DNA of 64,000 nt, taken from positions 372,001 to 436,000 of IMG/VR virus record IMGVR_UViG_3300028654_000001. The stretch is one strand, 5' to 3'. A program made the position numbers and the translations under genes. The notes beneath the pieces are model-generated. The model searched no databases. It saw only the letters and a program-made list of their open reading frames with translations, and was not told where the DNA came from. How positions within the stretch are numbered: position 1 is the stretch's first letter; each line of letters opens with the position of its first letter. Of this stretch, positions 1 through 64,000 are shown one piece after another.

Positions 1-1385
1 GCAACAATGGCTAACCTCTTAACCTTTGGCTGTAGCCCAGCCAACAGGAGAGCCGGGTACTGAGTAGAACCCTCACCAGCCTCTTTGAGACTGAAAGCAC
101 TCTTCTGAGCCTCACCTAGCGCAGCTAAAACCTCATTGAATGCGTTACCTATGGCCACGATAGCGGGGTGTTCATCACCAGCAGTGATGAAGTCCTCTGC
201 AATGACTGAAGACTTTCTGAACCATAGGTGAGGGGCTAGGGTGTTGGCGGGAATTGACTTCTTCATATAACGAAGGATCTCTTCGTCATTCTTCACCTCA
301 GGTCGACTATCATCGACCACGATCTTGTCCCCTTCCCACTTAGCGAAGTTCTTGCCTCCCAGTCCATTCTTTTCGAGTTCCTTGCCATCAGTGGTGAGCA
401 TCCCACCATGAGCCGGTTTCCTCTCATAGAAGGCATCAACAACCTTCTTCTCGGCTGCAGTCAGGGCTGCGGTAACTTCTGTGGCGGCAAGTTTCACAAG
501 AGCATGAGACCTCTCGAGACCATCGGGCTCCTTGAGTCTTTCAACCAACTCAAATGGCCCCACCCCCTCCGCTTGAAGAATGATAGCGTCCTTCGGGTCA
601 TATCCCTTAGAGGCCAGCAAAGCTTGTAACTCTTGAAGCTCGGCCTCTCTGGGGTCATAAACTGGCTCTGTTGGCTCCCCAACCTCGCCCAACGCTAGCC
701 TCTCGGGATCCGCAATGAACGACTTTCCGGTATAAGGAGACTTCATAGAACCCTTCCTACGAAGAGCCATGTAGAATTTCTGCCCATCCGAGTCCGTGTA
801 CTGCCATATAACGTTGGTCTTGTTACCTTGAGCTCTAAGCTCTTTGGCAACCGCAGTGAGGTTAACTCGAACTGGATGGCCAGGGAAGGTACTCCCGCTA
901 AAGGGATCTCGCATCATACCAGCCCTCTTCTCAGGAAGATAGAAAGTTACCCCATCGTCCCCCACATACTTCCACAAGACCGTGGAAGCTGCAGCTGTCT
1001 TCTCAGCTTTGTTGATCTCCCCAAAGTTCATCTTCTCACCCTTTGGGGTAAAGCTTCTTCCTGTGTAGGGAGACTTCAACGTTCCGGTGACCCGCTCCGG
1101 AAGGTAGAAGGTGGATCCGTCACCATCGGTATACTTCCAGAGAGCCCCCTTGACCTTGGCCTCATCCTCCTTGAGTTCCTTGCCAACATCCGAGAGGGAA
1201 GATCTTTCAGGATTAGCTGTAAAGGACTTACCAGTGTGCGGGGACTTTAACGTTCCAACTTTCTTCTCTGAGAGGTAGAAGTCCTTGCCCTCCTCGTCTG
1301 TGTACTTCCAGAGCACTGTAGCCGCGATCTTACTTTGAATGGAAGCCGCTCGTGCTAAAAGTGCCTGCTTGGGATCAGTCGTCAT
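1..1385 (-). CDS. Hypothetical protein (runs off the left edge, >460 aa) with four copies of a ~38-aa W-K-Y-T-D..FY..K-S-P-Y-T-G-K-S-F module; probable head/internal protein
   Basis: Absent from the ORF track. Manual translation from ATG at 1385 (MTDPKQALLARAASIQSKIAATVLWKYTDEEGKDFYL...) stays open to base 1. Confidence 0.8.
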   Translation of the reverse strand, partial: MTTDPKQALLARAASIQSKIAATVLWKYTDEEGKDFYLSEKKVGTLKSPHTGKSFTANPERSSLSDVGKELKEDEAKVKGALWKYTDGDGSTFYLPERVTGTLKSPYTGRSFTPKGEKMNFGEINKAEKTAAASTVLWKYVGDDGVTFYLPEKRAGMMRDPFSGSTFPGHPVRVNLTAVAKELRAQGNKTNVIWQYTDSDGQKFYMALRRKGSMKSPYTGKSFIADPERLALGEVGEPTEPVYDPREAELQELQALLASKGYDPKDAIILQAEGVGPFELVERLKEPDGLERSHALVKLAATEVTAALTAAEKKVVDAFYERKPAHGGMLTTDGKELEKNGLGGKNFAKWEGDKIVVDDSRPEVKNDEEILRYMKKSIPANTLAPHLWFRKSSVIAEDFITAGDEHPAIVAIGNAFNEVLAALGEAQKSAFSLKEAGEGSTQYPALLLAGLQPKVKRLAIV

Positions 1386-1426
1386 GGATATCTAGCCTCT
1401 CCGTAACTGGGAAGATTGAAAGAACT

Positions 1427-2089
1427 TTAACCACCCTGCTTCCGAAATTTCCTTAGGGCCTGACTAGCCTTCTCAACATCAACACCATCGGTATGTATGA
1501 CTTTAGGGGTGATACTACCTGGGATGCTCCGCGCATCTGGCAACGTAGGTATGTAGTAAGGGGTTTTCTCTTCAGTATTAGGCTCAGAATAACCACTTAG
1601 GTTTGGTTGAGCTTGAGAAACAATCTGAACCGTGGAAGAGGAAAGATTATCCAACTTTTCCAAAATGGTTTTCAACTTGTCGTCTTCAGTAGACTTTCTA
1701 TCACCCTCAGCTCTCAATCTAGCATTTTCAGCCTCCAACCTTCCAACCCTCTCCAAGAGTTCCAGCTGAGCTCTCTCTGATTCTTCCTGTACTTTTGAGA
1801 GTTCTGATTGTAGGTTGGTATTAGAGATAGGGGGCGCCACCAGTGGCTGGGGCTCAATGACAGAAGGCTGAGTTGACTTAGGTGCTACCTGTTGTTGAGG
1901 AGTACTTGGTCTATTATGCCAGAAGATCTTGCCACAACTTATGTGATCCCATAGCTCTCTAGACTTTAGAGCTAGTTCACCAGGTATCGACGTAACTTTA
2001 CCGTGAGGTACGTTGAAGCTTATGTCGGTAACCACCACCATACTGGTGATACCGCTGACTATTACTACATCTCCTGGATTCATCTTCAT
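1427..2089 (-). CDS. Hypothetical protein with central coiled coil
   Basis: 220-aa ORF co-oriented with and abutting its neighbours; heptad-like ELLERVGRLEAENARLRAE segment. Confidence 0.7.
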   Translation of the reverse strand: MKMNPGDVVIVSGITSMVVVTDISFNVPHGKVTSIPGELALKSRELWDHISCGKIFWHNRPSTPQQQVAPKSTQPSVIEPQPLVAPPISNTNLQSELSKVQEESERAQLELLERVGRLEAENARLRAEGDRKSTEDDKLKTILEKLDNLSSSTVQIVSQAQPNLSGYSEPNTEEKTPYYIPTLPDARSIPGSITPKVIHTDGVDVEKASQALRKFRKQGG

Positions 2090-2100
2090 AATCTCTCTGG

Positions 2101-2592
2101 TTATCTCTTGGCGGATGCTGCAACACCAGCAGCCATCTTTCTTACTTCAAGTACAATAGCCTTCCGAATCTGTACTATTGCTTCCTTCTTGGCCTTCTCA
2201 ACAAAGTCGTAAGACTCTCGACCCGGGTGGATCCACTTGCCATCCTTCATTGACTTGATAGTGGCACTCCGGAAAATCAGTTCACCTGTCTCGGTGATAA
2301 TTGGGATCGGAACTCGAGACTTAGTCAGCCACCTCATTTGACCCTTCCGTTGACCCCTCATTAGATGAATGAAGGCAGGGTGGGTCGAGTAAAACGTAAG
2401 AGACGATGGGCCTTGCTTTACCTGAAGTGACTTTGATAAAGCCTTCTTTGCCCTATCAGAAAAGGTAGACTGAACGAGCTTCAGCCTCAATCTGGTGAGA
2501 ACACTGAACTTTACACGGTTGAGCGCCTTGTCTGGACTGGTCTCTACCTCCTTGAGGAAAGGCTTACCGTAGATAGTTGCAAGACGGTCCAT
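2101..2592 (-). CDS. Hypothetical basic protein (neck module, possibly tail-completion-like)
   Basis: 163-aa ORF in operon context; function inferred from position only. Confidence 0.6.
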   Translation of the reverse strand: MDRLATIYGKPFLKEVETSPDKALNRVKFSVLTRLRLKLVQSTFSDRAKKALSKSLQVKQGPSSLTFYSTHPAFIHLMRGQRKGQMRWLTKSRVPIPIITETGELIFRSATIKSMKDGKWIHPGRESYDFVEKAKKEAIVQIRKAIVLEVRKMAAGVAASAKR

Positions 2593-2600
2593 AGATCGAC

Positions 2601-3950
2601 TCAGTAATTAGAGTTCTCCCAAGCCTTTGTTCTACCCCTCAACTGTCTCTCTTCTGGGATGTTGGGTTTGTCCATAATCTCAGTTGGAGATCCGAACTCA
2701 GGTCCTTGAGGTCTGAATTGAACAGCCACAAACTTGATTGGGTTTGCAACAGGTACCTTGTATCGAATATCCTTCTCGTCGAAGCACCCAATGGTAAAAT
2801 GTTGCTGGAGCAGCATCCCTCGATTGGTGGGCATCCGCACCGGGCCGATACTGTAGCGATCCCCATTGATCTTGAGTAAAAAGTCCCTGTGACTCAGGAT
2901 TGGTTGTGGACCAGTCCACACTTCATAGGAGTGTTCGACTGTCCTGCCAATATCCCTCTGGGCAATCTTCACATCGGCATCATCCGGAGCAATGATGATC
3001 TCGTAGGGACCCTCATAACCCCCAAGGACCCCAGTTCCAAAACAGAAGGTGCAGTCCGAAATGGGTTGTTTATGGGTTTGGTCATAACACAGACACGGGA
3101 GACCGACTACTTTTCGTAAATAAGCTCGAACCCGTTCACCACCCTGTTCAAGAATCCACCTGTTTCTCCTGATCGCCTCCCTCCAATAATTGTCTAACTT
3201 CTCGATCTCAAAGTTATTGGTGGCTGATGCACTCTCAAGAGGAGTCTCAATGAGGTTATCAGGATTAGTCTCATCCCAAGTGTGGCTTGCTGGGATCCCA
3301 ACAGTTGTAACCCTATAGAAGATTCGTTGTTTTAGGTCAGTCTTGAGTAGATCCCTCTTAAATCGATAGGCACAAGTAACACGACTAGTACTTGTAGGAA
3401 CTACAGGAAGAATCCTCTGCTGGTGAGCGGTGTCCGTATAGATGTTGGCATCAATCTCAACCTCCCCCGTCTGCCCATTTACAGCCAAGACCCTCACCTG
3501 AACCCCATCGACGAATACCATTACATCTTGAGTATTCTTTGTCGGAACCCCTCGAGAGGCTTCACCAACAATCGGATAGTTCAAAGTCTTGAAGACGTAC
3601 CGAGGACCATCCATGCCCGTACTGGCCTCACCGAAGAGGATAAACTGACGAGTTACATCCTCTTCCGGTACGAGCTCGTTGTCAGTCTGATCCCTCCAAA
3701 ACTTAGCCCCTACTGGAAGATCAGTAATTCGATGATAGGGCCCGAATTCAGAGTCAAAGCTACGATAAACGTTGACCCCGAGAATCTTAAACCGACTATT
3801 CAGAGTCAGATAGGCAGGGTCATCCCAAAGAAGATCAATAACTCCAACCTCCCCACCTCTCATGAACAGATTCAGAGGTGGGGCCGGCCACGGAAGCTTG
3901 TTCAACTCAACAAGCTGTGGATTCCTATCTCGGTTGCTTACGTCCGCCAT
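2601..3950 (-). CDS. Putative head-closure (stopper/neck) protein with CxC...CxxCxGTG zinc motif
   Basis: LPCLCYD...SDCTFCFGTGVLGGY resembles the Zn motif of large-myophage neck proteins; lies downstream of the adaptor-like gene. Confidence 0.55.
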   Translation of the reverse strand: MADVSNRDRNPQLVELNKLPWPAPPLNLFMRGGEVGVIDLLWDDPAYLTLNSRFKILGVNVYRSFDSEFGPYHRITDLPVGAKFWRDQTDNELVPEEDVTRQFILFGEASTGMDGPRYVFKTLNYPIVGEASRGVPTKNTQDVMVFVDGVQVRVLAVNGQTGEVEIDANIYTDTAHQQRILPVVPTSTSRVTCAYRFKRDLLKTDLKQRIFYRVTTVGIPASHTWDETNPDNLIETPLESASATNNFEIEKLDNYWREAIRRNRWILEQGGERVRAYLRKVVGLPCLCYDQTHKQPISDCTFCFGTGVLGGYEGPYEIIIAPDDADVKIAQRDIGRTVEHSYEVWTGPQPILSHRDFLLKINGDRYSIGPVRMPTNRGMLLQQHFTIGCFDEKDIRYKVPVANPIKFVAVQFRPQGPEFGSPTEIMDKPNIPEERQLRGRTKAWENSNY

Positions 3951-4017
3951 GGCTGGTCCTCACAAGAGGAGCCTAATAAAGGGAAAAACCCTTTATACGG
4001 ACACACTCAGAATGGGA

Positions 4018-4407
4018 TCAGTTGCCAGGGGCCCCCTTGGCTGCTTGAGCCTGATTAGACGCAAGCTGAGCTTGAAGAGCTGCTTGAGCTTGAGATGCTG
4101 CTTGTTGATTGAAGGCCTCCATGGCCTCTTCAACTGGCTTCACAGCCCCAGTCTTCGCATCAATCTCTACAGGGTAGTTAGTTGGAAGACCCCGAGATAT
4201 AAGGACACCCTCGAACAACCTCTGGCGCTCAGCCTCAATATTGGAAGCTGCTCGCATGAGACGAATCTTGTCCTGTTCCAAACTCAGGAGGCTGTCAGCA
4301 ACTTGAAGTCTTGAGGACTGAAGTTGTTGAAACTTCCTGAGTGTCTCCGCGTCAACTGGATCTGCTATGGTTAATTTTGGCTGATTTGATTCGGTCTGAT
4401 CACTCAT
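4018..4407 (-). CDS. Hypothetical coiled-coil protein
   Basis: 129-aa ORF preceded by a TTTTAT-type motif at about 4455-4468. Confidence 0.7.
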   Translation of the reverse strand: MSDQTESNQPKLTIADPVDAETLRKFQQLQSSRLQVADSLLSLEQDKIRLMRAASNIEAERQRLFEGVLISRGLPTNYPVEIDAKTGAVKPVEEAMEAFNQQAASQAQAALQAQLASNQAQAAKGAPGN

Positions 4408-4464
4408 TTGAGCTGTCTCCGTGAAATGGGGAGTACGCGTACTAAGCTATCGGTGATAAAAGGA

Positions 4465-4680
4465 TCAATCAGGGCAGCCAGCACAGCCCCTTCGAATAAC
4501 GTAGGAGAGTGATGGGCCACTATCAGGTATCAAGTTGAGTGTCCCATGAGAGAAGTTCGCCTTGATGATCTTAGCCCCTCTTCTATCAAGTATGGCCGTA
4601 CCCTCATTGATAGCCGTAAAGCACCGACCCATGTCCTCAGGAGACATGACATCATTACACTCGAAAGGAACCCCGAACAC
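4465..4680 (-). CDS. Small hypothetical protein (start uncertain)
   Basis: 71-aa ORF filling the gap on the coding strand. Confidence 0.35.
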   Translation of the reverse strand: MFGVPFECNDVMSPEDMGRCFTAINEGTAILDRRGAKIIKANFSHGTLNLIPDSGPSLSYVIRRGCAGCPD

Positions 4681-4842
4681 CTAGGTGGATACACCGAGGA
4701 AGGCTTTGATTCTCGCTTGAGTCTCAACAGGGGCCTTCTTCACCTCTGATTCCCATACCACTAAGCACTCAATTCCAATCTCTGCAAAGGCAACTACCAA
4801 CTCAGACTCATGCTCGAAGTTAGCCAGAAAACCGCCGCTAAC
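4681..4842 (-). pseudogene. Orphan C-terminal fragment of a Vsr/DUF559-like homing endonuclease
   Basis: Start-less frame translates to ...FEHESELVVAFAEIGIECLVVWESEVKKAPVETQARIKAFLGVST*, matching the LVxWExE C-terminal strand/helix of Vsr-like nucleases. Confidence 0.5.
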
Positions 4843-5470
4843 TCACCCCCAGGAATTTTGCCGGGGCGAGCACCCCTCTACCGACGTACGGGCCGAAACT
4901 AGACCGGATGCCCGACCCGTAGCGAGGTTGCTGCAAGCCTCGGATGATCTTCACAGTAGCCTTGGCTCTTTCAAGCTGGGCGGTGAATTGATCGATCAAG
5001 CTCTGTTTCATATCACTGTACTTAGCAGACTTCTCAAGATCCAAAGAAACACCTCCAATCGAGTAGCTATTGTGGGCCAAGATCCCATTCGCCAGTACGA
5101 AGTTCTCAGGACCGGGAACAGATAAATCATACATAAAAGGTCTAGAGAGCGCCTCTCTAACCCCAAGAATTAGCTCTTTACCTAGGAGGTCTCCTTGAAC
5201 CACAGCTATGGGTTCACGATCTTCAAACTTATTTGAGGGCTTTGCTACAGGGAGGAGACCCCTCATTGAAAACAAACTATGGTCTGTTGTAACAATAACC
5301 TGTCTTCCATCCAGTAAGGTAACTTGAACGCAATCTTTCTCACTAGAGGGATGCTTAAGGATTGCAGTAACCTTTGACTTAGTAACACGCCCAGTAGGGG
5401 TAACTGATCTAACCCGCAGTAGACCAGCCTGAAAAGCACTCTTGATTGCGGACCTAACTTCCGGTTTCAT
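4838..5470 (-). CDS. Split-intein C-precursor: IntC (~134 aa) plus 76-aa C-extein of a neck/adaptor protein
   Basis: Block B IVTTDHSLF; blocks F/G MYDLSVPGPENFVLANGILAHN|S; no block A. Likely start is ATG at 5470 after GAGGTG (ORF track starts at 5476). Confidence 0.9.
   Translation of the reverse strand: MKPEVRSAIKSAFQAGLLRVRSVTPTGRVTKSKVTAILKHPSSEKDCVQVTLLDGRQVIVTTDHSLFSMRGLLPVAKPSNKFEDREPIAVVQGDLLGKELILGVREALSRPFMYDLSVPGPENFVLANGILAHNSYSIGGVSLDLEKSAKYSDMKQSLIDQFTAQLERAKATVKIIRGLQQPRYGSGIRSSFGPYVGRGVLAPAKFLGVS
5069..5470 (-). mobile_element. C-terminal half of split intein (IntC)
   Basis: TxxH and terminal His-Asn (AAT at 5071-5069), followed by Ser+1. Confidence 0.9.
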
Positions 5471-6434
5471 AGACACCTCGCAAGGTCACAAGAAGGTCTC
5501 TGACCCTATCAACCCAAACAGAAAAGTCACCTGAATCATGCTCAGGAACCCTAAGAAGAGTCCAACCATGGTTCAGTAGATAGGTGGTCTTTCGTTTGTC
5601 CAACTTTGCAATATCAGGATTAGCTGTAAGACCGCAGATAGAACACCCATGCCAGTAACAACCATCAACCTCTATAGCCAGCTTTAGTTCAGAGAATGCT
5701 TCGTCAATATGGTAATAACCCACTCTGAACTCTCGTTGAAACCCATGAACACCAGCTTCAACTAAAGCCGCTTCAAACCTCTGATGGAGTTTAGAGAAAG
5801 TTCTCCTGATAAACCCACGAGCCTTAGCAGCAGATTCCCGTATCTCACCCCGGTGCTCTTTTTGATATAAGGCCTGCTTAGCTACAAAATCAGGATCTTT
5901 CCAGAGCTTAGCACTTCGCTCTCCTACTCTCATACGTGCCTCAGGGGTTTTATTATACTGAGTCAAATGAAGGGTAGCCCTTTCACGATAACCTGAGTCT
6001 TGCATCCGACGAGAAGCTTCAGCTATCTGATTCCGCGTCTTTTTCCCCTCAGGCGTTTGAAACCTAAGTTTAAGAGTTTCAGCTTGCGCTATCTTCTGAG
6101 CTTCAGTCTTCTTTTTTTTAGCACGAGTAACTGATGAAGTTAGAGCAGCATTTGGCCACTTTTCCTGGTATTGGCTGAGTGTCAAACCGGAACAGGACTT
6201 TAGATGCTTAGTAGAGATACTTGCTTGTTTTCCTCTACACTCAAGGCAAGTAACGAAGTGCTCACCTTCTATAAGATTACTTAGACTACTCTCTACAATT
6301 GCTGACCCGACAGAACCAGAGCTAACTAATACCCCAGCCGATACTAGGTTGATCAATGCACGTTGATTCATTCCAAACTGAGTAGTTACACTCAATCTTG
6401 ACCTACAACCGATTGGAACCCTAAAACCAGCCAT
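5454..6434 (-). CDS. Free-standing Vsr/DUF559-type homing endonuclease with N-terminal Zn finger and NUMOD-like helical region
   Basis: CLECRGKQASISTKHLKSCSGLTLSQY (Zn finger); FQREFRVGYYHIDEAF..LAIEVDGCYWHG..DKRKTTYLLNHGWTLLRVPEHD (DUF559/Vsr core). Confidence 0.85.
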   Translation of the reverse strand: MAGFRVPIGCRSRLSVTTQFGMNQRALINLVSAGVLVSSGSVGSAIVESSLSNLIEGEHFVTCLECRGKQASISTKHLKSCSGLTLSQYQEKWPNAALTSSVTRAKKKKTEAQKIAQAETLKLRFQTPEGKKTRNQIAEASRRMQDSGYRERATLHLTQYNKTPEARMRVGERSAKLWKDPDFVAKQALYQKEHRGEIRESAAKARGFIRRTFSKLHQRFEAALVEAGVHGFQREFRVGYYHIDEAFSELKLAIEVDGCYWHGCSICGLTANPDIAKLDKRKTTYLLNHGWTLLRVPEHDSGDFSVWVDRVRDLLVTLRGVYETGS

Positions 6435-7196
6435 TTAAGAACCATAACATATATCGTACAGGTCCGCTATAGTTACATCGACTTCTTGACCCTCAGGTAA
6501 GATTACACGAACCTCAGTCTCAGGAGCAATCGAGAACTCATCCGCGATCCAATTACTTTGAAGCATTTGAACAGCAAAAGACATGGCGGCAGTGAGAAGT
6601 AAGGTCTTCCACTCACTCTTCATCTGGACCATGTGGTCGACATCTTGGAAGAACGTCCTCGGTGGGGCGGCAATGATCATGTCTAGACCTTCGTCTAGAC
6701 ATTCGATGAGCTCCTCATCTTCCCAGATGTACCCGAATACACGACTGAACTGGTCAACAGTTTGCTCGTGGGCTGGGGGCCTAAATTTGTAGTTCTTGTC
6801 GGGATTGTTGTCTCGGGTGAGGATCCTCATTCTCCTTACCAACTCCATCTGTATCGCAGTATGACAGCTAGGGGTACTCGACTCTCTATCAGCAACATTG
6901 AACTCCTGTAGAGCCGTCTGAATAGGTCCACCCACCATTTCTCGGATAGTCCACCTAACTCGATAGTCTCCAAGGTTGGCATCCAGAGGTACCACAATGT
7001 TGGCAAAGTACTCGCCAACTGAAGCATTCACTGGAATCCGTCGTAGAGGGCCTACTAGAACCTCGAGGCCGGTTGTATTGTCATAGACGGCATAGTTGAT
7101 CTCAGCTGCATTGATCGGATGCCCTGAGGCGTTGGTAAGAAATACATTCAGGTCATTCCTACCTAGTTGTTGCCCGCGATAGAATAGAGTTCCCAT
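6435..7196 (-). CDS. Split-intein N-precursor: 221-aa N-extein of putative head-tail adaptor/neck protein plus 32-aa IntN
   Basis: ORF ends ...WIADEF|SIAPETEVRVILPEGQEVDVTIADLYDICYGS*, which is intein block A. The N-extein has an Ig-like domain and a helical adaptor-like WEDEEL..PPRT region. Confidence 0.85.
   Translation of the reverse strand: MGTLFYRGQQLGRNDLNVFLTNASGHPINAAEINYAVYDNTTGLEVLVGPLRRIPVNASVGEYFANIVVPLDANLGDYRVRWTIREMVGGPIQTALQEFNVADRESSTPSCHTAIQMELVRRMRILTRDNNPDKNYKFRPPAHEQTVDQFSRVFGYIWEDEELIECLDEGLDMIIAAPPRTFFQDVDHMVQMKSEWKTLLLTAAMSFAVQMLQSNWIADEFSIAPETEVRVILPEGQEVDVTIADLYDICYGS
6438..6533 (-). mobile_element. N-terminal half of split intein (IntN, 32 aa, Ser1)
   Basis: S-I-A-P-E-T-E-V-R-V...VTIADLY fits the block A pattern; Ser codon TCG at 6533-6531. 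Confidence 0.8.
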
Positions 7197-7199
7197 GGT

Positions 7200-7667
7200 C
7201 TAAAACCTTCTCCCGCCACAACAGTGATACCCAGGCCCCCACTCCCGCTCGAGCCACTCCCGTTCCCCATGGTGATGCCCATCTGGTCTACAAGGGTTGT
7301 GGTGGAACTCAGCTGGACTGAATACCTCGAACCCAAATCGATCTTCTTGCAGTGGGCCCTCGAAGTACTCCTGAAACACCCATTCTACATACCACTGACC
7401 AGACTGCCCACCCTCACCAGCATACCCAGTAGCGTAGTACTCACCTATATCAGCTTGAACAGGCATCCTATGGCATGGAAATACCTTGATTAAGTGACTG
7501 CAATGAGGGCCATGATGTTCCCGAGGCTTAGGGTGATACAGCAAAGTATACTTGATGCTGTAAGGGCTAAAAGGAGACCCAGCCCCATCAACAATGTAGA
7601 TCGGTAGATCACCACGTTGAAATAGATGGCCACACTTGAACACACCAGGGCTTGATTTAACAATCAC
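7200..7667 (-). CDS. Virion Ig-like protein, paralog of the N-terminal domain of the neck protein
   Basis: FQRGDLPIYI..RMPVQADIGEYYA..GQWYVEW aligns with LGRNDLNVFL..RIPVNASVGEYFA..GDYRVRW; His/Trp-rich tail. Confidence 0.65.
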   Translation of the reverse strand: MIVKSSPGVFKCGHLFQRGDLPIYIVDGAGSPFSPYSIKYTLLYHPKPREHHGPHCSHLIKVFPCHRMPVQADIGEYYATGYAGEGGQSGQWYVEWVFQEYFEGPLQEDRFGFEVFSPAEFHHNPCRPDGHHHGEREWLEREWGPGYHCCGGRRF

Positions 7668-7672
7668 TTGTC

Positions 7673-8071
7673 TTACCCTCCAGCACCCACAAATGAAACC
7701 TTCAAACCGCCGCCTGGTGGGACTACTCCAGTACCAGATTCAACATCGTAGTCTTGAGCAAGAATCTGAGATCCATCCGGGTATATGAGAAGAATCCTCC
7801 AATAGCCAATTGCATTGGGTCTCCACCTCACCCCATAGGATCCACCAGAGAGATTATCCAAGTAGACGTTACCAGAGGCTACTTGACCCTCGGTCACATC
7901 TGTTCCAGATACCAGCAACCAAGTCTGAGGTATATTGTCGTAATATACCTGCAGAACAAGTTGGGAAGTGGTCAAATCCGATACACGTGAGTAACCATCC
8001 AAACCAAAGAAATCGGCTTGGTCGTAAACGACCAAGTTGTTGAATACAAGCCGGCCTCTCGTGGTAGGCAT
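7673..8071 (-). CDS. Hypothetical virion protein (beta-rich), paralog of the 8122-8721 C-terminal domain
   Basis: WLLVSG..GSYGVRWRPNAIGYWRILLIY..YDV matches WPLVSG..GFYNIRFFPSVLGLWRLIITY..YDV. Confidence 0.7.
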   Translation of the reverse strand: MPTTRGRLVFNNLVVYDQADFFGLDGYSRVSDLTTSQLVLQVYYDNIPQTWLLVSGTDVTEGQVASGNVYLDNLSGGSYGVRWRPNAIGYWRILLIYPDGSQILAQDYDVESGTGVVPPGGGLKVSFVGAGG

Positions 8072-8121
8072 CTCACCCTACTCTTTCAAAAAAAAGTTTC
8101 GCGAAGAGGGTCAGAGATCAG

Positions 8122-8721
8122 CTACCTTTTGAAGAATGAGGTCTTTACTCCGGTAGATGGATTAACCGAAACCTTTGAAACCACATCGTAAGTAAAGGAC
8201 ACTGCCTGATCGTAAGCCCGGTAGGTAATAATAAGTCTCCATAAACCAAGAACACTAGGGAAGAATCGGATGTTGTAGAAGCCATCCGCTATCTCAGTCC
8301 AGTAGATCTTACCAGCAACGATCCTAATATCGTTAATCCCTACTCCGGACACCAAAGGCCAAGTAACCTCATCACTGTTGCAAAACACCTTGAGTTGAAG
8401 GTCTAATACAGGTACTTCAACTACTCTTGTTCTCCCGTCAGCCAAAAACAGGTCGACGTTATCGAGAACCATCTTGCCAGCGGTAACTATTCGAGTTGGC
8501 GCTTGATATCGAATCGGAGCCTCGTAACCACCTAACTCAACCGTAGCTGCAGCAGATAGTGTTGAGGACCCTGTTAGGTGTGCCGAAAAGTTGTAGACAA
8601 GCCTTGCCCCTAATGATGAACCACCATTCAAGTGGGCACGAGCCGAACGACTGACCCCCATAACCTGAGTCATCGAGGAACCACCCGACAGATTAGCTGC
8701 AATATCAACAGGATTGGACAC
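8122..8721 (-). CDS. Hypothetical virion protein
   Basis: 199-aa ORF; N-terminal repeated AxLxGxS motif; C-domain paralogous to 7673-8071. Confidence 0.7.
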   Translation of the reverse strand: MSNPVDIAANLSGGSSMTQVMGVSRSARAHLNGGSSLGARLVYNFSAHLTGSSTLSAAATVELGGYEAPIRYQAPTRIVTAGKMVLDNVDLFLADGRTRVVEVPVLDLQLKVFCNSDEVTWPLVSGVGINDIRIVAGKIYWTEIADGFYNIRFFPSVLGLWRLIITYRAYDQAVSFTYDVVSKVSVNPSTGVKTSFFKR

Positions 8722-8770
8722 TTTACCTGACCCCCATTTCGGGTTACGAGTTCGAACAAGTAACTCAGGA

Positions 8771-9190
8771 TCAGACTTCGGCCATCACCAGCGCACCCAT
8801 TGCAAACGAAACCTGGTCACCAGCGTTAATAACTTTGGGGGTAACAAGGGGTCCTTGATAAAGCATGTTACCAGCCGCCACGAGGTCACAGATCCCAACC
8901 CAACCAATGGCTGTTGACCCATAACCTGCTGTAGAGACTTCCCAGGTGATCGCTATTGAGTTAGCTACTGAGTTCCCAACTCCGATAGTTGCCCAAGTGA
9001 TTGGTTGACGAACATAATCCGTAACCCCAGCTCCTGTAGGGACCTCACCAAGAAATGACCCTGATACAGTCGGGTCTGAAGTTAACAGAGCGGCAAAGAC
9101 TGTAGTTGGCCAAGAATAAGCAAGCTCAGAGTTGTGCTTGAGAGCTTGGTCTAAAACCCTGCCAGCAAGGAATGTAGTTTTTGCGGCCAT
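8771..9190 (-). CDS. Small phage tail-fibre/virion structural protein
   Basis: Y.RQ.ITW..VANS.AITW..GWVGICD..GNMLY.GPL..PK.INAGD..SF..GAL pattern is typical of a widespread small tail/virion protein family. Confidence 0.65.
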   Translation of the reverse strand: MAAKTTFLAGRVLDQALKHNSELAYSWPTTVFAALLTSDPTVSGSFLGEVPTGAGVTDYVRQPITWATIGVGNSVANSIAITWEVSTAGYGSTAIGWVGICDLVAAGNMLYQGPLVTPKVINAGDQVSFAMGALVMAEV

Positions 9191-9276
9191 CGTGGTGTCT
9201 CCTGTCCCTTCTTCGAGGTGGTCTTCAGTACTGACCCATCAAACCCCACCCCATCAATGGATTGTTAGAGTAGTGG

Positions 9277-9561
9277 TTAGGCTGCCTGAGACACCCCAGG
9301 GATCACTGGTTTGATGAACTTAGCCATCACAAACACCGGACGATCCTTCTTCCGAGAGTTGCAATACTTGCAACAGGAGATCACATTGTCCTGCGTATTA
9401 GAACCACCTAGCTTAATGGAAACCAGATGATCAAATGTCTCTTTCTGATTAGAGGCATACTGAGCTGTAGTCAGAGGCTTTCGACAAGCATTACACACAG
9501 GATAGAGACCATCAGGGCGACTGCTATCCTTGTGAAGGTCAGTTGTTTGGTTTTTGGCCAC
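9277..9561 (-). pseudogene. Internally deleted HNH endonuclease (mini-HNH)
   Basis: HKDSSRPDGLYPVCNAC joined almost directly to TFDHLVSIKLGGSNTQDNVISCCKYCNSRK; the first CxxC of the HNH core is missing. Confidence 0.6.
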
Positions 9562-9603
9562 ATTTGATGCAAGTCCTCAGGGCTGTCATACGAAAGCCCC
9601 TAA

Positions 9604-9858
9604 TTATCCTTGCATATGGCACACGCTCTTGAGACTTTTTATATTATTTGCGTAGGGCTGAGCTGGAACCTTTGAGGTGTTATTGAACCACCCGGCCTTC
9701 AGCTCATCTACGTTGGCAATGGAGGTATCGAAGACAAAGAAGACTCGGTTGTTGTCCCTGTCAGTCCGGAGCATCTCCACGCCCGCCGTCTGAAGATATG
9801 CCGCGAAGTACAGGTCAGGAGTTCGAAACTCCTTCGTGCCGTTTACCTTGGTTGTCAT
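9604..9858 (-). CDS. DUF5659-like small protein
   Basis: FRTPDLYFAAYL..G..RTDR..RVFFVF pattern; SD GAGGA. Confidence 0.65.
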   Translation of the reverse strand: MTTKVNGTKEFRTPDLYFAAYLQTAGVEMLRTDRDNNRVFFVFDTSIANVDELKAGWFNNTSKVPAQPYANNIKSLKSVCHMQG

Positions 9859-9971
9859 TCAGTCCTCATCTAATCTGGGTATAATTTCAGTTGTAAAGTG
9901 TGTGATCTGGGTTTGGTTCTACATCTAAGCGGCCCCCCTAGAGTAAGGGGGCCGAGAGGTAATAAATTGAA

Positions 9972-10796
9972 TCAGAGAGCAAAAGATGGGGACAATAAGT
10001 CATTGACCCTAACTCTGGCTGCCGTCTTCCCGGTAGCAATGGCCCCATGCGTATTTGAAGTTGTTGGACCCAGAACTACGGGAGCTGGGATTACAATCTG
10101 AGTGTCGGTAATGGTTCCACCACCGGCAAGAATCTGCTCCTGAGTAATTCTTTTTGCCCCTTGTCCACTGAGGATTACGGTTGTCTCATACAACCCGTAA
10201 CCTAAGAGACCCCCACTAGCCCCATTCAGAGTAAGAGCACCGCCGATTATGGAACTGCTTGTGATGATAGGAGTCTTCACCGTGAACTGAGTTGACCCGT
10301 CATCATCCAAGCACACGATGGCTTGACCACTTGTGATGGCTGGGAACCTACGGGGATCCGGATTGAACCCACCATTGACCGGGTTGGTCGCTGTATAAGG
10401 TGATAGGTAACCATGGATGTTACCATTGAGGAAGCTCTTCTTGACGACATCAGTCTCCACGAAGTGGTAGGCCAAGAGAGCTTGGAGTGCTGTCACCTGG
10501 GCACTTGAGGTACCGCCACCGGTTACCGTCTTAATCTGGGTAGCCGAGATGTTGTAGTTGCTCAGAGTGATAGCACCACCTGTATAGACAGGAACCGTAG
10601 CTGCAATCAAAGCAGCAGCGGATCCGCTGAGGCCTTGAGCAGTAATATATGTCTGAATCGCAGCCGAATTAGGAGGAGAGAGATACCTATCCTGTCCTTT
10701 CGGGGACTCAGTTGATGCATTGGCAATGGACTTAGGCTCCACGTCCGCAATGAAGATGGCTTTTTCGAGATCCCGACGAATGACTGCGATGAACAT
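9972..10796 (-). CDS. Thr/Gly/Ser-rich virion structural protein
   Basis: Likely start is ATG at 10796 after AGGAGG; C-terminal ITQEQILAGGGTITDTQIVIP module is shared with 11189-12124. Confidence 0.7.
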   Translation of the reverse strand: MFIAVIRRDLEKAIFIADVEPKSIANASTESPKGQDRYLSPPNSAAIQTYITAQGLSGSAAALIAATVPVYTGGAITLSNYNISATQIKTVTGGGTSSAQVTALQALLAYHFVETDVVKKSFLNGNIHGYLSPYTATNPVNGGFNPDPRRFPAITSGQAIVCLDDDGSTQFTVKTPIITSSSIIGGALTLNGASGGLLGYGLYETTVILSGQGAKRITQEQILAGGGTITDTQIVIPAPVVLGPTTSNTHGAIATGKTAARVRVNDLLSPSFAL

Positions 10797-10815
10797 AAAA
10801 GTGTCCTCCTGAGAA

Positions 10816-11202
10816 CTATGCGGACTGTAACTTGCCTCTTGCTTGATCAATTCTCAAAAACCGAAGAATCTGACCATAATGTGTGTAAAAATCGGATACA
10901 GCCTGTCCGAAAACCAGTTGATTGGACAGGCGAACAAACTTTGCACGCCTAAGGATCAGCTCTAACCGGCGCAATTGCTTTTGATAGATACTAGCTCGTT
11001 CGAGCTTTTTGAGCTCTCCCTCGTTAGCCTTCATAGTCTCAAAGCGCCGGTTCATGTCTCTTAGTAGCTCTTGAGTTTGAATCTGAAAGAAGAGGTTCTT
11101 AGGTCTCCAAACATTATCCAACTTCTGGAAAGCATCAACTTCCCTATCTAGAACTTGGATTAAGTTTGGTTGACCCTCCACCTTAGGCTCACGATACGTC
11201 AA
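10816..11202 (-). CDS. Hypothetical helical protein
   Basis: 128-aa ORF filling the gap between two structural genes; start uncertain. Confidence 0.55.
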   Translation of the reverse strand: MTYREPKVEGQPNLIQVLDREVDAFQKLDNVWRPKNLFFQIQTQELLRDMNRRFETMKANEGELKKLERASIYQKQLRRLELILRRAKFVRLSNQLVFGQAVSDFYTHYGQILRFLRIDQARGKLQSA

Positions 11203-12124
11203 CTACTGGGGTAGACGTCAGAGTGTTAGCTGTGACTGCCACATGGGAGTTGGTTGTTACCACACCAGGGATCAAGGAAGCCTTGACCACAATCAAAGTG
11301 TCTGTTATGGACCCACCAGCTACACCAAGGATCTGAGCTTGGGTAAGGGTGACTGCACCAGTTCCAGTGATGATTACCGAAGTGGTATCTGGAGCTAGCG
11401 AGCGGAGACCAGTGCCAGCAATGTGCAGGTCAGTAGAGAGAGTGGCTGCCGAGACGGTGGGGGTAGTATTTGCAGCGGTGATCGCATGAGAGACCGTCTG
11501 GTTGTCAGCCGTCAATGAAACAGTGCTTGTGCCAGCTACGATACCAGCAGGAAGAAGAGCTTCCGGAATCACAACCGAAGTTGTTGGATGAGCTCCCACC
11601 GAACCACCGTGAGCCGCGATATAGGCAAACGTGTAAGTCACTGTGGTTGACCCAACAATATTAACCGTGCTGATGTCAGGAGACAAGGAGTCTAGGTTGG
11701 TCCCAGTGATCGTCAGATGATAAGTACTCCCAGAATCAACCACCGCTGAGGTGATCGCAGGGGCAGTGACATCAGCCGGAGTGAACGAGGTCACCGTAAT
11801 GAGGGGGGACGGGGCCTTATGGGACAACCCGTAGATGGTGCCTCGGTCTTGACTGATAAGAACCCTGTCCGATTCTGCAACGTCAATGTACCCTGGGATG
11901 CTATTGCCACTCCCGATTTTCCAGAATGGGATGTAACACTTCTGCTTCAGGTTATTCACGTCTGAGGCCACGCTTTTATCGGAACCCCCGAGTGAATTAC
12001 CATCTCTTTGGTACTTGTTTTTGTCACCAACTCCACGTTTCGCTGTCTTGTTCGGGAGTCCGTCATCAATATCATTGATAAGGATGCCACCTGTAGAAAC
12101 TTGTGTATGAGCTAACCTTAGCAT
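11189..12124 (-). CDS. Virion structural protein with two Ig/TIG-like Thr-rich repeats
   Basis: LTITGTNLDSLSPDISTVNI and LHIAGTGLRSLAPDTTSVII repeats; SD AGGAG. Confidence 0.75.
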   Translation of the reverse strand: MLRLAHTQVSTGGILINDIDDGLPNKTAKRGVGDKNKYQRDGNSLGGSDKSVASDVNNLKQKCYIPFWKIGSGNSIPGYIDVAESDRVLISQDRGTIYGLSHKAPSPLITVTSFTPADVTAPAITSAVVDSGSTYHLTITGTNLDSLSPDISTVNIVGSTTVTYTFAYIAAHGGSVGAHPTTSVVIPEALLPAGIVAGTSTVSLTADNQTVSHAITAANTTPTVSAATLSTDLHIAGTGLRSLAPDTTSVIITGTGAVTLTQAQILGVAGGSITDTLIVVKASLIPGVVTTNSHVAVTANTLTSTPVVDVS

Positions 12125-12164
12125 CTTGAGACTCCTAATAGTGTCTTGGGTATTCGACCAGACT

Positions 12165-12185
12165 CCGGTGAACAGGGTTCACTGG
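12165..12185 (-). promoter_or_regulatory. Leader hairpin (9-bp stem, CCT triloop) upstream of structural gene
   Basis: CCAGTGAAC-CCT-GTTCACCGG on the minus strand, just downstream of a GATCTTCTTATAC motif. Confidence 0.4.
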
Positions 12186-12455
12186 AACAAGGGGTATAAG
12201 AAGATCAACCGGGGATACTCATCCTAGACCCCGTGGACCCCCCACAGGGCCACGCATCTAATATCAATTAAACCAAAAGTGGTGGTTTGAGAGGCTGTTG
12301 TGTTAGTGACCCTGAGAGGTGTTGTTGCTCTTCACCCAAGGATTGCTAGTTAGTTGATATGACTATTACCAATGTTAGACGGGGACACTGAATTTATAAG
12401 TACTTCTACGAATAGAGGTGTAATTAGAAACGGGCACAAGTACTAGGCTAAGAAT

Positions 12456-15400
12456 ATGACTATCGCTGGTATCAAAGTTCTCATAGTTGGAAAACAATTC
12501 GAACTCCCATATGACGTTGTTAATCTAGAGGGTACAGCACACCTACTCGAAACAATTGCCACTTTTAGGCCGGACGTTATAGTCACCTCAGACTACATAC
12601 CTGGATCTCTTACTATGGCTTGTTACGATCTCAGGAAGAGGTGGATCCATATACCCCCTGATGTATCAAATAAAGAACTTTGCGCAAATATTGAGAGTTG
12701 CTACTCTTTCAACATTTGGACAGAGCAGGAGTTTTCAAAAGACCACCCTATGGTCTCGGTCTACACCCCAACCCATGACACTGGAGATTACCTGCAAGAT
12801 ACCTTTCAGTCACTAAGAAGTCAGACCTATGTGAACTGGGAATGGATCGTTGTAGACGACCAATCCTCTGACAAGACCTGGGCTAGACTTCAAGAATTTG
12901 CAGCTCAGGATTACCGGATTAGACCTTTTCAAAGTGGAATACACCTAGGAAAGATCGGAGCTCTCAAAGATCTGACAACCAGACTGTGCAGGGGGAAGTA
13001 CTTAGTTGAGTTAGATCATGACGACATGCTTACGGAAACCGCTCTTGAAGAGGTGAAAAACACCTTCGAGGCCAACCCAGATGTTGGCATGGTCTACACA
13101 AATAGCGCATCATTCTATGAGAACGGGTCCCCTCAACGCTTTAATGGATCCCCTTGGGATGCTCCTGATAGGTATCGTGAAGTCGAGTACCACGGACGAA
13201 AGTATTTAGAGTGCAGCAATCCAAATATTTATGACCGCTTTGGACCTCACTTCACTCAAGTGTTCGGCTGGTTCCTCACGGTAGGCCCTCATCACATCAG
13301 AGCCTTTCGTGCAGAGACCTTTCGTCAACTAGGAGGCTACAACCCAGAGCTCCCCATCGCCGATGATTGGGACCTGTATGCTAGGTTCTTCCTGGAATCC
13401 AAGTGCTTTCACTTGGATAAGCTCCTGTACTTGTACCGATATCGAGACGGATTTGGAAATGTAACGTTCCAACGTCTCCAGTCTATCCAGGATCATTTAG
13501 CCCTAGGCCGAAACCACTATATGGATAAGTTCAAGAATAAGAACGATGAGTTACTAGCTAATCACCCACCCATGGTTCCTAATCCTATCTCAACAAGTGT
13601 TGGAGAGAAGAGCACGTCTGCTGATCTATCCTTCGTTGTCCTTGATGCCACGGGAAGCCAGAATGCCATTGATTGCTTGAAAAGCTTGAGATATTATGCC
13701 CCTGATGCGGAGATCATACTTGTTGAGAACGGTTGTAGGTCAAAAGCTAGCAATGAGGCCAACATAGTTCTTGAGAGTTCTCACAATCTGGGTTTTGGCG
13801 GGGGGTGCAACCTAGGAGCCTGTGCGGCCAATCGTCCGTATCTGTGCTTCATTAATGATGACGCGGTACTCGTGGACACAGTGACCGTCCCGAAGCTTCT
13901 AGACGCTGCCAAGAAAAACTCCATAGCTGGGAGCTACTCGGACAGAGCAAAGCCCCCCCAAGGTGACTGGTCCCATGACTCAGTCCCAAAGGATGACAAG
14001 GCCCTGCCCATGGTAGCCGGGCTCTGCATGGTATTGTCCAAGAGCCTGTTTGACTCCCTAGGTGGTTTTGACCCAAGGTTCATGACGTGGGAAGACGACG
14101 ACTTTTGTGTTAGGGCTGGACGCCTTGGGGTGACCAGCGTGGCTGTAGGAGGGGCCTTCGTACACCACAAGGGCCACCGGACCTTCGAAACTATGAAGTT
14201 GGACCATGTAGCAGTCGAAGCTGAGAACCAGAGACTCTTCAGAGTGAAACACCAGAAGATCAAGGTCATCGCCATTGCCAAGAATGAGGAAAATTGCATT
14301 GTCGAGTTCTTCAAGCAGTTCGAGTCAATCACGAGTAGTTGGTACATGCTTGACACGGGGTCGACGGATAGGACTGTTGAATTAGCCAAGTCTATTGGAG
14401 TAGAGGTAGTCAAAGGTCCATTCACAGACTTTGCAACTACTCGTAACCAAGCTTTGAAGCTATTTGACTCAGAAAATAGCTGGGTCATCATGCTCGACCC
14501 CGACGAACGTTTGGACAAGCGCACCATTGAAGCTATCCCCGAGCTGATCTTCAACAGGCGTATCGTCTCACAGAGCGTATTTGATACCTATCTTGCTCCT
14601 TTGACTGCTGTCTATCCGGATGGGAATAGGAAAGAGTTCGTGGCCAAGCCCTTCCTGTTCAAGAACAACCCTACTTCTAGATGGGTCTTCAAAGTTCATG
14701 AGAAGTGGATCACTAAGGATCATTGCTCGAACTATGGTCAGTGCGCGATAGTCACCAATGCACTCATCGAGCATAGGATTGAGTTTCACACGGGCAAGCA
14801 TCGTGATGGAGCTGAAGGATTGTACTCCAGGTTGATGTCAGAAGAGCCCTACTTTCAAGACTTGGACTACAAGACCCGGATGCGCGAGGAGTTCCCAATA
14901 CTTGACTATGACCGCACTGAGGATCCACGAATAACCAAGATACAAGCAGGGCCCTTAGTCAGCGTAGTGATCCCTACTTACAAGCGAACAGACCTCTTGA
15001 GGAAAGCAGTACTATCCGCTCTGACTCAATCCTACAAGACTCTGGAAGTCATCATTGTTGGAGATCACTGTCCAGAACTGGATTCAGCTGCATTCGGAGA
15101 ATGGCCCTACTCAGAAGAACCTCGAGTTAGAGTTGTCAACTTGGCAAAGAATTACGGAGCTGGTGGTGCAGAGCCTAGAAACGTAGCAATCAATCTAGCC
15201 GCTGGGCCCTACATCGCCTATTTGGACGATGACAACACCTGGGCAAAGGACCACGTGAGCAACTTACTGACTACCATCTTGGCTGAGAACAGTATCTGGG
15301 GTTGGTCGTCGATGATGGTGAACGGGATTGATATGGTGTTTGACCGATTAGAGAAAGGCAAGATCGATACCTCGTGTGTCATTCACCACAAGAGTCTCAT

Positions 15401-16217
15401 ACTAAAACACGGTGGGTGGAAGCCCCGAACCGAAGCGAACTACTGGCATGACTACGAGCTGTTCTCACGTTGGAGAGAGGAGCCTCAAACGGTAACCAGG
15501 TACCCGTCAGTTAACTATAATGCTAGTGCTTCGGGCCAAGGAGCTTTTCTGGCTAGTCTGACCTCTTCAGATCGAGTCACCGACATCCCATTTGAACCCC
15601 TAACTTCCATACCATCAGAACCAAACCTCTTGACCATTGGTATTCTCAGTTTGGAGTTCCGAGCTGAAATGCTAAATAAGTTGCTACAAGAGCTAGAGAG
15701 TCAAAGAAGTGCCCTCCCCTTTCCTGACTCAGTAAGAATCGTAAAAGTGGATACTAGAGAGGCCACTGTTGGTGAAAAACGACAGAAGATCATAAATGAA
15801 TGCAGTACTGAGTATCTATGCTTCGTAGATGACAATGACATGATTGAGCACAATTACCTAAGCTCAATCCTACGAGCTCTCAAAGACAATCCAGACTGTG
15901 TAACCTTCAAAGGCATAATCACCACGGACAGTAAGAACCCAGAGCTATTCCGCTTATCCTTGCATTACTCAATAGGGGCTTGGTCCAAAGATGTTCAGGG
16001 AACTCACATGCGAACCCCCAATCATCTATGTCCAATGAAGGTTAAGTTAATGAGGAGAGTGGCTTATCAGGACATCACTTCATATGAGGATGCTCTCTGG
16101 GGTATGTGGATCTACCCACTATTACACAGCCAGTGTCACATTGACGAAGTTCTTTACCACTACCAGTACAGCCCAACTGGGTCTGAAGCAGCTAAGAAAG
16201 CACCAAAGCTCATGTGA
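12456..16217 (+). CDS. Multidomain glycosyltransferase with five tandem GT2 (GT-A fold) domains
   Basis: Domain starts VSVYTPTHD, LSFVVLD, IKVIAIAKNEE, VSVVIPTYKR and LTIGILSL; acidic DxD-type motifs LDHDD, INDDA, LDPDE, LDDDN and VDDND. Confidence 0.9.
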   Translation: MTIAGIKVLIVGKQFELPYDVVNLEGTAHLLETIATFRPDVIVTSDYIPGSLTMACYDLRKRWIHIPPDVSNKELCANIESCYSFNIWTEQEFSKDHPMVSVYTPTHDTGDYLQDTFQSLRSQTYVNWEWIVVDDQSSDKTWARLQEFAAQDYRIRPFQSGIHLGKIGALKDLTTRLCRGKYLVELDHDDMLTETALEEVKNTFEANPDVGMVYTNSASFYENGSPQRFNGSPWDAPDRYREVEYHGRKYLECSNPNIYDRFGPHFTQVFGWFLTVGPHHIRAFRAETFRQLGGYNPELPIADDWDLYARFFLESKCFHLDKLLYLYRYRDGFGNVTFQRLQSIQDHLALGRNHYMDKFKNKNDELLANHPPMVPNPISTSVGEKSTSADLSFVVLDATGSQNAIDCLKSLRYYAPDAEIILVENGCRSKASNEANIVLESSHNLGFGGGCNLGACAANRPYLCFINDDAVLVDTVTVPKLLDAAKKNSIAGSYSDRAKPPQGDWSHDSVPKDDKALPMVAGLCMVLSKSLFDSLGGFDPRFMTWEDDDFCVRAGRLGVTSVAVGGAFVHHKGHRTFETMKLDHVAVEAENQRLFRVKHQKIKVIAIAKNEENCIVEFFKQFESITSSWYMLDTGSTDRTVELAKSIGVEVVKGPFTDFATTRNQALKLFDSENSWVIMLDPDERLDKRTIEAIPELIFNRRIVSQSVFDTYLAPLTAVYPDGNRKEFVAKPFLFKNNPTSRWVFKVHEKWITKDHCSNYGQCAIVTNALIEHRIEFHTGKHRDGAEGLYSRLMSEEPYFQDLDYKTRMREEFPILDYDRTEDPRITKIQAGPLVSVVIPTYKRTDLLRKAVLSALTQSYKTLEVIIVGDHCPELDSAAFGEWPYSEEPRVRVVNLAKNYGAGGAEPRNVAINLAAGPYIAYLDDDNTWAKDHVSNLLTTILAENSIWGWSSMMVNGIDMVFDRLEKGKIDTSCVIHHKSLILKHGGWKPRTEANYWHDYELFSRWREEPQTVTRYPSVNYNASASGQGAFLASLTSSDRVTDIPFEPLTSIPSEPNLLTIGILSLEFRAEMLNKLLQELESQRSALPFPDSVRIVKVDTREATVGEKRQKIINECSTEYLCFVDDNDMIEHNYLSSILRALKDNPDCVTFKGIITTDSKNPELFRLSLHYSIGAWSKDVQGTHMRTPNHLCPMKVKLMRRVAYQDITSYEDALWGMWIYPLLHSQCHIDEVLYHYQYSPTGSEAAKKAPKLM

Positions 16218-16337
16218 GAACCAACGGAGGCACCTTCAGGTAATGAACACGTAATGTTTTTGGCTCAACATGACCCGAAAACAGCAATCGAGTGTATCTA
16301 TATGAGTACACTCGATTGCTGTAAAACCATTTCACTT

Positions 16338-16991
16338 TTATCGCCAACGACCACCAGCACATGCAAAGGCGAACGCATAAGCGGAAGCCCATGCACATGC
16401 ATCAGCCTCAGCCCAAACGCAAATGGGATTAGCATTACCAATCACACATTGATTGCCATTTATAATAGCAATGATTCCTGGAACACACGCTTGTACTTTT
16501 ACCGACGCACATGCCTGGAAAGAAGCCCAAGCCGCAGCTTCCACGCAAAATGCACCCCAACCACCAGGAAAGATTACACCACCAGCTCCGCACACTACAC
16601 CACCGGCTCCAGCTGCACAAGCAGCAAGACCTGCTTGGAAGCCCGCCTGAGCACCTTGTACAGCGGCTTGTGGTGGAACATCAGGACAGTTGGGCCAACA
16701 CCCCAACGGACACCCAAGGCCAGCATTAGCCCAGGGTACGTTTGGATCTTGTTGTCCGCATGCTTCGGTGCAAACCCCGCTAGTACCTCCTATATCTGAA
16801 GTTCCTCCTGTATTTGAAGTTCCTCCTGTATTTGAAGTACCTCCTGCAGTACTTAGGTTACTTCTGGTACCACCAGAAGCTATACTGTTGCCACCAGAAC
16901 CCTGCATTGATGCCTGAGCTGTAGCTACAAGTTCTAAAGGGCTGGTGTTTGAGCATGCACACGACAACAAGAGTAGACTAAAGTATTTCAT
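16338..16991 (-). CDS. Cys/Ala/Gly-rich putative lipoprotein
   Basis: MKYFSLLLLSCAC signal/lipobox-like start, GGTSNT repeats, many Cys in a hydrophobic C-terminal half. Confidence 0.7.
   Translation of the reverse strand: MKYFSLLLLSCACSNTSPLELVATAQASMQGSGGNSIASGGTRSNLSTAGGTSNTGGTSNTGGTSDIGGTSGVCTEACGQQDPNVPWANAGLGCPLGCWPNCPDVPPQAAVQGAQAGFQAGLAACAAGAGGVVCGAGGVIFPGGWGAFCVEAAAWASFQACASVKVQACVPGIIAIINGNQCVIGNANPICVWAEADACAWASAYAFAFACAGGRWR
16784..16850 (-). repeat. 18-bp tandem repeat encoding GGTS(N/D)(T/I)
   Basis: gaagttcctcctgtattt repeated, with degenerate flanking copies. Confidence 0.7.
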
Positions 16992-16993
16992 AA

Positions 16994-17278
16994 TTAACCC
17001 ACCTTTTCTTTACGTTCGACCACACTTGTAGATATAACTAACACACTAAGTAACCCTAATACTAGGCACAAGTAGGCCAAGTAAGATGTACCTTCGACAA
17101 CATTACCTACTCGTCTTCTGACAATCGAGGGTGTACCCCCGAGCGAAGGTGTGGTACCCCCGACCCCGAATGTACCCCCGACCCCGGCTGCACCTGCATC
17201 CATAACTGTGGTTAACGAGAGGAAACCGAAAACCAAGAGCAGTACAAGTATGGCTAGTTTAAATCGTTTCATTATCAA
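16994..17278 (-). CDS. Small membrane protein (two hydrophobic segments, GGT-rich loop)
   Basis: LAILVLLLVFGFLSL and YLAYLCLVLGLLSVLVI segments. Confidence 0.6.
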   Translation of the reverse strand: MIMKRFKLAILVLLLVFGFLSLTTVMDAGAAGVGGTFGVGGTTPSLGGTPSIVRRRVGNVVEGTSYLAYLCLVLGLLSVLVISTSVVERKEKVG

Positions 17279-19560
17279 TTTGGAAGTAGCAAACCATAGA
17301 TATAAATGTCGACATCACCATCAGTGACAGTGCCAACAACCGTAATGTTGCAGTAGATAACCTGATTATAGTTATACACCGCCTCATAAGCATTCAAAGA
17401 AGTCATGCCTGAGCCGAGCGATGCAATAGCTTCTCCAGCAATGACTGTTAGTACGCTTGCCGAAGTAACTGTAACTGGATTGATGATTTGGGTACCACCC
17501 GAGGTCGAACCGATAGAAACAGTCACGTTACCTGCTCCAACAACCGCTACAGACAAGCGCAAAATACAACGAGTCAGAATAAATCTACCCGACCCAGTTG
17601 GAGAGGGGACCGTATAGATCCCAACTGTTCGAGTTCCAGCAGAAAACCCGACTCGGGAAGTTACTTGCAAGCCGGTGTCGCCCTGGAATCCTTGCCAACC
17701 CTGATTTCCTTGGTTTCCTTGAAATCCGAGGTTACCCTGATTTCCTTGAAATCCGATGTTGCCTTGAAATCCGATGTTACCCTGATTTCCTTGATTTCCG
17801 ATGTTGCCTTGGGATCCGATGTCACCCTGATTTCCTTGGTTTCCTTGGAATCCGATGTCACCCTGATTTCCTTGGAATCCGAGGTTGCCTTGGATTCCGA
17901 GGTTACCCTGATTTCCTTGGTTGCCTTGAAATCCGAGGTTACCCTGATTTCCTTGGTTGCCTTGGGATCCGAGGTTACCCTGATTTCCTTGGTTGCCTTG
18001 GGATCCGAGGTTACCCTGATTTCCTTGGAATCCGAGGTTACCTTGATTTCCTTGGAATCCGAGGTTACCCTGATTTCCTTGCCTACCCTGATTTCCTTGG
18101 TTTCCCTGAAATCCTGTTAGACCAGTTGCCCCAAAACCCCTCATCACTTGAGTCCCGGAACCACTATAAGCAACCGCTACGAATAACCCTCCCCCGTAAG
18201 TTACGGAAGTCCACCCTGATACCTGTGATGGGGTACTGTCAACCCAATTAATGCCATCACTGGACCTCATCACTTGAGTCCCGGAACCACCATTAGCAAC
18301 CGCTACGAATAATCCTCCCCCGTAAGTTACGGAAGCCCAAGTTGCAACCTGTGATGGGGTACTGTCAACCCAATTAATACCATCACTGGACCTCATCACT
18401 TGCGTTCCGGAACTACTATAAGCAACCGCTACGAACAATCCTCCCCCGTAAGCTACGGAAGTCCACCCTGATACCTGTGATGGGGTACTATTGAACCAAT
18501 TAATGCCATCACTGGACCTCATCACTTGAGTCCCAGAACCACTATAAGCAACCGCTACGAATAATCCTCCCCCGTAAGCTACGGAAGTCCACCATGACAC
18601 CTGTGATGGGGTACTATTGAACCAATTAATGCCATCACTGGACCTCATCACTTGAGTCCCAGAACCACTATAAGCAACCGCTACGAATAATCCTCCCCCG
18701 TAAGCTACGGAAGTCCACCATGACACCTGTGATGGGGTACTATTGAACCAATTAATGCCATCACTGGACCTCATCACTTGAGTCCCGGAACTACTATAAG
18801 CAACTGCTACGAACAATCCTCCCCCGTAAGCTACAGAAGTCCAAGCTGCAACCTGTGATGGGGTACTGTCAACCCAATTAGTACCATCACTGGACCTCAT
18901 CACTTGCGTCCCAGAACCACTATTAGCAACTGCTACGAATAACCCTCCCCCGTAAGCTACAGATTCCCAAGTTGCAACCTGTGATGGGGTACTGTCAACC
19001 CAAGTAATAACTATAGGGATACCTGCTAACCCTTGTCTACCCTGATTCCCTTGTCTACCCTGCCATCCTTGGTTACCTTGAGGACCCTGATTCCCTTGTC
19101 TACCCTGCCATCCTTGGTTACCTTGAGGACCCTGATTCCCTTGAACCCCTGATCCAATGATTCCCTGCCACCCTTGGTTCCCTTGGTTCCCTTGGTTCCC
19201 TTGGTTCCCAGACAATCCGGAATCCCCTTGCGAGCCTTGAACTCCTGTACCCTGGAAGCCCTGATTACCCTGGACTCCAATCAATCCGACGTCTCCTTGG
19301 TTTCCTTGGTTCCCCTGATTGCCCTGCCATCCTTGCGGGCCTTGTGATCCTTGGTTCCCTTGGAATCCGATGTTACCTTGCCAACCCTGATTTCCCTGAT
19401 CTCCCGTCCCTTGGAAGCCCTGGACTCCTTGAGATCCGGTTGACCCAACATCTCCCTGATGCCCTTGGTTTCCTTGAGAGCCAGTTAACCCGGTGAGACC
19501 TTGGTTTCCCTGCCAACCTTGGTTGCCTTGGTCTAATTTCAGTTTGTTGACAAGATACAT
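17275..19560 (-). CDS. Collagen-like fibre protein with internal 7-repeat beta-propeller
   Basis: G-x-Q triplet tracts flank seven 42-aa WxxSxPSQVxxWxSVxYGGGLFVAVA repeats; C-terminal beta domain. Confidence 0.85.
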   Translation of the reverse strand: MYLVNKLKLDQGNQGWQGNQGLTGLTGSQGNQGHQGDVGSTGSQGVQGFQGTGDQGNQGWQGNIGFQGNQGSQGPQGWQGNQGNQGNQGDVGLIGVQGNQGFQGTGVQGSQGDSGLSGNQGNQGNQGNQGWQGIIGSGVQGNQGPQGNQGWQGRQGNQGPQGNQGWQGRQGNQGRQGLAGIPIVITWVDSTPSQVATWESVAYGGGLFVAVANSGSGTQVMRSSDGTNWVDSTPSQVAAWTSVAYGGGLFVAVAYSSSGTQVMRSSDGINWFNSTPSQVSWWTSVAYGGGLFVAVAYSGSGTQVMRSSDGINWFNSTPSQVSWWTSVAYGGGLFVAVAYSGSGTQVMRSSDGINWFNSTPSQVSGWTSVAYGGGLFVAVAYSSSGTQVMRSSDGINWVDSTPSQVATWASVTYGGGLFVAVANGGSGTQVMRSSDGINWVDSTPSQVSGWTSVTYGGGLFVAVAYSGSGTQVMRGFGATGLTGFQGNQGNQGRQGNQGNLGFQGNQGNLGFQGNQGNLGSQGNQGNQGNLGSQGNQGNQGNLGFQGNQGNQGNLGIQGNLGFQGNQGDIGFQGNQGNQGDIGSQGNIGNQGNQGNIGFQGNIGFQGNQGNLGFQGNQGNQGWQGFQGDTGLQVTSRVGFSAGTRTVGIYTVPSPTGSGRFILTRCILRLSVAVVGAGNVTVSIGSTSGGTQIINPVTVTSASVLTVIAGEAIASLGSGMTSLNAYEAVYNYNQVIYCNITVVGTVTDGDVDIYIYGLLLPN
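17680..18117 (-). repeat. Collagen-like G-N-Q/G-F-Q 9-bp-unit repeat tract
   Basis: Direct repeats such as ccctgatttccttgg and ccgaggttaccctg. Confidence 0.9.
18139..19002 (-). repeat. Seven 126-bp tandem repeats (beta-propeller blades)
   Basis: Near-identical 126-bp units; units 3 and 4 give identical translations. Confidence 0.95.
19022..19527 (-). repeat. Collagen-like G-x-Q repeat tract (N-terminal)
   Basis: GNQGWQGRQGNQGPQ repeats. Confidence 0.9.
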
Positions 19561-19593
19561 TAACGCCTCCCGTCGAGTTATGCCGAATATGAT

Positions 19594-20310
19594 TTATCTG
19601 GGATTTGCGTATGTGAACTGACAGGAGAACGCCGCGGTCGCTCCAGAACCTCGAACCCAGAAAGAAGAAACAATGCCGTCAAATCCAATACTCTCTTGGC
19701 TTGAGGCTTGACCTGGAACAATGATCTCAGGACCCCCCTCTTGGAAGGCTATGTACAGATCAGCTGAAGCACTCAAATTTCTAACTCTGAAGTTAGACAT
19801 CTGTCGTGGTAGGTCAATCTGTAGTGAATCAGAGATAGAAGACCCAGACGGAGCTGTAGAGTTGAACCCAGATTGCTCGTTACCTACAAACGGTGGTAAG
19901 ACTAGCGTAGGAGCACTCGGGGCCGGGTCCGTCATGTCTGCACCCGTCGAATCCACATAAACCAGCTTCAACCAAAAGTGACCAGAATCCGGTAGTGGAT
20001 AAGTATACGGACTTAGGTCTACTGGAGGGCTTACAGGTGGTGGGTTGTTCGGAAGCGCCGACGGCTTCAAAAGGATCTGTACGTTATTACCAGCTATGAT
20101 GGGATTCTGAAGCCTGGCTACTGCTGGATCAACAAACCCAGTATTAGGGACAGTAATCACTGGAGCTGGAGCTGTGAAGTTGGGATCATCATTGACATCA
20201 GTGTAAAGGCGATACTTCACAACTCCAGTGGACACGGAGTCCAACAATGGAGTTATTAGATGAATGAAGCCTGGCTTGCGTCGTATGATTGAAAAAGTGC
20301 GTCCGCTCAT
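19594..20310 (-). CDS. Hypothetical Pro-rich virion-like protein
   Basis: 238-aa ORF with beta-rich C-terminal domain. Confidence 0.65.
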   Translation of the reverse strand: MSGRTFSIIRRKPGFIHLITPLLDSVSTGVVKYRLYTDVNDDPNFTAPAPVITVPNTGFVDPAVARLQNPIIAGNNVQILLKPSALPNNPPPVSPPVDLSPYTYPLPDSGHFWLKLVYVDSTGADMTDPAPSAPTLVLPPFVGNEQSGFNSTAPSGSSISDSLQIDLPRQMSNFRVRNLSASADLYIAFQEGGPEIIVPGQASSQESIGFDGIVSSFWVRGSGATAAFSCQFTYANPR

Positions 20311-20723
20311 GATGTCACCACCTGTGGGCTTTTGATAAGAGAGTCATAGGTCGACGCAGAAGCATCCCCCTTCTCTTTACGAGCTAGTTCTTGAGCCTCT
20401 TTCCAAGTTCCAGTCTCTACTCCATCAAAGTTTGGTTGTAGGCTTGCCTTGAAAACATGATCCCTCTCTCTTCTGCCAACCTCTTCGCGCCGCTTCTTAC
20501 GGTAAGCATTTTCCTTAATGGACTTGGTAGCCCATCCGCCAGACTCCCCTTCTTTCAAGATAAAACCTAAGTTTCCAGGGGAAAACCCAATATTAGCTGG
20601 TAGTCCGCAGTTGTTACAGTGGATCTCTTTCTTCTCAGCTTTGATGGAATCATACTCAGAATAGGAGAGGCGTTGGTCTCTTGTAGTTCCACACTCATGA
20701 CATTCTACAACATAGGTTGGCAT
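20307..20723 (-). CDS. FmdB-family zinc-ribbon protein
   Basis: MPTYVVECHECG...HCNNCG; likely start is ATG at 20723 after GAGGA. Confidence 0.75.
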   Translation of the reverse strand: MPTYVVECHECGTTRDQRLSYSEYDSIKAEKKEIHCNNCGLPANIGFSPGNLGFILKEGESGGWATKSIKENAYRKKRREEVGRRERDHVFKASLQPNFDGVETGTWKEAQELARKEKGDASASTYDSLIKSPQVVTS

Positions 20724-20736
20724 CTGATCCTCATTT

Positions 20737-21588
20737 TCATTTACCCCTCTTGCGAGTGGGGATTGACCACTTTCTTGAGTGGCCAATAACAGCGGCAACG
20801 TGCTTACATACACGATTGATCCTAGTAGGATCTTTTATGTCAGGGGTCGAAGCGGTACCTACTGGCTTACCATCGAGGTACTGATCTTGCTTCGCGTGAT
20901 ACTCAGACCCAAGCCACCTCCAAGCTTTGCAAGAACAGGAAAATAAAACATCCATCCTCGCCAGAGCTGTGATATTACCCTTTCTAGCGGCTTTGAGCCG
21001 AACCATCTTGGGGCCATTCCCACAATCAACAGTAAAGATCCACCGAAGATTGGTAACGTCGACCCGCTTGACTCCAACAGAACAGGTACGAGCCTTGATT
21101 CGAACCTTTGGATTAAGTCCCTCTTCAATATCAGAAATCTTGGTAGCTACTCGAATTGGACTCTCGAGGGGAACCCTGACCTCGTGAGCAGTCCGAAGAA
21201 GATACAACTGCACCACGTCCTCGATGAGAGCCGCGTTATGGCGGTTAGGGATCCCATCTCTATAGGGGTAGTGGGTTTCGTTGTAGTCCTTGTCAATGCG
21301 AGGGCCTGGCCTGTTGTAAGTAGGCTTGGCTTCTGAGTGATCTATTTCGTCACCTTTACTCTGATCCTTCAGGAGATCGTCAGCATCATCAACCTTGTAC
21401 ATTGAAGAATCCTCAACGTTAGGTTGCCTGGCATCCTCCTCAGACGGTTTTGCAAAGGTGGACTCCCCAGGGATATCCGAGTCTAGGGACACACCTTTAT
21501 CCGAAGGCCCTGTTCCAGGGAGACCCGACTCCGCTACGGGAGTACCCCCAGCTGCATACGGGGGACGGAGCACCAGAGGTTGGTTCAT
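20737..21588 (-). CDS. SWIM-type zinc-finger protein
   Basis: FSCSCKAW...RVCKHVAAV. Confidence 0.75.
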   Translation of the reverse strand: MNQPLVLRPPYAAGGTPVAESGLPGTGPSDKGVSLDSDIPGESTFAKPSEEDARQPNVEDSSMYKVDDADDLLKDQSKGDEIDHSEAKPTYNRPGPRIDKDYNETHYPYRDGIPNRHNAALIEDVVQLYLLRTAHEVRVPLESPIRVATKISDIEEGLNPKVRIKARTCSVGVKRVDVTNLRWIFTVDCGNGPKMVRLKAARKGNITALARMDVLFSCSCKAWRWLGSEYHAKQDQYLDGKPVGTASTPDIKDPTRINRVCKHVAAVIGHSRKWSIPTRKRGK

Positions 21589-23192
21589 TCTTTTTCAGCT
21601 AGTTCCTGAGCTCTATCCTCAAGAGCACTCTTGAGCTTCTGATGGGCTGCACGAGTTTTGCTCTTCACAATCTTGGACAACTCATTGAGAGTCTTCTCAT
21701 CCTTGAAACAAGGGTCCCAATCCCCATCCCAGGTACCAACCCCAGCACCCTCAGCCTCCATGAAGTATAAGTACCCAGCACCACCTCTGAGTTCGGATAA
21801 CACCCCAACCACATCATCAGCATCAGTACAGCCCTTGAGGGGGCCTTTTTCAAGATCTAACTTGGACAGGTTTCCCTTCGCCCAGTCTTTCAGAACTCTC
21901 TCAACAGCATCATCGTAAGCACGAGCCGCACTCTTGATCTCTGAGTTCAACGTTGCCGATGATCGGTCAGATTCAATGTTCTCGAGCTCCATCTCCAAGA
22001 GACCCTCTAGCGTCTCTGCATCATTGATGGTGGAAGACTTGAGCATAGCCAGCCGAACATAGTGACGAGCTGTCTTCTCAGGCTTCAGCAGGTTACCTAT
22101 CTCAGAGGTGAGCCAGTTGACTACTTGCTCTGAGTAGTTCGATCTTGGGACTGGAATTGTCCCGTAAGGAGCATCCAGGGTTGCGATCCCAGAGGTTTCA
22201 TTAGAAGCAATGTTCAAGGTGAGTGCTGCCTTAACAGACTCTGTCGTGCCAGGAGGAGTAATCTCGAGGACAGTGTAATTCCCGTAGTCCCAACCCCGGG
22301 GCATAATGGTATCACTCTTGATAATCTTGACTTGAGTCCCCCTGCCAATACGAGTCTTCAACAACTTAATGTACTTAGCAGTGAGGGGTCTCGGGAGGTA
22401 CTCCCGATCCTTCACCAGGTAGTCATACCCGGCAGCTTCTTTGGCTATCGCCAATTGAACATAGTGGCGAGCAGTGAACCCAAACCCTAATTGAAGAGGG
22501 TTCTCCTCCTCCAACGCCTTAGGAATCTTAGGAGCCTTGAGGTTGTTCTTCGAGAGAACGTTGATTGCATCGGCCATCAACTTGCAACAATCTCGGAACT
22601 TCCCCAGCTTACTTGGACTTGTCAGACTATCCGGGAGATCTGACTCAACCCTATGGAACAGTCCTAGAGCTTCACTGATAGCTTCGGGGTCATCCTTCGG
22701 ACTCTTCTCTGAGTCGAACAGCTTGGCGAAGTCCTTGACAGCTTTTGTCAGTTCTGTCTCCCGAGTTACCTGTTCATTGATATCCAAGGTGTCTGCTAGG
22801 TAATCCAAACTCTTGTGAAGACTATTGTAGATGTCGTACACTACCGACATACTAACTGACTTCTTTTGCTCGAGTTCTTTCTCGAAGTCAGTATCGGACA
22901 CAAGAAGCTTCATACCTTTGACTTCAGCTTCAGCCTTGTCCCCTGCACGCTCCTTCTCGAGAGTCTTAACAACTTCCTCAATGTACTCCTTCTCATTCCT
23001 GAGAGACACCGTAACCGAGAAGATGGTGTCTCTCAGGTACTGAAGAGCAGTCTTTTCCCTTTTTACCACATCAAGGATCACTGGCTTTGATGGGATCTTA
23101 GCCGGAGCTTTCTTGGGAGCTCGCTTCCTTGCCGCCGCTGCTACGCGCTCGGCAAGGAGAATATCTTGAAAGTCACTGAGAAGGTTTGCCAT
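21585..23192 (-). CDS. Modular hypothetical protein (probable internal head protein)
   Basis: Start at ATG 23192; N-terminal ERVAAA motif; duplicated TARHYVxLA linker. Confidence 0.7.
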   Translation of the reverse strand: MANLLSDFQDILLAERVAAAARKRAPKKAPAKIPSKPVILDVVKREKTALQYLRDTIFSVTVSLRNEKEYIEEVVKTLEKERAGDKAEAEVKGMKLLVSDTDFEKELEQKKSVSMSVVYDIYNSLHKSLDYLADTLDINEQVTRETELTKAVKDFAKLFDSEKSPKDDPEAISEALGLFHRVESDLPDSLTSPSKLGKFRDCCKLMADAINVLSKNNLKAPKIPKALEEENPLQLGFGFTARHYVQLAIAKEAAGYDYLVKDREYLPRPLTAKYIKLLKTRIGRGTQVKIIKSDTIMPRGWDYGNYTVLEITPPGTTESVKAALTLNIASNETSGIATLDAPYGTIPVPRSNYSEQVVNWLTSEIGNLLKPEKTARHYVRLAMLKSSTINDAETLEGLLEMELENIESDRSSATLNSEIKSAARAYDDAVERVLKDWAKGNLSKLDLEKGPLKGCTDADDVVGVLSELRGGAGYLYFMEAEGAGVGTWDGDWDPCFKDEKTLNELSKIVKSKTRAAHQKLKSALEDRAQELAEKE

Positions 23193-23299
23193 AGTACCTG
23201 TTTCCAACTTTGGAGTCTATAACCAAGGAAAAGTCCTTAACGAACTCCCCAGTCACATTCATAGATACTCCCGATTACGAAGCGAGCCTGATGAGTCGC

Positions 23300-24187
23300 T
23301 TACTGATGTTTGTCTTTTACGACATCTTTGTTGGTTTCCCAATGATCGGCAATCTCATCGAGTTGATCCTTGGTCAGTGCTGGATTGGACTTCTTGAACC
23401 CATCAATTACATCCTGCCTGGTTGTTGCTTGGATCTGACCCATGGCCTCAACAGCTTCCTGAGCCGTCTGAGAGAGGGCCATTCGAACCATGCTCAGTCG
23501 ATAGCTGGCATCCTTGGGTGAGATTCGAGCTCCCTCGATCTCGTCAGCAATTCGACGAAGGGCTCCGGCAACGTGTGACTTAGAAGCTGCTTTGAACATT
23601 CGATGATTTCCTTGGTTTGAAGTAACAGATGACTTACGTCTGAGTTTTTTGAGAGCTGCCTCAGCATCCTCAAGAATAGAGTCAGCTACGCCTCGTTGAC
23701 TAGGTGGAATGCTCTTCTTCAACTCAATGGCTTTAGCTAGGATATCCTCGAGACTATCTTCCACCTTGTTGAAATCTTGAATGGTCAGAGCCGCAGCAGT
23801 CTTGGGTTGCTCTGGCCTTGGTTGAATAAAGGGGGATCTACGATCAATCTGCTTGATCCTGGTATCTCTTAGGACACCCTCCAACTCCTCCACCTTCTCA
23901 GGCTTGAGTTGCTCCTTCAGCTCTTCGTAATCAAGCCTGGATGCTGCAAGGGCCGTGGCCGCAAGAGCCTTATCTAGCTTGAATAGACTCTCTGGGATCC
24001 CATAAATGGTGTCTCCAGCCACCTCGTAGAAGTTATCCCGGTGCGGTGACATAGAGATCAACCGTACAGCTTGGCTGACGAAGTTCTTCAATTGCTCGCA
24101 ACGAAGGCGAGCATCCGTTAATTCCTCCATAATGTAGATTAACGCACCAGCTTCCTTGTTAGTGCTTGTAGGTTTGTCCGAGTCCAT
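23300..24187 (-). CDS. Hypothetical helical protein
   Basis: 295-aa ORF with KTAAA and KAAS motifs. Confidence 0.7.
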   Translation of the reverse strand: MDSDKPTSTNKEAGALIYIMEELTDARLRCEQLKNFVSQAVRLISMSPHRDNFYEVAGDTIYGIPESLFKLDKALAATALAASRLDYEELKEQLKPEKVEELEGVLRDTRIKQIDRRSPFIQPRPEQPKTAAALTIQDFNKVEDSLEDILAKAIELKKSIPPSQRGVADSILEDAEAALKKLRRKSSVTSNQGNHRMFKAASKSHVAGALRRIADEIEGARISPKDASYRLSMVRMALSQTAQEAVEAMGQIQATTRQDVIDGFKKSNPALTKDQLDEIADHWETNKDVVKDKHQ

Positions 24188-24219
24188 TGAACAGTGGATG
24201 CTACAAGAAGATTAGGGGA

Positions 24220-24963
24220 TCAAGAATCCTCTGGCCTAACCACTTTCTTGGATCTGGATCTTCGGTTAGCCTCACGGCGCCTAATCCTACGTAGAGCTTC
24301 CTCTGGAGAACACTGAGTGTCTCTTTCCAGCGCTTTTGTTGCTTGTACAGCCCTGCCTTTGGCAAGGGCTTCAGCATTCCCAGCTAGCCATACTGGATTA
24401 TCAGAACGACGTGCTATACCCTCTGAGTGCTTCAATCTAAATTCTGGATCCTTATGCAGTTTCTGGAGTGTTGCAGAGTTTTTCTCTTTCCACTCCTGGC
24501 TCTCATGCATACGTCGTAATTGCTCCAGGTTATTCCGCACCCACTCAGGATCACTCAACCTCTTTTTAGCACCCTCAAACTGTGCAGCCTTCCATGTAGA
24601 GGTGGAGGAAGACTTACGAACCGCGGCATCATGCCTCTCGCGTACAACTGGTTGAGAAGAATCATAACCTTCCCCACCAGCGCTCAGATTATACCCTTTT
24701 GGACTAAGAGAAGAATATGATCTTATGAGCCTAATCTCTGCATCAACTAGATCAGAACGAGACCCAATCACAGTTTCTAAGCACTCGATACTAAACTTGT
24801 CCGAACCATACTTCTTGATGGCCCTATACAAGGGATGGGTACTATCCTTCTTGGATGCCCAACGGTGTTGTCGCCACCGTTGGGCAATTGAGACAGAAGT
24901 TTGGCCAATGTACACCTTGCCGTTAACAGTGTTGGTAATACGGTAGATGTACCCGGCTATCAA
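24220..24963 (-). CDS. GIY-YIG homing endonuclease
   Basis: GYIYRITNTVNGKVYIGQT..R..H..E..GYNL; SD GAGGTGG. Confidence 0.9.
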   Translation of the reverse strand: MIAGYIYRITNTVNGKVYIGQTSVSIAQRWRQHRWASKKDSTHPLYRAIKKYGSDKFSIECLETVIGSRSDLVDAEIRLIRSYSSLSPKGYNLSAGGEGYDSSQPVVRERHDAAVRKSSSTSTWKAAQFEGAKKRLSDPEWVRNNLEQLRRMHESQEWKEKNSATLQKLHKDPEFRLKHSEGIARRSDNPVWLAGNAEALAKGRAVQATKALERDTQCSPEEALRRIRRREANRRSRSKKVVRPEDS

Positions 24964-24972
24964 GTCACCACC

Positions 24973-26265
24973 TCAGGACTGGAAAGCCTCAGGGAACTCT
25001 TCTAGCAGTAATCGTTTGAAATCATCACTCTCAGAGGCGAAGATTGCACGAATCACCCCATAGTTTTTCTCGAACTTGAAGCGAATCAAGGCTAACCTAC
25101 GCTTCCAGTGATCATTGAAGTCATACTCGTCTGGGAACTCACTGCAAATCATCTTGGCAGTCATCCGACGAGCATCAGCCGTACCATCTCGCTCAATGTG
25201 TGAGGGCTGCTCTTCCGGATACTCCTCTTCTCGGCTTGGAGCTTGAGCTTTCTCAGGCTGTGCCACAGGGGTGACACCCGGGAAGGCCTTCTTTGGCCCG
25301 TTGGTGTTCCTGAAGGTCATGCCCTCAGCTTGAACGACCGATTGCTGTGGGACGCTATCCGACCCCGAGGCATCGAATATCTCCGTTCCACCACCGGTGG
25401 TGACCCCAACACTGACACCTTCCACAGTCTTAGGTTGAACTGCTGAAGCTATCCTAGCCACCTGACGCGGCTCAGAAGCTACCGTAGTTCTGGCCTTGGG
25501 CTCTTGACGCTTGGGTTGAGTCTGGTTGTTCACAGCCAGGTTAGTAGTCTGAGCCGGGGGTGGGACATAACCAACAAGTCTGGTTAGGACATCCGCTTTC
25601 CTAGCTTCCTTAGACGCCTGGTGAGCCTCTCTCTCATCCTCAGTCATCGCAGCTAGAAGTTGTTCTTCGGTGATCCCTTGACCAGGCTGAATCTTAACTT
25701 GGTTTGCCTGACTAATAGCAGCCCCAACAGTGTTAGGAGTTACCTGCAGAGCTGACTTGGCTGGCGTCTGAAGGATTCGATTGACCTCAACTCCAAATTC
25801 AGAACCACCCACATCTGGGGCATTACCGCGAGCCACAAAAGCCCCAGCCCTACCTTGTTGAGCCCTTGCCTGGATTGTCTGTTGTTGAGCTGCAGCAGTC
25901 CGCTCTCCGCGGTTCATAACTACACGCTCATCAGACTCAACAACGGCAGCTGCAACTCTCTTTGGAGGAGACAGAGGATTCTGACCTAGATCGTTGGCGG
26001 GCCGGAACCCTATGTTGGCTGAGATGTTTGGTGAGATCCCTGCTTCAGGATCATACTGATCCTCTAACACCATCCAACCAAGACGGACAGCTCCACGAAG
26101 AGTCGGTAAAACCATGCGGGAGCCGTTGAGTTCGGCGTTAGTACCATCAAACAGGATTTCCATCCCGTCTAGTACCTTTTGCCCCGAATTACCAAGCTCA
26201 AAGCTCTTGGTGGTTATGTATTTCTCCATCTGACCTGGTCTATATCTAATCTGATCGGTTGGCAT
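24973..26265 (-). CDS. Hypothetical protein (Ala/Gln/Pro-rich centre)
   Basis: 430-aa ORF with SD AGGAG. Confidence 0.75.
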   Translation of the reverse strand: MPTDQIRYRPGQMEKYITTKSFELGNSGQKVLDGMEILFDGTNAELNGSRMVLPTLRGAVRLGWMVLEDQYDPEAGISPNISANIGFRPANDLGQNPLSPPKRVAAAVVESDERVVMNRGERTAAAQQQTIQARAQQGRAGAFVARGNAPDVGGSEFGVEVNRILQTPAKSALQVTPNTVGAAISQANQVKIQPGQGITEEQLLAAMTEDEREAHQASKEARKADVLTRLVGYVPPPAQTTNLAVNNQTQPKRQEPKARTTVASEPRQVARIASAVQPKTVEGVSVGVTTGGGTEIFDASGSDSVPQQSVVQAEGMTFRNTNGPKKAFPGVTPVAQPEKAQAPSREEEYPEEQPSHIERDGTADARRMTAKMICSEFPDEYDFNDHWKRRLALIRFKFEKNYGVIRAIFASESDDFKRLLLEEFPEAFQS

Positions 26266-26323
26266 CTGATCTCCTATAAGGGGTGTTTACTTACCCGATA
26301 ACTATAGGAGTCCTATAAACAAG

Positions 26324-27025
26324 TTATCCCTCACGGGGCTCCAGAGGATTGCAAAATTCACACGATGCCTTTGGCTTCTTGTGCCACCTCAAGTGAGTAT
26401 AGTACCGACCATTTTTAGACAATTCTTCGGGGTCAACCTCTCTTGGACCCTTCAAAGTACTACCCCTAAGAATGTTCATTTCATCAAAAGTCAGAAATTC
26501 TTTGATGTCTAGATCAGAGTTTAGCAACCACTCAATGACCCGCCCCTTCAACTCACGACGTCTTTCAGACCGAAATCTCTCAGTTTTTAGAATTCGAATC
26601 AAGGAGTCGTAAATAACAGTAGGGAGTTCCTTCAACTTCTCATCCCATGCAGAAGATAAGGAATGACTGATCTCAACGCGGTTGCCTCTAGGTAGGGATC
26701 CTCCAAACTCCCAAAGCTGCACCTCTTCTAATGAGGAATATCCAAGTTCCACCCTACACTCATTAATGAATGACAACAACCTAGAGGACAGTTTGAAAAA
26801 CTCTCTGAGGTAGGTTATACGCTCACTTTCAAACCGAGAGTGAACCTGCTTTTCTGAAAATTTGGTCCAAGCAAGAAAGGCCACCCTCCTGTAGCTAGCT
26901 GACCGTATACTCGATACTCTCGAACTGATACAGTTACTTGTACCAATCTTGAGTACTTCTGGCTCAACCAAAACAAAGTAAGTCCCACCAAAGTTTGGGG
27001 CTGGAAGGTCTACTAAGTCATTCAT
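26324..27025 (-). CDS. T5orf172/MUG113-like GIY-YIG domain protein
   Basis: TYFV..VLKIGTS..SRVSSI..EKQVHSRF..REFF. Confidence 0.7.
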   Translation of the reverse strand: MNDLVDLPAPNFGGTYFVLVEPEVLKIGTSNCISSRVSSIRSASYRRVAFLAWTKFSEKQVHSRFESERITYLREFFKLSSRLLSFINECRVELGYSSLEEVQLWEFGGSLPRGNRVEISHSLSSAWDEKLKELPTVIYDSLIRILKTERFRSERRRELKGRVIEWLLNSDLDIKEFLTFDEMNILRGSTLKGPREVDPEELSKNGRYYTHLRWHKKPKASCEFCNPLEPREG

Positions 27026-27037
27026 TAGGTTTAACGA

Positions 27038-27074
27038 ACACAGCTCTGGTATGACAGGTATACCAGAGCTGTGT
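27038..27074. repeat. Perfect 15-bp inverted repeat (hairpin) between HU and the T5orf172 gene
   Basis: ACACAGCTCTGGTAT-gacaggt-ATACCAGAGCTGTGT. Confidence 0.8.
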
Positions 27075-27088
27075 CACGAACAGGATTA

Positions 27089-27442
27089 TTAGTCCTTTGC
27101 GGCCTTCTTGGTCGCCTTCTTGGTGGCTGGCTTCTCTACAGGAACAATCACGCCTGTATCGACCTTGATCGCCTTCAGGAAACGAGCCTTGAGCTTCTTC
27201 GAAGCAGGCTTCGCCGGCACAGTCATGGTAGCACCGGTTGCTGGGTTACGAGCGGTACGGGCTGCTTTGGGGCCAACCTTAACCAACACGAACTTGACCA
27301 CACCCGGAATCACGAACTTCTGTTCTTTCTTCAGGGTCTTGCCGGCAACTGTGACTAGAGCACCCAAAAAGGCCCGCACGTGGGTCTTGGTGGTGTTTTC
27401 CATTTCGGCTGAGATGGCATTGATGAGCTGAGTTTTCGTCAT
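27089..27442 (-). CDS. hup: HU family histone-like DNA-binding protein
   Basis: MTKTQLINAIS...IPGVVKF..KAARTARNPATG..VPAKPASKKLKARFLK; Lys/Ala tail; start at ATG 27442 after AGGAAG. Confidence 0.9.
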   Translation of the reverse strand: MTKTQLINAISAEMENTTKTHVRAFLGALVTVAGKTLKKEQKFVIPGVVKFVLVKVGPKAARTARNPATGATMTVPAKPASKKLKARFLKAIKVDTGVIVPVEKPATKKATKKAAKD

Positions 27443-27555
27443 AACTAGGACTTCCTTCTGATTTGTTAGGATCTGAAGGCACACTCTACGTGGTGCCTTG
27501 AATTACCCAGATAGCTACTCGAGTTGACCAGGGTTTCTGATTCAAGAGGTGTAGG

Positions 27556-27993
27556 TTAAACCTCTTGCTCAGGTTCCCCTTGCTCTCGGGTATCTGAACT
27601 GGGCCACATAGAGGCGAGGTCTGGATTTTGCTCATCGCAAACCGTCTTCATCGCCTGCTCCGCATATGTACTCTCTTCTACTCTAAGCATCAAGAAGTTT
27701 TGGATAGCTAACTGCACTTGTTTGAAGACCTCTCCGAAGGCCTCCACTTCTGTACTACCAGTTCCCCTATACTCTTGCTTGAACTCTAAGTTTGCCCCTT
27801 CTTCACTCACGCTCTTTGTACCTACTAAGAAAACGTGAAGGCTCCAGTCACCATCTAGCATCCCGGGCAGATCCGATGGAGTGTGCTCGAAGGACATTGA
27901 CACTTTGGTTATCGATTGAGGATCAATCGACTTCCCAAGTAGATGGAGAGCTGATGCTAGGGAACTGAAAGCACTCATGTCCACGAAGTACAC
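27556..27993 (-). CDS. Hypothetical protein
   Basis: 145-aa ORF; start uncertain. Confidence 0.6.
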   Translation of the reverse strand: MYFVDMSAFSSLASALHLLGKSIDPQSITKVSMSFEHTPSDLPGMLDGDWSLHVFLVGTKSVSEEGANLEFKQEYRGTGSTEVEAFGEVFKQVQLAIQNFLMLRVEESTYAEQAMKTVCDEQNPDLASMWPSSDTREQGEPEQEV

Positions 27994-28109
27994 CGGAGAC
28001 TGGACTAACTTTCGGTGGATTCGACGTGGGAGCTAAAAAAGTTCCCTGAGGGTTCGGGGGCTTGCGACAAATCAGAGAAAAGACTGGTCAGATGGTCGGT
28101 GTTGGTGGA

Positions 28110-30416
28110 TCAGGTCTTCTTATAACAGCCGTTCAACGTCAGCCGTGTGGTCTTTGAAATAGTCTCAATCCCAAACTTATGACGAAGTTTCCTAATGGCT
28201 ACTTTAGATACGCTATAAAGTTTAGCGATCTGGTCATCACTATTGCGAAGGTATAGGTCTGAAAGAACATCCTTGGTCAACGAATCAAAAGAAAGGCTCC
28301 CAGAGGCCTTGGCACTTCTCTGGGTAAAGCTAATTGTTTGGATCCCCCACCGCTTTCGCTGCTGAGAGATCAAAACATCCGAAGTCCCGAATCTCTTACC
28401 GATCTCAGCATCAGTCATTAATTGGGCCTCGTACAACTCTCTCAAAGCGGCCTCAGTCAACCCAGATACCTTGGTATCACAGGTCTCTTTCTTATTGGGC
28501 TCTTTTGGTAGTTGGTAACAAGGAACCAAACACGTCCCCCCACCCTTCAGAAAGACTAAAATAGGTTCCATTCTATGATGACTACCGAAAGAGCCAAGCT
28601 TCATCTCAAGAGTACCCTCATACTCAAACCCGCACAGCTCGGCCATTCTAATTGACTCACTAACCAAAGGCAGTTGGGATCCATCAACTTGGATATCAGC
28701 CACATTAAGTAGCAGTCTTCCACCTGGGGCCAGACTGTTGAAGGACTTAGCTAGTAGTACAGAGAGAAATCTACTCAACCATAGATCCCAAGTTGGGTAA
28801 CGAACCCAACTCTGAGATGGATCATTGGAGTACCGCTCAACAGAAAAGTACGGAGGGCTAGTGAGAACCAAGTCAGCCTGAATATCACCTAGGTCTACCT
28901 CCTCAATTGGTTGATTGAAGAAAGTTAGGTTGACTCCTAGTAAATCCTGCAACTTTTGAAAAGACTCCCCAGCCTTCGGGTGAGGATCAACCCCAATATA
29001 TCGACGACCTGCTGCCAAAGCTCCGACAGCCCTACCCCCATATCCAGCACAGGGATCCAACACTAAACCACCAACTGAGGAGAAGTCCTCTACCAACCTC
29101 TTAGCAATAGCTGGTCTAAAGTTGGAAGGGGTTCGTACTATAGCTCGAAGTGCTCGAAATACATTCATTGGATACAGAGGGTCCCCAACTTTCAATTGGA
29201 AGTCTACAGCTCTTCGAATCAAGGCGGGGTCAAACCAAGCCCTAGTAAGAGATGGATTCTGTCCGTTGGTCGCTTCAAATCTATGTGGGAAGGCGGCCTG
29301 ACATACTGCTAACCCTACTCGACCACCCCCCTCAATCACCCCGTCACTTACTTTCGCCAAGGTTCTATGGCGTAGATTAGTGAAGTCCCTAACAACCTCA
29401 TCGTCAGAAGGCGGCTCTGGTAGCTTGAGTGAGGTTAGCAACTCAATCAAGGGTTCACCTTGCAACCCAGAATCTACGATACCTTTTGCTTCTTCCCAGG
29501 TAGGAATATACTTCGAGGTGTCTATTACAAAACCTGAACTTTTAACCGATCTTCGTACGGTATCGACCGAAGACCCTGTTGCCTGAGAAATCCACTCTAA
29601 GGATCGACCTTGCTCAACATAGTCACCAAGTTGATCCCTTAGTAAGTCAGCCGAAGATAGACCCCTAGCCCTGGGCACTAGTTCCAACTTATAGCCCATT
29701 GAAGGGGGGATATGAGGGGCTACCAAGTCCAAGAACCTGGTAAGGCTCTCACGATCGTGCAGCCATATATCAGCATCGTTAGTCTTGTAGAGTACAGGTA
29801 CGAGCCCAAACCGTTTCAGGAGTTCGAGTTGAACTTGTTGATCCTCGGGCCTTGGTGAAACAGAAAACCTAACATACCCGTTGGAGGTTTTTGAGCCATC
29901 ATCCAAGAACCAAATGGCCAAAGAGAAGGCATCAAACTCCGCAAGATCTATGTTGGAGAAGGACTTGTTCCCAGAACCATCAGGGTAGGCTTGCTTCCAA
30001 TAGGGGTATAAGTCCCTGGAACTATGCAGAGTCAGGCGAGATCCTGTATAGGTAACCCCATTCTTCACCGTCTTAGCTGGTTTGACTGAGCAAAGATGAT
30101 CGCCCCAAAGGGCGGCTTTCCAAGAGATGTAGTCATGCTGTTGGTCCGAGTGGTATTCACAGAGGCTTGCTGTGCAATCACTGCGAGAGGTGAGCCCAGC
30201 ATCTCCGAGTAGAGAGCCCAAGAGGAGAGTCTTCTGTAGTTGGGTCAGGGGCGGCAACTTCAAACGATCCGACTTTTGAATAGTCTGGATCTGGTACTTC
30301 ATTCTTCGTAGACTCACCTGCCTCTGACTCAACCCATACAACAAACCAATCTTGATCTCGGATAACCCATCATCCAGGTAAAGCCTGCGAAGTTCGGCTT
30401 CAGTGACGTCTGCCAT
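28110..30416 (-). CDS. LAGLIDADG endonuclease - amino DNA methyltransferase fusion with HTH repeats
   Basis: LLLGSLLGDAGL and LAIWFLDDG (LAGLIDADG); SNFRPAIAK, VLDPCAGYGG (motif I) and LTSPPYF (motif IV); HTH at the N-terminus and two at the C-terminus. Confidence 0.85.
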   Translation of the reverse strand: MADVTEAELRRLYLDDGLSEIKIGLLYGLSQRQVSLRRMKYQIQTIQKSDRLKLPPLTQLQKTLLLGSLLGDAGLTSRSDCTASLCEYHSDQQHDYISWKAALWGDHLCSVKPAKTVKNGVTYTGSRLTLHSSRDLYPYWKQAYPDGSGNKSFSNIDLAEFDAFSLAIWFLDDGSKTSNGYVRFSVSPRPEDQQVQLELLKRFGLVPVLYKTNDADIWLHDRESLTRFLDLVAPHIPPSMGYKLELVPRARGLSSADLLRDQLGDYVEQGRSLEWISQATGSSVDTVRRSVKSSGFVIDTSKYIPTWEEAKGIVDSGLQGEPLIELLTSLKLPEPPSDDEVVRDFTNLRHRTLAKVSDGVIEGGGRVGLAVCQAAFPHRFEATNGQNPSLTRAWFDPALIRRAVDFQLKVGDPLYPMNVFRALRAIVRTPSNFRPAIAKRLVEDFSSVGGLVLDPCAGYGGRAVGALAAGRRYIGVDPHPKAGESFQKLQDLLGVNLTFFNQPIEEVDLGDIQADLVLTSPPYFSVERYSNDPSQSWVRYPTWDLWLSRFLSVLLAKSFNSLAPGGRLLLNVADIQVDGSQLPLVSESIRMAELCGFEYEGTLEMKLGSFGSHHRMEPILVFLKGGGTCLVPCYQLPKEPNKKETCDTKVSGLTEAALRELYEAQLMTDAEIGKRFGTSDVLISQQRKRWGIQTISFTQRSAKASGSLSFDSLTKDVLSDLYLRNSDDQIAKLYSVSKVAIRKLRHKFGIETISKTTRLTLNGCYKKT

Positions 30417-30423
30417 ACCGAAG

Positions 30424-30432
30424 AGTATAGCA
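30424..30432 (-). promoter_or_regulatory. Extended -10 sigma70-type promoter (TGcTATACT), likely leaderless
   Basis: TATACT ends 7 nt before the ATG at 30416; no SD is visible. Confidence 0.5.
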
Positions 30433-30516
30433 TGGTGTGTTTAGGTTGCACTAGAAAAGATAACTTTGGTGGGTTCCCAGTATGACCGACGTGTCCAAAC
30501 TGGAAACTACCGGGTT

Positions 30517-31485
30517 TCAAGATGAGGGACGCCCCACAACTCGAGGGTGCTCGATGCCATGCTTCTTTAGGTGCCGATCAACTGTGGTTGCGGCTACCCC
30601 AGTTAACTTGGCCATCCTTCGAATCGGTACACCTTGAGCTGCCAACTCACGAAGGGATACCTCGGGGGCCTTCTCTCGAACTTGATAATGAGGACCCTGA
30701 AAGCCGAAGTTCAACTTGTAGTGCATGAATTCAGGCATGTGCGGCTTCACCAGAGCAATAAGTAGGTGAGCTTGGTCTTCACCTTCGAAGATGAATTGAC
30801 CGGTGTTTCCCTGGACAGGAACCCATCGAGGATTAAGACTGAACTTCCGAAAAATAGCTTGTGCAACCTCACGACTCTCTGACCCCATCCCGAAAGTGAT
30901 AACAGGCCACCAAGCGGCGGAGCCATCATCCATAAACCAAATTGCAAGTGCAAGAGCATCAACTAAGTCAACTACCTGCATTTGAAGTTGCTTGGGTCCA
31001 GGTTCCGGATAAAACAGATCATGCCATGGAAGCATAGTTGCATGAGATACAGTCTCACACCTGAAACCAGGAAACTCACTCCCTAGTGTCTTCCAAAGTA
31101 CTGGACGTAGCCCCAACTTAACCCAAGACCCCCACTCCTTGCTCTTCCACTCCAAGTACTCTTTTTGATCTTCACAATGGTTCTCTGAATACCTAGCAAC
31201 ATGGGTACTCTTTGAGATCCTACCGTCACCAAGCATCGAACCAACAAGAACAGATCGAAGACGTCCTTCAATAGGTACTAACTCATGGCGCTCAGTGCGA
31301 CAAATCGTCTCAATCCCCCAACGATGTCGCCAACTACGTATATGCTTAATAGGACACCCTACCTGAGCAGCAATTTCAGAGTCAGTAAGCTTAGACTCCA
31401 GATATTGGATTCTTAATTCGGCTTCGGATATTGGACAAGGTACGAGCTTCATACTAAACCGTATCACTAAGCTTTTAGGTGTCAA
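30517..31485 (-). CDS. LAGLIDADG homing endonuclease with N- and C-terminal HTH
   Basis: VLVGSMLGDGRI and LAIWFMDDG; paralogous to the N-half of 28110-30416. Confidence 0.85.
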   Translation of the reverse strand: MTPKSLVIRFSMKLVPCPISEAELRIQYLESKLTDSEIAAQVGCPIKHIRSWRHRWGIETICRTERHELVPIEGRLRSVLVGSMLGDGRISKSTHVARYSENHCEDQKEYLEWKSKEWGSWVKLGLRPVLWKTLGSEFPGFRCETVSHATMLPWHDLFYPEPGPKQLQMQVVDLVDALALAIWFMDDGSAAWWPVITFGMGSESREVAQAIFRKFSLNPRWVPVQGNTGQFIFEGEDQAHLLIALVKPHMPEFMHYKLNFGFQGPHYQVREKAPEVSLRELAAQGVPIRRMAKLTGVAATTVDRHLKKHGIEHPRVVGRPSS

Positions 31486-31507
31486 GGGTTAGGTTCAATA
31501 AAAGCAT

Positions 31508-31546
31508 TAAAGAGAAAGGCCGAGAGTCCTTTCGGAAACCCGGCCT
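31508..31546 (-). terminator. Rho-independent terminator after major capsid gene
   Basis: AGGCCGGGTTTCC-GAAA-GGACTCTCGGCCT followed by TTCTCTTT. Confidence 0.8.
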
Positions 31547-31570
31547 ACACTCAATTTAGCCTATTTAGGC

Positions 31571-32440
31571 TTATACGCGAGTTACCAGCAACCTGGTGAG
31601 ACCGCGGGGGTTGAAGGCCCCAATGCCGACGTTTTCGAAGCAAGAAAATCCTATTGTCCTTGCTTTTGGATCGTCAGCCGACAGAACCGTGAGCTCTGTA
31701 CGTACGGGGAATCTTCCAAAGTTCTCAGGTTCCGCTGCGATGTACACAAAACCAGCAGGAACCAAACGGCTCGTGATGATCTGTGCACCCCACAGGTTCG
31801 CCTGAAGACCGGTCTTCAGAAGAACGGCTTGGCTCTCGATGTCGAGGATGTCCCTACCGAACTTACGGATATCCGCATAGTCGGTAGCATTCATGTAGAT
31901 ACGAGCTACACGAAGGTCATGACGCTCTACCTCAGCAAAGGCATCTGCTAGGACGCTTGGAGAGATCGGGGCCACAACGTTGATGTCGGGGTTGGTCTGA
32001 GGCAGGGTGTCGAAGCCCGAGACAGCAATGCTGTCGAGAACTGCGAACACACGCTCATCTTCAGCAGCCTGGATCTGGGCTTTCGCCAAGTCCTGGGCAC
32101 GTTCGATGAGGTCGAACCTACGCTCTTTGATCTGGGTGAGGGGGATCTCAGGGTTCGAGGCAATCTCGAAGAGCGGGAAGATGACCCTACGGGGCTTCTG
32201 GATCGCGAGGATGTTTTCACCCTCTTCGCCGACCACATAAGCCGTAACGTCTGGATCTTTATCATAAATTGGCAGGGCCCCGTCTGGGAGTTGCTCTACC
32301 AAAAATGTTTTCCGCCCGACGGCCGTGTAGTCACGACGCAGCCTGAGGGGCTGAATCATGGAGGCAGCGAGCTTCGCACGGCCAGCAGCCGTTTTGATAT
32401 ACTCACTGATGATCTGTTGCTTTACTTCGTTTGATACCAT
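31571..32440 (-). CDS. Major capsid protein (HK97 fold)
   Basis: 289 aa; order protease-scaffold-decoration-MCP; V.EEGE..FEIASNPEI..ERAQDLAKAQIQAAED..DIRKF..LWGAQII pattern; strong codon bias and terminator. Confidence 0.85.
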   Translation of the reverse strand: MVSNEVKQQIISEYIKTAAGRAKLAASMIQPLRLRRDYTAVGRKTFLVEQLPDGALPIYDKDPDVTAYVVGEEGENILAIQKPRRVIFPLFEIASNPEIPLTQIKERRFDLIERAQDLAKAQIQAAEDERVFAVLDSIAVSGFDTLPQTNPDINVVAPISPSVLADAFAEVERHDLRVARIYMNATDYADIRKFGRDILDIESQAVLLKTGLQANLWGAQIITSRLVPAGFVYIAAEPENFGRFPVRTELTVLSADDPKARTIGFSCFENVGIGAFNPRGLTRLLVTRV

Positions 32441-32471
32441 GGTCGTGTCCTTGTCCTTTTCTTCTTCGTTC

Positions 32472-33104
32472 TCAGATCCGGAGATCGATCACGAGCATGG
32501 GTGTGTCTGAAGTTTGAACAGCCTTGACCACGCCGACCACGGTCAGAACTGACGATGAGCTAGCCACATACTCATAGGATTCGTGTGGCAGGTTTGTTGC
32601 GAGACCGTTGACACTTGCGTATACGAGGTCACCAACAGCCCAAGAGATAGGAGTGGTCCCATCAGCCTGAGATACCGTTTCGTAGATCGTCAACCCAAGA
32701 GTTGACCCTGATCCACAGACGTACGGACCCTTACCCGATGCTGGTCCAGGAGTGTTCTCATAGGCATTACCAACGGCATCGTTGATAAAGAAGCCAAGTG
32801 GACGTGCTCCCGTAACAATATTGGTTAGGTTCGTGATGAGAGCTCCGGGAGTTCCGGGAGTTCCACCGACGAGGTTGTTGCCAGTGGGGCGGGTGAATGC
32901 GATTGAACCACCGAGAACACCAACCTTGGTGATGCCGGCGAGTGTTGAGCTCTTCGCTCCTGCAGTTGTGATGAGAGCAGGGTTTAACTGAGTGAAAGCG
33001 TCAGCGGCAAGTGCACCCACAGAATTGCGGGTAACAACATGAAACAGCTGGACTCTTGCACTAGTTTCCTTGAAGTCACCAGAACTTTGTCCGTATAGAG
33101 GCAT
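32472..33104 (-). CDS. Capsid decoration/cement protein (putative)
   Basis: Immediately upstream of MCP; Gly/Thr-rich with a GDLVYAS..GL.T beta-tulip-like motif. Confidence 0.65.
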   Translation of the reverse strand: MPLYGQSSGDFKETSARVQLFHVVTRNSVGALAADAFTQLNPALITTAGAKSSTLAGITKVGVLGGSIAFTRPTGNNLVGGTPGTPGALITNLTNIVTGARPLGFFINDAVGNAYENTPGPASGKGPYVCGSGSTLGLTIYETVSQADGTTPISWAVGDLVYASVNGLATNLPHESYEYVASSSSVLTVVGVVKAVQTSDTPMLVIDLRI

Positions 33105-33195
33105 AGTTGCTCCTTGGGGGATAAAGTGAGGTTAACCTTCACATTCACATCTACATCTAGGCAGTCACGAAGACTGGGTAACTTTTGTGTTGGTA

Positions 33196-33220
33196 GAGTG
33201 GGCCACAAGGTGACCCACTC
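33196..33220 (-). promoter_or_regulatory. Intergenic hairpin (11-bp stem, CTT triloop) between scaffold and decoration genes
   Basis: GAGTGGGTCAC-CTT-GTGGCCCACTC, with no U-tract. Confidence 0.55.
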
Positions 33221-33230
33221 ACCACATGAC

Positions 33231-34670
33231 TCACTGATTTGTGGGGATACCGAATGCATCCCTTACGTCAGGAGCCGAGCTCCAGAGCGAGGAGAGTTGA
33301 TCACCACCACTGCTGGCCACCTTGGCCGTGGAGGTTCCACCGATCCTGCTCACTCCCTGGCTGGGAACCGTGCCTACGGTCCTCATCGAGGCAGTTCGAA
33401 CTGCATGAGCTTGCTTCTGCTGCTGTTGGCCACCGTCCTGAGCCTGCTGAGCTTGCTCGGTCTCGGCATTGGCAAAGAGCTGCATGAGCATGTCATCTTC
33501 CGGGCCTAGTTGAACTTCGCCGACATCCATGGTGGGGGTGTCGAGTTCGATGTCCATGTTGGCCATGGGCTGAACCTGTTGCTGCTGGGCAAGCATCTGG
33601 TCGATGAGTTCACCATCGCTACCCTGTTGCTGAGCCTGACCCTGCTGGGCCTGACCCATGCAAGCTGCAGCCGCTGCAACTGGATCCTGGCCATTCTGAA
33701 TCGCCTGTTGCACTGCTTGTGCAACCTGCTGGGCCTGACTCTGTTGCTGCATCTGAGCTTGTTGCTGTTGCTGACCAGCTTGTTGACCACCCTGTTGCTG
33801 TGCAGGTGGGGCTTGTACTTGCTGAGCCTGAAGCTTATCAAGCTGTTGCTGAGCTTGCTGAATCATCTGAGCGAGCTGTTGCTGCATCTGAGCCTGTTGC
33901 TCCTGTCCAGCTTGTTTCTGCTCCTGTTGCTGAGCTTGCTGACCCTGTTGGTCTTGAGCCAAGAGAGCCCTCACCGAAGTGTGACGAGGATCAGAAAAGT
34001 TCTGAGAAGCCTGAACCTGTTGCTCCTGTTGCTCCTGTTGCTGGTCCTGCTGAGCCGCTTGCTTCTGCTCCTGTTGCTGCTGACCCTGCTCTTGCTGAGT
34101 CTGCTGAGCTTGCTTCTGCTGCTCCTGTTGCTGCTGACCCTGCTCTTGCTGAGCTTGCTTCTGCTGCTCCTGCTGACCCTGGTCCTGCTGAGCTTGCTGG
34201 GCAGCCTGAACCTGTTGCTCCTGTTGCTGGTCCTGCTTGGCAGCAAGACGAGTAAATGTCGACATTAGCTCTTCATCAGGTAGGTGCATGAAGGAGATCG
34301 ACTGCTCTTCGATATCCATTGAGGAGGCAGTCTTCGGGAGTACCGACCGAGCCAGGGCGACACACACGGCAGCCTTCTTGACAAGAACCTCTTCCGAGGC
34401 GGTCTTCTCAGGGTGGTTGAAGGTGTCGTTCCTCATCTCAGGCATCCCGATCTCATTCCTCTTGACCTGACCACCTGAGTACTCGGCTTCCCAAGTTCCG
34501 GCGGCTGGGTGAATGTCTTCGGCAAATGTCGAGGGGTCACCAATCACGTAGGCATCAGCCGCTGGCTGCTGTCGAACGTGGTCTTGGTTCATGGTGTACG
34601 GGTCAGCAACCTTAAGACCCGCCTCTTTGGCGATGTTGTTGATATTCCAGGTTGAACGCTCGCGGGTCAT
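33231..34670 (-). CDS. Gln-rich scaffolding/prohead core protein (putative)
   Basis: Lies between protease and MCP; long poly-Gln coiled region. Confidence 0.7.
   Translation of the reverse strand: MTRERSTWNINNIAKEAGLKVADPYTMNQDHVRQQPAADAYVIGDPSTFAEDIHPAAGTWEAEYSGGQVKRNEIGMPEMRNDTFNHPEKTASEEVLVKKAAVCVALARSVLPKTASSMDIEEQSISFMHLPDEELMSTFTRLAAKQDQQQEQQVQAAQQAQQDQGQQEQQKQAQQEQGQQQQEQQKQAQQTQQEQGQQQQEQKQAAQQDQQQEQQEQQVQASQNFSDPRHTSVRALLAQDQQGQQAQQQEQKQAGQEQQAQMQQQLAQMIQQAQQQLDKLQAQQVQAPPAQQQGGQQAGQQQQQAQMQQQSQAQQVAQAVQQAIQNGQDPVAAAAACMGQAQQGQAQQQGSDGELIDQMLAQQQQVQPMANMDIELDTPTMDVGEVQLGPEDDMLMQLFANAETEQAQQAQDGGQQQQKQAHAVRTASMRTVGTVPSQGVSRIGGTSTAKVASSGGDQLSSLWSSAPDVRDAFGIPTNQ
33590..34250 (-). repeat. 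CAG/CAA-rich low-complexity repeat (QQEQQKQA units)
   Basis: Repeated cagcagcaggagcagcagaagcaagct-type units. Confidence 0.85.
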
Positions 34671-34715
34671 GGATGTGATCCCTTTCTTGCTATCGAGTGT
34701 AGGCGTATAAAGAGT

Positions 34716-36386
34716 TCATTGGATACCGAGGGAGAACAGTTCACCTTTTTCGATTAGTTGAGCTCTCTCGGAAACTATTGGGGTTCGGCCCATTACCTCA
34801 CTACAAGCAGTGAGGTAATCATCTACATTTGGATATGATCTCGTTCCGCCTACTGCGATAACGGTCTTGTAAATTCGAGTGTCGCCTGCTAGGGAAGACT
34901 TTTTAGTCGCCCTCTCCAGAAGTCGGCACATAACAAGAATCTCACGACCACTAAATCTTTTTGCTTGAGCCACGGCTTGCCACCCACCTACATCGTGGAG
35001 GATCAGCCCAGCCAACACACTTTTTGCAGCTCTTTCGTCTTTAACGTTAGCTGCCACCATCTTAGCTCTGTCGATCCACTTAGAATACTTCAGAGCTGAT
35101 TTGATGAGAGATTCATTTGAATGGTTTGGATCTAAGGTGGACTCATCCTTATCTTTATTGGAGTCCGCCAAGTTCTTCTTGACCTTCTTGGTAACCTCAT
35201 CAACGATAGCCCCGTATAGGTCGTCGATGGTCTTCTTAAAGGGGTTCTCCTTCTCAGAAGGTGTGCTCGGAGCTGTGTCCTTAAACTCAGACTCACCAGG
35301 GAAGTCTTGTTGTGCAGCCACAGGACCCCCACCGTTAATCTCAGTGAGCCTCTGCTCTAAAGCCTGAGCAGCTCGGTCACTACCAGAGAAGGCGGCAGGA
35401 GTTTTTAAGTATCCCAGAGAGGGACCATCATAGAGGTATGCCAGGTGATCCCCTGGGGTGGCCTTGACGTTGATTGACCGACGAGGGGTATTGAGTCGTG
35501 CAGCCTTCTGCATCGCATTGACGTCGAAGACCTCAACAGGACGGGAGAAGGCTACCTGGATCTTCTGCCTGGCGTTCTCAACCATCAAGGCTGTCTTCGG
35601 GTCTAAGATCTTATTAAGGACAGCGCCGACGAAGGCTGGGTTGGCAACCCAGGAGCCCTCGATGAACTTCACCGACCCAGGCTCTACCTTAACGTGTCCG
35701 CAGAGCTCGGCAATCTTCCGACGCTTACCACTCGCGTCAATGAACCATTGACCCTTCTCGTACTTGATGTGCCTGCAGAGCTGAGTCTCATCCTCGGCTA
35801 CGTTACCGCACTTGGTGCAGACCGTGAACGAGACATGACACCCCATAGAGAGTGTGCTGAGGGTCCCGTCTAAGATAGCTGCTATGAGTTCTCGGTGCTT
35901 CCTGTCAGTGGCAATCAGGATGTCTACGTAAACTGAATCCCCAATATCTCGAGCTGCGGCATCAATGATCTTGCCCTTGGAGAGTTCTGGGATCTGAATG
36001 TGTTCAACGTAGTTCTCACCACCTATAAACGTCCTGAAAGACGAAAGAAGTAACTTTCTCTCCCAAGCATCATTGTTGTTATTAATGTACTTGGTGGTGC
36101 CGGCAGTAATATAGAAGTCTGGGAACTTACGGTCGATCTGGACACCATCGAACATCTGCTTGCCAGTGGGTAGCCCCACTGGAGTCTCTGTGTCGACTGA
36201 GGCAATGATGGTGCAGTGCGAAAGTAGGTACTGAGTCGGGTCATACTGTTGGAGTACAACCTGAGAGGCTTTCCTAATCTCAAATGTAGGTGATGGTAGA
36301 CACGCCTTAGCACGGATGTCTTCCCAGACGGCTTGGTTGATAGTCGCGTTGGTGACTCGAGCTTTTGCGTACTTTGGGAAACCCAT
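34716..36386 (-). CDS. Prohead (capsid maturation) protease with Cys-rich insert
   Basis: YVEH...GKIIDA...LSMGC..CTKCG..LCRH..FIEGSWVANPAF fits HK97/herpes-type Ser protease motifs; position between portal and MCP. Confidence 0.75.
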   Translation of the reverse strand: MGFPKYAKARVTNATINQAVWEDIRAKACLPSPTFEIRKASQVVLQQYDPTQYLLSHCTIIASVDTETPVGLPTGKQMFDGVQIDRKFPDFYITAGTTKYINNNNDAWERKLLLSSFRTFIGGENYVEHIQIPELSKGKIIDAAARDIGDSVYVDILIATDRKHRELIAAILDGTLSTLSMGCHVSFTVCTKCGNVAEDETQLCRHIKYEKGQWFIDASGKRRKIAELCGHVKVEPGSVKFIEGSWVANPAFVGAVLNKILDPKTALMVENARQKIQVAFSRPVEVFDVNAMQKAARLNTPRRSINVKATPGDHLAYLYDGPSLGYLKTPAAFSGSDRAAQALEQRLTEINGGGPVAAQQDFPGESEFKDTAPSTPSEKENPFKKTIDDLYGAIVDEVTKKVKKNLADSNKDKDESTLDPNHSNESLIKSALKYSKWIDRAKMVAANVKDERAAKSVLAGLILHDVGGWQAVAQAKRFSGREILVMCRLLERATKKSSLAGDTRIYKTVIAVGGTRSYPNVDDYLTACSEVMGRTPIVSERAQLIEKGELFSLGIQ

Positions 36387-36388
36387 GA

Positions 36389-37138
36389 TTAGGGACCTAC
36401 TCCAAGCCAGTTGTGTGGTTCACCTGTGGGGCCTAGAACTGAGACAGGATCGATGAGATAGAGGCACTTGGGGCAAGCGAATATCTTGTGCTTGGCTCCC
36501 TCATGCATCTTATAGGTAGCCCACCTCATCCGATTCGAACACTTGGGGCAAGCTGGCTTCCCAGTCTTGATGTCTTGACCGGTGGCTCTGTACTGACGGT
36601 TCTGGGCTACCCAGTAAGCGGCAGACTTCCTCATGTGATTTTGGAGTCTAATCTCTCCCGCATTCTTTGCGAAACGATAGAACTTTGAGACCTCATCACG
36701 AAGTGCCTCGTCATCCACATTAGGAGCAAGCGTTCTGTATAGGTCATCATAGGCGATGACCTCACTTGCCCCTTTGTGCCAGTGCTTAGCCAAGTCCCGG
36801 TAGACCGAGGGCTGGAAGTAGCTCTTCCTCCAGAGGGGTGAGGCAGAAGCCTCTTTTCGAGCCCTCTCGATTTCAACTGTCACGTAGCTCTGATCAAACT
36901 GAGGGGGTAGATACCGGATGAACTGGGGGGCTACTCGCACCACGTCATCAGGGAATACCCTCTCATTACCAAATGGCCACTGGACATCGAGAACACCCAA
37001 ACCCTTATGGACAGCCGTAACTGTACCAACATAGGGAGAGAGGTCCCCATCAATGACATCGATCTTCTGAACGACATCACCACGGGTGAACTCTTTTACT
37101 AATGACCAGTAATCAATCAAGTTGGGCTCTCTTTCCAA
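36389..37138 (-). CDS. Hypothetical protein with C-terminal zinc ribbon
   Basis: CPKCSNRM...CPKCLYL. Confidence 0.7.
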   Translation of the reverse strand: MEREPNLIDYWSLVKEFTRGDVVQKIDVIDGDLSPYVGTVTAVHKGLGVLDVQWPFGNERVFPDDVVRVAPQFIRYLPPQFDQSYVTVEIERARKEASASPLWRKSYFQPSVYRDLAKHWHKGASEVIAYDDLYRTLAPNVDDEALRDEVSKFYRFAKNAGEIRLQNHMRKSAAYWVAQNRQYRATGQDIKTGKPACPKCSNRMRWATYKMHEGAKHKIFACPKCLYLIDPVSVLGPTGEPHNWLGVGP

Positions 37139-37800
37139 CGGTTTAGGTACTTAACAGCCAAGTCTAACTTCGATTGATTTTTCTCTAACAACCCAAGCAA
37201 CAGATTGCACTGACGATGAAGCAAGCCACGAACACATTTACCACATGAAGATCCGGCTCGACCAGGACGCGGAGGGCAACATTGGTGGTCGTGATCAACC
37301 ACTACAGAATTAGCTTCCTTACCTCTAGGGAGCATGGGCTCACCACACAGGGCACACATACCCTTCTGTTGTTCCCACAAGGCATTGAAGTCAATATTAT
37401 ATTGATTACGTCTAAAGTTAATAGTTTGGTCTGGGTGGTTTGCCGCCCATTCCTTTGACCTCTCACTTTGACAATTCTTGCAAGTCCCGAATAACCCATC
37501 CTTATTCCTAGAGTCCTTGAGGAAGGATTCCTTGGGTAGAACTCGCTTACATCTCCTACAACGTTTAAGATTAGGATCTTCAACGATCAGAGACCCTGAC
37601 CGAGCAGCACTGATCTTAGACCCTATTTCAGATCTACGGTCATCAGTGGTATTATCCCATCTTAGTTGAATAACTTTAGCCTGATTTGTGCGTGACTCAT
37701 CATTCCAAGGCTTCCTTGGACCCTTGGAATGGCCTCTAAGAGCTTTCGAGATCTTGTCTCGACGCTCAAGTTCAGCTTCGGTTACTTTACAAGCAGGCAT
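37117..37800 (-). CDS. Endonuclease VII-domain (His-Me finger) homing endonuclease
   Basis: QQKGMCALCG..VDHDH..VRGLLHRQCN; NUMOD-like and CxxC N-terminal region. Confidence 0.85.
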   Translation of the reverse strand: MPACKVTEAELERRDKISKALRGHSKGPRKPWNDESRTNQAKVIQLRWDNTTDDRRSEIGSKISAARSGSLIVEDPNLKRCRRCKRVLPKESFLKDSRNKDGLFGTCKNCQSERSKEWAANHPDQTINFRRNQYNIDFNALWEQQKGMCALCGEPMLPRGKEANSVVVDHDHQCCPPRPGRAGSSCGKCVRGLLHRQCNLLLGLLEKNQSKLDLAVKYLNRWKESPT

Positions 37801-37813
37801 GTTAGTCAACTAA

Positions 37814-38914
37814 TTATGGAGCTAGGGGACGGCCGGTGGTGGACTTGCCAGTTTCAACTGCTTGACTCTGGTCATCCTTGAACAAGGACATGTAGGTGTT
37901 CTCGTCTGCATCCGTCTGAATGGGGGCCATGGGCGCATTGAACGTGTCCATGTAACTCTCATCAGAGTCCTTCTGCACAACCTTGCCCTCTTTCGCGAGG
38001 GTATGGACCTGACGCTTGAGTAAAGACTCTGGGCCCATCGAAGCCGCTTCGATCTCATCAGCAACCTTATCGATGCTGTTGACGAGGGCCTTGGCTACAA
38101 CAAATGGGATTCCCCACTTCTCGTGGTTATCTTGAATTGAGGAGGCCATGTGATCCAGACGACCTAGAACCTGGCTTGCTTCTTCCTTGGCGAATTTCAT
38201 GCTCATAACGGTACCCTCTGACTGGTTTGTTGAAGACTCTCGGATTGTGAGAAGGGGATCTGTTTCCTTTTCCCCGGCTAACTTGGCTAACAGCATATTA
38301 TAGAGGTCTGAGTTGATGGCTCCTCCGTACCTGCCGTCACCTACAGATCTGATAGCAAGATCAAGGGCCGCTCTAAACCTTGTGTCAGGGAGCATCCCTT
38401 CAATCTGCTTTGACAGAACCGATGACTGCATCCACTCACGAGCAGATGCTAGCAACAGTGAGAAGTCCTCACTTGTTAGATCACGAACCCTACCCTGCTG
38501 CCACTTGACATAGGGATCAAGGCCACCCTTATCCTGTGGGTAAGGTGTGATACCGTGATATATCGAGGTTCTGATTGATGCCAGGAGGGGGTCGTTCGAA
38601 GGCATAGACTTGTCCGTCTGCCAAACCTGCAAGGGATAAGAAGAATAGGGGGTAGATCCATAAGCCCTTAGAGCAGCTTGAATGAACTCTCGATAGAGGT
38701 TAGAAGAACCCCCAATCTCGCGAAAGTTCATGGATTTGTCCTTGTCTTTCTTGATATCCTTATCCTCATCGGTATCCGGATCTTTTTCAGCGTGGACTCG
38801 TTCCCGACGCCGATCCTTCCGAGGGGGCTTAATCTTAGGCAGTGGATGGACAAGGCGTTCTGTCTCCTCGTCTTCTCGCTGACTTAGATCTTTGGTGCCA
38901 AGCAAGTCCATCAA
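37814..38914 (-). CDS. Hypothetical head-module protein
   Basis: 366-aa ORF downstream of portal. Confidence 0.7.
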   Translation of the reverse strand: MMDLLGTKDLSQREDEETERLVHPLPKIKPPRKDRRRERVHAEKDPDTDEDKDIKKDKDKSMNFREIGGSSNLYREFIQAALRAYGSTPYSSYPLQVWQTDKSMPSNDPLLASIRTSIYHGITPYPQDKGGLDPYVKWQQGRVRDLTSEDFSLLLASAREWMQSSVLSKQIEGMLPDTRFRAALDLAIRSVGDGRYGGAINSDLYNMLLAKLAGEKETDPLLTIRESSTNQSEGTVMSMKFAKEEASQVLGRLDHMASSIQDNHEKWGIPFVVAKALVNSIDKVADEIEAASMGPESLLKRQVHTLAKEGKVVQKDSDESYMDTFNAPMAPIQTDADENTYMSLFKDDQSQAVETGKSTTGRPLAP

Positions 38915-38942
38915 TGATGTCCAAAGTTGAAAAGGACTATTG

Positions 38943-40766
38943 TTAACCGAACCGACCCTCTTCTTCTTGAGCGGGTTCCGGTTTGACCGCTAGCTTTAGG
39001 TACTCAGCAATCTTGGGCATTACATCAGTCTTCTCAGCGAGCATTCTACCGACTTCACTGTAGATCCCGCGAATCACTTCATTGAATATCGCGTCGTTAA
39101 CAGTAAAGGCGTCTCTTTCAAGCTTCTCCTTGATATCAGCCGAATCAAGGTTGAAGAGTTCAAGGATGGTCTCAATGGGTACAGACCCTTTCTGATACAG
39201 GTTGAAGAGGGCGTCAAAGGTGTCTTGTGAGTCACGAAGGGCGAGTCTGGTAAAGCTTAGTTTCGGGTATAGAACCACCTCGTTGCCCCAGTCATCGGTC
39301 TCTACGAAGCCCTTCCTACGGGCAACTGGTTTGAACAAGTAATTCTCAACATACTCCTGAATAACCTCACGAAATAACAGGTACCGAGTGTTGAGAACCT
39401 CGAGCTTGACTCGGTCACCGGCAAAGGTTGACTCACCATTAAGGAGAGACTCGGTTACTCCAAGACCGGCGAAGAGCTGCTTGTCCGTAATCTCATATTC
39501 ACCGGACAAATCTAGCAAACGATCTCTAGATCCGATCTCTTCCCAATGAACTTCGTAGTTAGTGACAATCGAGAAGTCTGGGTCCACTAAAGAAAGATCA
39601 ACTTGCTCACGAAGATCGTCGACATCAGGATCTGAAAGGCCCTCACCCCATACCAGACGCTTGGGGGTCATGGCTCGAGTAGCAATCAAGGTTTGCGCCT
39701 GACGTAGCTTCTCACGGTAGTAAAGAGTCCTTAGGCAACGGTCAAGGAGACTAGCTCCAAGATCCTCGCCGGCTCCGCGTCTCCCGGCCAAATGATAGCA
39801 AAAGGAACCCTCATCTGCGTCAGTCCCAAGAGGGATGAGCTTTCCCGCTTCCAAGTACTCACGGACCTCAGGTGGGATCTCCTCCACCATCTCTTGGGCA
39901 CGTTCGTCACCAGACTTGGCCTGACTGAATAGGGCGCGGTCCCGCTCACTTGGGATCAGCTCGATTCTAACCTTGTCTGTAAATGAAAATGTAGTGAGTT
40001 TTACCTGATCAATTGGCAGAATGATGAGTTTAGACCACCCCTGGTAATTTTTCTGATAGTAGGCTAGCTCACGTTCGTCACGATCTTCATGCTCTTCTAC
40101 ATTTTCGTCTTCGAACTCTGATCCAGAACCGTCTTCATTAAGGACAGCTCTTGGTATCTTTTCGATCTTGTAACCAATCTCAGGAGGGACCTCTACAACG
40201 GAATCCTCAGCAAAAAAGAAGACGTTCCCATCCAACCAGTAGTGGTGGGTACCCATAATCAGACGGTTAAACAGTGAAACCTTGTTACACATCCTTTCGA
40301 AGAAGTCTAGGATGTACCTACCGTAGTCATCGGCGTCCTTGAAACCCTTGGGAAAGGTTCTTGGCTTCGGTCTGGATAGGCGAACCTTGGAGAGCGGGAT
40401 CTCCGTATGGATGTCAATAGCCTGCCCAACAAGTGGGTCGGTATTGTAGAAGTGACGGTAGATCTCCCTCTTCTCACGAAGTGACTGAGGGAGTTCCAGG
40501 AAGTCTGTGGAGAGCTGTGGAGAAAAGAAGGCACTCGTACCAGAGAGAGCTGTGTTCGAACCAGCACCAAGAGGTGACGGGCCTCCGTAGGAACCTCCAC
40601 CCATAACATTAGAAGTCCTGATCCTACGAGCAAGACGCTCCTTCTCAGTGAGGTTAGAATAGCTACTGCCCTTAGAGATGTAGGGGTTAGATCTAGGGTA
40701 CTTGTTCTGTTCAGACCCAAAGTTGGATCCGAGACTAGTGAAGTTAGTAAAACGATCTGATGGCAT
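38943..40766 (-). CDS. Portal protein
   Basis: 607 aa between TerL and protease; YRHFYNTDPLV..AID..DGNVF..LDRCLR.L..E.LR motif series is typical of large-phage portals. Confidence 0.75.
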   Translation of the reverse strand: MPSDRFTNFTSLGSNFGSEQNKYPRSNPYISKGSSYSNLTEKERLARRIRTSNVMGGGSYGGPSPLGAGSNTALSGTSAFFSPQLSTDFLELPQSLREKREIYRHFYNTDPLVGQAIDIHTEIPLSKVRLSRPKPRTFPKGFKDADDYGRYILDFFERMCNKVSLFNRLIMGTHHYWLDGNVFFFAEDSVVEVPPEIGYKIEKIPRAVLNEDGSGSEFEDENVEEHEDRDERELAYYQKNYQGWSKLIILPIDQVKLTTFSFTDKVRIELIPSERDRALFSQAKSGDERAQEMVEEIPPEVREYLEAGKLIPLGTDADEGSFCYHLAGRRGAGEDLGASLLDRCLRTLYYREKLRQAQTLIATRAMTPKRLVWGEGLSDPDVDDLREQVDLSLVDPDFSIVTNYEVHWEEIGSRDRLLDLSGEYEITDKQLFAGLGVTESLLNGESTFAGDRVKLEVLNTRYLLFREVIQEYVENYLFKPVARRKGFVETDDWGNEVVLYPKLSFTRLALRDSQDTFDALFNLYQKGSVPIETILELFNLDSADIKEKLERDAFTVNDAIFNEVIRGIYSEVGRMLAEKTDVMPKIAEYLKLAVKPEPAQEEEGRFG

Positions 40767-41269
40767 TAGACCGGCTCCTCACCATACAGGTCATTGAGGT
40801 CAGAAGAGAGATCACCTTTAGGGATCAATTCACTGTCTATCAGGGCAGGGTCAGCCTCGGTCTTTGGCTTAACGACTCCGAACAATGCCTCTAAGGGATC
40901 AGCTCTTTCTTCTCGAGCTCGTTGCCTACGTTCTGAAGACTCTTTTTTCCTAGCACTCTCGCGAGCTCGTTGAGTTTTTTCCTCATTATCACGTTGGATG
41001 GCTAGTGTAAGCCTGCCTTCCATTGTAGTACTCCTACGAGAGGCTTGCATAACCATACCTGAAAAGCGTTTACCAACATTAGCTACTGAGAGGTAAGCGT
41101 AAACAGAGTCCCCATCTACGCTCTTCCTTACAATACTGTGTAAATGAGAGTAAACCGTGTGAAGTTTCTCAGCAGTGTCACTAATGGAGGTACGTAGAAA
41201 GTTAGCCTCTTCACAGAGCTCCGCCGGAGTCATTTGAGCAAGCGGCTTAGGATTCTGGTTAGGGGGCAT
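40766..41269 (-). CDS. Hypothetical helical protein
   Basis: 167-aa ORF translationally coupled to portal. Confidence 0.7.
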   Translation of the reverse strand: MPPNQNPKPLAQMTPAELCEEANFLRTSISDTAEKLHTVYSHLHSIVRKSVDGDSVYAYLSVANVGKRFSGMVMQASRRSTTMEGRLTLAIQRDNEEKTQRARESARKKESSERRQRAREERADPLEALFGVVKPKTEADPALIDSELIPKGDLSSDLNDLYGEEPV

Positions 41270-41272
41270 AGA

Positions 41273-41791
41273 TTACATTGAAGTTTGGACACCCAAATAG
41301 AAGTTGTTGAGGTCCTTCGGTATTTGAGCAACAAAACCAGTGAAGAATGCTGGAGCCATCGAGTCACCCGCGAGGGTCATTTCATCTTCTATAGTCCAAT
41401 AACCTCGTCTCGATAAGTAGAGTATCGCATTAGGAGTGTAGACTAGAGGAACAAGAGGTCCGCCGAAGGTTCTTGAGTTGTATGTATAGCGTTCGTAACT
41501 TATCGTGGACATAAGAGCCCCACCTGAGACCATAACCGCGTACTGGTATTCAGGTTGCTGCTTAGTCATCGCAGTTAGTTTGTCGGACGCTTCATCGGAA
41601 CCCCAGATCAGGAACCCGCCGTATAGACCTGAGGAATAGGTTACAATTCTCTCATTAATGTTTGAGTCAACCCACTGAACCCCTTGCCCACCAGTCCAAC
41701 CTGAGTTGACCATAGCCTGGGACACGACAACCGGTTGGGTGTCGCCCATAAAGAAGACTACACAGTCACGACTTCGAACAATCTCAGGCAT
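41273..41791 (-). CDS. Decoration-like protein, paralog 3 of 3
   Basis: RDC..GD..V.VS..GW.GGQGV.WVD..GFL.WGS.E.SD..YE.YTY..GPLVP..Y shared by three tandem genes. Confidence 0.75.
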   Translation of the reverse strand: MPEIVRSRDCVVFFMGDTQPVVVSQAMVNSGWTGGQGVQWVDSNINERIVTYSSGLYGGFLIWGSDEASDKLTAMTKQQPEYQYAVMVSGGALMSTISYERYTYNSRTFGGPLVPLVYTPNAILYLSRRGYWTIEDEMTLAGDSMAPAFFTGFVAQIPKDLNNFYLGVQTSM

Positions 41792-41796
41792 ATTAG

Positions 41797-42324
41797 TCAG
41801 ATTGAGGTTTGAATCACTAGGTATTCGTTGTTATCCGGGATAGGTGGTTGCACAACACTTCCGATGTAGTAACCGTTTGGAGCTCTAGGGTCACCAGAGG
41901 GTGTCCACTCATCTTCTATCGTCCACAGACCTCGAAGGGAGAATAAGACTCTCACCCCAGCCGTATAGTTGATGGGAACCAATGGCCCAACTTGACGGGA
42001 GGCATAAGTGTACTTCTCGTAGGTTCGAGTGGCGATCAGCCACCCACCAGCGCAGAAAGTTCCGAACCCGTACAGGGGTTGGTTCCCAGTCAATGAGTTA
42101 TACTGATCTGAGGACTCATTAGAACCCCAGAGCATGAACCCACCGTAGATCCCATCAGAGTAGTCAACGATAAACTCGTCAATATCCGAGTCTACCCAGC
42201 GAACCCCCTGGCCTCCTTGCCACCCATTCAGCATCATATTCTTAGAAACAGAGACCGTGTATGCATCGCCCTTAAATATGACGTAGCAATCTCGATCTCT
42301 AGGGAATTGCTGGATGAATGACAT
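41797..42324 (-). CDS. Decoration-like protein, paralog 2 of 3
   Basis: Same motif series as its neighbours. Confidence 0.75.
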   Translation of the reverse strand: MSFIQQFPRDRDCYVIFKGDAYTVSVSKNMMLNGWQGGQGVRWVDSDIDEFIVDYSDGIYGGFMLWGSNESSDQYNSLTGNQPLYGFGTFCAGGWLIATRTYEKYTYASRQVGPLVPINYTAGVRVLFSLRGLWTIEDEWTPSGDPRAPNGYYIGSVVQPPIPDNNEYLVIQTSI

Positions 42325-42860
42325 TAGATGGAAACCTGAATGCTCATGTAGTTGTTCGTATAGGAACTTGGGGCTTGGGAAACGAATCCGATGTAGTAGG
42401 TGTTCAACCCTCTCGCGACAAGGTCAGGTATCCCCGAGTCAACCCACTCCGTGATCTCTTTCGTCCAGAAGCCTCGTATTGAGAAAACGAGGCGGTCACT
42501 CGCGTGGTATACAAGAGGGACTAGGGGACCACCTGACATCCTGGATTGGAACGTGTACTTCTCGTAAGAGGTAGTCGAGATTTGCCAGCCACCGGCGCCG
42601 ACGGTCCCAAACCGATAGTAGGGTTGGTTCCGAGTCATGGCCGTGAACTGGTCTGAAGACTCATCCGATCCCCAGAGCATGAACCCAGCGTAGTACCCAT
42701 CAGAGAGGGTAACGAGAAACTCATCCGAGGTTGGGTTCACCCACTTAACGCCCTGACCCCCTGCCCACCCTTGGGTGGCCAGCACATCATCTACAGTGAT
42801 AGGATAAGCGTCACCCTTCATTAGAATTATGCAATCTCTGGATCTGGGCTGCTCAGGCAT
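42324..42860 (-). CDS. Decoration-like protein, paralog 1 of 3
   Basis: Same motif series; likely start is ATG at 42860, overlapping the TopIB stop (TAATG). Confidence 0.75.
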   Translation of the reverse strand: MPEQPRSRDCIILMKGDAYPITVDDVLATQGWAGGQGVKWVNPTSDEFLVTLSDGYYAGFMLWGSDESSDQFTAMTRNQPYYRFGTVGAGGWQISTTSYEKYTFQSRMSGGPLVPLVYHASDRLVFSIRGFWTKEITEWVDSGIPDLVARGLNTYYIGFVSQAPSSYTNNYMSIQVSI

Positions 42861-43906
42861 TAGAGGGTTTCCTGCTTCTGCTTCCGCCCTGGCATCTGCG
42901 CCCATGCTGTGACGATCTTTTGAAGAAGCTCATTATTCAAAATGTCCCCGTTCATGAACTTCTCCCAAGACCCACCACAGGCTCGGAACACAACCCTCAT
43001 TGACTTAAAGTCAATGTCTTCCGTAATAGTGTTCTCTCCGATCATGTGATCGATCAGTTGTCGAATGATTCGATTTGAGAATACTAGAGGGGGCTGTTGA
43101 TCTGGGTCTAATCCAGCTGCCTTCTCATTGAACTTTTCTATGACAGACCCGTCCTTCATGTAGGACTCTTCCAAAGCCGGGACCAAGTATTGGCTACGGA
43201 GAGTAGATGCTTCATGCCCTACTGCTTCGGCTGCTCCCTCAAGAGCCTCCTTGAACTCACCCTTGAGGATCTTGTCTCGCTCCTTACGGTCATGCGGTAG
43301 CTTTACCCCTTTAGAGCGAAGAGCCCTCAACCTCTCCTGCATCTCTCGATTAGCGTGGAGCCCTCGTAAGTCTTTAGCTGTGATGTTGAAGGAGGCTAAA
43401 TACTCATTTACCTCCTTCGAACTAACGTCGTCAAAGAGCCCCCCACTAGACTTCTCAACTGAATCGTAGGCTGCCTTCAATGCTGGAAGGATCTTAGGGT
43501 CATCAACAACCTTCTCGTGTTTGACTCCTGACTTTCCTGTGTATTTGATAGTAGCTTTTCCCTTACCAATAGAGACATGTTGCTTCTGCCACCCAGTAAC
43601 TCCGAAGTGACCCCTCTCCTCAGCGGACTCGTCATTTCCTACCCTCTCGTAGGTATGGTCAATCAATGCCACCACAAGAGCCGTCAACTTAGTCTTCTGG
43701 TTACTCGAACTTAGATCAGAGTTGACCTTCTTACGAAGACTGTCCAGAGACTTACGAAGCTTCTCGATTCGGTCAGCCTTCTGATTATTCCTACGGGATA
43801 CCTGTTGGTCTGAGTACTCATACACAACGGTTCCAGTGTCCAAGACCTTCTTGTTCTTGTACCGAGCCGCTACACGTAGAGAGATCTCATCCAAGGGGAA
43901 AATCAT
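42860..43906 (-). CDS. DNA topoisomerase IB (poxvirus/bacterial type) with C-terminal extra domain
   Basis: Catalytic pentad in order: ERVGN, GKSG, KDLR, VGH, SQY. Confidence 0.85.
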   Translation of the reverse strand: MIFPLDEISLRVAARYKNKKVLDTGTVVYEYSDQQVSRRNNQKADRIEKLRKSLDSLRKKVNSDLSSSNQKTKLTALVVALIDHTYERVGNDESAEERGHFGVTGWQKQHVSIGKGKATIKYTGKSGVKHEKVVDDPKILPALKAAYDSVEKSSGGLFDDVSSKEVNEYLASFNITAKDLRGLHANREMQERLRALRSKGVKLPHDRKERDKILKGEFKEALEGAAEAVGHEASTLRSQYLVPALEESYMKDGSVIEKFNEKAAGLDPDQQPPLVFSNRIIRQLIDHMIGENTITEDIDFKSMRVVFRACGGSWEKFMNGDILNNELLQKIVTAWAQMPGRKQKQETL

Positions 43907-45894
43907 TAGTATCTCCTGCCTAGTGCACGAGGTGCCATACGATCCCTGACTATCCCGTGACTCCGCATTCGAGACACATGATAGTGCTGTAGAGAGGAGG
44001 CAGTCTTTGGTTGTGACCCTGAATACCCACGAGCAACAACCTTAGTGTTAGCCAACTTCTCGAGTGACAACCAAATAGCTCGAACTAAAGCGTCTGAAAC
44101 GTCATCATGAGCCCCAGAAATCTTTGGACACTCAACGGTAACCTGACTCTTTGCAAACTGAGTAGCCTCGAGGGTCAGTAACTCAGTAATGAATGCCGAG
44201 TGCTTACCACTTGATCCGTCACTCTCTGGTAGAGGGAAGTCATACAGCTGCAGTCGATGATCTAGCATGGTAAGCTTTGCAGCCTGAAACATCCGACTCT
44301 TCTGGTCTCTGGTGAAAAACTCACTCTTGAATTGCTTCAACCCCTTTTTGTGCAGAGATTGCTCAAGAGGGAGTCCTTGCCAACGATCGAAAAGACCATC
44401 TGTGATGTAGAACTTCTTGCAGAGTTCAGCGATCCAGTTAGATATCTCGTCGAAGTCTAGTCGCTCAACCCCCTCAATGGTGCGAGCATACTGAAGAAGT
44501 GGGGTTTGTAGATGGGGGTTTGACTCCCTCCACGGAAGCCCGGCATACCAAACCTCATGATAATCCTGGATAACTGTACGCCCCTCTAAGTGAGTGATTA
44601 CGATAGCGGTACCGTCTTTCCCGGCAGTAACCCCCACGTCTATCCCCATCTGATGAGGGTACCTGGCTGGACCTGCTGTCCTTGGGCGACGAGCTAGGTC
44701 AACACACTCAAGGAGATCAGCTTCTCTTTCGATCCAACCACGAACACGGTCAGAGAACTCAGCTCCGTACTCTGTCATGAAGACCGTTGGATCCTCATGG
44801 TACTTTTGACGAAGAAAGTCAGGCTCAACCGTTGGATTCACTTCCCAGGTGGGTGCCTGAATAGCCAACATATTCTCGGATCCCTCAGCCCGAGACATAG
44901 CAAAATGGAATAACTCGTAGAACTTCCCACCTCTATTAAGGGGGGATGAGATTGAGATGATTCGACTCTCAACAGGACCAATTGGACGACTCTTGTTCTT
45001 TGGATCCTTCGGGGAGAAAGCTAAAGCTGAAGGAGTTACAGCGTCATAGATGTCCTTGGCTGATGAGATCCCTTTGTCCTGGAAGTGAGCCATCTCATCA
45101 AGGATGATCACAATATTACCAGAACCACGGAGACCCTTGGACACTGAAGCTTTGAAGGTAACTCTTATGCTAGCTTTACCATTGAACGACGTAAACTTAC
45201 CGTTTTCATGCCGAACTGTTGGACCATACTTCTCAATGTCATACGGGGTTCGGAATTGGACGTAACTCAAGGTGTTGTTAGCAATGTACGGCTTGAAAAA
45301 CTCACACTTTGTTAGGTGAGCTGTCACGTCATTAAATAGGAGGCCGGCCTGATCCTTGTCGGTAGCTACCGAGATGACTTGAATTCTGTTTCCGTTAGGG
45401 AGCCCGTAATACTTCTGAGGGTTACCTAGTTGAATCAGACGATACAACTCATAGCTAGCGAAGACTGCTGAGAGGGTTGTCTTACCAGACCTCCTACCGA
45501 TGGGTAGAATTAGCTGACGGCGCATGTGATCCTGCTCACCAATATTACAGCGACCCTCACTATACAGAAACTTCAGATATTCTACTTCAGTGAACTCGTA
45601 TAGAACCCTGGACTTGAACATATCAGTGACGAAGATGTCCCTGATCTTGTCATCCAAAGGCATATTGTAGTAGAGTTTTACAATGAATCTCTGGACAGGG
45701 TAAAGACCCATATCCAGACCCCAGCTGGCTTCAGCATATTGGAGTACGTTGAAGATCCTGACCTTGCGCCCGTCGAGAGCTTCCTCTACGATGTCACCAC
45801 AGCCGATGCTGTTCTCTGCAACTGATTGAGCTCTGAACCCTGAGCTCCTAATGAGGTCGGCTACTCCTCTCGACTTATTATCCTTAGAGGGCAT
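43906..45894 (-). CDS. terL: Terminase large subunit
   Basis: Walker A GRRSGKTT, Walker B ILDEMAHF, nuclease GIDVG..D and HDDVSDA. Confidence 0.92.
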   Translation of the reverse strand: MPSKDNKSRGVADLIRSSGFRAQSVAENSIGCGDIVEEALDGRKVRIFNVLQYAEASWGLDMGLYPVQRFIVKLYYNMPLDDKIRDIFVTDMFKSRVLYEFTEVEYLKFLYSEGRCNIGEQDHMRRQLILPIGRRSGKTTLSAVFASYELYRLIQLGNPQKYYGLPNGNRIQVISVATDKDQAGLLFNDVTAHLTKCEFFKPYIANNTLSYVQFRTPYDIEKYGPTVRHENGKFTSFNGKASIRVTFKASVSKGLRGSGNIVIILDEMAHFQDKGISSAKDIYDAVTPSALAFSPKDPKNKSRPIGPVESRIISISSPLNRGGKFYELFHFAMSRAEGSENMLAIQAPTWEVNPTVEPDFLRQKYHEDPTVFMTEYGAEFSDRVRGWIEREADLLECVDLARRPRTAGPARYPHQMGIDVGVTAGKDGTAIVITHLEGRTVIQDYHEVWYAGLPWRESNPHLQTPLLQYARTIEGVERLDFDEISNWIAELCKKFYITDGLFDRWQGLPLEQSLHKKGLKQFKSEFFTRDQKSRMFQAAKLTMLDHRLQLYDFPLPESDGSSGKHSAFITELLTLEATQFAKSQVTVECPKISGAHDDVSDALVRAIWLSLEKLANTKVVARGYSGSQPKTASSLQHYHVSRMRSHGIVRDRMAPRALGRRY

Positions 45895-45898
45895 ACCC

Positions 45899-46507
45899 TT
45901 ACCTCAAAACATTCTGGGCTTTGTCTTCCCAATCTTCCATTGCAGTGGAAAACTTGCTGAAGAATAAGTCCATGAACTCCGCTGGTAGCACCTCTTGAGC
46001 AACCTCCCGCATGACCTCAACCCAGAGAGCGAATATCTTCTGCATCTTCTCACTACCGAGGTTTATTGAGTCACGGTCAGCCTCCCTAATTTTTAACTCA
46101 ATTTTAGCGAGTCTTTCTAGGGCATCAATTCGACGAGAGGAGAGTTGTCCAGTATCCACCCCACGCTTCTCACTCTCGATTCGTTGAAAGTGAATAGCAG
46201 ACTGCTCTCGAGCAATATCAAGCTTAACCCTATGGAGCAGAGTCATAGTGTCACAGTTACCCTCGATGGCTCTCACCAAGGGATCAGTTTCTGTGAACCT
46301 CATCTTCTCTTCTGTCATCAACGCGTGATACTCAAGATCACTCGTTGTGGGCATCCGCTCAACCTTACGAGGTCGACCCGGACCACGCTTGACAACTAAG
46401 GCATTCTTTCCTGTATTAGGGGCAGCATGAACCGGAAGGATCGACATGGTCCCTTCAGCTCGAACCTTTTCTGGGATCTCTGTTACATCTGGTGCTTCAT
46501 CACTCAT
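45899..46507 (-). CDS. Putative terminase small subunit with AT-hook
   Basis: Directly upstream of terL; KRGPGRPRK AT-hook; helical; likely start is ATG at 46507. Confidence 0.55.
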   Translation of the reverse strand: MSDEAPDVTEIPEKVRAEGTMSILPVHAAPNTGKNALVVKRGPGRPRKVERMPTTSDLEYHALMTEEKMRFTETDPLVRAIEGNCDTMTLLHRVKLDIAREQSAIHFQRIESEKRGVDTGQLSSRRIDALERLAKIELKIREADRDSINLGSEKMQKIFALWVEVMREVAQEVLPAEFMDLFFSKFSTAMEDWEDKAQNVLR

Positions 46508-46511
46508 GGGG

Positions 46512-46904
46512 TTACCTATTGACAGACTTTGTTCCACCACCGCCGCCTGTCTCTATTAGGTATTGAGACAGGTTGCGAACTGTCGCGTAACCCTTGTCCT
46601 TTGGGATCTGGTTCTCGATTGCGTTACTAAGATCCTTGCCAGTCTCAGCTAAGTTGAGAACCCCGGTCTGGTCTGGCTTTGGGAAGAAAACATCTTTAGG
46701 ACGTAGGTCGCGACGATCTGGGTCGATAGTGTCTTCATGGTCAGAATTCATTTCCTGACCGTATTCCTTGAGGACTCCTCTACTAATCCCTTTCGGGTTG
46801 TTGAGAGGTTTGACAAGATCCTTCACGTCTTTCCGCATACCAGGAGGTTGATCCGCTTGAAGGAACCTGGCGGCCACACGAAGGGTTAGGATGTCGTCTC
46901 TCAC
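46512..46904 (-). CDS. Hypothetical protein with N-terminal RVAARF motif
   Basis: 130-aa ORF coupled to its neighbours. Confidence 0.7.
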   Translation of the reverse strand: MRDDILTLRVAARFLQADQPPGMRKDVKDLVKPLNNPKGISRGVLKEYGQEMNSDHEDTIDPDRRDLRPKDVFFPKPDQTGVLNLAETGKDLSNAIENQIPKDKGYATVRNLSQYLIETGGGGGTKSVNR

Positions 46905-48937
46905 AGGTCTACCTTTGCCCTGCCCATCTGAACCGATACCTTCTCTGGCTTCACCGGTTCTGGGTTGAGATCAATGTTCATCGAGGTCATAGCGTACTCC
47001 GCCACGATCGAGTGAGATGGAATCATAAGGCTCTGGAGGTCATGCTCAGTTGAGTCACCAGATGCCAGGATCTCCCTCTGCATTGCCGTCTTGTCTGCAT
47101 AAGGGGGATCCACTACCAACGGCTTTGCATACTTCGAGCAAGTCCCCGGAACGGCCTGATGAATACAACTCGAGCACTTCGGGCCAATCTTAACATAAGG
47201 GACCTGTCGAGCTCTATGAAGCCTACCACCCTCCTCACACCCACGAGAATAGTCCTCATAGACTGTTGGATCGATGAAGAAGATCCCTTGAAGACCCTGT
47301 TCAGCGAGTGTAGTCTTGAGCAAGTCAGTAGCTGCCCTAATGTCTGTATTGGCAAACTTGGACTTGAGGAGACCTAGAAGCTGTCTTCCGTAGAGACCCT
47401 CATTCATGTATCGAGAAGCAGTCTTCAGGATCTCGTGGTTCAAGATATCCCGCTTGGTCAGGTCTTTGGCTTCCTTATCGTACTTGTACCCGTTGAATTC
47501 TTGCTCAATATAAGCTCGAAGCGGGGTGTTGGCCTTCTTAGGAGTAGTAGCTGTCCTGTAAATAGCCTTGATAGCTTCAGCAGGCGTTGCACCCCAAGCC
47601 ACCTTGTCAGATCCTGTCTCTAGGTTGCCAGCCTGACGATGCTCCCATAGGAGGGCGTTGACCGTCTCTTGTGTATACAGGTCCTCAGCCTTGGCAACCA
47701 ACCGCTTGCCATACATCATGCACCGAGCCACCTTATTGTAGAGGCACCCAGGGCACCTCCCACCAGCCACAATCCCTTTAATGGATGGGTTGTGCTTAGC
47801 AAGGAAATCGGCTCCCGTATGACAATCATCAAAGGTCTCTTGCGTTGAGTAGGTGGTCCCGAAGTAACCGGCCTCTTTGAAGACGGGCTCCCAAGTTGGC
47901 CTGGTTGCTTTCAGATCATCCAAGGAAAAGGATAGTTTAAGGGACTGCAACAGTTCCTGTTCTCCATGGCCCTTGAGCATCTCCCTACGCAGGAAGGCGG
48001 ATATATCGAATGCCTTCAAGTTCATAGCACTCTTGTTCACTGAGGCGGTCCGACCTGTGGCTACTTCTGGACTCCACGCTAAGTGTTCGTTGACAAGTCC
48101 CTGAGCTTGAGCAGAGATGATCGGTAGATGAACCTTCGGTGGTTCTACAGTAGCCTTAAGGAACTGTAGTGGGTTGACAACTGGCTTCTGCATCTCAGCA
48201 GAATCAGCAACCTTCACATCATCCGCCAAGAGGGCTCGCTTGATCCTACTTCGAGGATCTTCACTCGAGGCTTGAACAATCTGCTTACCCCTAGCGGATT
48301 GATTCCGCTCAACAGCATCTGCGAGAGCTTGGGTGTAGGGTACCTCGAGAACTATCTCTTTCTGAAAAACAGCACAATTCTGGCTAGATCCATGAATGCA
48401 ACCCAGACATCGATCTTTGGCTACAACGAACCTAGAGTCTTGAGCATACCTCTTAACGAAGTCAACCGTTTGACGGCTTGCTTGATGACAAGTGGGGAAG
48501 TCCTCCGAGTCAACGTATAACTTACCTAGAAGCCCGCGCTCAGCTACCACCTGAGTCAGGATCTGACGTGAGGCTACCAGAGTGTCCCGATCAAACCTTG
48601 ACGTCAATTCACCCTTGAACTTCTCAAGGTCAGTCGATTGCATAAGAGCCAACCGAGCCACTTTGATCACCCTCTGAAGGATATCCTCAGATGATAACTT
48701 CCCATGAGCCTGACTAAGATCACCCATGGTCCGAGGGGATTCCTTATTAGGAACCAAATAGGTGGATGGGCTCTTGTCCTCATGACTCCACAACGCCTGC
48801 ATATCAGGAGCTATATCTAGGTTTTGCTTCGGAAGAGTATCCAACTCACGATACTGCTTCTCATCCACATCGAGCCAATCGAGGTTGGCGACGGAGCCTT
48901 CTTTGATGAAACTGGAGATGTCGCCTAGCTCAGCCAT
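46901..48937 (-). CDS. Hypothetical protein with three repeated 4-Cys metal-binding domains
   Basis: Three E.G..G..(Y/F)..C..C..C..C..(Y/F).K.LV modules. Confidence 0.8.
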   Translation of the reverse strand: MAELGDISSFIKEGSVANLDWLDVDEKQYRELDTLPKQNLDIAPDMQALWSHEDKSPSTYLVPNKESPRTMGDLSQAHGKLSSEDILQRVIKVARLALMQSTDLEKFKGELTSRFDRDTLVASRQILTQVVAERGLLGKLYVDSEDFPTCHQASRQTVDFVKRYAQDSRFVVAKDRCLGCIHGSSQNCAVFQKEIVLEVPYTQALADAVERNQSARGKQIVQASSEDPRSRIKRALLADDVKVADSAEMQKPVVNPLQFLKATVEPPKVHLPIISAQAQGLVNEHLAWSPEVATGRTASVNKSAMNLKAFDISAFLRREMLKGHGEQELLQSLKLSFSLDDLKATRPTWEPVFKEAGYFGTTYSTQETFDDCHTGADFLAKHNPSIKGIVAGGRCPGCLYNKVARCMMYGKRLVAKAEDLYTQETVNALLWEHRQAGNLETGSDKVAWGATPAEAIKAIYRTATTPKKANTPLRAYIEQEFNGYKYDKEAKDLTKRDILNHEILKTASRYMNEGLYGRQLLGLLKSKFANTDIRAATDLLKTTLAEQGLQGIFFIDPTVYEDYSRGCEEGGRLHRARQVPYVKIGPKCSSCIHQAVPGTCSKYAKPLVVDPPYADKTAMQREILASGDSTEHDLQSLMIPSHSIVAEYAMTSMNIDLNPEPVKPEKVSVQMGRAKVDL

Positions 48938-50423
48938 TATAGTCTTCCCTGTAGAGATCTTGCTGATCGTTACGGTAATTATGAGTAGTGTAGTCGTACT
49001 TTATGTACGGAACCTCACCCTGCTCCATCCGATAGTCTGTGTTTGGTGAGATATCACGGTCATAGTTGTAGTTCGAGTCATCTCCAGGCATCTGGGAATC
49101 CGCAAACATGAACTCATCGTTGTGAGAGGGTCGCGGGGTAAGTGGGGCATCCTTACCGGGTGGGCTTCCTTGGGGCATCGTTGACTGCCCGAAGAGGCTC
49201 ACGTTGAATTGGTTTCCCTTGTCCCCCTCGTAGTAGTCCGACCGGGATACTCCGTCGGGGCCATCAAAAGGGAGGTCTGAACTCGCGTAGTTCGTCCAAA
49301 AGTCACTCGGAGACAGGGTGTCTTGGTAAGGTCCAGCACCCGGGTTTGGATCCTTGGTATTCGCTCCAGGATCATCAGGTAACTCACTCTGCGGACCCCA
49401 AACACCCCTACCATCTGGGTTTTTAGTTCCGTACCCTTCAGATCCCTGACCTTTGGCCCCATATCCGAGCCCAAAGTCATTGGCTTCAGTTGGGGTATCG
49501 TCATCACTGGGCATTGAGGACTCGCCCCAAACCTCACCAGTGGAATTTCTACTGAGTTGATTATCAAACCAAGAGGGGTAGTTGTACTCACTACCAACCC
49601 CATCGGTCTTGCCCCAGTCATCATCAACTGGCGGGTCATCCTCGTTGTAAGATCCACCGGGACCAGTTTGCTCCCCACGGTCTAAGTGATCTACCCGTGG
49701 CCCAGGAAGTGAACAAGGTGCAACAGACGAGTTAGCGTATTTTAATCTAGCACAAGGGGCTTTCCAATCCGAAGCCTCCTTTGTCTTGTAGGTCTCACCA
49801 GGGGGTTTAGCCTCATTAGTTTCGGGATCACTTCCTTGAGGGACTTGAGAAGCTCCAGTATCCTTCTTCTCATCCTTGATTTGATCCTTCATTTGCTTAG
49901 TCTTGGGTGGACTCTTCTTCTCGACCTCTTCCACCTCATCGTCCCCATAGCGCTCAGGATCCTCTAGGACTTCGTCAGCCTCATCAATGAGTTCTTCTAC
50001 GTCCGAAGCATCGGCATCATCTAGAATCGAGATCTGAGGTCTCCAGTGAGGCGCGTGAATCTCATCGTGAAGGGTGTCCGTGAGTGAGGAGAGGGTCTCA
50101 CAAGCCTCTTGGAGTCGTGACCTAACCTCCTTGACTTTGAGAACGTACCCCTTCCCGCCTAGCATACCATCAGGGGAGATGTCTGAGGACTTGAGCCTAG
50201 CGAATTCCTTGTAGGCTGTTAGGGTGTGACCTAAGGCTACCGAAGTCGAGAACAACGTTCTGGCTAATGGTTTGAGAGCCTTTAGGTCGAAGTCATGGTT
50301 CTTAGGGATCTCACGCTTTCCACCCTCACCCATAGGGGGAGGAACCGGAGGAGTTTTGGGAGGAGAGAGAGGAAGACCTTCTTCCCTCGCAATAACGATT
50401 CTAACCTTTTCACTAGAGTTCAA
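48930..50423 (-). CDS. Acidic, Gly/Pro/Asp-rich hypothetical protein (probable internal head protein)
   Basis: ~500-aa ORF; likely TTG start at 50423 after GGAGG. Confidence 0.75.
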   Translation of the reverse strand: MNSSEKVRIVIAREEGLPLSPPKTPPVPPPMGEGGKREIPKNHDFDLKALKPLARTLFSTSVALGHTLTAYKEFARLKSSDISPDGMLGGKGYVLKVKEVRSRLQEACETLSSLTDTLHDEIHAPHWRPQISILDDADASDVEELIDEADEVLEDPERYGDDEVEEVEKKSPPKTKQMKDQIKDEKKDTGASQVPQGSDPETNEAKPPGETYKTKEASDWKAPCARLKYANSSVAPCSLPGPRVDHLDRGEQTGPGGSYNEDDPPVDDDWGKTDGVGSEYNYPSWFDNQLSRNSTGEVWGESSMPSDDDTPTEANDFGLGYGAKGQGSEGYGTKNPDGRGVWGPQSELPDDPGANTKDPNPGAGPYQDTLSPSDFWTNYASSDLPFDGPDGVSRSDYYEGDKGNQFNVSLFGQSTMPQGSPPGKDAPLTPRPSHNDEFMFADSQMPGDDSNYNYDRDISPNTDYRMEQGEVPYIKYDYTTHNYRNDQQDLYREDYNG

Positions 50424-50434
50424 GAGGCCTCCGA

Positions 50435-50707
50435 TCAAACTTTGAGTGGTGACCCGTTGTCGTCGAACATCCGCTCCACGTACATACCGCCACTGGGCTC
50501 ACGTCTGATTGACCACAGGTCTCTTTCCGCCTTATGGATCAGCTCGTCATTTGATAACCGAATGAACGGACTCAGATCTCGGATGGAGGCTACTCTTACT
50601 CGATGAGGGGTAGGGGTAACCATCTCGGGCTCTCTCTTGAAGAAGGCGTCAAGCCCTGTTGAGCCTTGAACCTCAAAACCACTCAAATCAAAGTTACGGT
50701 TAGACAT
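50435..50707 (-). CDS. Small hypothetical protein
   Basis: ~90 aa; contains an RVRVAS motif. Confidence 0.65.
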   Translation of the reverse strand: MSNRNFDLSGFEVQGSTGLDAFFKREPEMVTPTPHRVRVASIRDLSPFIRLSNDELIHKAERDLWSIRREPSGGMYVERMFDDNGSPLKV

Positions 50708-50715
50708 CCTTAGCC

Positions 50716-51633
50716 TCATGAAACAACAAGACGAATTTCAACGTCTAGATACTGGTTTGAACTGTACCCACTGATGCGAAGCTTCTCAGAATATGTACCT
50801 TGGAAAAGGTTATCTGGAGGTTGTACCGTCACAGTAACCGTTTGTGAGCCCCCAGAATTTATTTCGCCCTCAGATGGCAACCAACTTCTAAGCCAGTTGT
50901 TGCAGAGCCCGGTCAGAGCCCTGATGTCAAATTCCAATACAGATCCAACTGGGCCTGTATTTAGGACATTGAACGACTGTTGAGTCCCAGGGGGGTCAAC
51001 CATTGTGATATGCCCAGATACATCACGAATTGCGTTGAATGTTAGAATGGGTATGCTGGACCCGATGGTAGCTTTCGGTCGAACAATTACTGTAATCCCC
51101 ATTGTCTGTGGGTTATTAGAGGCTGTCGGATCTTGAATGGTAACTCCACCGCTATAGGGGCTATTGGCTGCTAGCAGCGAAGTGGAGTCAACCTCAACGG
51201 TGAACTCACCGCTCTCATTAATGGACAAGTTACCCACTGTAGATGGGTTGACCACAATGAATGGGGCAGATGTAGTGAGGCTCGCTCCAAGGAGAGAACC
51301 GTATACGCCTGCGTTGGTCAAACCAACGGTCTGAGAAGGTGAGAACCCTCTCCCCTCGTCTACCGCAAAGGTGAGCGAGCTTGGTGGACCAATGAGGATG
51401 CTTGGAGCGAAGTTAGCCTGAAGCTCAATAATGCTGTCAGCCATCGCTCTAACAACGGGACCTGGGATCGGAATGGAATCCCGTAGGAGCCCGTACGGAG
51501 ATATCACGTCCCTCACTTGGTAAGTGGGGTTCGATTGGGACACATCGAGTCGAGTAGTCCACTTCCAAGATCCTGGTGGGACTTGATACTCAAACTGGTA
51601 GTCGTGGTAGCGGAGGTTCTGTACGAGTGGCAA
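50716..51633 (-). CDS. Ig-like (BACON-like) repeat virion protein
   Basis: Two beta-sandwich repeats: SLTFAV..QTVGLTNAG..YSGGVTI and LTFNA..QSFNVLNTG..YSEKLRI. Confidence 0.7.
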   Translation of the reverse strand: MPLVQNLRYHDYQFEYQVPPGSWKWTTRLDVSQSNPTYQVRDVISPYGLLRDSIPIPGPVVRAMADSIIELQANFAPSILIGPPSSLTFAVDEGRGFSPSQTVGLTNAGVYGSLLGASLTTSAPFIVVNPSTVGNLSINESGEFTVEVDSTSLLAANSPYSGGVTIQDPTASNNPQTMGITVIVRPKATIGSSIPILTFNAIRDVSGHITMVDPPGTQQSFNVLNTGPVGSVLEFDIRALTGLCNNWLRSWLPSEGEINSGGSQTVTVTVQPPDNLFQGTYSEKLRISGYSSNQYLDVEIRLVVS

Positions 51634-51685
51634 GGCAGTCCTCTAAACTGCCAGGCTACAAATAGAAGCTCAGGTTATCCCAAGG

Positions 51686-52309
51686 TTAGGTGATTGCATC
51701 CCCACCACGGTTACTCCACTGTGGAAGCGATACCGCTCTTAAGATGTTGAAATTTTTAGAGGCTATAGAGGTGAACACCTTAGCGTACGGTATAAAGCGC
51801 TCGTCTTCTTGAGATTTCTTTTCTAAAGCCCTCACTGCTCCAAAGAAGCGATGCCTAACACGACCTTGAGTTAGGTTGAGCCTGGAAGCGACCTCACTCT
51901 GGCACGTTGTCTCCCACATACCCAACATAATGTCTACGTCTATTGGCTTGAGTGGCACTTCCAACAGACTCTTCCTCATCTCTGTTTCTTCGAGCTGAGG
52001 CATAGACGTTAGAAACTTGATCCTTTGAATCCCCCTATCCAATCTGTAGCTGATAGCCGCTTGGGTAACTCCAAAGTAATGAGCAATACTGGCCTGCCTC
52101 ATCTTATCCTTGAAGTACATCTGAATCAAGTCAGCTTCTCTATCAGGGATCTTAGGGAATAATGGTTCTATCTCGTTCTCGTAACTCATCGAAGCAAGGT
52201 CAGAGTCTGCAGGATCGTCTGGATTCTCCATCTCATAGAAGGGGGATGGATCTGGAAATCGATTGGCTATTTCATAGGGGTCTACCGAAATCAGATAACC
52301 TGTGCTCAT
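51686..52309 (-). CDS. Sigma-70 region-4-like tandem HTH protein (transcription regulator or degenerate sigma factor)
   Basis: IPDREADLIQMYF..QASIAHYFGVTQAAISYRL and QSEVASRLNLTQGRVRHRF. Confidence 0.75.
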   Translation of the reverse strand: MSTGYLISVDPYEIANRFPDPSPFYEMENPDDPADSDLASMSYENEIEPLFPKIPDREADLIQMYFKDKMRQASIAHYFGVTQAAISYRLDRGIQRIKFLTSMPQLEETEMRKSLLEVPLKPIDVDIMLGMWETTCQSEVASRLNLTQGRVRHRFFGAVRALEKKSQEDERFIPYAKVFTSIASKNFNILRAVSLPQWSNRGGDAIT

Positions 52310-52322
52310 AGATCAAACTCCG

Positions 52323-54194
52323 TCAGCCAGTTTTGGAGAATCCTGGACCGTGTTGTGGGAAGAAAGAACCCATAATTGACTCAGGTTGGATTGAGCACTC
52401 TCTTAGTGAGTTAATAGCCGCGTCGTAATCAGCAGACGCCTCAGTGATTGGACATTCAACATCCTCACATAGAGCCATCAACTTTAGATTCAAACGAGCT
52501 TGCGTCTCAAAAGCACGGATCTTATCATACTGGGCGGTAGTGATACCTGCCAGATTTGAAGAGTATACGCCGTCTAGTGATTCGTAGTTATTCAAGAGTG
52601 ATGCAATCACTTTCCGGGGTATCCTAGCTACTCCGGGCAGGTTGTCTGAGTCATCGCCGATGAATGCTCGCAAGTGGATCATCTTACGAGGAGCGACCCC
52701 ATACTCTAGCACAACCTTGTCAGGGTCGTACAGGGTCTCTGGTCTAGATCCTACCTTGGGAACCAAAACTAAGTCTGTGTATGTGACCAACTGTAAGAAA
52801 TCTCTGTCTGTGGAAACTACGAAGTTGTGAGCTCCTTTCATTTTTACTTTTACTAGGTGAGCTATTAGATCGTCTGTTTCCTCATCGGGGTTATACGCTT
52901 GATTAACCCCAAACGAAGGCAACATACTTCGAAGTCGAAGCATCTCTTCGTGAACCCCTTCAGTGTGAGGCTCCCTAGTTGCCTTGTAATCAGGATAGTC
53001 CTTAACCCTACGTTGCCGAGACCCATCCCACACAACATAGATGTTTGCCTGACTGAAACGTTTTTTGAGAGCAGCAACACTTCGAAGGAATCCAAAAATG
53101 ATTGAGGTTGGACGCCCCTCACTGTCTATAAGTGATCCACCCTGAACGAACCTCAAAGCCTTTTCGGACCTGTAGGCTAGGTTATGCCCGTCGAAAATTA
53201 GATTCTGTACCATACTAGGTTCCCAATCCGGAATAGAACGCTCAATAACCTCAACAGATTCCTGAATCTTATGCAGTCGATCGAAAACAGTCTGAAGGTA
53301 TGCTAGCTGTAGCTCTTTATTATCGAGAGGAGTCATATCCTCTCGCTCGGTAGTGATCCTATACTTGTGAAATATACCCTTGCCCCTATCAAGGAAAGAG
53401 CAGATCTGCTGGTACTTCTGGTATTTTTCTGACAGTGACACCCCGTTCTCATCTATAATTCTATCAGAGGGGGAGGCCGAATCAGTTACAAGTCTAAGAA
53501 GTCGCCTGCCGCTAGAACACCACTTGTCTAACTGCACTATATTACTGAACTTAGTGGAAACTGTATTGATATTTGGGGTCCTACACTCTACGATGGGTGT
53601 AACTTTTCGTGTCCAATCTCTGATTCTGGTAACCTTCGTAATGAAGGGGGAGTGAAAGTACTGCTCATCATCTCCACTTCTTGGAATGTACCTCAATGAG
53701 GTACGCGGTAGAGTCAGCAAGGACTTCTTAGATCTGAGGTTTATGAATACCTGAACGCTACCTGTCTCAGGTATATCCTCAATGACGCGCCCCCTGAGGT
53801 TCTTGTATGGCTCGCTCATGATTACCACATCATCCCCAACCTCGATACCCTGCTCGGTCTCGATGTGGATCTGACGTCTCATCCGATCGATATCCTTGTC
53901 ATAGACACAAGCTAATCTACGAGATATACTGCTAGTAACCGTTAAAACAGAGGATATATATCGAGTACCCTCCATCTTGAGAAACTCAGCATCAGTTAGG
54001 TCACGCCTAACGAACACATAATTGTCAATCAGCTTGTGAACAACACGGGATCCACCAGGAACCTTTACTACCGAAGCGGGGATGAAGAACTCCTTACCCT
54101 TAACCATTCGATTAAGGGACTTATGAAGAACATCAGGGTCTTCATCCTCACCTTGAGGGTTTAGCTCTAGTACTACCCATTCAGTTGTTGCCAC
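52323..54194 (-). CDS. NusG/RfaH (NGN+KOW) - 5'-3' exonuclease (FEN/Pol I N-domain) fusion
   Basis: N-part: WVVL..FIP..LIDNYVFV..YISSVL..GDDVVIMSEPYKNLRG. C-part: IFDGHNLAYR..VWDG..YKATR..ETDDLI..STDRDFLQL..GDDSDNLPGV. Likely GTG start at 54194. Confidence 0.85.
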   Translation of the reverse strand: MATTEWVVLELNPQGEDEDPDVLHKSLNRMVKGKEFFIPASVVKVPGGSRVVHKLIDNYVFVRRDLTDAEFLKMEGTRYISSVLTVTSSISRRLACVYDKDIDRMRRQIHIETEQGIEVGDDVVIMSEPYKNLRGRVIEDIPETGSVQVFINLRSKKSLLTLPRTSLRYIPRSGDDEQYFHSPFITKVTRIRDWTRKVTPIVECRTPNINTVSTKFSNIVQLDKWCSSGRRLLRLVTDSASPSDRIIDENGVSLSEKYQKYQQICSFLDRGKGIFHKYRITTEREDMTPLDNKELQLAYLQTVFDRLHKIQESVEVIERSIPDWEPSMVQNLIFDGHNLAYRSEKALRFVQGGSLIDSEGRPTSIIFGFLRSVAALKKRFSQANIYVVWDGSRQRRVKDYPDYKATREPHTEGVHEEMLRLRSMLPSFGVNQAYNPDEETDDLIAHLVKVKMKGAHNFVVSTDRDFLQLVTYTDLVLVPKVGSRPETLYDPDKVVLEYGVAPRKMIHLRAFIGDDSDNLPGVARIPRKVIASLLNNYESLDGVYSSNLAGITTAQYDKIRAFETQARLNLKLMALCEDVECPITEASADYDAAINSLRECSIQPESIMGSFFPQHGPGFSKTG

Positions 54195-55626
54195 CAGCAC
54201 CTCTTCCAATCCAGATTCCTTCAAACTCCCTACGCCAATCGGATGGTGGGATGGGAGCTCTTCCATCCCTTGACTTAGTGTCAAAACTGATCGGTTTCTG
54301 CTTCCTACTCTGAGTAGGAAGTTCTTCAGGGATCACAGCCGTGTCATTCTCTGTAAGGGCCTGCATATCTCTTGAACCTAAGTTACCTTTCCCATCCTTC
54401 CGTAGCCCCTCCATGTCTTGTTCAATCGGAGGCGGGACTAAAGTTGTAGTTCTGATGGGTTTGGTTACTTCTACAGTAGGTTCTATAGGAGTGACATTTG
54501 GTTGTGTTTGTGGGGTAGCTGTTTGGACGAAAGTACTGACTGCGATAGTTTGGGTTACTTCTTGTTGGACTTGACGAGTAATAGGCCCTGACCTAAGTCT
54601 TTGATTCAGGGTGGTTATATCACAGATTAGTCCGATCTGTGTTGTATAGCGAGATTTGAGGAAGTGCTCTGCAATAGAAGTTAATCCAGTGCTGTACAGC
54701 TCACTGACTTTTGCGCTAAGTTCTTTGTCTGCGAATGTAAAATCAGCATTCATACCGTTAGCAAGACGAAATGAATTCATTGCAGCCTCAGCAAGACCTG
54801 AAGCTGCTTCCTCAGGGGTGATTCGCTCGCAGACAGAATCAACTAGAGATAGTGCTTGCTTGAGATTAGAGGGTATGTTGAGTAGGATCTCGTAATAAGT
54901 GCTAACTACGGAAAGGTTAAGGTGTTCCCTGACATTAGCCACCTTAACAGGACCCACCTGGGCTATCATCTCCAAGCGGTTCACCACATCTCGTACGTGA
55001 CCCCCAGAGAAGTCTATTACTATGAGTATGGCATCATCCTCATACTCGACCTTCTCCGCTTCAAGGATCCGTTTCATGCGGACAAGGATGTCTTCTCGAG
55101 TCACCCGACGTATCGAATACTCCTCGCACCTAGAGCGAATAGCACCACGAACCTTCTCAGGTTCAGTAGTGCAGAACATACCAAGCATCTTCCTCTCTTC
55201 AAGAGGTTTCAGAAGAACGTCTTGGGCATCCTTCGACATACGATGGCATTCATCGAATAGATAGATCCTCTTCGCTGCCCCCATCACCGTAAATGGTAGC
55301 TCATCGACGATCCTTCTAATTTGTTCTATGTTACCCTGACTAGCTGCATCCTGCTCCACGAAAACCATGGAAGTGTCATTCAAGATCGATAGACAACTCT
55401 CACACGTGTTACACGGTTCTGGGTTATTCTTATCCAGGTTGTGGCAGAGCATTGCCCGTGCAAAGATTCTTGCGAGAGTTGTCTTACCTTGCCCAGATCC
55501 ACCACTGAATATGTAACTAGTGTCGAGAGCGGTCCCGTTCCTCAACCTCGCTTTAAGGAGTTGAACAGTCCCGGTCTGACCTAGTACATCAGAGAAAATC
55601 AAAGGACGATGAGAGGTGTCCCACAT
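54181..55626 (-). CDS. dnaX: DNA polymerase III gamma/tau clamp-loader subunit
   Basis: HRPLIFSDVLGQ, GGSGQGKTTLARI, PCNTCESC, LFDECH, IRSRC. Confidence 0.92.
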   Translation of the reverse strand: MWDTSHRPLIFSDVLGQTGTVQLLKARLRNGTALDTSYIFSGGSGQGKTTLARIFARAMLCHNLDKNNPEPCNTCESCLSILNDTSMVFVEQDAASQGNIEQIRRIVDELPFTVMGAAKRIYLFDECHRMSKDAQDVLLKPLEERKMLGMFCTTEPEKVRGAIRSRCEEYSIRRVTREDILVRMKRILEAEKVEYEDDAILIVIDFSGGHVRDVVNRLEMIAQVGPVKVANVREHLNLSVVSTYYEILLNIPSNLKQALSLVDSVCERITPEEAASGLAEAAMNSFRLANGMNADFTFADKELSAKVSELYSTGLTSIAEHFLKSRYTTQIGLICDITTLNQRLRSGPITRQVQQEVTQTIAVSTFVQTATPQTQPNVTPIEPTVEVTKPIRTTTLVPPPIEQDMEGLRKDGKGNLGSRDMQALTENDTAVIPEELPTQSRKQKPISFDTKSRDGRAPIPPSDWRREFEGIWIGRGAGGNN

Positions 55627-55628
55627 GG

Positions 55629-55766
55629 TTAGAAAACCTCTGAAGTAACAAGCCCTAAATCTTGAAGCCTATCCACAAGGTAAGCTCTCAAGTCTCTGCA
55701 GTCCCAACGAACCTCAATTACACGAACGTTGTGTATGGATGGGGTTACCCCAGAGATGATGTCCAT
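55629..55766 (-). CDS. Small hypothetical protein (45 aa)
   Basis: Not in the ORF track; MDIISGVTPSIHNVRVIEVRWDCRDLRAYLVDRLQDLGLVTSEVF with a GGAG SD, exactly filling the gap. Confidence 0.5.
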   Translation of the reverse strand: MDIISGVTPSIHNVRVIEVRWDCRDLRAYLVDRLQDLGLVTSEVF

Positions 55767-55786
55767 GCTCCACACTACAGTACCCC

Positions 55787-56281
55787 TTAGTTGACTGTAG
55801 CTTGTTGGACTACTTCACTATCTTCACTATCCCCCGTCATGAAACTTAGGTCGAGCTCTTTAGCTACAGAAGCAAAGTTTGATAGATCTTCTGTCCAAGC
55901 TCCGTGCCGACGTAGGATCGAACTGAATTCGTGAACGTCTGGCTCCCTTGTAGCCCACTTCATTTCAGAGGTCTGCTCTTCTTCTTCTCCAGTGCATCGC
56001 TCAAGGAAGTGATCAACAAGAGCTGTTCTCTTGGCACCATCCATCTCATTCCAAACATCCAATGGGATTTCCAGCAAGAAGTCTGGGTGACCTTCCATGA
56101 GAAATTTCTGCTGATCACTTAGTTTCTTCACAGAGCCTAGTACTATCTTACCCCCTTTGGAGCTAGCTTTTTCCTTGAAAATATACCTGATAATGGCAGT
56201 TGCCAGTTCAGGATGGTGGGTGCCAATTAGGCTGTTAGCAAGATTCTCAACTGGTTCTGCTTCAGTATATACTTGAGCCAT
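55787..56281 (-). CDS. Putative phage metallopeptidase-like protein
   Basis: LVDHFLERC...PDVHEFSSILRRHGAW pattern. Confidence 0.65.
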   Translation of the reverse strand: MAQVYTEAEPVENLANSLIGTHHPELATAIIRYIFKEKASSKGGKIVLGSVKKLSDQQKFLMEGHPDFLLEIPLDVWNEMDGAKRTALVDHFLERCTGEEEEQTSEMKWATREPDVHEFSSILRRHGAWTEDLSNFASVAKELDLSFMTGDSEDSEVVQQATVN

Positions 56282-56283
56282 GA

Positions 56284-56985
56284 CTACTCCGAGATCTGTT
56301 CCAAAAGGTACGGGCCTAATCTGTCATCACCCCACGCTTCCCAGAGGTCGGCGGGGTCCTTAACCGGTTTGCCATTTAGGGTTACACCTCTGGGGTACTC
56401 CAAAACCCGAACTAGTTCCACTTTGGAGCCATGGTCACGCAGAAAGTCGCTACTTGCCCTAAGACCACTCGAATCAGCATCAAAGAAGATGTACAGCTTG
56501 CGGACAAGCCTGATGATCCACCGCAACAGGTCCTCCCTAACTTTAGAGGTTATTGTTGAGAAAGCAAACGGGAGAACCCTCTGAACTGGGAATAAATCAA
56601 AGACCCCTTCGACAATACATGCAGATCCTGTATCCCAAATATACTGCATACTCTGGCCGAGTCCGAAAAGAACTGGCTCTAACTCAGTCAAAAAGTAATC
56701 CGAGTACTTCTTGACGGATCTATCAACAGGTCTAAATTGAAGACCGCAGATCTCACCAGACGTATTAGTCAAAGGCAACACATAGGAGTCTTCTAGACTT
56801 TCCCCGTTCTTAAACTGCTTCAGGAATTCCTGGGGGATTTGAATGTCTGGAAGTTTCTTATCTACGTAGCCAATTTGAAACAACTCTATCTGCGGAGAAG
56901 ATACTCCTCGAGTCCATAGGGCATCCAGGACTCTTTCATCCAAGTTACCCCTAGAAAAAGAAACGAAGTCATCAACCCATTCCAT
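56284..56985 (-). CDS. DnaG-like primase (TOPRIM domain, no Zn-binding domain in this ORF)
   Basis: IVEGVFD, FDADSSG, KDPAD. Confidence 0.8.
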   Translation of the reverse strand: MEWVDDFVSFSRGNLDERVLDALWTRGVSSPQIELFQIGYVDKKLPDIQIPQEFLKQFKNGESLEDSYVLPLTNTSGEICGLQFRPVDRSVKKYSDYFLTELEPVLFGLGQSMQYIWDTGSACIVEGVFDLFPVQRVLPFAFSTITSKVREDLLRWIIRLVRKLYIFFDADSSGLRASSDFLRDHGSKVELVRVLEYPRGVTLNGKPVKDPADLWEAWGDDRLGPYLLEQISE

Positions 56986-57556
56986 CGACTTTGATCACCG
57001 TTATGTTTTGACGGACATTATAGAACTGAAGACCGAGGTAGTCTCCAATCCTTACATAAACACCTAGGTTTGGTGGAGTTGTAAATAGAAGGGCGCCACC
57101 AAGCGGTAACTTGGCTGATAACACCTGAATCCCATCAACGATTCCGACAAGACCCTCAGATGAACTCGTGGTAAACTGAGACACCAAGTTATCAGATATG
57201 ACCAGATTCTTCGGCTTACTTGAGGATGCTCTCATGAACTCGATAGCAGAGTTTGTAGTGGTGAACCGGTTATTCCAACCAGACTCTACGGACAGAACCC
57301 CCAGAGCGCTGTAAAGTCGGCCTAGAAGGATAGACTCACTCTCCAGGGGGCAACCAGAGAACCCAAATCTAGCTATACCTTCTCGGCTACGTCTTGTCGG
57401 AACAAACGAGCCTCTGGCATTTGTTACCAACAGTGGCTCAGTCTCCTGTGGTACCTCCCGCTCTGACATGAAGGGCACCGAGAACCCACCTGATGGGGCA
57501 GCCCGCTGTCGGTAACGTTCAGTAACCAGGAGGTGAGCTAAAATTGATAGGTTCAT
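56972..57556 (-). CDS. Hypothetical protein
   Basis: Likely start is ATG at 57556. Confidence 0.6.
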   Translation of the reverse strand: MNLSILAHLLVTERYRQRAAPSGGFSVPFMSEREVPQETEPLLVTNARGSFVPTRRSREGIARFGFSGCPLESESILLGRLYSALGVLSVESGWNNRFTTTNSAIEFMRASSSKPKNLVISDNLVSQFTTSSSEGLVGIVDGIQVLSAKLPLGGALLFTTPPNLGVYVRIGDYLGLQFYNVRQNITVIKVDGMG

Positions 57557-58109
57557 CTCGAAAAACCCTCTCAACCTTCTCAGGTGCTGGTAGTAACTTT
57601 TGAGCATCAATCTTCGGTAGCACCGACTCAATCTTGATCCTCAAAAACTTGAAGAGAAGTTTCTTCCACCACGGAACCCCAAGTTTGAAGTCCCCGATCA
57701 CCCAGAGCAGGGCAAACACTTCTGGTAGGTTGTCACGTACCCAATTTATACTCTGCAAATCCATCTCTAGTTCTGGGAGGATAGATTCCTTGCCCTTAGC
57801 TGGGGTGAAATAAGGGCACTTCTTGGCATCAATAGGCTCCTCACAGATGGTCCCTCCCCATTCAGATGGGTCCTCACTCTGGAGCAGACATAACCCTATC
57901 GTCTGTAAAACTGGGAGCCCTACCTTATCAGTGATACGGTTGTAGCTCTCGTTCTCCTCCCCTTCGATCTGCTTCCGTTGGTCAAGTGGGTGTCGATAGT
58001 TATTGATACAGAGGTGAGGGAGCCTCTCAGAGGCCACTGCCACACGCCGGTCGAGCTCTTTACAAACAAGGTCTCTAACAAAGTCCTCAACCTCTGATTC
58101 AGTTTTCAT
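57519..58109 (-). CDS. Hypothetical protein with Cys motifs
   Basis: 196-aa ORF coupled to its neighbours. Confidence 0.65.
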   Translation of the reverse strand: MKTESEVEDFVRDLVCKELDRRVAVASERLPHLCINNYRHPLDQRKQIEGEENESYNRITDKVGLPVLQTIGLCLLQSEDPSEWGGTICEEPIDAKKCPYFTPAKGKESILPELEMDLQSINWVRDNLPEVFALLWVIGDFKLGVPWWKKLLFKFLRIKIESVLPKIDAQKLLPAPEKVERVFRDEPINFSSPPGY

Positions 58110-58795
58110 TTGGGGCCTCGTATGCGCTTGGCAACGAAATGGTTCCTACCAGACTCTTGTCTAGTTTCACACTGGTAGGCACTCACAGAGTGATCAAGGT
58201 AGGCAAGTTTGTGAGTCACCATCATAATTTGAATGCCAGTTGTTTCAGCAAGGCTCTTAAGGAATTGACCTGTATTCTCAATGTAGTCATCCGAAACAGC
58301 ATTTAGGGTCTCATCCAGTAATAGGATCTTGCCTTTATTAAGGCGTATTAGAGTCAGCAACCGTAAGATCAGGCTAGCTATACTCGAGGGTCCCCCACCA
58401 AATGAATCCAAAGGGGAGCCTTTGACCCCACCGTTATCTGGGTCACCAGAACAGATGAAGAACTCTGCACTGACCTTGTTGTACTTCGAGGATAGTTCAG
58501 CTTTGAAGCTCAAGTCCTGATCATAAAAGATGGTGCGAAGACCTTCGGTTATCACCTGTTCAATGAGCTGTACTTGCCCCATGATCATATGATCCATGAG
58601 AACTCTGAACAGCTCGGACACCTTTGTTAGAACTTCTTGACGCAAGGAGAGGGCAATTAGGTCCCTCTCCTTTGCTTCAAGATCCGTAACCAACTGGTCT
58701 CGAAGAGTACCCAGTTTTGTGGCCTTGTTACGGAGACTTTGGATTCTATGACTACGGGTCACTCCCTCGACGGCATGAACCTGGTCACTCTGCAT
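58106..58795 (-). CDS. sbcC: SbcC/Rad50-like ABC ATPase, C-terminal half only
   Basis: Short coiled coil, signature-like SFGGG, Walker B LLLDE and H-loop MVTH; no Walker A. Confidence 0.8.
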   Translation of the reverse strand: MQSDQVHAVEGVTRSHRIQSLRNKATKLGTLRDQLVTDLEAKERDLIALSLRQEVLTKVSELFRVLMDHMIMGQVQLIEQVITEGLRTIFYDQDLSFKAELSSKYNKVSAEFFICSGDPDNGGVKGSPLDSFGGGPSSIASLILRLLTLIRLNKGKILLLDETLNAVSDDYIENTGQFLKSLAETTGIQIMMVTHKLAYLDHSVSAYQCETRQESGRNHFVAKRIRGPK

Positions 58796-60000
58796 GGAAT
58801 GGATCCTTCTGGTTCCGGGGTAACCTTACCGGTTTTCGCATCGAGTCTGAATTCATCGATTGTCCTGAAAAGACCAACCTCATTTTTACGAGTGGCAGTA
58901 GGGGGGGATATAACCCATCGTATCTCTGCATCGTGTCCCTTGATGGTCTGAACTAACTCGATGAAGAAGTCTACGTTGACTCCGATCGTATAAGCCTGTG
59001 GTTCAACAGCTTCCTCTTCAGATTCGTTGAACTTGTACTTGACATTGACAGCAATCGTCCGAGTCTTTGACTCTGGAAAGGAAAATCTCATCTCCTTCGA
59101 GTTAGGATTGAAGTTGATTTTGACTCGATTCTTGTCCTTAGCCATGCACGCACGGGCATGTTGAAGTGCATTAAGAAGGGCAGCTCTATTAGCAGTAACC
59201 GCTATTGGGTCCTTCTTAGTCGTATAGTAATTGAACTTGTCGTGAAACTTCTCGTGCTCAGGCCACCCGAATACACTATCCTTATCGTTGACAGCAAATG
59301 TGTAGTGTTTACCCTTACAGATAGTGACTTCACCATCGCACTTTGACAAGAAACTTAGGAAGGATGAAGCATGCTGCCCGTGGATCTCTAGACTCTTACC
59401 CTTAAACTCATCGGTATAGAAGTAGAATGCTCGATTACCGTCGGCCGCGTACAGATAACCATCACCGTTCGGGAGTCGATTCTTATCAATAACCTCAATA
59501 CCTTTCAAGTTTTCAGTTTTACTGTCCTTCAAGTCAGCAGTAAATGGTCTTGCTAGGCTGATTGCCTCGCGAAGGATACTCGAAGAAAATATATACTTGG
59601 TTTGAGCCGATTCAAAGTCAGTATCACAAGTTGCCAACAACCCGGGATCAAAAGATCCAAACTCAGACTCAGCACCGCCTGGTGTATGATACTCAACTGT
59701 GTAGCGACCCTCATCAGACGTAGCTTCGATGTCACAAGTACCCTCTGCGAGGAGGTACTTCAATGCTCCTATATACTCAGATGGGAATGCAAATGACCCA
59801 TCCCCTTCTGTCTCTAGAAGAGAGAACTTAGCTCTGGAAACACATTGAGTGTTACGGGAGTACAAGAAACACTCCAAGCCCCGAACTACGAAGAGGTAGC
59901 CTGCACCCCCGCTTTGGGTTACTCCGCTTGGGTTTACAATAGAAACTACCTCAAGAGCCTCACTCAGGTCTTGCAGGTTGAATTTGATCTTGGTCTTCAT
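58759..60000 (-). CDS. dnaN: DNA polymerase sliding clamp (beta-clamp-like)
   Basis: 413 aa with three repeated domains (L.EAL..V, ILREAISLA, LLNAL..A), LYAADG and VNVDFF; neighbours dnaX. Confidence 0.7.
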   Translation of the reverse strand: MKTKIKFNLQDLSEALEVVSIVNPSGVTQSGGAGYLFVVRGLECFLYSRNTQCVSRAKFSLLETEGDGSFAFPSEYIGALKYLLAEGTCDIEATSDEGRYTVEYHTPGGAESEFGSFDPGLLATCDTDFESAQTKYIFSSSILREAISLARPFTADLKDSKTENLKGIEVIDKNRLPNGDGYLYAADGNRAFYFYTDEFKGKSLEIHGQHASSFLSFLSKCDGEVTICKGKHYTFAVNDKDSVFGWPEHEKFHDKFNYYTTKKDPIAVTANRAALLNALQHARACMAKDKNRVKINFNPNSKEMRFSFPESKTRTIAVNVKYKFNESEEEAVEPQAYTIGVNVDFFIELVQTIKGHDAEIRWVISPPTATRKNEVGLFRTIDEFRLDAKTGKVTPEPEGSIPCRVTRFMPSRE

Positions 60001-60007
60001 CTAATCC

Positions 60008-60283
60008 TCATCGGTTGTCGTAATCTGCCAAAATAGTCTCTGCTGAGATGAGCTCTTCCTCAAACCGCACTATGAGCCCCTCAAGTTCCTGTTGAGCCTT
60101 ATCTCTGTCTTCCACTAGTGTTCTTGGGTTGTAGCCAGCTTCCTGAATCTCCTTCACAAGGGAAGTCAACTCATCTCGCTTTGATTTTAGTTCCCCGCCT
60201 AACTCGGCTTTCCGCCGAAGTACTTTACTGTGTCGACTAGACAGGCTAGCCATCTTTTCTTGGAGTTTATCTGGTGTCAACAT
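60008..60283 (-). CDS. Small all-coiled-coil protein
   Basis: 91 aa with heptad pattern throughout. Confidence 0.7.
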   Translation of the reverse strand: MLTPDKLQEKMASLSSRHSKVLRRKAELGGELKSKRDELTSLVKEIQEAGYNPRTLVEDRDKAQQELEGLIVRFEEELISAETILADYDNR

Positions 60284-60291
60284 AGTTCAAC

Positions 60292-61257
60292 CTAATCATC
60301 AGACCCAAGGGTTAACTCTGTTACACCTTCCGGAAGGTTTAAGCGGGCCCTTCGACGATACTTTTGAATCTCCTTCTGTCCATCTTCACAAAGTGGTACA
60401 AAAGGGCACAGAGTGCAGTTATGACTTGGTTGAGCAGGAAACAATTCCTGCCGGAGCTCATCATGAGATTGCGGGGTATCCTCAATAGATTCCAACTTAC
60501 GAACTGACTGGTCAATCCTGGCCAACACTGAAAGAACCTCAGTTTGTAAGTTATCGAGGTCTTTCTCTGAAAATGGAATCCATTCTATGGCCTCTTCACC
60601 GCTAAACCTCCAGAATATGTAGCCTAGCTTATCGGGAATGATCTTACGTTTGGCACGGTATAATACCGCGTACCACTTCAGTTGGACCCCCTCAGCCTTC
60701 TCACCCTTCTTCAGCGGCTGACCATCAACGTATTTGTCCCGATGCTTTGACCCCTTACCGTCAAGAATCACCAAGTCGTTGTATGGAGGAACCCTCTGAA
60801 TGACAAAGTCTGATCTACCACCCATAATATAAGAACCAAACTTAGAGTCAAGTTTGAGTTCTGGCTCCATTCGCGGCCCAACAAGCCTATTATGGCGAAT
60901 TGTTTGGAGACCTACAGGGATTGTAGCATACAAGTCATTTAGAATCTCATCTTTGCTGTGGTAGTTGGCCTTCTCATCTGGCCAGTCAATGATACGACCC
61001 TTCTTAGTGGTATCCGCTATAGCAGCATCGAGATGAGGTTGAGCAAGATTTTGCAGTTTACCAGCACAATCGGAGTCTCTCCACAATCTATCTCGGTAGA
61101 ATGACTCAAAGAGTGTGCCTATTGCTGAACCATATAGAGCATTGATCCCATTCTCCGGCTCTGGTGGAGTAGCTTTCACCACATATTTATTCCAGTATGA
61201 GTATGGGCATTTCCTCTCCGTACTGAAACCAGAGTAGGATATATAATTGATGCTCAT
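60292..61257 (-). CDS. PD-(D/E)XK (RecB/Cas4-like) nuclease
   Basis: KCPYSYW, GRSDFV..ILDGKGS, QLKWY, CTLCPFVPLC. Confidence 0.85.
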   Translation of the reverse strand: MSINYISYSGFSTERKCPYSYWNKYVVKATPPEPENGINALYGSAIGTLFESFYRDRLWRDSDCAGKLQNLAQPHLDAAIADTTKKGRIIDWPDEKANYHSKDEILNDLYATIPVGLQTIRHNRLVGPRMEPELKLDSKFGSYIMGGRSDFVIQRVPPYNDLVILDGKGSKHRDKYVDGQPLKKGEKAEGVQLKWYAVLYRAKRKIIPDKLGYIFWRFSGEEAIEWIPFSEKDLDNLQTEVLSVLARIDQSVRKLESIEDTPQSHDELRQELFPAQPSHNCTLCPFVPLCEDGQKEIQKYRRRARLNLPEGVTELTLGSDD

Positions 61258-63350
61258 CCGACCTCAGCTTGCTCTAGATACTTCATGGCCTCACTACGAA
61301 CATCATCAGCAAAGTCCAATGATGCTATGCTAGACTCGATGGATGCATTGGGATCCATTGCCAAGTCAGTCACGAGTCTAGTCACAAATTGATCTATATC
61401 GTGGTGCTCACGTTCTTGAAGGGCTTTCTTATCCAGGTCAAAAACATCGGCAGCAGGGGCCACAATCAACTTGGAAATGCTTACCTTGATAGTCTGACCA
61501 TCAAACTCGAGAAGGGATACTTGCGGGGTTCTCTCAAGATTCTCTCGTACCAAGGCCCCCCTAGAGACAGCCCCTTGATTGACAAAATACTTCCCACCAA
61601 TCTCCTCTATACCTTGATCTTTATGCCAATGTCCAAAGCAATTATGAACAAGAATACCTCCTGCAAGATACTCACCAGTGGAGGTTCTGAAGTTATGAAC
61701 TAGCCCTTTGTAGGGGGTTCTAGATACACTGCGAACTCGAACATAATACAACCCGTCAGAAAAGAAACCAGCTACTTTAGTCTTTGATCGATCTGGGGGT
61801 ATGATACCCATTCTATTTGACAGGGACTCTCCATCATCTCCATAGAACGAGATAACTTGACAAGGATGGTATCCATCTTTTTGTGGAGGTCTAACTGTGA
61901 AGTAAGGTCGGAGTCCAATAGACAGAGCTAGAAAGAAAATCTGAAATCCAAGAGTAATTGATACAGTAGCCCCCATTACTTCAGTTCTAGTTTTTCGTGC
62001 GTGACCATCCCCAAGCAGCCAGCCAACTAAGAACTCTAAGCGATCTATAGCTGATCTATTCCAGATCCAAGACGATAGACTCTTCTGATCAGAAAAACGC
62101 CCACTGTGTTCGAGGAAGAAATCAGAAACTTCTTTTCCATAAGCGCATACTTGAACACAAGACCCACTAGTCTTATGGGTATGAGTTTCAAGACCAAAGT
62201 GTTCACTCACTAATAGACGAACATCCTCATGTAGGTCTACTTCATCCTCATGAAAACTCCAAGCCACTCCAGCTACAGGAACCTTTTCTCTATTCTCTAT
62301 GATGTGCCCCTCTGCTGCGTAGTAACCCAAAAGCCTAGCTAACCCTGAGTATGAAGCTGAATCATTCGGAATCTGTGGAACAGGAATTGCCAGATAATCA
62401 CCAATACTAACACTTCCCGCTCTAACCCAAGAAGCTCTAACCTCAGGAGCATTAGGACATACCGAACATGGGTATGAAGAGACTGGCTTATCAGGATGAC
62501 ACCTACGTGTAGATCGAGAGGGTACTAAACACCGCATACCCGTAGCAACCCAGTAAGGGTGTTCAGAGGTTACCCCTAAGACTACAGGTGGGACTCCTTC
62601 CACATCAAAAGATATAAGATCTTCGTCTACCAATCTAGAAGGGTGGACACACTCAACACTATTACTTGGGTCTCTTCCAACAACAATAGTACCCCCCACA
62701 ACCTTCTCAATCAATATAGGCCGATACAGAGAATCTAATACGGGGGTACCTGATGGAAAGCACCACACATCGGGACCATTACGGCTCACGAGGGACTCGT
62801 AAGAGAAAACAGGCTCGTTCCAGAAGTCCTCAACAGCAGAGGGTGGAGTCTTGCAGGCTAGGGCGTGCACAATAGCAACAAGATGAGTGTCACCCTTCTG
62901 CTTCTGGATGCTCAGGAGATCAGCCAAAGAGCGGGTTGAACTGTATGGAACCCCAACCACTCGAACCCGAAGGTCCCCATCCTCAAAGACTTGCTCCCGG
63001 AGAAGCTTAAAGGCGTCACTCGCATAGATCACCCCCAGAGGCTGCTTGGCTAAGCTCTCCAAGTTGTTGTATGCTAAGTCATGATTACCCTCAACTCCGA
63101 AGGTTGGGCACCGGTAACCTCTATGGATTCGTATTGTTCTTTCAACAAGGTGATGCGGATTCTTAGAGGAAGCCTTGACGTGAAAGTAGTCTCCTCCATC
63201 AAGAACTGCATTCACCTCATACTTGGCTGCCAGACCACCGATCTGCTCTAGGTTAGAGAATATCTCTGCTGTATAATCCCCCTTCCACGAAATTGGGCTG
63301 TGAGCTGCCAAGTGAGTGTCTGTTCTGAACAAGAATGAGATCCTAGGCAT
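61254..63350 (-). CDS. sbcD: SbcD/Mre11 metallophosphoesterase containing a cis intein
   Basis: DTH, GGDYF and GNHD; GHWH is restored after intein removal. Confidence 0.9.
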   Translation of the reverse strand: MPRISFLFRTDTHLAAHSPISWKGDYTAEIFSNLEQIGGLAAKYEVNAVLDGGDYFHVKASSKNPHHLVERTIRIHRGYRCPTFGVEGNHDLAYNNLESLAKQPLGVIYASDAFKLLREQVFEDGDLRVRVVGVPYSSTRSLADLLSIQKQKGDTHLVAIVHALACKTPPSAVEDFWNEPVFSYESLVSRNGPDVWCFPSGTPVLDSLYRPILIEKVVGGTIVVGRDPSNSVECVHPSRLVDEDLISFDVEGVPPVVLGVTSEHPYWVATGMRCLVPSRSTRRCHPDKPVSSYPCSVCPNAPEVRASWVRAGSVSIGDYLAIPVPQIPNDSASYSGLARLLGYYAAEGHIIENREKVPVAGVAWSFHEDEVDLHEDVRLLVSEHFGLETHTHKTSGSCVQVCAYGKEVSDFFLEHSGRFSDQKSLSSWIWNRSAIDRLEFLVGWLLGDGHARKTRTEVMGATVSITLGFQIFFLALSIGLRPYFTVRPPQKDGYHPCQVISFYGDDGESLSNRMGIIPPDRSKTKVAGFFSDGLYYVRVRSVSRTPYKGLVHNFRTSTGEYLAGGILVHNCFGHWHKDQGIEEIGGKYFVNQGAVSRGALVRENLERTPQVSLLEFDGQTIKVSISKLIVAPAADVFDLDKKALQEREHHDIDQFVTRLVTDLAMDPNASIESSIASLDFADDVRSEAMKYLEQAEVG
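61641..62762 (-). mobile_element. 374-aa intein with LAGLIDADG homing endonuclease
   Basis: CFPSGTPV (block A), VTSEHPY (block B), LLGYYAAEG and WLLGDG (LAGLIDADG), VHNF..GILVHN|C (blocks F/G). Confidence 0.92.
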
Positions 63351-64000
63351 ACTTTCTCTCTGATGTGTGCTGATGCCCCAAGCTCAATGGCTGGACGCAA
63401 GTAGGACAAACACCAAGAGAAGTAGCCTCCTTCTCTAATTCCCTCTCCTGTAGCTCGTAGGTAGTAATTTCAGCAGTAAGGTCATCGACAAGACTCTTCA
63501 GAGCCGTCAATCGTTGACTGAACTTAGACAAGTTCAGGATCTGGATGTGCAATCGATTCAAGTCATCGATAGGTGGGGGTCTGGACTTGCTAGCCGCGTC
63601 CAGTAATTTGAACTTCTCCTTTAGAACTCGAGCTCTTACAATTAACCCATCGAGTAATCGAATCACGTTAAGATTCTCCTTGATTGGATCAATCTCGGGT
63701 ACAGCCGATGAAAAGGTCTCAACCCAACTGAGATCCTCACAGTCTTCCTCACGTCGTCCAAGGTCATCAGATAACCTTGTGAGTACCCTTACCTTCTCGT
63801 ACGGGGTCTTCACCGCAGTTACTTCTGGCACAGCTACAGAACTAACTGCGGTAAGTGAGCGTACCTGTATAGCTATTGAACGAGTAGACCCTATGAATCC
63901 ATTCAATGCCGAGACAGATGACTCAACAGCGTCAACACTCTCACTTCTATGTGCTAAAGACTCAACCTTCTGTATTGCTTCATCGATCCCATCATACTTT
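63343..64000 (-). CDS. 3' part of SbcC/Rad50 N-terminal half (coiled coil ending in CPTC zinc hook); starts beyond the window
   Basis: Frame is open from the right edge; long coiled coil ending GVCPTCVQP; directly upstream of sbcD. Confidence 0.65.
   Translation of the reverse strand, partial: KYDGIDEAIQKVESLAHRSESVDAVESSVSALNGFIGSTRSIAIQVRSLTAVSSVAVPEVTAVKTPYEKVRVLTRLSDDLGRREEDCEDLSWVETFSSAVPEIDPIKENLNVIRLLDGLIVRARVLKEKFKLLDAASKSRPPPIDDLNRLHIQILNLSKFSQRLTALKSLVDDLTAEITTYELQERELEKEATSLGVCPTCVQPLSLGHQHTSERKYA

Follow-up and report, generated by a model that had tools for sequence, protein, structure and literature searches.

A predicted connector gene of a huge phage, fractured within a candidate Ser1/Ser+1 split intein

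In an uncultured 512-kb phage, a gene for a predicted virion protein is encoded on the minus strand in two fragments, which are separated by a stop codon and a complete gene for a putative endonuclease. The locus lies in a stretch of 64,000 nucleotides (IMG/VR record IMGVR_UViG_3300028654_000001, positions 372,001 to 436,000), which is referred to as the window. This raises the question whether the two products are joined to one protein, and by which route. The ends of the fragments facing the endonuclease gene resemble the two parts of an intein (IntN and IntC), and since a split intein cuts the gene into two, the host protein would have to be rejoined after translation.

Organization of the Fractured Gene

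A first-pass annotation of the sequence had described a split Ser1/Ser+1 intein with a stop codon and a whole endonuclease gene between its halves. All of these features were found in three ORFs on the minus strand (Table 1), and the same layout recurs both in independent contigs (370 kb, 434 kb, 6 kb) and at 12 loci of IMG/VR. Because independent contigs share the fractured architecture, an assembly artefact can be excluded.

The N-fragment runs through ...NWIADEF into a terminal piece with Ser as its first residue, and the C-fragment carries TTDH and the sequence ...AHN/SYSIGG. The TAA stop codon of the N-fragment (6435-6437) directly adjoins the ATG of the endonuclease gene at 6434. At the other junction, the ATG at 5470 lies within the 3′-end of the endonuclease gene (17-nt overlap) and is preceded by the Shine-Dalgarno sequence GAGGTG at a distance of 5 nt. 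The gene call in the database, 210 aa for the C-fragment, agrees with this start. The C-fragment is therefore likely to begin at ATG 5470 and not at GTG 5476 (ORF 4838-5476), and the length of the IntC was set to 134 aa because the GTG is the less likely start. The three abutting or overlapping ORFs are probably co-transcribed; a promoter and terminator scan inside the locus returned nothing above chance. On the DNA level, no similarity to deposited phages was found.

Table 1. Features of the fractured gene in the window (positions refer to the first letter of the window)
Feature	Position	Strand	Basis
N-fragment ORF, 253 aa (221-aa N-extein and 32-aa IntN)	6435-7196	-	
N-extein, 221 aa; N-terminal beta-sandwich, then first helices of the connector-like host protein	6534..7196	-	ORF, ~90% identity to P0004 1-221
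IntN, 32 aa; block A and N2 helix; Ser1 codon 6531-6533, TAA stop 6435-6437	6435..6533	-	
Free-standing homing-endonuclease gene (putative), 326 aa	5454..6434	-	Weak Pfam/PDB matches, orthologues
Ros/MucR-like C2HC zinc finger of the endonuclease ORF	~6135-6263	-	Weak PDB match to Ros
Vsr/DUF559-like nuclease core of the endonuclease ORF	~5535-5771	-	Pfam matches below thresholds
IntC, 134 aa	5069..5470	-	Pfam Intein_splicing, PDB intein alignments, Shine-Dalgarno
IntC motifs	NX-motif K-H 5351-5356; block B TTDH 5279-5290; terminal His-Asn 5069-5074	-	
C-extein, 76 aa; +1 Ser codon 5066-5068, stop codon 4838-4840	4838..5068	-	

The dN/dS ratios of all five segments range between 0.03 and 0.15, indicating purifying selection, with ~0.03-0.08 for the N-extein, 0.04 for the IntN, 0.09 for the IntC and 0.15 for the endonuclease; these values are rough, as dS is near saturation.

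Features of the Split Intein

The C-fragment matched the Pfam family Intein_splicing (PF14890) with 39.9 bits (gathering score 35.8) and could be aligned with solved mini-inteins from residue ~40-60 to their end. The class 1 motifs of the intein were identified as Ser1 after ...ADEF, TTDH, YDL in block F and AHN/S. For the IntN, a block A of 32 aa with a net charge of −6 had been annotated; length and charge were reproduced, and a short N2-type helix (TIADLYDI) was found besides block A. With an IntN of 32 aa, an IntC of 134 aa and block B located in the C-piece, the intein is split atypically, the break lying before block B.

In 116 IntC homologues, the residues H40, T61, D63, H64, Y114, D115, H133 and N134 are invariant, and the +1 residue is Ser (106) or Thr (10). 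The NX-motif of the window IntC is K39-H40. Its His, which has been described for Ser1 inteins (PMC10189870), is found in all 116 sequences and is preceded by R, K or Q. All 25 fractured homologues end in a Ser-initial piece, which is 30-43 aa long except for one outlier of 86 aa.

The net charge of the first 40 aa of the IntC was confirmed to be +8, also with the ATG 5470 start. This holds for the window allele and not for the family, in which the N-terminus of the IntC has a charge of about 0 while the IntN is negative throughout (−2 to −7). Charge complementarity of +8/−6 was thus rejected as a hallmark of the family, and the acidity of the IntN alone is general.

Independence from cysteine had been proposed as well. 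Judged by its motifs, the intein is one without a catalytic cysteine, with Ser1 and Ser+1 as the predicted nucleophiles, but it is not strictly cysteine-less: each half contains one Cys at a non-conserved position (DICYGS in the IntN, EKDCV in the IntC). Pieces entirely free of Cys do occur in the family (21 of 120 IntC and 9 of 25 IntN).

Exteins and Alleles of the Insertion Site

The two exteins of 221 and 76 aa together comprise 297 aa, and the joined extein DNA of 894 nt has the length of an uninterrupted allele, to which it shows 78% ungapped nucleotide identity. The seamless 297-aa product expected by the first-pass annotation is matched by real proteins: of the top 120 homologues, 95 show no interruption at the intein site, most of them with a length of 294-306 aa, so that the exteins form one protein in homologues and not two separate ones. 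Such alleles run straight through the junction (...DEF-[D/S/N/G]YSIGGVSL...). Among them, P0004 (297 aa; gene of 894 nt, like the joined extein DNA) is ~90% identical to the window exteins. The C-extein also aligns with the C-terminus of Tunturi 5 gp319.

Contiguous, unsplit mini-intein alleles were found at the same site in P0243, P0247 and others. The two window ORFs cover residues 1-254 and 260-456 of P0247 and leave a gap of 5 residues in a loop; the IntN aligns to residues 225-254. The AF2 model of P0247 contains a confident HINT domain (pLDDT ~85-94), which matches solved inteins with TM scores of 0.73-0.86, one of them being the Aes123 PolB1 split intein, which is cysteine-less. By way of this tiled homologue, the two window pieces together are predicted to make up one complete HINT fold.

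The +1 position differs between the alleles. Ser or Thr is present in 120 of 120 intein-bearing alleles compared to 14 of 95 empty alleles (raw counts, not corrected for phylogeny); the usual junction residue of the empty alleles is Asp, and that of the window is Ser. As read from these alleles, one gene displays the whole series of an empty site, a mini-intein and a mini-intein split by an invading endonuclease gene, which is the series proposed by Dassa et al. (PMC2677866). Taken together, the uninterrupted homologues, the contiguous alleles, the purifying selection and the +1 Ser/Thr pattern make protein trans-splicing of the two fragments very likely.

The Intervening Endonuclease Gene

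The matches of the putative endonuclease to Vsr, DUF559 and MTES_1575 all remained under the Pfam thresholds, and its L005 orthologue gave an unmarked MTES_1575 match. The motif E-x-D-G-C-Y-W-H-G-C, with its ExDG...WHG signature, is nevertheless invariant in three orthologues, as are the zinc ligands. Full-length orthologues share 40-48% identity, and all 12 full-length relatives from IMG/VR are located between the same two gene halves. The endonuclease at another intein site (site a) of L002 was considered as a relative and rejected, since it has only a short repeat in common with that of the window and belongs to a different family.

A decayed second endonuclease gene adjoins the locus. The LAGLIDADG-methylase ORF of the window was checked as a second intein and found not to be one.

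The Host Protein

The host protein had been described as neck- or adaptor-like. Its role as a head-tail connector or neck-like virion protein is only predicted, and it is weakly grounded because its basis consists of PHROG matches, an automatic annotation and synteny. Matches to phrog_17327 were obtained for 21 of 43 uninterrupted homologues (best E-value 9.9e-8). The Tunturi 5 homologue carries the same head-tail connector annotation, assigned by an automatic pipeline of the Phold type, and the host gene is syntenic with a homologue of a 'minor tail protein'. The Pfam and PHROG scans of the host fragments gave no direct family match, PHROG matching neither the window fragments nor P0004; Pfam scans of the 43 homologues returned noise only, and comparison of the alignment profile with PDB sequences yielded nothing meaningful. 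No enzymatic signature was detected in the protein.

The AF2 model of an uninterrupted allele (pLDDT 59) is too uncertain to name the fold. With models of low to medium confidence, the best Foldseek matches in the PDB were to TP901-1 BppU (E-values of 5e-3 to 1e-4, poor TM scores), a siphophage adaptor reached an E-value of only 6e-2, and no solved adaptor matched convincingly. In the BFVD, the low-confidence host model matched BppU-like, neck-passage and tail proteins and phage G gp165. The latter is a partial homologue of the host protein; as it is unannotated and is not mentioned in the text of the phage G proteomics study, it was dropped as a clue to function.

Proposed Mechanism and Alternative Explanations

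We consider it highly probable that the gene was fractured by a class 1 mini-intein inserted after residue 221, whose loop was invaded by an endonuclease gene, and that the exteins are rejoined post-translationally. A Vsr/DUF559-like homing-endonuclease gene would have entered the loop after the first hairpin and helix and thereby split the intein together with its host gene. The acidic IntN tail of 32 aa would dock on the IntC head of 134 aa and complete the HINT fold. An N-O acyl shift at Ser1, aided by the His of the NX motif and by Thr/His of block B, would then be followed by attack of Ser+1 to give a branched oxyester, by cyclisation of the terminal Asn and by an O-N shift, releasing the intact protein of 297 aa, whose junction would carry Ser where Asp is usual. 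By cutting alleles that lack the element, the endonuclease may keep and spread it.

That the precursor is instead made as one chain by read-through and frameshift, or that the endonuclease ORF and the stop codon before it reflect a sequencing or assembly error, has a practically negligible probability. The adjacent stop and ATG of the first junction do lie in the same frame in the window. The junctions of L004 and L005, however, are out of frame or overlapping, and since the junction frames differ among orthologous loci the read-through and frameshift model was rejected. Moreover, the C-fragment is located in another frame with its own Shine-Dalgarno sequence and ATG, purifying selection acts on the endonuclease as a protein of its own, and the three-ORF layout is present in independent samples and assemblies. 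A loss of splicing, with the halves serving as a non-covalent dimerisation module or the fragments acting as separate subunits, so that two polypeptides would be found in the virion, appears quite improbable. Split-intein halves bind tightly even if they are catalytically dead, and a nick might be tolerated at the junction, which falls between two long helices of the host protein in a loop that is modelled poorly. Against this, the catalytic positions (Ser1, NX His, TxDH, block F Asp and HN) are invariant in 116 IntC and 25 IntN sequences. The occurrence of +1 Ser/Thr in every intein-bearing allele, compared to mostly Asp in the empty ones, argues that the branched-ester step is under selection, as it would be expected only then.

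The first-pass annotation went further and suggested that splicing times or limits virion assembly, for which nothing was found in support. Co-option of trans-splicing for the timing of assembly or the dose of the connector-like protein is considered very improbable, even though the arrangement is widespread and old (the endonuclease has diverged to 38-48% identity and is still in place) and characterised oxyester inteins are slow, the PolB16 half-times of tens of minutes being in principle able to delay maturation. Close relatives carry empty alleles, with exteins ~90% identical, or contiguous mini-intein alleles, which is why the split is regarded as dispensable and the element looks selfish. 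The conserved endonuclease, the decayed one next door and the further intein sites in the gene are typical of the turnover of selfish elements. Under the favoured reading of a fractured gene rejoined by trans-splicing, the phage would depend on splicing for no other reason than the position of the element in a needed gene.

Comparison With Known Split Inteins

Arrangements of this kind are known: for gp41-1, NrdJ-1, IMPDH-1, NrdA-2 and TerL, fractured genes were described together with a free-standing endonuclease of the Vsr-like or GIY-YIG type (Dassa et al., 2009; PMC2677866). The window locus has the same layout, judging from its ORFs and from exteins that are contiguous in homologues: the order is N-extein-IntN, endonuclease, IntC-C-extein on one strand of a phage, the ORFs abut or overlap, and the IntN and IntC show opposite charges locally; a Vsr-like endonuclease is predicted here from sub-threshold matches. 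Most of the earlier cases are split canonically, with an IntN of ~90-100 aa and Cys, whereas the break here follows ~32 residues and the nucleophiles are Ser/Ser. Their hosts are all enzymes of DNA or nucleotide metabolism or of packaging, in contrast to a host without enzymatic signature here. With the present case, the fractured genes known from replication and nucleotide enzymes come to include one for a predicted virion protein of huge phages that is not an enzyme.

AceL-TerL, GOS-TerL and VidaL possess a short IntN of 16-37 aa and are split in the N-terminal region, as is the intein of the window; the TerL inteins use Cys as nucleophile. Their hosts are terminases or of unknown identity, compared to a connector-like protein in the window. 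The model of the contiguous homologue matched the structure of VidaL (6vgv) with an E-value of 1.2e-7. The short IntN pieces of these three inteins are cited in PMC10189870 (refs 20, 27, 28).

The atypical Ser1/Ser+1 split was previously considered unusual. The split itself is real, but it has a precedent in the biochemically characterised PolB16 OarG intein from a sheep-gut metagenome (Pasch et al., 2023; PMC10189870). By description, both have an atypical natural split with a long IntC and an IntN short enough for synthesis, and they share Ser1/Ser+1, the class 1 motifs, the NX-motif His and a few non-catalytic cysteines. The PolB16 OarG IntN is shorter (15 aa compared to 32 aa) with an earlier split point, and its host is a PolB DNA polymerase and not a predicted virion protein. 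The Aes123 PolB1 (CL) cysteine-less split intein likewise uses Ser1/Ser+1 oxyester chemistry with an NX motif, and its fused structure 9hth was among the best sequence and structure matches. It differs by its canonical split, its long IntN and its PolB polymerase host.

A structural host had also been put forward as unusual. Contiguous inteins are known from phage portal proteins (SPP1 gp6-like; Novikova et al., 2015; PMC4760082), which are virion or assembly proteins and not replication enzymes, as is predicted here. Those inteins are unsplit and reside in another protein at another insertion site.

Cysteine-free split inteins with a synthesisable short IntN have been described as very rare (PMC10189870). 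In the family found here, at least 120 sequence clusters represent atypically split inteins of the Ser1/Ser(Thr)+1 type. A family of this size without catalytic cysteine and with a very short N-piece would be useful for protein ligation. Contiguous and empty counterparts are at hand, and some members lack Cys altogether, offering a pool from which fast, soluble and mutually orthogonal variants might be chosen.

Relatives With Additional Intein Sites

The window itself carries the split at site b only. The same host gene has other intein sites in relatives, and in some relatives (L012, L009) it is divided into three pieces by two split inteins. Encoded in this way, the protein would need to be rebuilt by two atypically split inteins. 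We tentatively regard the connector-like gene as a possible intein hotspot, in which homologous mini-inteins at sites a (Cys1) and b (Ser1) were each split, in the same early loop, by free-standing endonucleases of unrelated families (TnsA-like and Vsr-like, respectively) and the L012 and L009 proteins are rebuilt from three pieces by two orthogonal split inteins. Loops of inteins may thus serve repeatedly as landing sites for differing endonuclease families. If this reading is correct, the two-intein case could be the first natural tandem protein trans-splicing, and sites a and b would supply an orthogonal pair of short-IntN inteins ready for use.

Organization of the fractured gene and its relatives

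The record IMGVR_UViG_3300028654_000001 (512,571 bp) is a huge-phage genome, of which the window is a part. Three ORFs are packed tightly on the minus strand, encoding the N-fragment, an endonuclease and the C-fragment of the fractured gene. The C-fragment, whose likely start codon is preceded by a GAGGTG Shine-Dalgarno sequence, overlaps the end of the endonuclease ORF by 17 nt; the 210-aa gene called in the database is in line with this start. The net charge was −6 for the N-terminal intein piece (IntN) and +8 for the first 40 residues of the C-terminal piece (IntC). The G+C content was 0.43–0.45 across the intein and the endonuclease (window 5000–6600) compared to ~0.50 in the flanking exteins, which is consistent with a foreign origin of the insert. 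The locus described in the first-pass annotation (ORFs, TTDH, HN followed by S, charges) was borne out with minor corrections only.

Features of the fractured gene and its surroundings (window positions)
Feature	Position	Strand	Length	Remarks
39-aa ORF	4681-4800	−	39 aa	in the 430-nt gap 4408-4837
C-fragment	4838-5476	−		likely start ATG 5470
Endonuclease ORF	5454-6434	−	326 aa	ATG directly abuts the N-fragment stop
N-fragment	6435-7196	−	253 aa	ends with ...NWIADEF and a 32-aa Ser-initial piece, then TAA
Gene directly upstream	7200-7667	−	155 aa	
Multi-domain family-2 glycosyltransferase protein	12456-16217	+ (opposite strand)	1253 aa	
Collagen triple-helix and EPTP-like repeat protein	17275-19560	−	761 aa	
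LAGLIDADG_2 endonuclease domain ahead of N6/N4 DNA methylase domain	28110-30416	−	768 aa	

A search with the N-fragment resulted in 439 relatives, the best 120 of which were inspected. At the intein site 95 of these are uninterrupted (...DEF-xYSIGGVSL..., mostly 294–306 aa), and 25 end like the window fragment in a Ser-initial piece of ~30–43 aa, one with an 86-aa tail. The homologue P0004 comprises 297 aa, identical to the predicted spliced length, and shares ~90% identity with the window exteins; its gene (L003:6001-6894) has the same length of 894 nt as the joined extein DNA, with 78% ungapped identity. The cultured jumbo myovirus Tunturi 5 encodes a single 283-aa homologue, gp319, alignable to both exteins. 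The read-through relatives, P0004 and gp319 therefore exclude that the exteins are normally separate proteins, and the earlier reading of one protein was confirmed.

Identification of the split intein

The C-fragment matched the Pfam model Intein_splicing with 39.9 bits (threshold 35.8). It contains TTDH, and its intein part closes with AHN, followed by SYSIGG. In the alignment it covers solved mini-inteins from residue ~40–60 to the end and thus lacks only the first part of the HINT domain. In an exhaustive search with the C-fragment, contiguous mini-inteins were found at the same site in alleles of 456–495 aa, e.g. P0243 and P0247. The window fragments align to residues 1–254 and 260–456 of P0247, and the break coincides with the sole hypervariable-length loop among ten contiguous alleles. 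The intein domain of the P0247 AlphaFold model is confident (pLDDT ~85–94), the break being located between a short helix (245–252) and the following helix (260–266). TM scores of 0.73–0.86 were obtained against solved inteins, including Pho RadA, Aes123 PolB1 (a cysteine-less split intein), Npu DnaB and VidaL. Judged by alignment and model, the two pieces form one intein.

Across 116 aligned C-fragments, H40, T61, D63, H64, Y114, D115, G129, A132, H133 and N134 are invariant or nearly so, the residue before H40 is R, K or Q, and position +1 is Ser (106) or Thr (10). H40 matches the NX motif, described as specific to Ser1 inteins (Pasch et al., PMC10189870). Each of the 25 IntN pieces begins with Ser. 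At the junction, Ser or Thr was present in all 120 intein-bearing alleles, compared to Asp (63), Ser (13), Asn (8), Gly (8), Ala (2) and Thr (1) for the 95 empty alleles (Fisher p 5e-45, uncorrected). Against L025, the closest relative sharing the layout of the window, dN/dS was ~0.08 (N-extein), ~0.04 (IntN), ~0.15 (endonuclease) and ~0.09 (IntC); these values are rough because dS is near saturation.

Endonuclease and competing explanations

In the C-terminal part of the endonuclease, the matches to Vsr, DUF559 and MTES_1575 were all below threshold; residues ~58–100 resemble a Ros/MucR-like zinc finger. Orthologues on contigs of 370 kb and 434 kb share 40–48% identity over the full length, and none of these deviates in the C-C-H-C ligands or the ExDGCYWHGC motif.

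The best explanation for the locus is a selfish split intein, the halves of which would reassemble and then splice via oxyesters, while the endonuclease would supply mobility. A dead intein is an unlikely alternative. The conservation, the junction residue and the dN/dS values are evidence for an active intein in the window, splicing itself being predicted. An artefact or read-through of the interruption is very unlikely; the same arrangement recurs for all 12 full-length endonuclease relatives found in IMG/VR, each flanked by the same two gene fragments (in one case truncated by the contig end). By this gene order, endonuclease and fractured gene are dedicated partners of long standing, as described by Dassa et al. 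for other fractured genes (PMC2677866). As a further, unlikely alternative, splicing could have a regulatory role, the main counterpoint being that close relatives differ in carrying an empty, a contiguous or a split allele.

The 39-aa ORF downstream of the C-fragment matches the extreme C-terminus of a DUF7487 endonuclease-like gene; in L003, L002 and L025 this gene is intact and directly follows the connector-like gene. By this match, a second free-standing endonuclease gene has decayed here, leaving the ORF as its remnant.

Additional intein sites and three-piece genes

A second site in the same gene (site a, ...LRD[NQ]|C...) carries contiguous inteins in P0035, P0079, P0253 and L015. It is split in L002:6001-8375 (LR745208, a 485-kb uncultured phage; ...LRDQ|C..., Cys1/Cys+1) by an intein related to that of the window, with an IntN of 33 aa and a TnsA-like PD-(D/E)xK endonuclease (PF08722) between the halves; the L002 C-fragment is uninterrupted at the window's site, site b (EEF-DYSIGG). 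The inteins of both sites are homologous (~29% identity, E ~1e-11), and their breaks fall in the equivalent loop.

Both sites are split in L012:377-4025 and L009:347-4068 (IMG/VR contigs of 104 kb and 222 kb), resulting in a three-piece gene. The order is N-extein with IntN-a (Cys1), TnsA-like endonuclease, IntC-a with middle extein and IntN-b (Ser1), Vsr-like endonuclease, and IntC-b with C-extein, i.e., two different endonucleases and a short IntN at both splits. Two trans-splicing reactions would thus be needed. No natural three-piece precedent was found in the literature; known fractured genes encode enzymes in two pieces each (PMC2677866). Moreover, a third intein site (GPW|C...VVHN|T) is located close to the C-terminal end of the host protein in P0292, and the distant homologue P0296 contains two tandem Ser1 inteins with only 6 extein residues between them.

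Atypically split inteins and Ser1/Ser+1 split inteins have both been described, and PolB16 OarG unites both traits, as does the window intein (PMC10189870). Contiguous inteins are known from portal proteins (PMC4760082); for connector-like virion proteins, no publication describing a split intein was found. Given precedents for each trait, the element belongs to an already known kind.

Host protein and genomic neighborhood

Pfam and PHROG scans of the window host fragments gave no match. Among the uninterrupted homologues, 21 of 43 matched phrog_17327 "head-tail connector protein" (best E 9.9e-8); Tunturi 5 gp319 bears the same label, which stems from an automated annotation pipeline without proteomic input. 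Downstream, a 449-aa ORF is homologous to gp322 of Tunturi 5, labelled "minor tail protein" (E 8e-34), and one upstream neighbor contains a Gp80 fibre domain. In the models, the host protein has a beta-sandwich at its N-terminus, along with long helices and a tail that is disordered; it gave weak structural matches to BppU-like, neck-passage or tail proteins and phage G gp165. The host is therefore predicted to be a virion protein, possibly a neck protein.

In its N-terminal part, the 155-aa protein encoded directly upstream is similar to the fractured protein's beta-sandwich domain (E 4e-9, with 27% identity over 99 aa), so the adjacent genes share a paralogous domain. The 768-aa ORF was considered as a further intein and rejected, since HINT motifs are absent from it; it is a fusion. 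The glycosyltransferase and collagen-repeat proteins suggest, by their domain content, glycosylated fibres or decoration near the host module.

Follow-up and report, generated by a model that had tools for sequence, protein, structure and literature searches.

The locus described here raises the question of how a probable phage structural gene came to be interrupted by two intein fragments with a nuclease gene between them, and whether that nuclease moves the whole ensemble. The window, the entire stretch of 64,000 nt that was analysed, belongs to a complete 512-kb phage genome, and the interrupted gene is a probable structural (neck) gene. The favoured reading, at a probability of roughly 80%, is that the locus is a fractured gene, in which a mini-intein in an adaptor gene was split by an EDxHD homing-endonuclease gene and the resulting cassette homes into empty adaptor genes. 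The arrangement is already known, which the original prediction did not recognise: Dassa, London, Stoddard, Schueler-Furman and Pietrokovski (2009) described fractured genes composed of a split intein with a free-standing endonuclease gene between its halves (PMC2677866), and the case in the window carries the rare split after block A. The features are collected in Table 1.

Table 1. Features of the interrupted probable adaptor gene, with positions in the window.
Feature	Positions	Strand	Basis
N-extein of probable head-to-tail adaptor / neck gene, 221 aa, ending NWIADEF	6534..7196	-	tblastn alignments to 31 intein-free alleles end precisely at residue 221
IntN, 32 aa from Ser1, block A only, then TAA 6437..6435	6435..6533	-	
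Free-standing homing-endonuclease gene (predicted), ATG to TAG, 326 aa	5454..6434	-	
Nuclease aa 8-57, Xis/BldC-like helix-turn-helix	6264..6413	-	VIA matches; weak
Nuclease aa 58-100, predicted Ros/MucR-type zinc finger (C63, C66, H77, C81)	6135..6263	-	Pfam ROS_MUCR, 2JSP profile match
Nuclease aa 101-208, all-helical basic linker, presumed DNA-binding	5811..6134	-	Helices predicted by AF2
Nuclease aa 209-320, EDxHD / Vsr-like catalytic domain	5475..5810	-	Foldseek, VIA, profile alignment
Overlap of nuclease 3' end and IntC start, 17 nt	5454..5470	-	Similar overlaps or abutments in relatives
IntC, 134 aa: block B (TTDH), block F, block G, terminal HN	5069..5470	-	Pfam Intein_splicing E 4.8e-10
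C-extein, 76 aa, Ser+1, plus stop codon	4838..5068	-	Follows directly on N-extein residue 221 in every empty allele
Entire putative mobile cassette, IntN + nuclease + IntC, 1465 nt	5069..6533	-	Missing from L056, L057, L058 (blastn)

The boundaries of the cassette are exact relative to L056, the closest relative, whose exteins are 89-92% identical to those of the window and whose site is empty; L056, L057 and L058 are otherwise syntenic with the window by blastn. Inserts among the relatives measure 1409-1492 nt. In 31 empty alleles the exteins join precisely at the position of the cassette, N-extein residue 221 and C-extein residue 1 being adjacent. The original prediction placed the nuclease ORF directly after the IntN stop and over the IntC start, and this packing is borne out by the coordinates: the nuclease ATG (6434-6432) abuts the TAA (6437-6435) that ends the upstream 253-aa ORF (7196..6435), and the last 17 nt of the gene (5470..5454) are shared with the IntC ORF if IntC starts at ATG 5470, an overlap that becomes 23 nt if the start is GTG 5476 instead. 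A Shine-Dalgarno-like GAGG lies 5 nt upstream of ATG 5470, inside the nuclease ORF. Tight packing, with stop and start codons abutting or overlapping at both junctions, is also present in the occupied relatives with readable junctions, which agrees with the predicted free-standing nuclease inside the intein. The nuclease had further been described as out of frame with the intein, which holds for IntC but not for IntN, whose frame it shares with the TAA alone between them; frames vary among the relatives, and so the sharing has no evident meaning. A scan for promoters and terminators gave no signal above chance, and co-transcription of the three ORFs is therefore an assumption; their expression may be coupled. 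The window contains no tRNAs, and no sign of an alternative genetic code was seen.

The two intein fragments are complementary and possess intact splicing motifs, namely Ser1 and block A on one side and TTDH (TxxH), block F, HN and Ser+1 on the other, with Ser1 conserved across all occupied relatives. The break comes after block A and ahead of block B, which leaves blocks B, F and G to IntC. IntN aligns to the first 30 residues of the contiguous mini-inteins of two relatives, L073 and L089, and both halves together align to these mini-inteins. IntC matches the Pho CDC21-1 mini-intein (6rpp) at E 6.8e-6, with residues 26-133 of the query falling on positions 60-166 of the 168-aa chain. IntC exhibits a dN/dS of 0.06-0.10, and IntN and IntC are predicted to splice in trans.

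The identity of the host gene was approached through the intein-free alleles (alignment A2), which served as proxies for the spliced product, and the extein pieces were searched separately; N- and C-extein alignment columns were joined for the tree only. Pfam gave no match for the host protein, and neither Pfam nor PHROGs matched either extein ORF on its own. Foldseek against the PDB returned no match at E < 1e-3, and a wider VIA search pointed to adaptors: residues 113-271 of the intein-free allele fold match the adaptors of Pa223, KHP30, A4, GP4 and VP1, as well as T4 gp13, at Z 9.2-10.8 (phage portal adaptors and T4 gp13 at Z 9.8-10.8), values to be read against a safe level of about Z 13 for helical domains and a model pLDDT of 73. 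Of 21 relatives, 6 are matched by PHROG 17327, a 'head-tail connector' family (best E 1.3e-4), and the homologue in Tunturi_5 carries a head-tail connector annotation.

A search for relatives of the nuclease found 31 homologues with E-values from 1e-161 to 1e-49, and non-saturated pairs show a dN/dS of 0.07-0.12; together these indicate that the ORF is not a chance one. A tblastn search of GenBank phages with the nuclease gave no match. Its structure was modelled with AF2 from the cluster representative P0001, which differs from the window protein at one residue (aa 312). The N-terminal segment resembles the Xis protein of Pukovnik (4j2n, Z 6.5) and BldC (6amk, Z 5.7) in VIA-align, and Pfam HTH_17 matches one of 25 family members; this candidate helix-turn-helix was absent from the original prediction. 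The CxxC..H zinc finger proposed at the N-terminus agrees with the matches obtained: ROS_MUCR matches 16 of the 25 members and scores 24.5 bits (E 3.1e-5) on the window protein, under the gathering cut-off of 25.4, the family profile finds Ros (2JSP) among structures at E 0.009, and of the putative ligands C63, C66 and H77 are invariant and C81 is present in at least 90% of members. These matches support a candidate Ros/MucR-type C2HC zinc finger with predicted metal binding. It is like Ros/MucR (PF05443; 2JSP) in its CxxC...H spacing followed by a (T/L)xxxYxxxWP tail, the match covering Ros residues 18-54, and unlike them in that the fourth ligand is Cys and not His, that it belongs to a nuclease and not a transcription factor, and that its Pfam score is below the cut-off.

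The helices of the linker have a pLDDT of about 90 in the AF2 model. The NUMOD element of the original prediction finds no counterpart here, as not one of the 25 members is matched at E <= 0.1 by the Pfam profiles NUMOD1, NUMOD3 and NUMOD4, and the linker (aa 101-208), searched alone, is matched by no Pfam family, NUMOD or other, up to E 10. It may nevertheless act like the NUMOD2-like motifs of published EDxHD members, for which Pfam gave no NUMOD2 model match. One 36-aa module of the linker recurs in L007, in a TnsA-like nuclease (E 6e-5).

The catalytic domain has the fold and catalytic residues of an EDxHD (Vsr-like) nuclease, in line with the Vsr-like domain that had been predicted. Its best structural match is I-Bth0305I (PDB 3R3P), which is the top match in Foldseek (E 1.9e-4, TM 0.82), is aligned by VIA over 97 residues (Z 13.0, rmsd 3.0) and is matched by profile at E 5.1e-5; Vsr itself (1cw0) gives Z 12.6 and 3hrl gives Z 12.5. 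I-Bth0305I is the prototype of the EDxHD homing endonucleases, in which D196, H213 and D222 are experimentally essential (PMC3239194). In the profile alignment D244, H262 and D279 of the window protein fall on these three residues, and E255 aligns with a conserved Glu, an extra acidic residue where Vsr has Phe62; all four are invariant in 25 sequences. The protein is presumably an active nuclease, which would cut at or near the insertion site. I-Bth0305I resides in a group I intron of recA and possesses two NUMOD2-like HTH motifs and no zinc site (PMC3239194). The two proteins are alike in the catalytic fold (97/98 residues aligned), in the Asp/His/Asp plus extra Glu and in their bipartite layout, with an N-terminal DNA-binding region and a C-terminal nuclease, whereas the window protein is intein-associated, possesses a predicted Xis-like HTH, a putative Ros-type zinc finger and, within its nuclease domain, a Vsr-like Cys cluster, and is only ~23% identical.

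Homologues of the nuclease are named 'very-short-patch-repair endonuclease' in their sources, and the protein could on that basis be a repair enzyme of the Vsr (very-short-patch) type, one that nicks T:G mismatches and whose position here is accidental. The weak Pfam Vsr matches in 24 of the 25 members, the virtual tie between 1cw0 and I-Bth0305I and the cysteine cluster C259/C264/C267 of the catalytic domain, which resembles the Vsr zinc site and is missing from I-Bth0305I, all lean the same way. However, the Vsr matches of the window protein are all under the Pfam gathering score (15.9 bits against a cut-off of 27, covering aa 245-264 only), the ~210 aa of additional DNA-binding modules have no counterpart in Vsr, an invariant Glu in place of Vsr Phe62 marks the homing lineage, and among homologues with readable context the gene is found only within this intein, which makes a repair enzyme very improbable. 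Assignment to the Vsr family (PF03852) was likewise rejected, given the score under the cut-off and a length of 326 aa with three extra modules against a single domain of ~150 aa.

Homing-cycle theory expects eventual decay, and a locus of this kind might be a decaying remnant with a broken adaptor gene or a dead nuclease, although nothing specific favours this. The splicing residues are intact, the dN/dS values of IntC and nuclease are low, no second adaptor copy was seen beside the locus and the arrangement is retained in ~18 distinct phages, all of which leaves decay with scarcely any credibility.

The relatives of the locus fall into distinct states at the same site, which is empty at 31 loci, occupied with a nuclease at 21 and occupied by a contiguous mini-intein without a nuclease at two (L073 and L089). 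Wherever the context of a full-length nuclease homologue is readable (L004, L005, L008-L025 and the contig of P0002, whose nuclease is 73% identical), these two intein halves flank it and the interrupted gene is this one; in the sub-lineage of L004, L024 and L025 the nuclease is fused in frame to IntC. The presence of a contiguous, nuclease-free mini-intein at the same site in L073 and L089 suggests that insertion of the nuclease gene very probably caused the split, as had been proposed.

To follow the history of occupancy, alleles were compared on the extein tree, which requires at least 9-11 changes of occupancy, the topology alone not telling gain from loss. The window allele is sister to an empty allele (support 96). 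The +1 residue is Ser or Thr in all 23 occupied alleles with a readable junction and Asp, Gly or Asn in 29 of the 31 empty alleles, and occupancy and +1 Ser/Thr shift together in ~8 of 9 independent pairs (p ~0.008); Asp at +10 is suggestive as a co-conversion marker and not significant (p ~0.2). In the pair L019 and L021 the cassettes are 90-99% identical at the nucleotide level, the exteins are 76-80% identical and the flanks are unalignable, and the block of identity spans the intein, the nuclease and ~60 nt of the N-extein upstream of the insertion site. This is the one pair with an unmistakable transfer block, and between the window and L056 no co-conversion tract is discernible at ~76% nt identity. 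Patchy occupancy, the tracking of occupancy by +1 Ser/Thr and the L019/L021 block point to homing of the cassette by predicted cleavage. The suggestion that the nuclease mobilises the whole cassette into intein-free neck genes fits the empty closest relatives, the patchy occupancy on the extein tree and the single block of recent transfer. Cassette identity tracks extein identity (r 0.70 over 136 pairs) and is usually the lower of the two, so that much of the history looks like co-divergence with fast evolution of the cassette. Resolution is poor in the trees of nuclease and intein, where the end branches have a median of 0.8.

The correlated divergence of cassette and extein, together with an active site kept under purifying selection in 25 of 25 homologues despite cassette divergence to 36-49% identity, indicates persistence for longer than a simple homing cycle predicts. 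It could accordingly be argued that the nuclease has been domesticated, no longer homes and instead benefits the phage, perhaps by cleaving the adaptor gene in co-infecting competitors or through a role in DNA metabolism, but its strict link to a single site accords with mobility, as do patchy distribution and the transfer block, and domestication is judged rather improbable. Cutting the empty allele of a competitor is the same act as homing, and thus domestication differs from the favoured reading in benefit and not in mechanism.

A further alternative concerns the target. The nuclease gene entered within the intein, at a distance of 96 nt from where the intein itself is inserted, and the distinctness of two such points was emphasised by Dassa et al. 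(PMC2677866). The nuclease might therefore home only into nuclease-free inteins, cutting the IntN/IntC junction of mini-inteins of the L073 type while the intein spreads or persists otherwise, which corresponds to step II of the Dassa model. Nuclease-free mini-inteins do exist at the same site, and a homologous intein at a second site of the adaptor gene (L007, L010 and L014) is interrupted at the matching internal position, there by a TnsA-like nuclease. However, mini-intein alleles are rare, at 2 against 21 nuclease-bearing and 31 empty ones, and the L019/L021 block covers intein, nuclease and flanking N-extein. The cassettes of the window and L005 moreover sit in clades that are otherwise empty with Asp at +1, for which a joint arrival of intein and nuclease is the simplest account. 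A mini-intein target is, on balance, unlikely.

Under the favoured reading of a homing fractured gene, the history would begin with a class-1 mini-intein (Ser1, block-B His, His-Asn, Ser+1) in a conserved adaptor loop between NWIADEF and xYSIGG. An EDxHD (Vsr-like) nuclease gene would then have landed in the intein coding sequence just past block A, supplying by its arrival the stop of the 32-aa IntN and the start codon of the 134-aa IntC. Probably the three ORFs share a transcript with late structural genes and their translation is coupled through termination-reinitiation or the overlap, and the short IntN would dock on IntC for trans-splicing to an adaptor of ~297 aa. The nuclease is probably dimeric, its HTH, zinc finger and helical linker gripping the DNA that the EDxHD domain would cut. 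During co-infection it would cut cassette-less adaptor genes at or near the insertion site, and with the occupied allele as repair template, intein and nuclease would be copied together with some flanking extein, including the required +1 Ser/Thr.

Compared with the fractured genes of Dassa et al., the locus is alike in its broken host gene, its Vsr-like free-standing nuclease between the halves and its phage origin, as well as in the nuclease 3' end lying over the IntC start, an overlap of 17 bp here and of 6-69 bp there (PMC2677866). The terminase locus of that study is also split after motif N1, giving a long IntC of 122 aa (PMC2677866), against 134 aa in the window. The differences are that the host here is a probable virion adaptor/neck gene, whereas theirs are DNA-metabolism enzymes or a terminase, that the ORFs abut with no intergenic hairpin or promoter region, and that the locus offers a complete 512-kb context, a full allele series and a putative Ros/MucR-type zinc finger.

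The natural, atypically split inteins AceL-TerL and GOS-TerL (Thiel 2014; Bachmann & Mootz 2015; reviewed in PMC11766414) possess an IntN of 25-37 aa and an IntC of ~104 to 122 aa, and GOS-TerL uses Ser1/Cys+1 (PMC11766414). By description they share with the window intein the short IntN, the long IntC and a phage or metagenome source; Ser1 is common to GOS-TerL, while the +1 residue is Ser here and Cys there, and the host is an adaptor here and a terminase there. Non-canonical inteins of actinobacteriophages contain out-of-frame or antisense nuclease genes, including Vsr-like/EDxHD ones (bioRxiv 10.1101/2025.01.02.630785). They too show a free-standing nuclease gene that invaded an intein and evidence of ongoing transfer, but their Vsr-like gene is antisense, at the canonical position and in a contiguous intein, whereas the one in the window is in the sense direction, splits the intein and lies after block A.

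As the arrangement was published in 2009, the locus is not a new kind of element, and its value is that of a model system in a probable structural gene of a complete 512-kb phage. One gene family preserves at one exact site the empty, mini-intein, fractured and half-fused states, with at least one clearly recent transfer, so that the Dassa model of how split and nuclease-bearing inteins originate becomes directly testable. The locus also adds a natural split intein, predicted to use Ser1 and Ser+1 and having an IntN of 32 aa, which is of a class sought for protein labelling, and an EDxHD nuclease with a predicted Ros-type zinc finger, useful for studies of specificity.

The shared internal split position of the second-site inteins suggests that this position is a recurrent landing site. 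It is possible, and is put forward tentatively, that nuclease genes have repeatedly entered inteins of this family at the loop after block A, as a second, non-canonical docking site, and that the family forms a living series of steps towards nuclease-bearing and split inteins. If so, natural orthogonal split inteins with a short IntN would be on offer, because L010 and L014 appear to build one 297-aa protein from three polypeptides. The EDxHD nuclease of the window and the TnsA-like nucleases of L007, L010 and L014 differ in their catalytic domains and have a DNA-binding module in common.

The presence of a nuclease gene inside a split intein is confirmed, and the source virus record (512,571 bp), of which the window covers bases 372001-436000, carries direct terminal repeats and is therefore a complete 'huge' phage genome. 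ORF A (N-extein and IntN), the nuclease gene and ORF C (IntC and C-extein) all lie on the minus strand, packed closely within 7196..4838. The nuclease ATG abuts the ORF A TAA with no spacer, and the nuclease 3' end overlaps the ORF C start by 17 nt (ATG, with a GAGG five nt upstream) or 23 nt (GTG); the originally predicted position of the nuclease gene and its adjacency to both intein-half ORFs are thus borne out. The nuclease was also said to be out of frame with the intein, which holds for ORF C but not for ORF A, where the TAA alone separates two ORFs in the same frame. This frame relationship varies among relatives, and so no meaning is attached to it. No internal transcription signals above chance were found in the three-ORF block.

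Coordinates of the cassette ORFs and of related features (in the window unless a relative's locus, L, or the window's own genome, G000:C1, is named)
Feature	Coordinates	Strand	Length	Remarks
ORF A	7196..6435	-	253 aa	
Nuclease ORF	6434..5454	-	326 aa	
ORF C	GTG 5476 or ATG 5470 to 4838	-	212 or 210 aa	alternative start codons
Extra DNA relative to L056	5069..6533		1465 nt	
ORF just 5' of ORF A	7200-7667	-	155 aa	
HNH endonuclease	9277-9561	-	94 aa	PF01844, E 7.2e-8
Site a, empty	~6810			codons for RDNN/PDKNY
DUF7487 position, gene absent	~4696 to 4845			
Nuclease-IntC-C-extein frame	L004:861-2411; L024:3880-5451; L025:4992-6551		516-527 aa	
Doubly fractured adaptor gene	L014:2877-6519; L010:2847-6565			five consecutive ORFs
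Site-a nuclease	L007:4529-5569	+		TnsA-like catalytic domain (PF08722, E 1.2e-9)
Site-a nuclease counterparts	L014:3331-4269; L010:3298-4230		310-312 aa	
DUF7487 gene	L056:5373-6773		466 aa	directly 3' of adaptor gene; E 5.8e-36
Nuclease match crossing TAG	L011/L012:5001-5033			tblastn
Weak intein-splicing matches	G000:C1 292078-292290; 297661-297813; 305042-305290		990; 1422; 1034 aa	lengths of the enclosing open frames; outside window
Second DUF559-type nuclease	G000:C1 457329-457571		229 aa (frame)	outside window

Pfam Intein_splicing recognises ORF C at E 4.8e-10, and the Pyrococcus CDC21-1 mini-intein 6rpp matches it at E 6.8e-6 (residues 26-133 against positions 60-166 of the 168-aa intein); the ORF holds block B (TTDH), block F and a terminal His-Asn followed by Ser+1, the first C-extein residue. 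The C-terminal 32 residues of ORF A begin with Ser and resemble block A, and the intein is therefore split after block A into an IntN of 32 aa and an IntC of 134 aa. Searched as fragments, the host protein has no match in Pfam or PHROG. The host-protein fold was that of a natural intein-free allele, the pieces being left unjoined (pLDDT 73); its residues 113-271 resemble portal adaptors from a number of phages as well as the neck protein gp13 of T4, at Z 9.2-10.8, and residues 1-104 form an Ig/macroglobulin-like sandwich. Given these adaptor matches, the match of PHROG 17327 'head-tail connector' to 6/21 relatives and the same annotation carried by a remote homologue from Tunturiibacter phage Tunturi_5, identification as a neck/adaptor gene is reasonably, not firmly, supported. 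In the intein-free model the insertion site lies within a loop of low confidence that connects two long helices, and it falls in the protein's most conserved motif, between NWIADEF and xYSIGG. The adaptor's N-terminal beta-sandwich domain is also present in the ORF just 5' of ORF A (25% identity, E 3e-13), and many relatives show the same weak match upstream. The HNH endonuclease gene, which lies among structural genes, is possibly another free-standing homing endonuclease.

Searches returned 31 nuclease homologues, mostly of 296-351 aa. An alignment of 25 of these shows C63, C66 and H77 of the predicted zinc finger to be invariant and C81 nearly so, together with invariant E235, D244, E245, E255, D257, C259, W261, H262, C264, C267, D279 and R295. 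In an AF2 model (mean pLDDT 90.5) of the cluster representative, one residue away from the window's protein, residues 214-320 match the catalytic domain of I-Bth0305I (3r3p; Foldseek E 1.9e-4, TM 0.82; VIA Z 13.0, 97/98 residues), E. coli Vsr (1cw0; Z 12.6) and a DUF559 protein (3hrl; Z 12.5), and residues 8-57 are similar to HTH domains of the Xis/BldC type (Z 6.5 and 5.7). The alignment profile matches 3hrl (E 9.4e-8), 3r3p (E 5.1e-5), the Ros zinc finger 2jsp (E 0.009; aa 53-90) and Vsr (E 0.35), and places D244 and H262 where the crystallised I-Bth0305I mutant D196A/H213A has its alanines, and D279 on D222; D196, H213 and D222 are needed experimentally for I-Bth0305I activity (PMC3239194). 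E255 aligns with an additional conserved Glu characteristic of the homing lineage (PMC2677866). Scanned singly against Pfam, the 25 members match DUF559 (25/25), Vsr (24/25), MTES_1575 (21/25), ROS_MUCR (16/25) and HTH_17 (1/25). From these residues, folds, profiles and scans the architecture is read as a putative HTH, a probable C2HC zinc finger of the Ros type, a helical linker and an EDxHD nuclease; the predicted zinc finger and Vsr-like domain are supported, but the NUMOD label is not, with matches in 0/25 members, and the linker searched alone had no Pfam match even at E 10. A CxxxxCxxC cluster retained in the nuclease domain resembles the Vsr zinc site, is lacking in I-Bth0305I and may bind zinc. 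It is very unlikely that the enzyme serves in Vsr-type repair.

Viral contigs searched with the nuclease profile yielded 18 full-length relatives, mostly on contigs of 100-323 kb, and L004 and L005 were added from protein look-ups. The nuclease lies between ORF-A-like and ORF-C-like genes in all full-length relatives (the L008 contig stops inside the nuclease gene), and stop and start codons abut or overlap in most loci. In three relatives (L004, L024 and L025) nuclease, IntC and C-extein form one reading frame, and the nuclease therefore stays covalently joined to IntC; ORF A of this sub-lineage has a charged ~30-aa tail after IntN, also seen in the contiguous mini-intein of L089. The tblastn match in L011/L012 crosses a TAG ~10 codons after its start, which means either that the match extends spuriously 5' of the real start or that the codon is recoded or broken. 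An ORF A search gave 34 loci, of which 30 are empty, with N-extein residue 221 directly before C-extein residue 1, two (L073 and L089) have a contiguous nuclease-free mini-intein and two are occupied. The empty locus L056 is closest to the window's exteins (89% and 92% amino acid identity, ~76% nucleotide identity), with synteny on both sides.

Three lines of evidence favour mobility. On the extein tree, occupancy requires at least 9-11 changes, and empty L056 is the sister (support 96) of the allele in the window, both within a well-supported group of four, 3/4 of which are empty. Splicing requires Ser or Thr at +1 here; one of these is present in 23/23 occupied alleles with a readable junction, and Asp, Gly or Asn in 29/31 empty alleles. 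Occupancy and +1 Ser/Thr change jointly in ~8/9 independent tree pairs (p ~0.008); Asp at +10 trends similarly, without significance. Empty alleles with Asp+1 cannot be simple precise cassette deletions, and since the window and L005 cassettes sit among such alleles, they are most simply read as gains that carried Ser+1 along. The sole empty alleles with Ser+1 and Asp at +10, residues typical of occupied alleles, are L062 and L070, which may be precise cassette losses or pre-adapted targets. Between L019 and L021 the cassette shows 90-99% nucleotide identity (dS 0.2-0.4), the exteins show 76-80% identity (dS > 1.3) and neighbouring DNA is unalignable; the identity block starts ~60 nt upstream of the insertion site, the footprint classically left by homing with co-conversion. 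Counter to mobility, cassette and extein identities are correlated over 136 pairs (r 0.70), with the cassette value generally the lower of the two, and the nuclease and intein trees, with very long branches, roughly track the extein tree, suggesting that cassette history is mostly co-divergence with fast evolution, interspersed with transfers. dN/dS of 0.07-0.12 for the nuclease and 0.06-0.10 for IntC shows that both are kept by selection.

The three ORFs would be co-transcribed with the structural genes and translated by coupling, and IntN would dock on IntC so that the adaptor is trans-spliced. By analogy with I-Bth0305I, the nuclease would act as a dimer with a ~60-bp footprint, cutting at the insertion site; cassette-free adaptor genes would be cut during co-infection, and repair would copy the cassette in. 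That the nuclease instead recognises nuclease-free mini-inteins alone is unlikely and is rated below cassette homing, given the rarity of such alleles and data that indicate joint arrival of intein and nuclease.

The arrangement has a published precedent that the original prediction left unrecognised. Dassa et al. 2009 described 26 metagenomic 'fractured gene' loci, mainly of phage origin, in each of which a split intein breaks the host gene and an endonuclease gene of the GIY-YIG or Vsr-like type stands free between IntN and IntC; the end of this nuclease gene overlaps the start of IntC by 6-69 bp (PMC2677866). The window locus shares this arrangement, including the exceptional split of their terminase locus, where IntC holds all motifs but N1 (PMC2677866). 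Natural inteins with a 25-37-aa IntN (AceL-TerL, GOS-TerL) are termed 'atypical' split inteins (PMC11766414), and a 2025 preprint reports more inteins into which nuclease genes have inserted out of frame or in antisense, one of them EDxHD-like (bioRxiv 10.1101/2025.01.02.630785). Apart from the missed precedent, the frame statement and the NUMOD label, the earlier interpretation is largely right. What is new is that the host here is a probable virion adaptor gene rather than one for a DNA-metabolism enzyme, and that the nuclease is built from other modules, with a Ros-type finger and an Xis-like HTH. Also new is the complete allele series, among whose members are nuclease-IntC fusions and, in relatives, genes fractured twice.

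In the latter (L014 and L010) the ORF order is extein 1 with IntN-a, TnsA-like nuclease, IntC-a with extein 2 and IntN-b, EDxHD nuclease, and IntC-b with extein 3, and two trans-splicing reactions would be needed for one ~297-aa protein. At the second site (site a; it follows ...LRDx and precedes PDRNY), the gene of LR745208 (L007) is fractured too, and that of L021 has a contiguous mini-intein. The site-a nuclease and the window's EDxHD nuclease have in common a 36-aa helical module (TPE...W.DP.F.AK; E 6e-5) and split homologous inteins at the same internal position, which hints at a shuffling of domains or at repeated use of one landing site. The DUF7487 gene is likewise 3' of the adaptor gene in L007, L004 and the contig of P0002, and the L007 protein combines a Ros-type finger with a WWHG motif at its C terminus that is Vsr-like in look. 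It is likely another free-standing homing endonuclease gene using the adaptor gene's 3' flank; none was found in the window's genome. That genome also contains three more weak intein-splicing matches and a second DUF559-type nuclease.

What the first reader, a model, noticed from the sequence alone, without database searches (positions are those of the whole stretch)
12456..16217. Five-domain GT2 glycosyltransferase 'assembly line' on the opposite strand within the structural module
One 1253-aa polypeptide contains five divergent GT-A domains, each keeping an acidic DxD-type motif. It is the only large plus-strand gene, so it has its own expression control. Such a tandem could build a defined oligosaccharide on virion proteins (shielding from host or immune recognition), on phage DNA bases, or on the host envelope (superinfection exclusion). 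No sugar-nucleotide genes are visible in this window.
Basis: partly seen in the sequence, partly recalled or inferred. Interest (0 to 1): 0.65.

Follow-up and report, generated by a model that had tools for sequence, protein, structure and literature searches.

The report
Five-module glycosyltransferase beside collagen-like phage fibre
A 512-kb phage encodes one soluble protein made of five intact sugar-adding enzymes, and gene neighbourhoods in phages and bacteria suggest it decorates the phage's collagen-like tail fibre with a short sugar chain.

Summary
Window 12456-16217 (+) is a 1253-aa ORF with five GT2/GT-A domains, each above Pfam's cut-off. Each keeps a DxD-type motif that is invariant, or nearly so in D2, across relatives.

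The window lies in a 512,571-bp phage record with terminal repeats. This is that genome's only GT2 or GT1 gene. The genome has no NDP-sugar genes, no thymidylate-synthase-type hydroxymethylase and no detected TET/JBP match.

The protein belongs to a large family, mostly on viral contigs, built as N-terminal domain + D1, a variable slot, then D2-D3-D4, sometimes plus D5. D5, or a methyltransferase/GT2_5 module, is shuffled between positions.

- **Main new lead.** The genome's only collagen-like gene, a (Gly-X-Gln)n tail fibre, lies 1 kb downstream. In all six whole records tested, collagen-like genes lie near the fused gene.
- **Specificity.** Stand-alone D1-type enzymes lie beside collagen-like genes in 27 of 62 viral loci and 43-44 of 80 bacterial loci. 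The figure for D5-type control loci is 2 of 79.
- **Bacterial counterpart.** Thermoactinomycetaceae isolates carry D1, D4, D3 and D2 types as separate genes beside a giant collagen-like gene.

Best reading: a fused pathway that glycosylates the collagen-like fibre, using host sugar nucleotides. The target is inferred, not shown. DNA modification is unlikely.

The parts
12456..16217 (+). Whole gene: 1253-aa soluble five-domain GT2 glycosyltransferase (P0001)
   Evidence: ORF and translation. PF00535 matches five stretches. No membrane segment: maximum Kyte-Doolittle(19) is 1.39. AlphaFold2 models of residues 1-600 and 596-1253 have mean pLDDT 86.4 and 85.6.
12456..12740 (+). N-terminal domain (aa 1-95): small beta-alpha-beta domain of unknown role, always fused to D1 in this family
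   Evidence: No Pfam hit. Modelled at pLDDT about 90 with strands 7-11, 20-24, 41-44 and 63-65 and helices 30-37 and 72-88. Invariant residues A35, F37, P39, D40. The Atlas search gave nothing.
12741..13565 (+). D1 (aa 96-370): GT-A domain with DxD D187-H-D189-D190 and candidate base D303/D304. This is the family type linked to collagen-like genes
   Evidence: PF00535 83 bits. PDB sequence hit to the K4CP chondroitin polymerase A2 domain, E 2e-19. VIA Z 23.9 to 2z86/2z87, Z 21-22 to WrtF, RmlT, CgT and SpsA. Invariant D134, D135, D187, H188, D189, D190, D303, D304. Collagen linkage.
13611..14255 (+). D2 (aa 386-600): GT-A domain with N467-D468-D469 and W-E546-D547-D548. Its fold is closest to polypeptide GalNAc-transferases
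   Evidence: PF00535 31.9 bits; Glyco_transf_7C 27.9 bits in the whole-protein scan but 22.1 bits, below its 23-bit cut-off, in the piece scan. VIA Z 20-21, rmsd 2.6-2.8 over about 207 residues to GalNAc-T2 (6nqt, 2ffu, 4d0t), T4, T10, T12 and PGANT9A. No PDB hit by sequence.
14256..14945 (+). D3 (aa 601-830): GT-A domain with D681-P-D683-E684, of the Glyco_tranf_2_4 / GmaR-like type
   Evidence: PF00535 35.6 bits. Best PDB sequence hit is entry 22ao, named GmaR, E 5.9e-6. Invariant D633, G635, S636, D638, D681, D683, E684, H748, E749, K750. Its fold was not resolved separately in the structure search.
14946..15575 (+). D4 (aa 831-1040): GT-A domain with D924-D925-D926 and candidate base H998-D999
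   Evidence: PF00535 68.6 bits. VIA Z 24.2 to WrtF, 23.4 to SpsA, 22-23 to AvpGT, CgT, RmlT and TarP. Invariant D870, D924-D926, H998, D999.
15618..16214 (+). D5 (aa 1055-1253): accessory GT-A module with D1125-D1126-N-D1128 and E1211-D1212. Mobile within the family
   Evidence: phrog_14775 144 bits and PF00535 23.8 bits. D1125, D1126, D1128, E1211 and D1212 are conserved in 49 D5 segments. The module is C-terminal here but sits between D1 and D2 in many relatives. Stand-alone D5-type viral loci are not linked to collagen-like genes: 2 of 79.
12170..12215 (+). Conserved block in the 332-bp upstream gap, including TATAAGAAGATCA, 261 nt before the ATG. Possible promoter or leader element
   Evidence: Conserved in the upstream regions of relatives L010 and L011. 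Occurs only once in the 512-kb genome. No sigma-70-like site lies in the gap.
16281..16322 (.). 17-bp perfect hairpin between the convergent GT gene and the 217-aa gene. Likely a bidirectional terminator
   Evidence: Sequence. RNAfold gives -27.6 kcal/mol.
17275..19560 (-). Proposed acceptor: 761-aa collagen-like tail fibre (P0119). Layout is (G-X-Q)n, seven propeller-like repeats, (G-X-Q)n, then a C-terminal domain
   Evidence: PF01391 167 bits and tail-fibre PHROGs up to 237 bits. It is the only collagen-like gene in the 512-kb genome. Gln fills 71% of Y positions.
16338..17278 (-). Two small ORFs (217 aa and 94 aa) at the end of the fibre operon, between the fibre and the GT gene. Hypervariable
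   Evidence: No Pfam or PHROG hit. No counterpart in the 82%-identical relative L010, although the flanking genes are syntenic.

Best explanation
The gene encodes a soluble cytoplasmic enzyme in which five catalytically competent GT2 (GT-A) modules are fused behind a small N-terminal domain. It draws on host sugar nucleotides, because the phage encodes none. It most likely builds a short, defined oligosaccharide of up to five sugars, one step per module.

The most likely acceptor is the phage's own collagen-like (Gly-X-Gln)n tail fibre, encoded 1 kb away, modified before or during virion assembly. D1, with its N-terminal domain, is the module tied to collagen-like proteins and is the best candidate for the substrate-specific step. 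D2, whose fold resembles polypeptide GalNAc-transferases, and D3, which resembles GmaR, are alternative initiators. D4 and D5 probably extend the chain.

Shown: the domain architecture, motif conservation, the family and its module shuffling, the absence of precursor genes, and the genomic linkage to collagen-like genes. Inferred: the acceptor, the residue modified, the sugars, the order of steps and the biological benefit (fibre stability, or masking or tuning of receptor recognition).
For: **Five intact modules.**
- PF00535 hits five stretches, each above its cut-off.
- DxD motifs and candidate bases are invariant or near-invariant in 28 relatives down to 43% identity.
- Models have pLDDT 86, and the GT-A fold gives Z 20-24 for D1, D2 and D4.

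**Soluble and dependent on the host.**
- No membrane segment.
- The 512-kb genome has no PF01370, PF00483 or PF00534 match and no other PF00535 match.

**A real, modular family.**
- Over 100 clusters, on contigs up to 465 kb.
- Variants are N-terminal domain + D1, a slot, D2-D3-D4, with or without D5. The slot holds D5 or a GT2_5 + methyltransferase insert.

**Linkage to collagen-like genes.**
- The genome's only collagen-like gene lies 1.06 kb from the GT gene.
- A collagen-like ORF lies within 10 kb in 9 of 13 related loci.
- In all six whole records tested, collagen-like genes lie 1.4-6.8 kb from the GT gene. The combined p is 1.3e-4, assuming independence.
- Stand-alone D1-type GTs have a collagen-like ORF nearby in 27 of 62 viral loci, mostly within 2 kb, and in 43-44 of 80 bacterial loci with only 6-kb flanks.
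- D5-type viral GT control loci show 2 of 79. Fisher odds ratio 30, p 8e-10.

**Gene-fusion evidence.**
- Thermoactinomyces, Baia and Croceifilum isolates carry D1, D4, D3 and D2 types as separate genes beside a giant collagen-like gene; Paenibacillus albiflavus carries D1, D2 and D3 types.
- Of two loci checked (Thermoactinomyces L138, Paenibacillus L162), both also hold methyltransferase genes (GT2_5-fused in L138), plus an acetyltransferase (L138) or a nucleotidyltransferase (L162).

**Precedent.**
- C. difficile SgtA is a GT-A enzyme encoded next to bclA3. It adds O-GlcNAc to Thr in collagen repeats (PMC7157674).
- Chlorovirus A064R and A111/114R are three-domain virion-glycan enzymes, and mimivirus L230 glycosylates viral collagen (PMC9614988).
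Against: - There is no biochemical or proteomic evidence. The acceptor rests on gene neighbourhood only.
- The fibre's repeats are G-X-Gln with few Ser or Thr (about 13% of triplets). This is unlike the GPT repeats that SgtA modifies, so the acceptor residue is unclear.
- D1 and D4 are closest in sequence and fold to polysaccharide, teichoic-acid and lipid-linked glycan enzymes (K4CP, PmHS2, SpsA, TarP/TarS, RmlT, PglI), not to proven protein glycosyltransferases.
- Collagen-like genes are common in large phages even without a D1-type GT (3 of 5 control records). Genome-level co-occurrence is therefore not significant (p 0.083).
- Five large records with a D1-type GT have their nearest collagen-like gene 21-41 kb away.
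- The related phage records share ancestry, so the whole-record test overstates independence.
- Both genes may simply share a variable host-recognition island.
Confidence: 0.55

Rival explanations
1. The enzyme glycosylates other virion proteins, such as capsid, tail tube or sheath subunits, as in mycobacteriophages. Its position near the fibre gene is incidental to sitting in the late structural region.
For: The gene lies in the structural region: portal, terminase, protease-like and fibre genes. Virion glycosylation of capsid and tail-tube C-termini by phage GTs is known (Freeman 2023, as cited in PMC12619734). Some D1-type loci have no collagen-like gene within 10 kb.
Against: It does not explain why D1-type GTs sit beside collagen-like genes in chromosomal bacterial loci. 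It also does not explain the 44% versus 2.5% contrast with another viral GT2 type.
Confidence: 0.15
2. The enzyme acts on the host: it builds or alters a cell-surface polysaccharide or lipid-linked glycan during infection, for example for superinfection exclusion or receptor masking.
For: D1 and D4 resemble polysaccharide and teichoic-acid enzymes, and NCBIfam's best but sub-threshold hits are TuaG, PgaC, WcaA and PglI. PHROG hits for D1 include 'GtrB-like O-antigen conversion'.
Against: The protein has no membrane segment. The genome has no other GT1 or GT2 gene. Flippase and polymerase genes were not searched for. The gene sits in a late structural region rather than an early or moron position. 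The collagen linkage would be left unexplained.
Confidence: 0.12
3. The enzyme glycosylates phage DNA bases to evade restriction.
For: Phage GTs commonly do this, and multi-sugar DNA glycans are known (Pyle 2024, as cited in PMC12619734).
Against: The genome has no thymidylate-synthase-family gene, and therefore no dCMP or dUMP hydroxymethylase, and no detected TET/JBP match. The TET/JBP control rang nowhere, so that blank is weak. The gene lies among structural genes rather than nucleotide-metabolism genes.
Confidence: 0.03
4. The gene is a passenger or decaying gene, recently taken from a host LPS/EPS locus, with most domains inactive.
For: D5's PF00535 score only just clears the cut-off.
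Against: The catalytic motifs of D1-D4 are invariant or at least 90% conserved, and D5's DxD invariant, across relatives as low as 43% (D1-D4) or 28% (D5) identity. GC and GC3 lie within one SD of the genome mean. There are over 100 relative clusters, the closest on large phage-like contigs. Synteny is conserved in close relatives.
Confidence: 0.02

Closest known systems
C. difficile SgtA with the BclA3 exosporium collagen-like glycoprotein (and, more broadly, BclA glycosylation in Bacillus)
   Same: A soluble, metal-dependent GT-A enzyme is encoded next to a collagen-like surface-fibre gene and glycosylates the collagen repeat region (PMC7157674). The bacterial loci found here, in spore-forming Thermoactinomycetaceae and Paenibacillus, look like this kind of locus.
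   Different: SgtA is a single GT-A domain plus TPR repeats, and it modifies Thr in GPT repeats. This protein has five GT-A domains and no detected TPR, and its fibre is G-X-Gln.
Chlorovirus PBCV-1 A064R (Rha-T, Rha-T, methyltransferase) and A111/114R (Gal-T, Xyl-T, Fuc-T)
   Same: These are virus-encoded, soluble, multi-domain enzymes in which each domain adds or tailors one sugar of a glycan on a virion protein (PMC9614988). Relatives of this protein likewise carry inserted methyltransferase modules.
   Different: The chlorovirus enzymes come from eukaryotic viruses, have three domains, and build N-linked capsid glycans. This is a tailed phage with five GT2 domains and a different presumed acceptor. 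Sequence homology was not tested.
Mimivirus L230 (lysyl hydroxylase plus glucosyltransferase acting on viral collagen-like protein)
   Same: A virus encodes both collagen-like proteins and an enzyme that glycosylates them (PMC9614988).
   Different: L230 needs hydroxylysine and adds a single glucose. No hydroxylase domain is present here, and Lys is not among the common residues in the fibre's repeats.
Bifunctional GT2 polysaccharide polymerases: E. coli K4 chondroitin polymerase (2z86) and Pasteurella heparosan synthase PmHS2 (8vh7)
   Same: They have tandem GT-A domains in one soluble polypeptide. They are the best sequence and structure matches for D1 and D4: E 2e-19, Z 23.9.
   Different: They have two domains that alternate to make a long repeating polymer. 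This protein has five divergent domains of four or five subtypes, shuffled between relatives, which fits a defined oligosaccharide better. The relative domain orientation differs (rmsd over 20 Å for two-domain superpositions).
Mycobacteriophage virion glycosylation (Freeman et al. 2023, cited through PMC12619734)
   Same: Phage-encoded GTs act on virion proteins.
   Different: In that system the glycans sit at the capsid and tail-tube C-termini. This is one fused five-domain enzyme in a huge phage, linked to a collagen-like fibre.

Membership tests
GT2 / GT-A fold glycosyltransferases (Pfam PF00535) | Significant match to the family profile for each proposed domain | tested here: met
   Five stretches, each above the 23.3-bit cut-off when scanned alone: 83.1, 31.9, 35.6, 68.6 and 23.8 bits. 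The same five were found by the whole-genome search.
GT2 / GT-A fold glycosyltransferases (Pfam PF00535) | GT-A Rossmann-like fold | tested here: met
   Met for D1, D2 and D4: models at pLDDT about 86 with VIA Z 20-24 to solved GT2 and GT27 enzymes. For D3 and D5 only the beta-alpha-beta secondary structure and the profile hits support it, because D4 filled the hit list.
GT2 / GT-A fold glycosyltransferases (Pfam PF00535) | DxD-type metal and nucleotide-sugar binding motif, conserved | tested here: met
   DHDD 187-190, NDD 467-469, DPDE 681-684, DDD 924-926 and DDND 1125-1128. These are invariant or at least 90% conserved in relatives.
GT2 / GT-A fold glycosyltransferases (Pfam PF00535) | Catalytic base and measurable transferase activity | not testable with these tools
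   Conserved acidic candidates are D303/D304, E546-D548, E749, D999 and E1211/D1212.
SgtA-like collagen-repeat O-glycosyltransferases | Gene adjacent to a collagen-like protein gene | tested here: met
   The gap to the genome's only collagen-like gene is 1.06 kb. The pattern recurs in relatives and in bacterial loci.
SgtA-like collagen-repeat O-glycosyltransferases | GT-A domain followed by TPR repeats | tested here: not met
   No TPR family appears in the Pfam scans of the whole protein or its pieces.
SgtA-like collagen-repeat O-glycosyltransferases | Acceptor has Thr-rich G-P-T repeats, and O-GlcNAc transfer is demonstrated | tested here: not met
   The fibre's Y position is 71% Gln and 5% Thr. 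Transfer cannot be tested here. Some D1-linked collagens elsewhere are Thr- or Ser-rich.
Phage DNA glycosyltransferase systems (hmC/hmU- or TET/JBP-dependent) | The genome encodes a route to a hydroxymethylated base | tested here: not met
   PF00303 is absent, with its control ringing in 10 of 14 genomes. PF12851 gave no hit, but its control rang nowhere, so that blank is weak.
Gtr-type O-antigen conversion (GtrB-like) | Membrane-anchored bactoprenol glucosyltransferase working with a flippase partner | tested here: not met
   D1 gives weak PHROG hits to 'GtrB-like' families, but the protein has no hydrophobic segment (maximum KD19 1.39). The genome has no other GT2 gene. A flippase partner was not searched for.
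Named NCBIfam glycosyltransferase equivalogs (TuaG, PgaC, WcaA, PglI, AglJ and others) | Score above the curated equivalog cut-off | tested here: not met
   The best scores are 23-66 bits against cut-offs of 70-600 bits for all five domains.

The most novel reading that the evidence does not exclude
The D1-type GT2 would define a widespread, so far unrecognised glycosylation system for collagen-like fibres, shared by bacteria (spore-formers, actinobacteria, deltaproteobacteria and others) and phages. Huge phages would have fused the whole multi-gene pathway (D1, D2, D3, D4, with or without D5 or a methyltransferase) into one polypeptide. Shuffling of its modules would diversify the fibre glycan. 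Because the linked collagens are mostly Gly-X-Gln, the linkage chemistry could itself be unusual.
Probability: 0.4. Interest if true: 0.75.

Novelty: new variant of a known kind. Interest (0 to 1): 0.66.

Why it matters
Glycosylation of phage virions is known from only a few systems. A review of prokaryotic collagen-like proteins states that they are mostly unglycosylated (PMC8968730).

If this reading is right, three things follow:
- A single gene would encode a complete oligosaccharide pathway for a receptor-binding fibre in the largest phages.
- The same enzyme type would mark collagen-like surface fibres for glycosylation across many bacteria.
- The module shuffling offers a natural set of variants for studying how glycan structure is programmed.

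It also gives concrete, culturable test organisms in Thermoactinomyces, Baia, Croceifilum and Paenibacillus isolates. A self-contained five-step enzyme could also be useful for glyco-engineering.

Tried and rejected
- **Megablast against the phage collection.** The region found no match.
- **ESM Atlas search.** The N-terminal domain gave nothing usable, so its role stays open.
- **Promoter and terminator scan.** It found no more sites than shuffled sequence and none in the upstream gap. The 'own promoter' idea rests only on a conserved block and a hairpin.
- **Genome-level co-occurrence of D1-type GTs and collagen-like genes.** This looked perfect at 11 of 11 records. However, 3 of 5 control phage records without a D1-type GT also carry collagen-like genes, giving p 0.083. 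I rely on proximity, not co-occurrence.
- **Structure searches on the two half-protein models.** These resolved D1, D2 and D4 only.
- **Naming the domains from NCBIfam.** No domain reaches an equivalog cut-off, so no donor sugar is assigned. The weak Rhamnosyl O-methyltransferase hit in relatives' inserts is only a hint.
- **Alternative genetic code.** Read-through of TGA raises long-ORF coverage in the first 175 kb of the genome, but removing the commonest stop does that anyway. The gene of interest is open under code 11, so no other code was used.
- **Not run.** Complex prediction was not run, since an enzyme meeting a repetitive collagen chain is a poor case for it. The large representative-protein search was unnecessary because the word search had already found the family. 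No reads tools were used.

Full report
**1. The observation**

Window 12456-16217 (+) is an uninterrupted 1253-codon ORF. Pfam's GT2 profile PF00535 matches five separate stretches. When the protein is cut into pieces, each scores above the 23.3-bit gathering threshold:

| Domain | Residues | PF00535 bits | Acidic motif |
|---|---|---|---|
| D1 | 96-370 | 83.1 | D187-H-D189-D190 |
| D2 | 386-600 | 31.9 | N467-D468-D469 |
| D3 | 601-830 | 35.6 | D681-P-D683-E684 |
| D4 | 831-1040 | 68.6 | D924-D925-D926 |
| D5 | 1055-1253 | 23.8 | D1125-D1126-N-D1128 |

D2 also matches Glyco_transf_7C, above that family's 23-bit cut-off only in the whole-protein scan (27.9 bits; 22.1 bits in the piece scan). 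D5 is marginal for PF00535 but scores 144 bits to the phage GT family phrog_14775. The first 95 residues match no family.

The gene is the only plus-strand gene inside about 107 kb of minus-strand genes.

**2. Context**

The window is positions 372,001-436,000 of a 512,571-bp IMG/VR virus record with direct terminal repeats, so this is a complete huge phage. Around the gene lie fibre and head genes:
- a gp80-like fibre protein at 8771-9190
- a collagen-like tail fibre at 17275-19560
- a protease-like protein, the portal and the large terminase further on

The five stretches are the only PF00535 matches in the whole genome. The genome has no GT1 (PF00534), no NDP-sugar epimerase or dehydratase (PF01370) and no sugar-1-phosphate nucleotidyltransferase (PF00483). 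It has no thymidylate-synthase-family gene. TET/JBP gave no match, but its control rang in no genome, so that blank is weak.

The protein has no hydrophobic segment. Its GC and GC3 are typical for the genome.

**3. Integrity of the domains**

The word-based homology search returned 117 other clusters, 108 of them with bit scores from 593 to 2489. Many sit on contigs of 100-465 kb. An alignment of 28 colinear members at 43-83% identity shows the DxD residues as invariant or at least 90% conserved, together with acidic residues at the position expected for the catalytic base:
- D1: D303/D304
- D2: E546-D548
- D3: E749
- D4: H998-D999

The first-Asp nucleotide-binding motifs are also conserved. 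D5's D1125, D1126, D1128 and E1211-D1212 are conserved across 49 D5 segments.

AlphaFold2 models of residues 1-600 and 596-1253 have mean pLDDT 86.4 and 85.6. Only the inter-domain linkers (371-386 and about 1038-1054) are disordered. Structure comparison gave these results:
- **D1:** Z 23.9 to the K4 chondroitin polymerase, and Z 21-22 to WrtF, RmlT, CgT and SpsA.
- **D2:** Z 20-21 to polypeptide GalNAc-transferases, with rmsd 2.6-2.8 Å over about 207 residues.
- **D4:** Z 23-24 to WrtF and SpsA.
- **D3 and D5:** not resolved in these lists.

By sequence, D3's best solved relative is the entry named GmaR, at E 5.9e-6. From my own knowledge, GmaR is the Listeria flagellin O-GlcNAc transferase. 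No domain reaches any NCBIfam equivalog cut-off, so donor sugars cannot be named.

**4. A modular family**

Mapping BLAST segments of all relatives onto P0001 shows a constant frame: N-terminal domain + D1, a variable slot, then D2-D3-D4. Four variants appear:
- the bare four-domain form, about 1000 aa
- this form, with D5 at the C-terminus, 1250-1320 aa
- a form with a D5-type module in the slot between D1 and D2, about 1210-1240 aa
- forms with a GT2_5 + Methyltransf_24 insert, or a class I methyltransferase, in that slot, 1400-1700 aa

In relatives the gene sits in larger islands with further GT2 genes, methyltransferases, a radical SAM enzyme and a 1511-aa GT2-GT1-GT2-GT1 protein. This is how a glycan-building and tailoring system behaves. 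It is not how a polymerase behaves.

**5. The target: linkage to collagen-like genes**

The 761-aa fibre at 17275-19560 is the only collagen-like gene in the 512-kb genome. It ends 1.06 kb from the GT gene.

*Related loci.* In 9 of 13 related multi-GT loci a collagen-like ORF lies within 10 kb. Several of the negatives are truncated contigs.

*Whole records.* PF01391 was searched over five entire records that carry relatives. Together with this genome, collagen-like genes lie 1.4-6.8 kb from the GT gene in all six records. In four of the five searched, every listed match lies within about 20 kb of the GT gene; the fifth has one outlier gene. The combined chance probability is 1.3e-4 if the records were independent. 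They are not fully independent, but the order and strand of the two genes differ among them.

*Repeat type.* All these collagens are of the Gly-X-Gln type, with Gln at 49-92% of Y positions.

*Stand-alone D1-type genes.* The same search showed that the N-terminal domain + D1 unit is common as a stand-alone gene.
- Among 62 such viral loci, 27 have a collagen-like ORF. It is usually within 2 kb and often directly upstream on the same strand.
- Among 80 loci from bacterial and archaeal genome assemblies, with only 6-kb flanks, 43-44 have one.
- As a control I fetched 79 viral loci around stand-alone D5-type GTs with the same flanks. Only 2 have a collagen-like ORF. Fisher odds ratio 30, p 8e-10.

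The link is therefore specific to the D1 type and is not a general property of phage GT2 genes.

**6. Gene-fusion evidence**

Domain-specific HMMs were built from the family alignment. With these, isolates of Thermoactinomyces sp. DSM 45892, Baia soyae and Croceifilum oryzae show a giant collagen-like gene flanked by separate genes of D1, D4, D3 and D2 type. Paenibacillus albiflavus shows D1, D2 and D3 types.

Two of these loci were checked for accessory genes. The Thermoactinomyces locus holds a methyltransferase + GT2_5 gene and a PglD-like acetyltransferase. The Paenibacillus locus holds a Methyltransf_24 gene, a sugar nucleotidyltransferase and an amino-acid permease, which suggests chromosomal rather than prophage context. 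The phage polypeptide thus looks like a fusion of a multi-gene bacterial pathway that accompanies collagen-like surface proteins.

**7. Mechanism proposed**

The protein is a soluble enzyme that uses host NDP-sugars. Its modules each add one sugar, giving a chain of up to five residues, on the phage's collagen-like fibre.

D1 occurs alone with collagen-like genes in 24 viral and 29 genomic loci. It is therefore the best candidate for the collagen-specific step. D2 (ppGalNAc-T-like fold) or D3 (GmaR-like) could be the initiator instead.

The acceptor residue is unknown. The fibre has few Ser or Thr in its repeats and many Asn and Gln. All of this paragraph is inference from architecture and neighbourhood.

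**8. Rivals**

- **Other virion proteins:** not excluded.
- **Host-envelope glycans:** D1 and D4 are nearest to polysaccharide and teichoic-acid enzymes. Against this, the protein has no membrane anchor.
- **DNA glycosylation:** lacks its precursor pathway in this genome.
- **Decay or recent transfer:** contradicted by conservation and composition.

Honest weaknesses remain. Collagen-like genes are frequent in large phages without D1-type GTs. Five records with D1-type GTs have their nearest collagen-like gene 21-41 kb away. So the association is strong but not universal.

**9. Comparison with known systems and novelty**

The closest precedents are these:
- C. difficile SgtA and BclA3, where a GT-A enzyme next to a collagen-like gene adds O-GlcNAc to Thr in the repeats (PMC7157674)
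- chlorovirus A064R and A111/114R, three-domain virion-glycan enzymes (PMC9614988)
- mimivirus L230, which acts on viral collagen (PMC9614988)
- mycobacteriophage virion glycosylation (cited in PMC12619734)

Literature searches combining collagen-like, glycosyltransferase and phage terms, or huge-phage terms, found no description of this family or of the linkage. A review states that prokaryotic collagen-like proteins are mostly not glycosylated.

I class this as a new variant of a known kind. Three elements appear to be new: a five-module fused GT2 in huge phages, its module shuffling, and the broad D1-type-to-collagen linkage.

**10. Expression**

The 332-bp upstream gap holds a block that is conserved in two close relatives and unique in the genome. 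A 17-bp hairpin of -27.6 kcal/mol separates the convergent genes. No sigma-70-like site was found. In more distant relatives the gene is co-oriented with its neighbours, so the opposite orientation is a feature of this sub-lineage and not of the family.

Noticed in passing
window 17275-19560 (-): The collagen-like fibre has an unusual layout: (G-X-Q)n, then seven near-identical repeats of about 44 aa with S-x-D-G-x-x-W-like motifs (EPTP and DUF6242 hits, probably a seven-bladed propeller), then a second (G-X-Q)n, then a C-terminal domain.
   Followed up: partly
window 16338-17278 (-): Two ORFs (217 aa and 94 aa) between the fibre and the GT gene have no family hit. They have no counterpart in the 82%-identical relative L010, although the flanking genes are syntenic. 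This is a hypervariable spot, possibly a receptor-binding tip or a chaperone.
   Followed up: partly
window 16281-16322: A perfect 17-bp inverted repeat (-27.6 kcal/mol) lies between the convergent GT gene and the fibre operon. It is likely a bidirectional terminator, although it has no clear T-run.
   Followed up: partly
window 12170-12215: A conserved block including TATAAGAAGATCA lies 261 nt upstream of the GT start. It is shared with relatives L010 and L011 and is unique in the 512-kb genome.
   Followed up: partly
window 28110-30416 (-): A 768-aa ORF combines DNA-methyltransferase, LAGLIDADG homing-endonuclease and HNH PHROG hits. It may be a methyltransferase invaded by an intein or homing endonuclease.
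   Followed up: no
window 5454-6434 (-): A 326-aa ORF with HNH and homing-endonuclease hits lies among the structural-region genes.
   Followed up: no
G000 genome 1-175,000 (outside the window): Long-ORF coverage under code 11 is only 0.42-0.70 here, against over 0.9 in the structural half, with many strand switches. It rises most when TGA is read through. The cause could be small genes or local recoding. This was not resolved, and no alternative code was adopted.
   Followed up: partly
L008 12599-17134 and L006 14325-17959: Relatives' glycosylation islands hold a 1511-aa GT2-GT1-GT2-GT1 protein, a radical SAM enzyme, a GT2_5 + Methyltransf_24 gene and three more single GT2 genes. This phage has none of them.
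   Followed up: no
L086 (MAG labelled Promethearchaeota, 121-kb contig) and L089 (MAG labelled Bordetella parapertussis, 161-kb contig): Both contigs carry relatives of the fused gene with a collagen-like ORF nearby. L086 holds the complete four-domain form; for L089 only a D3-D4 match (query residues 602-1037) was seen. They are probably huge-phage contigs binned into cellular MAGs.
   Followed up: no
L138, L155, L151, L162 (Thermoactinomyces, Baia, Croceifilum, Paenibacillus isolates): In these culturable spore-formers, giant collagen-like genes are flanked by operons of three to six GT2 genes. Of the two loci checked (L138, L162), both also hold methyltransferase genes, L138 an acetyltransferase and L162 a nucleotidyltransferase. 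They are candidate exosporium or appendage glycoprotein loci.
   Followed up: partly
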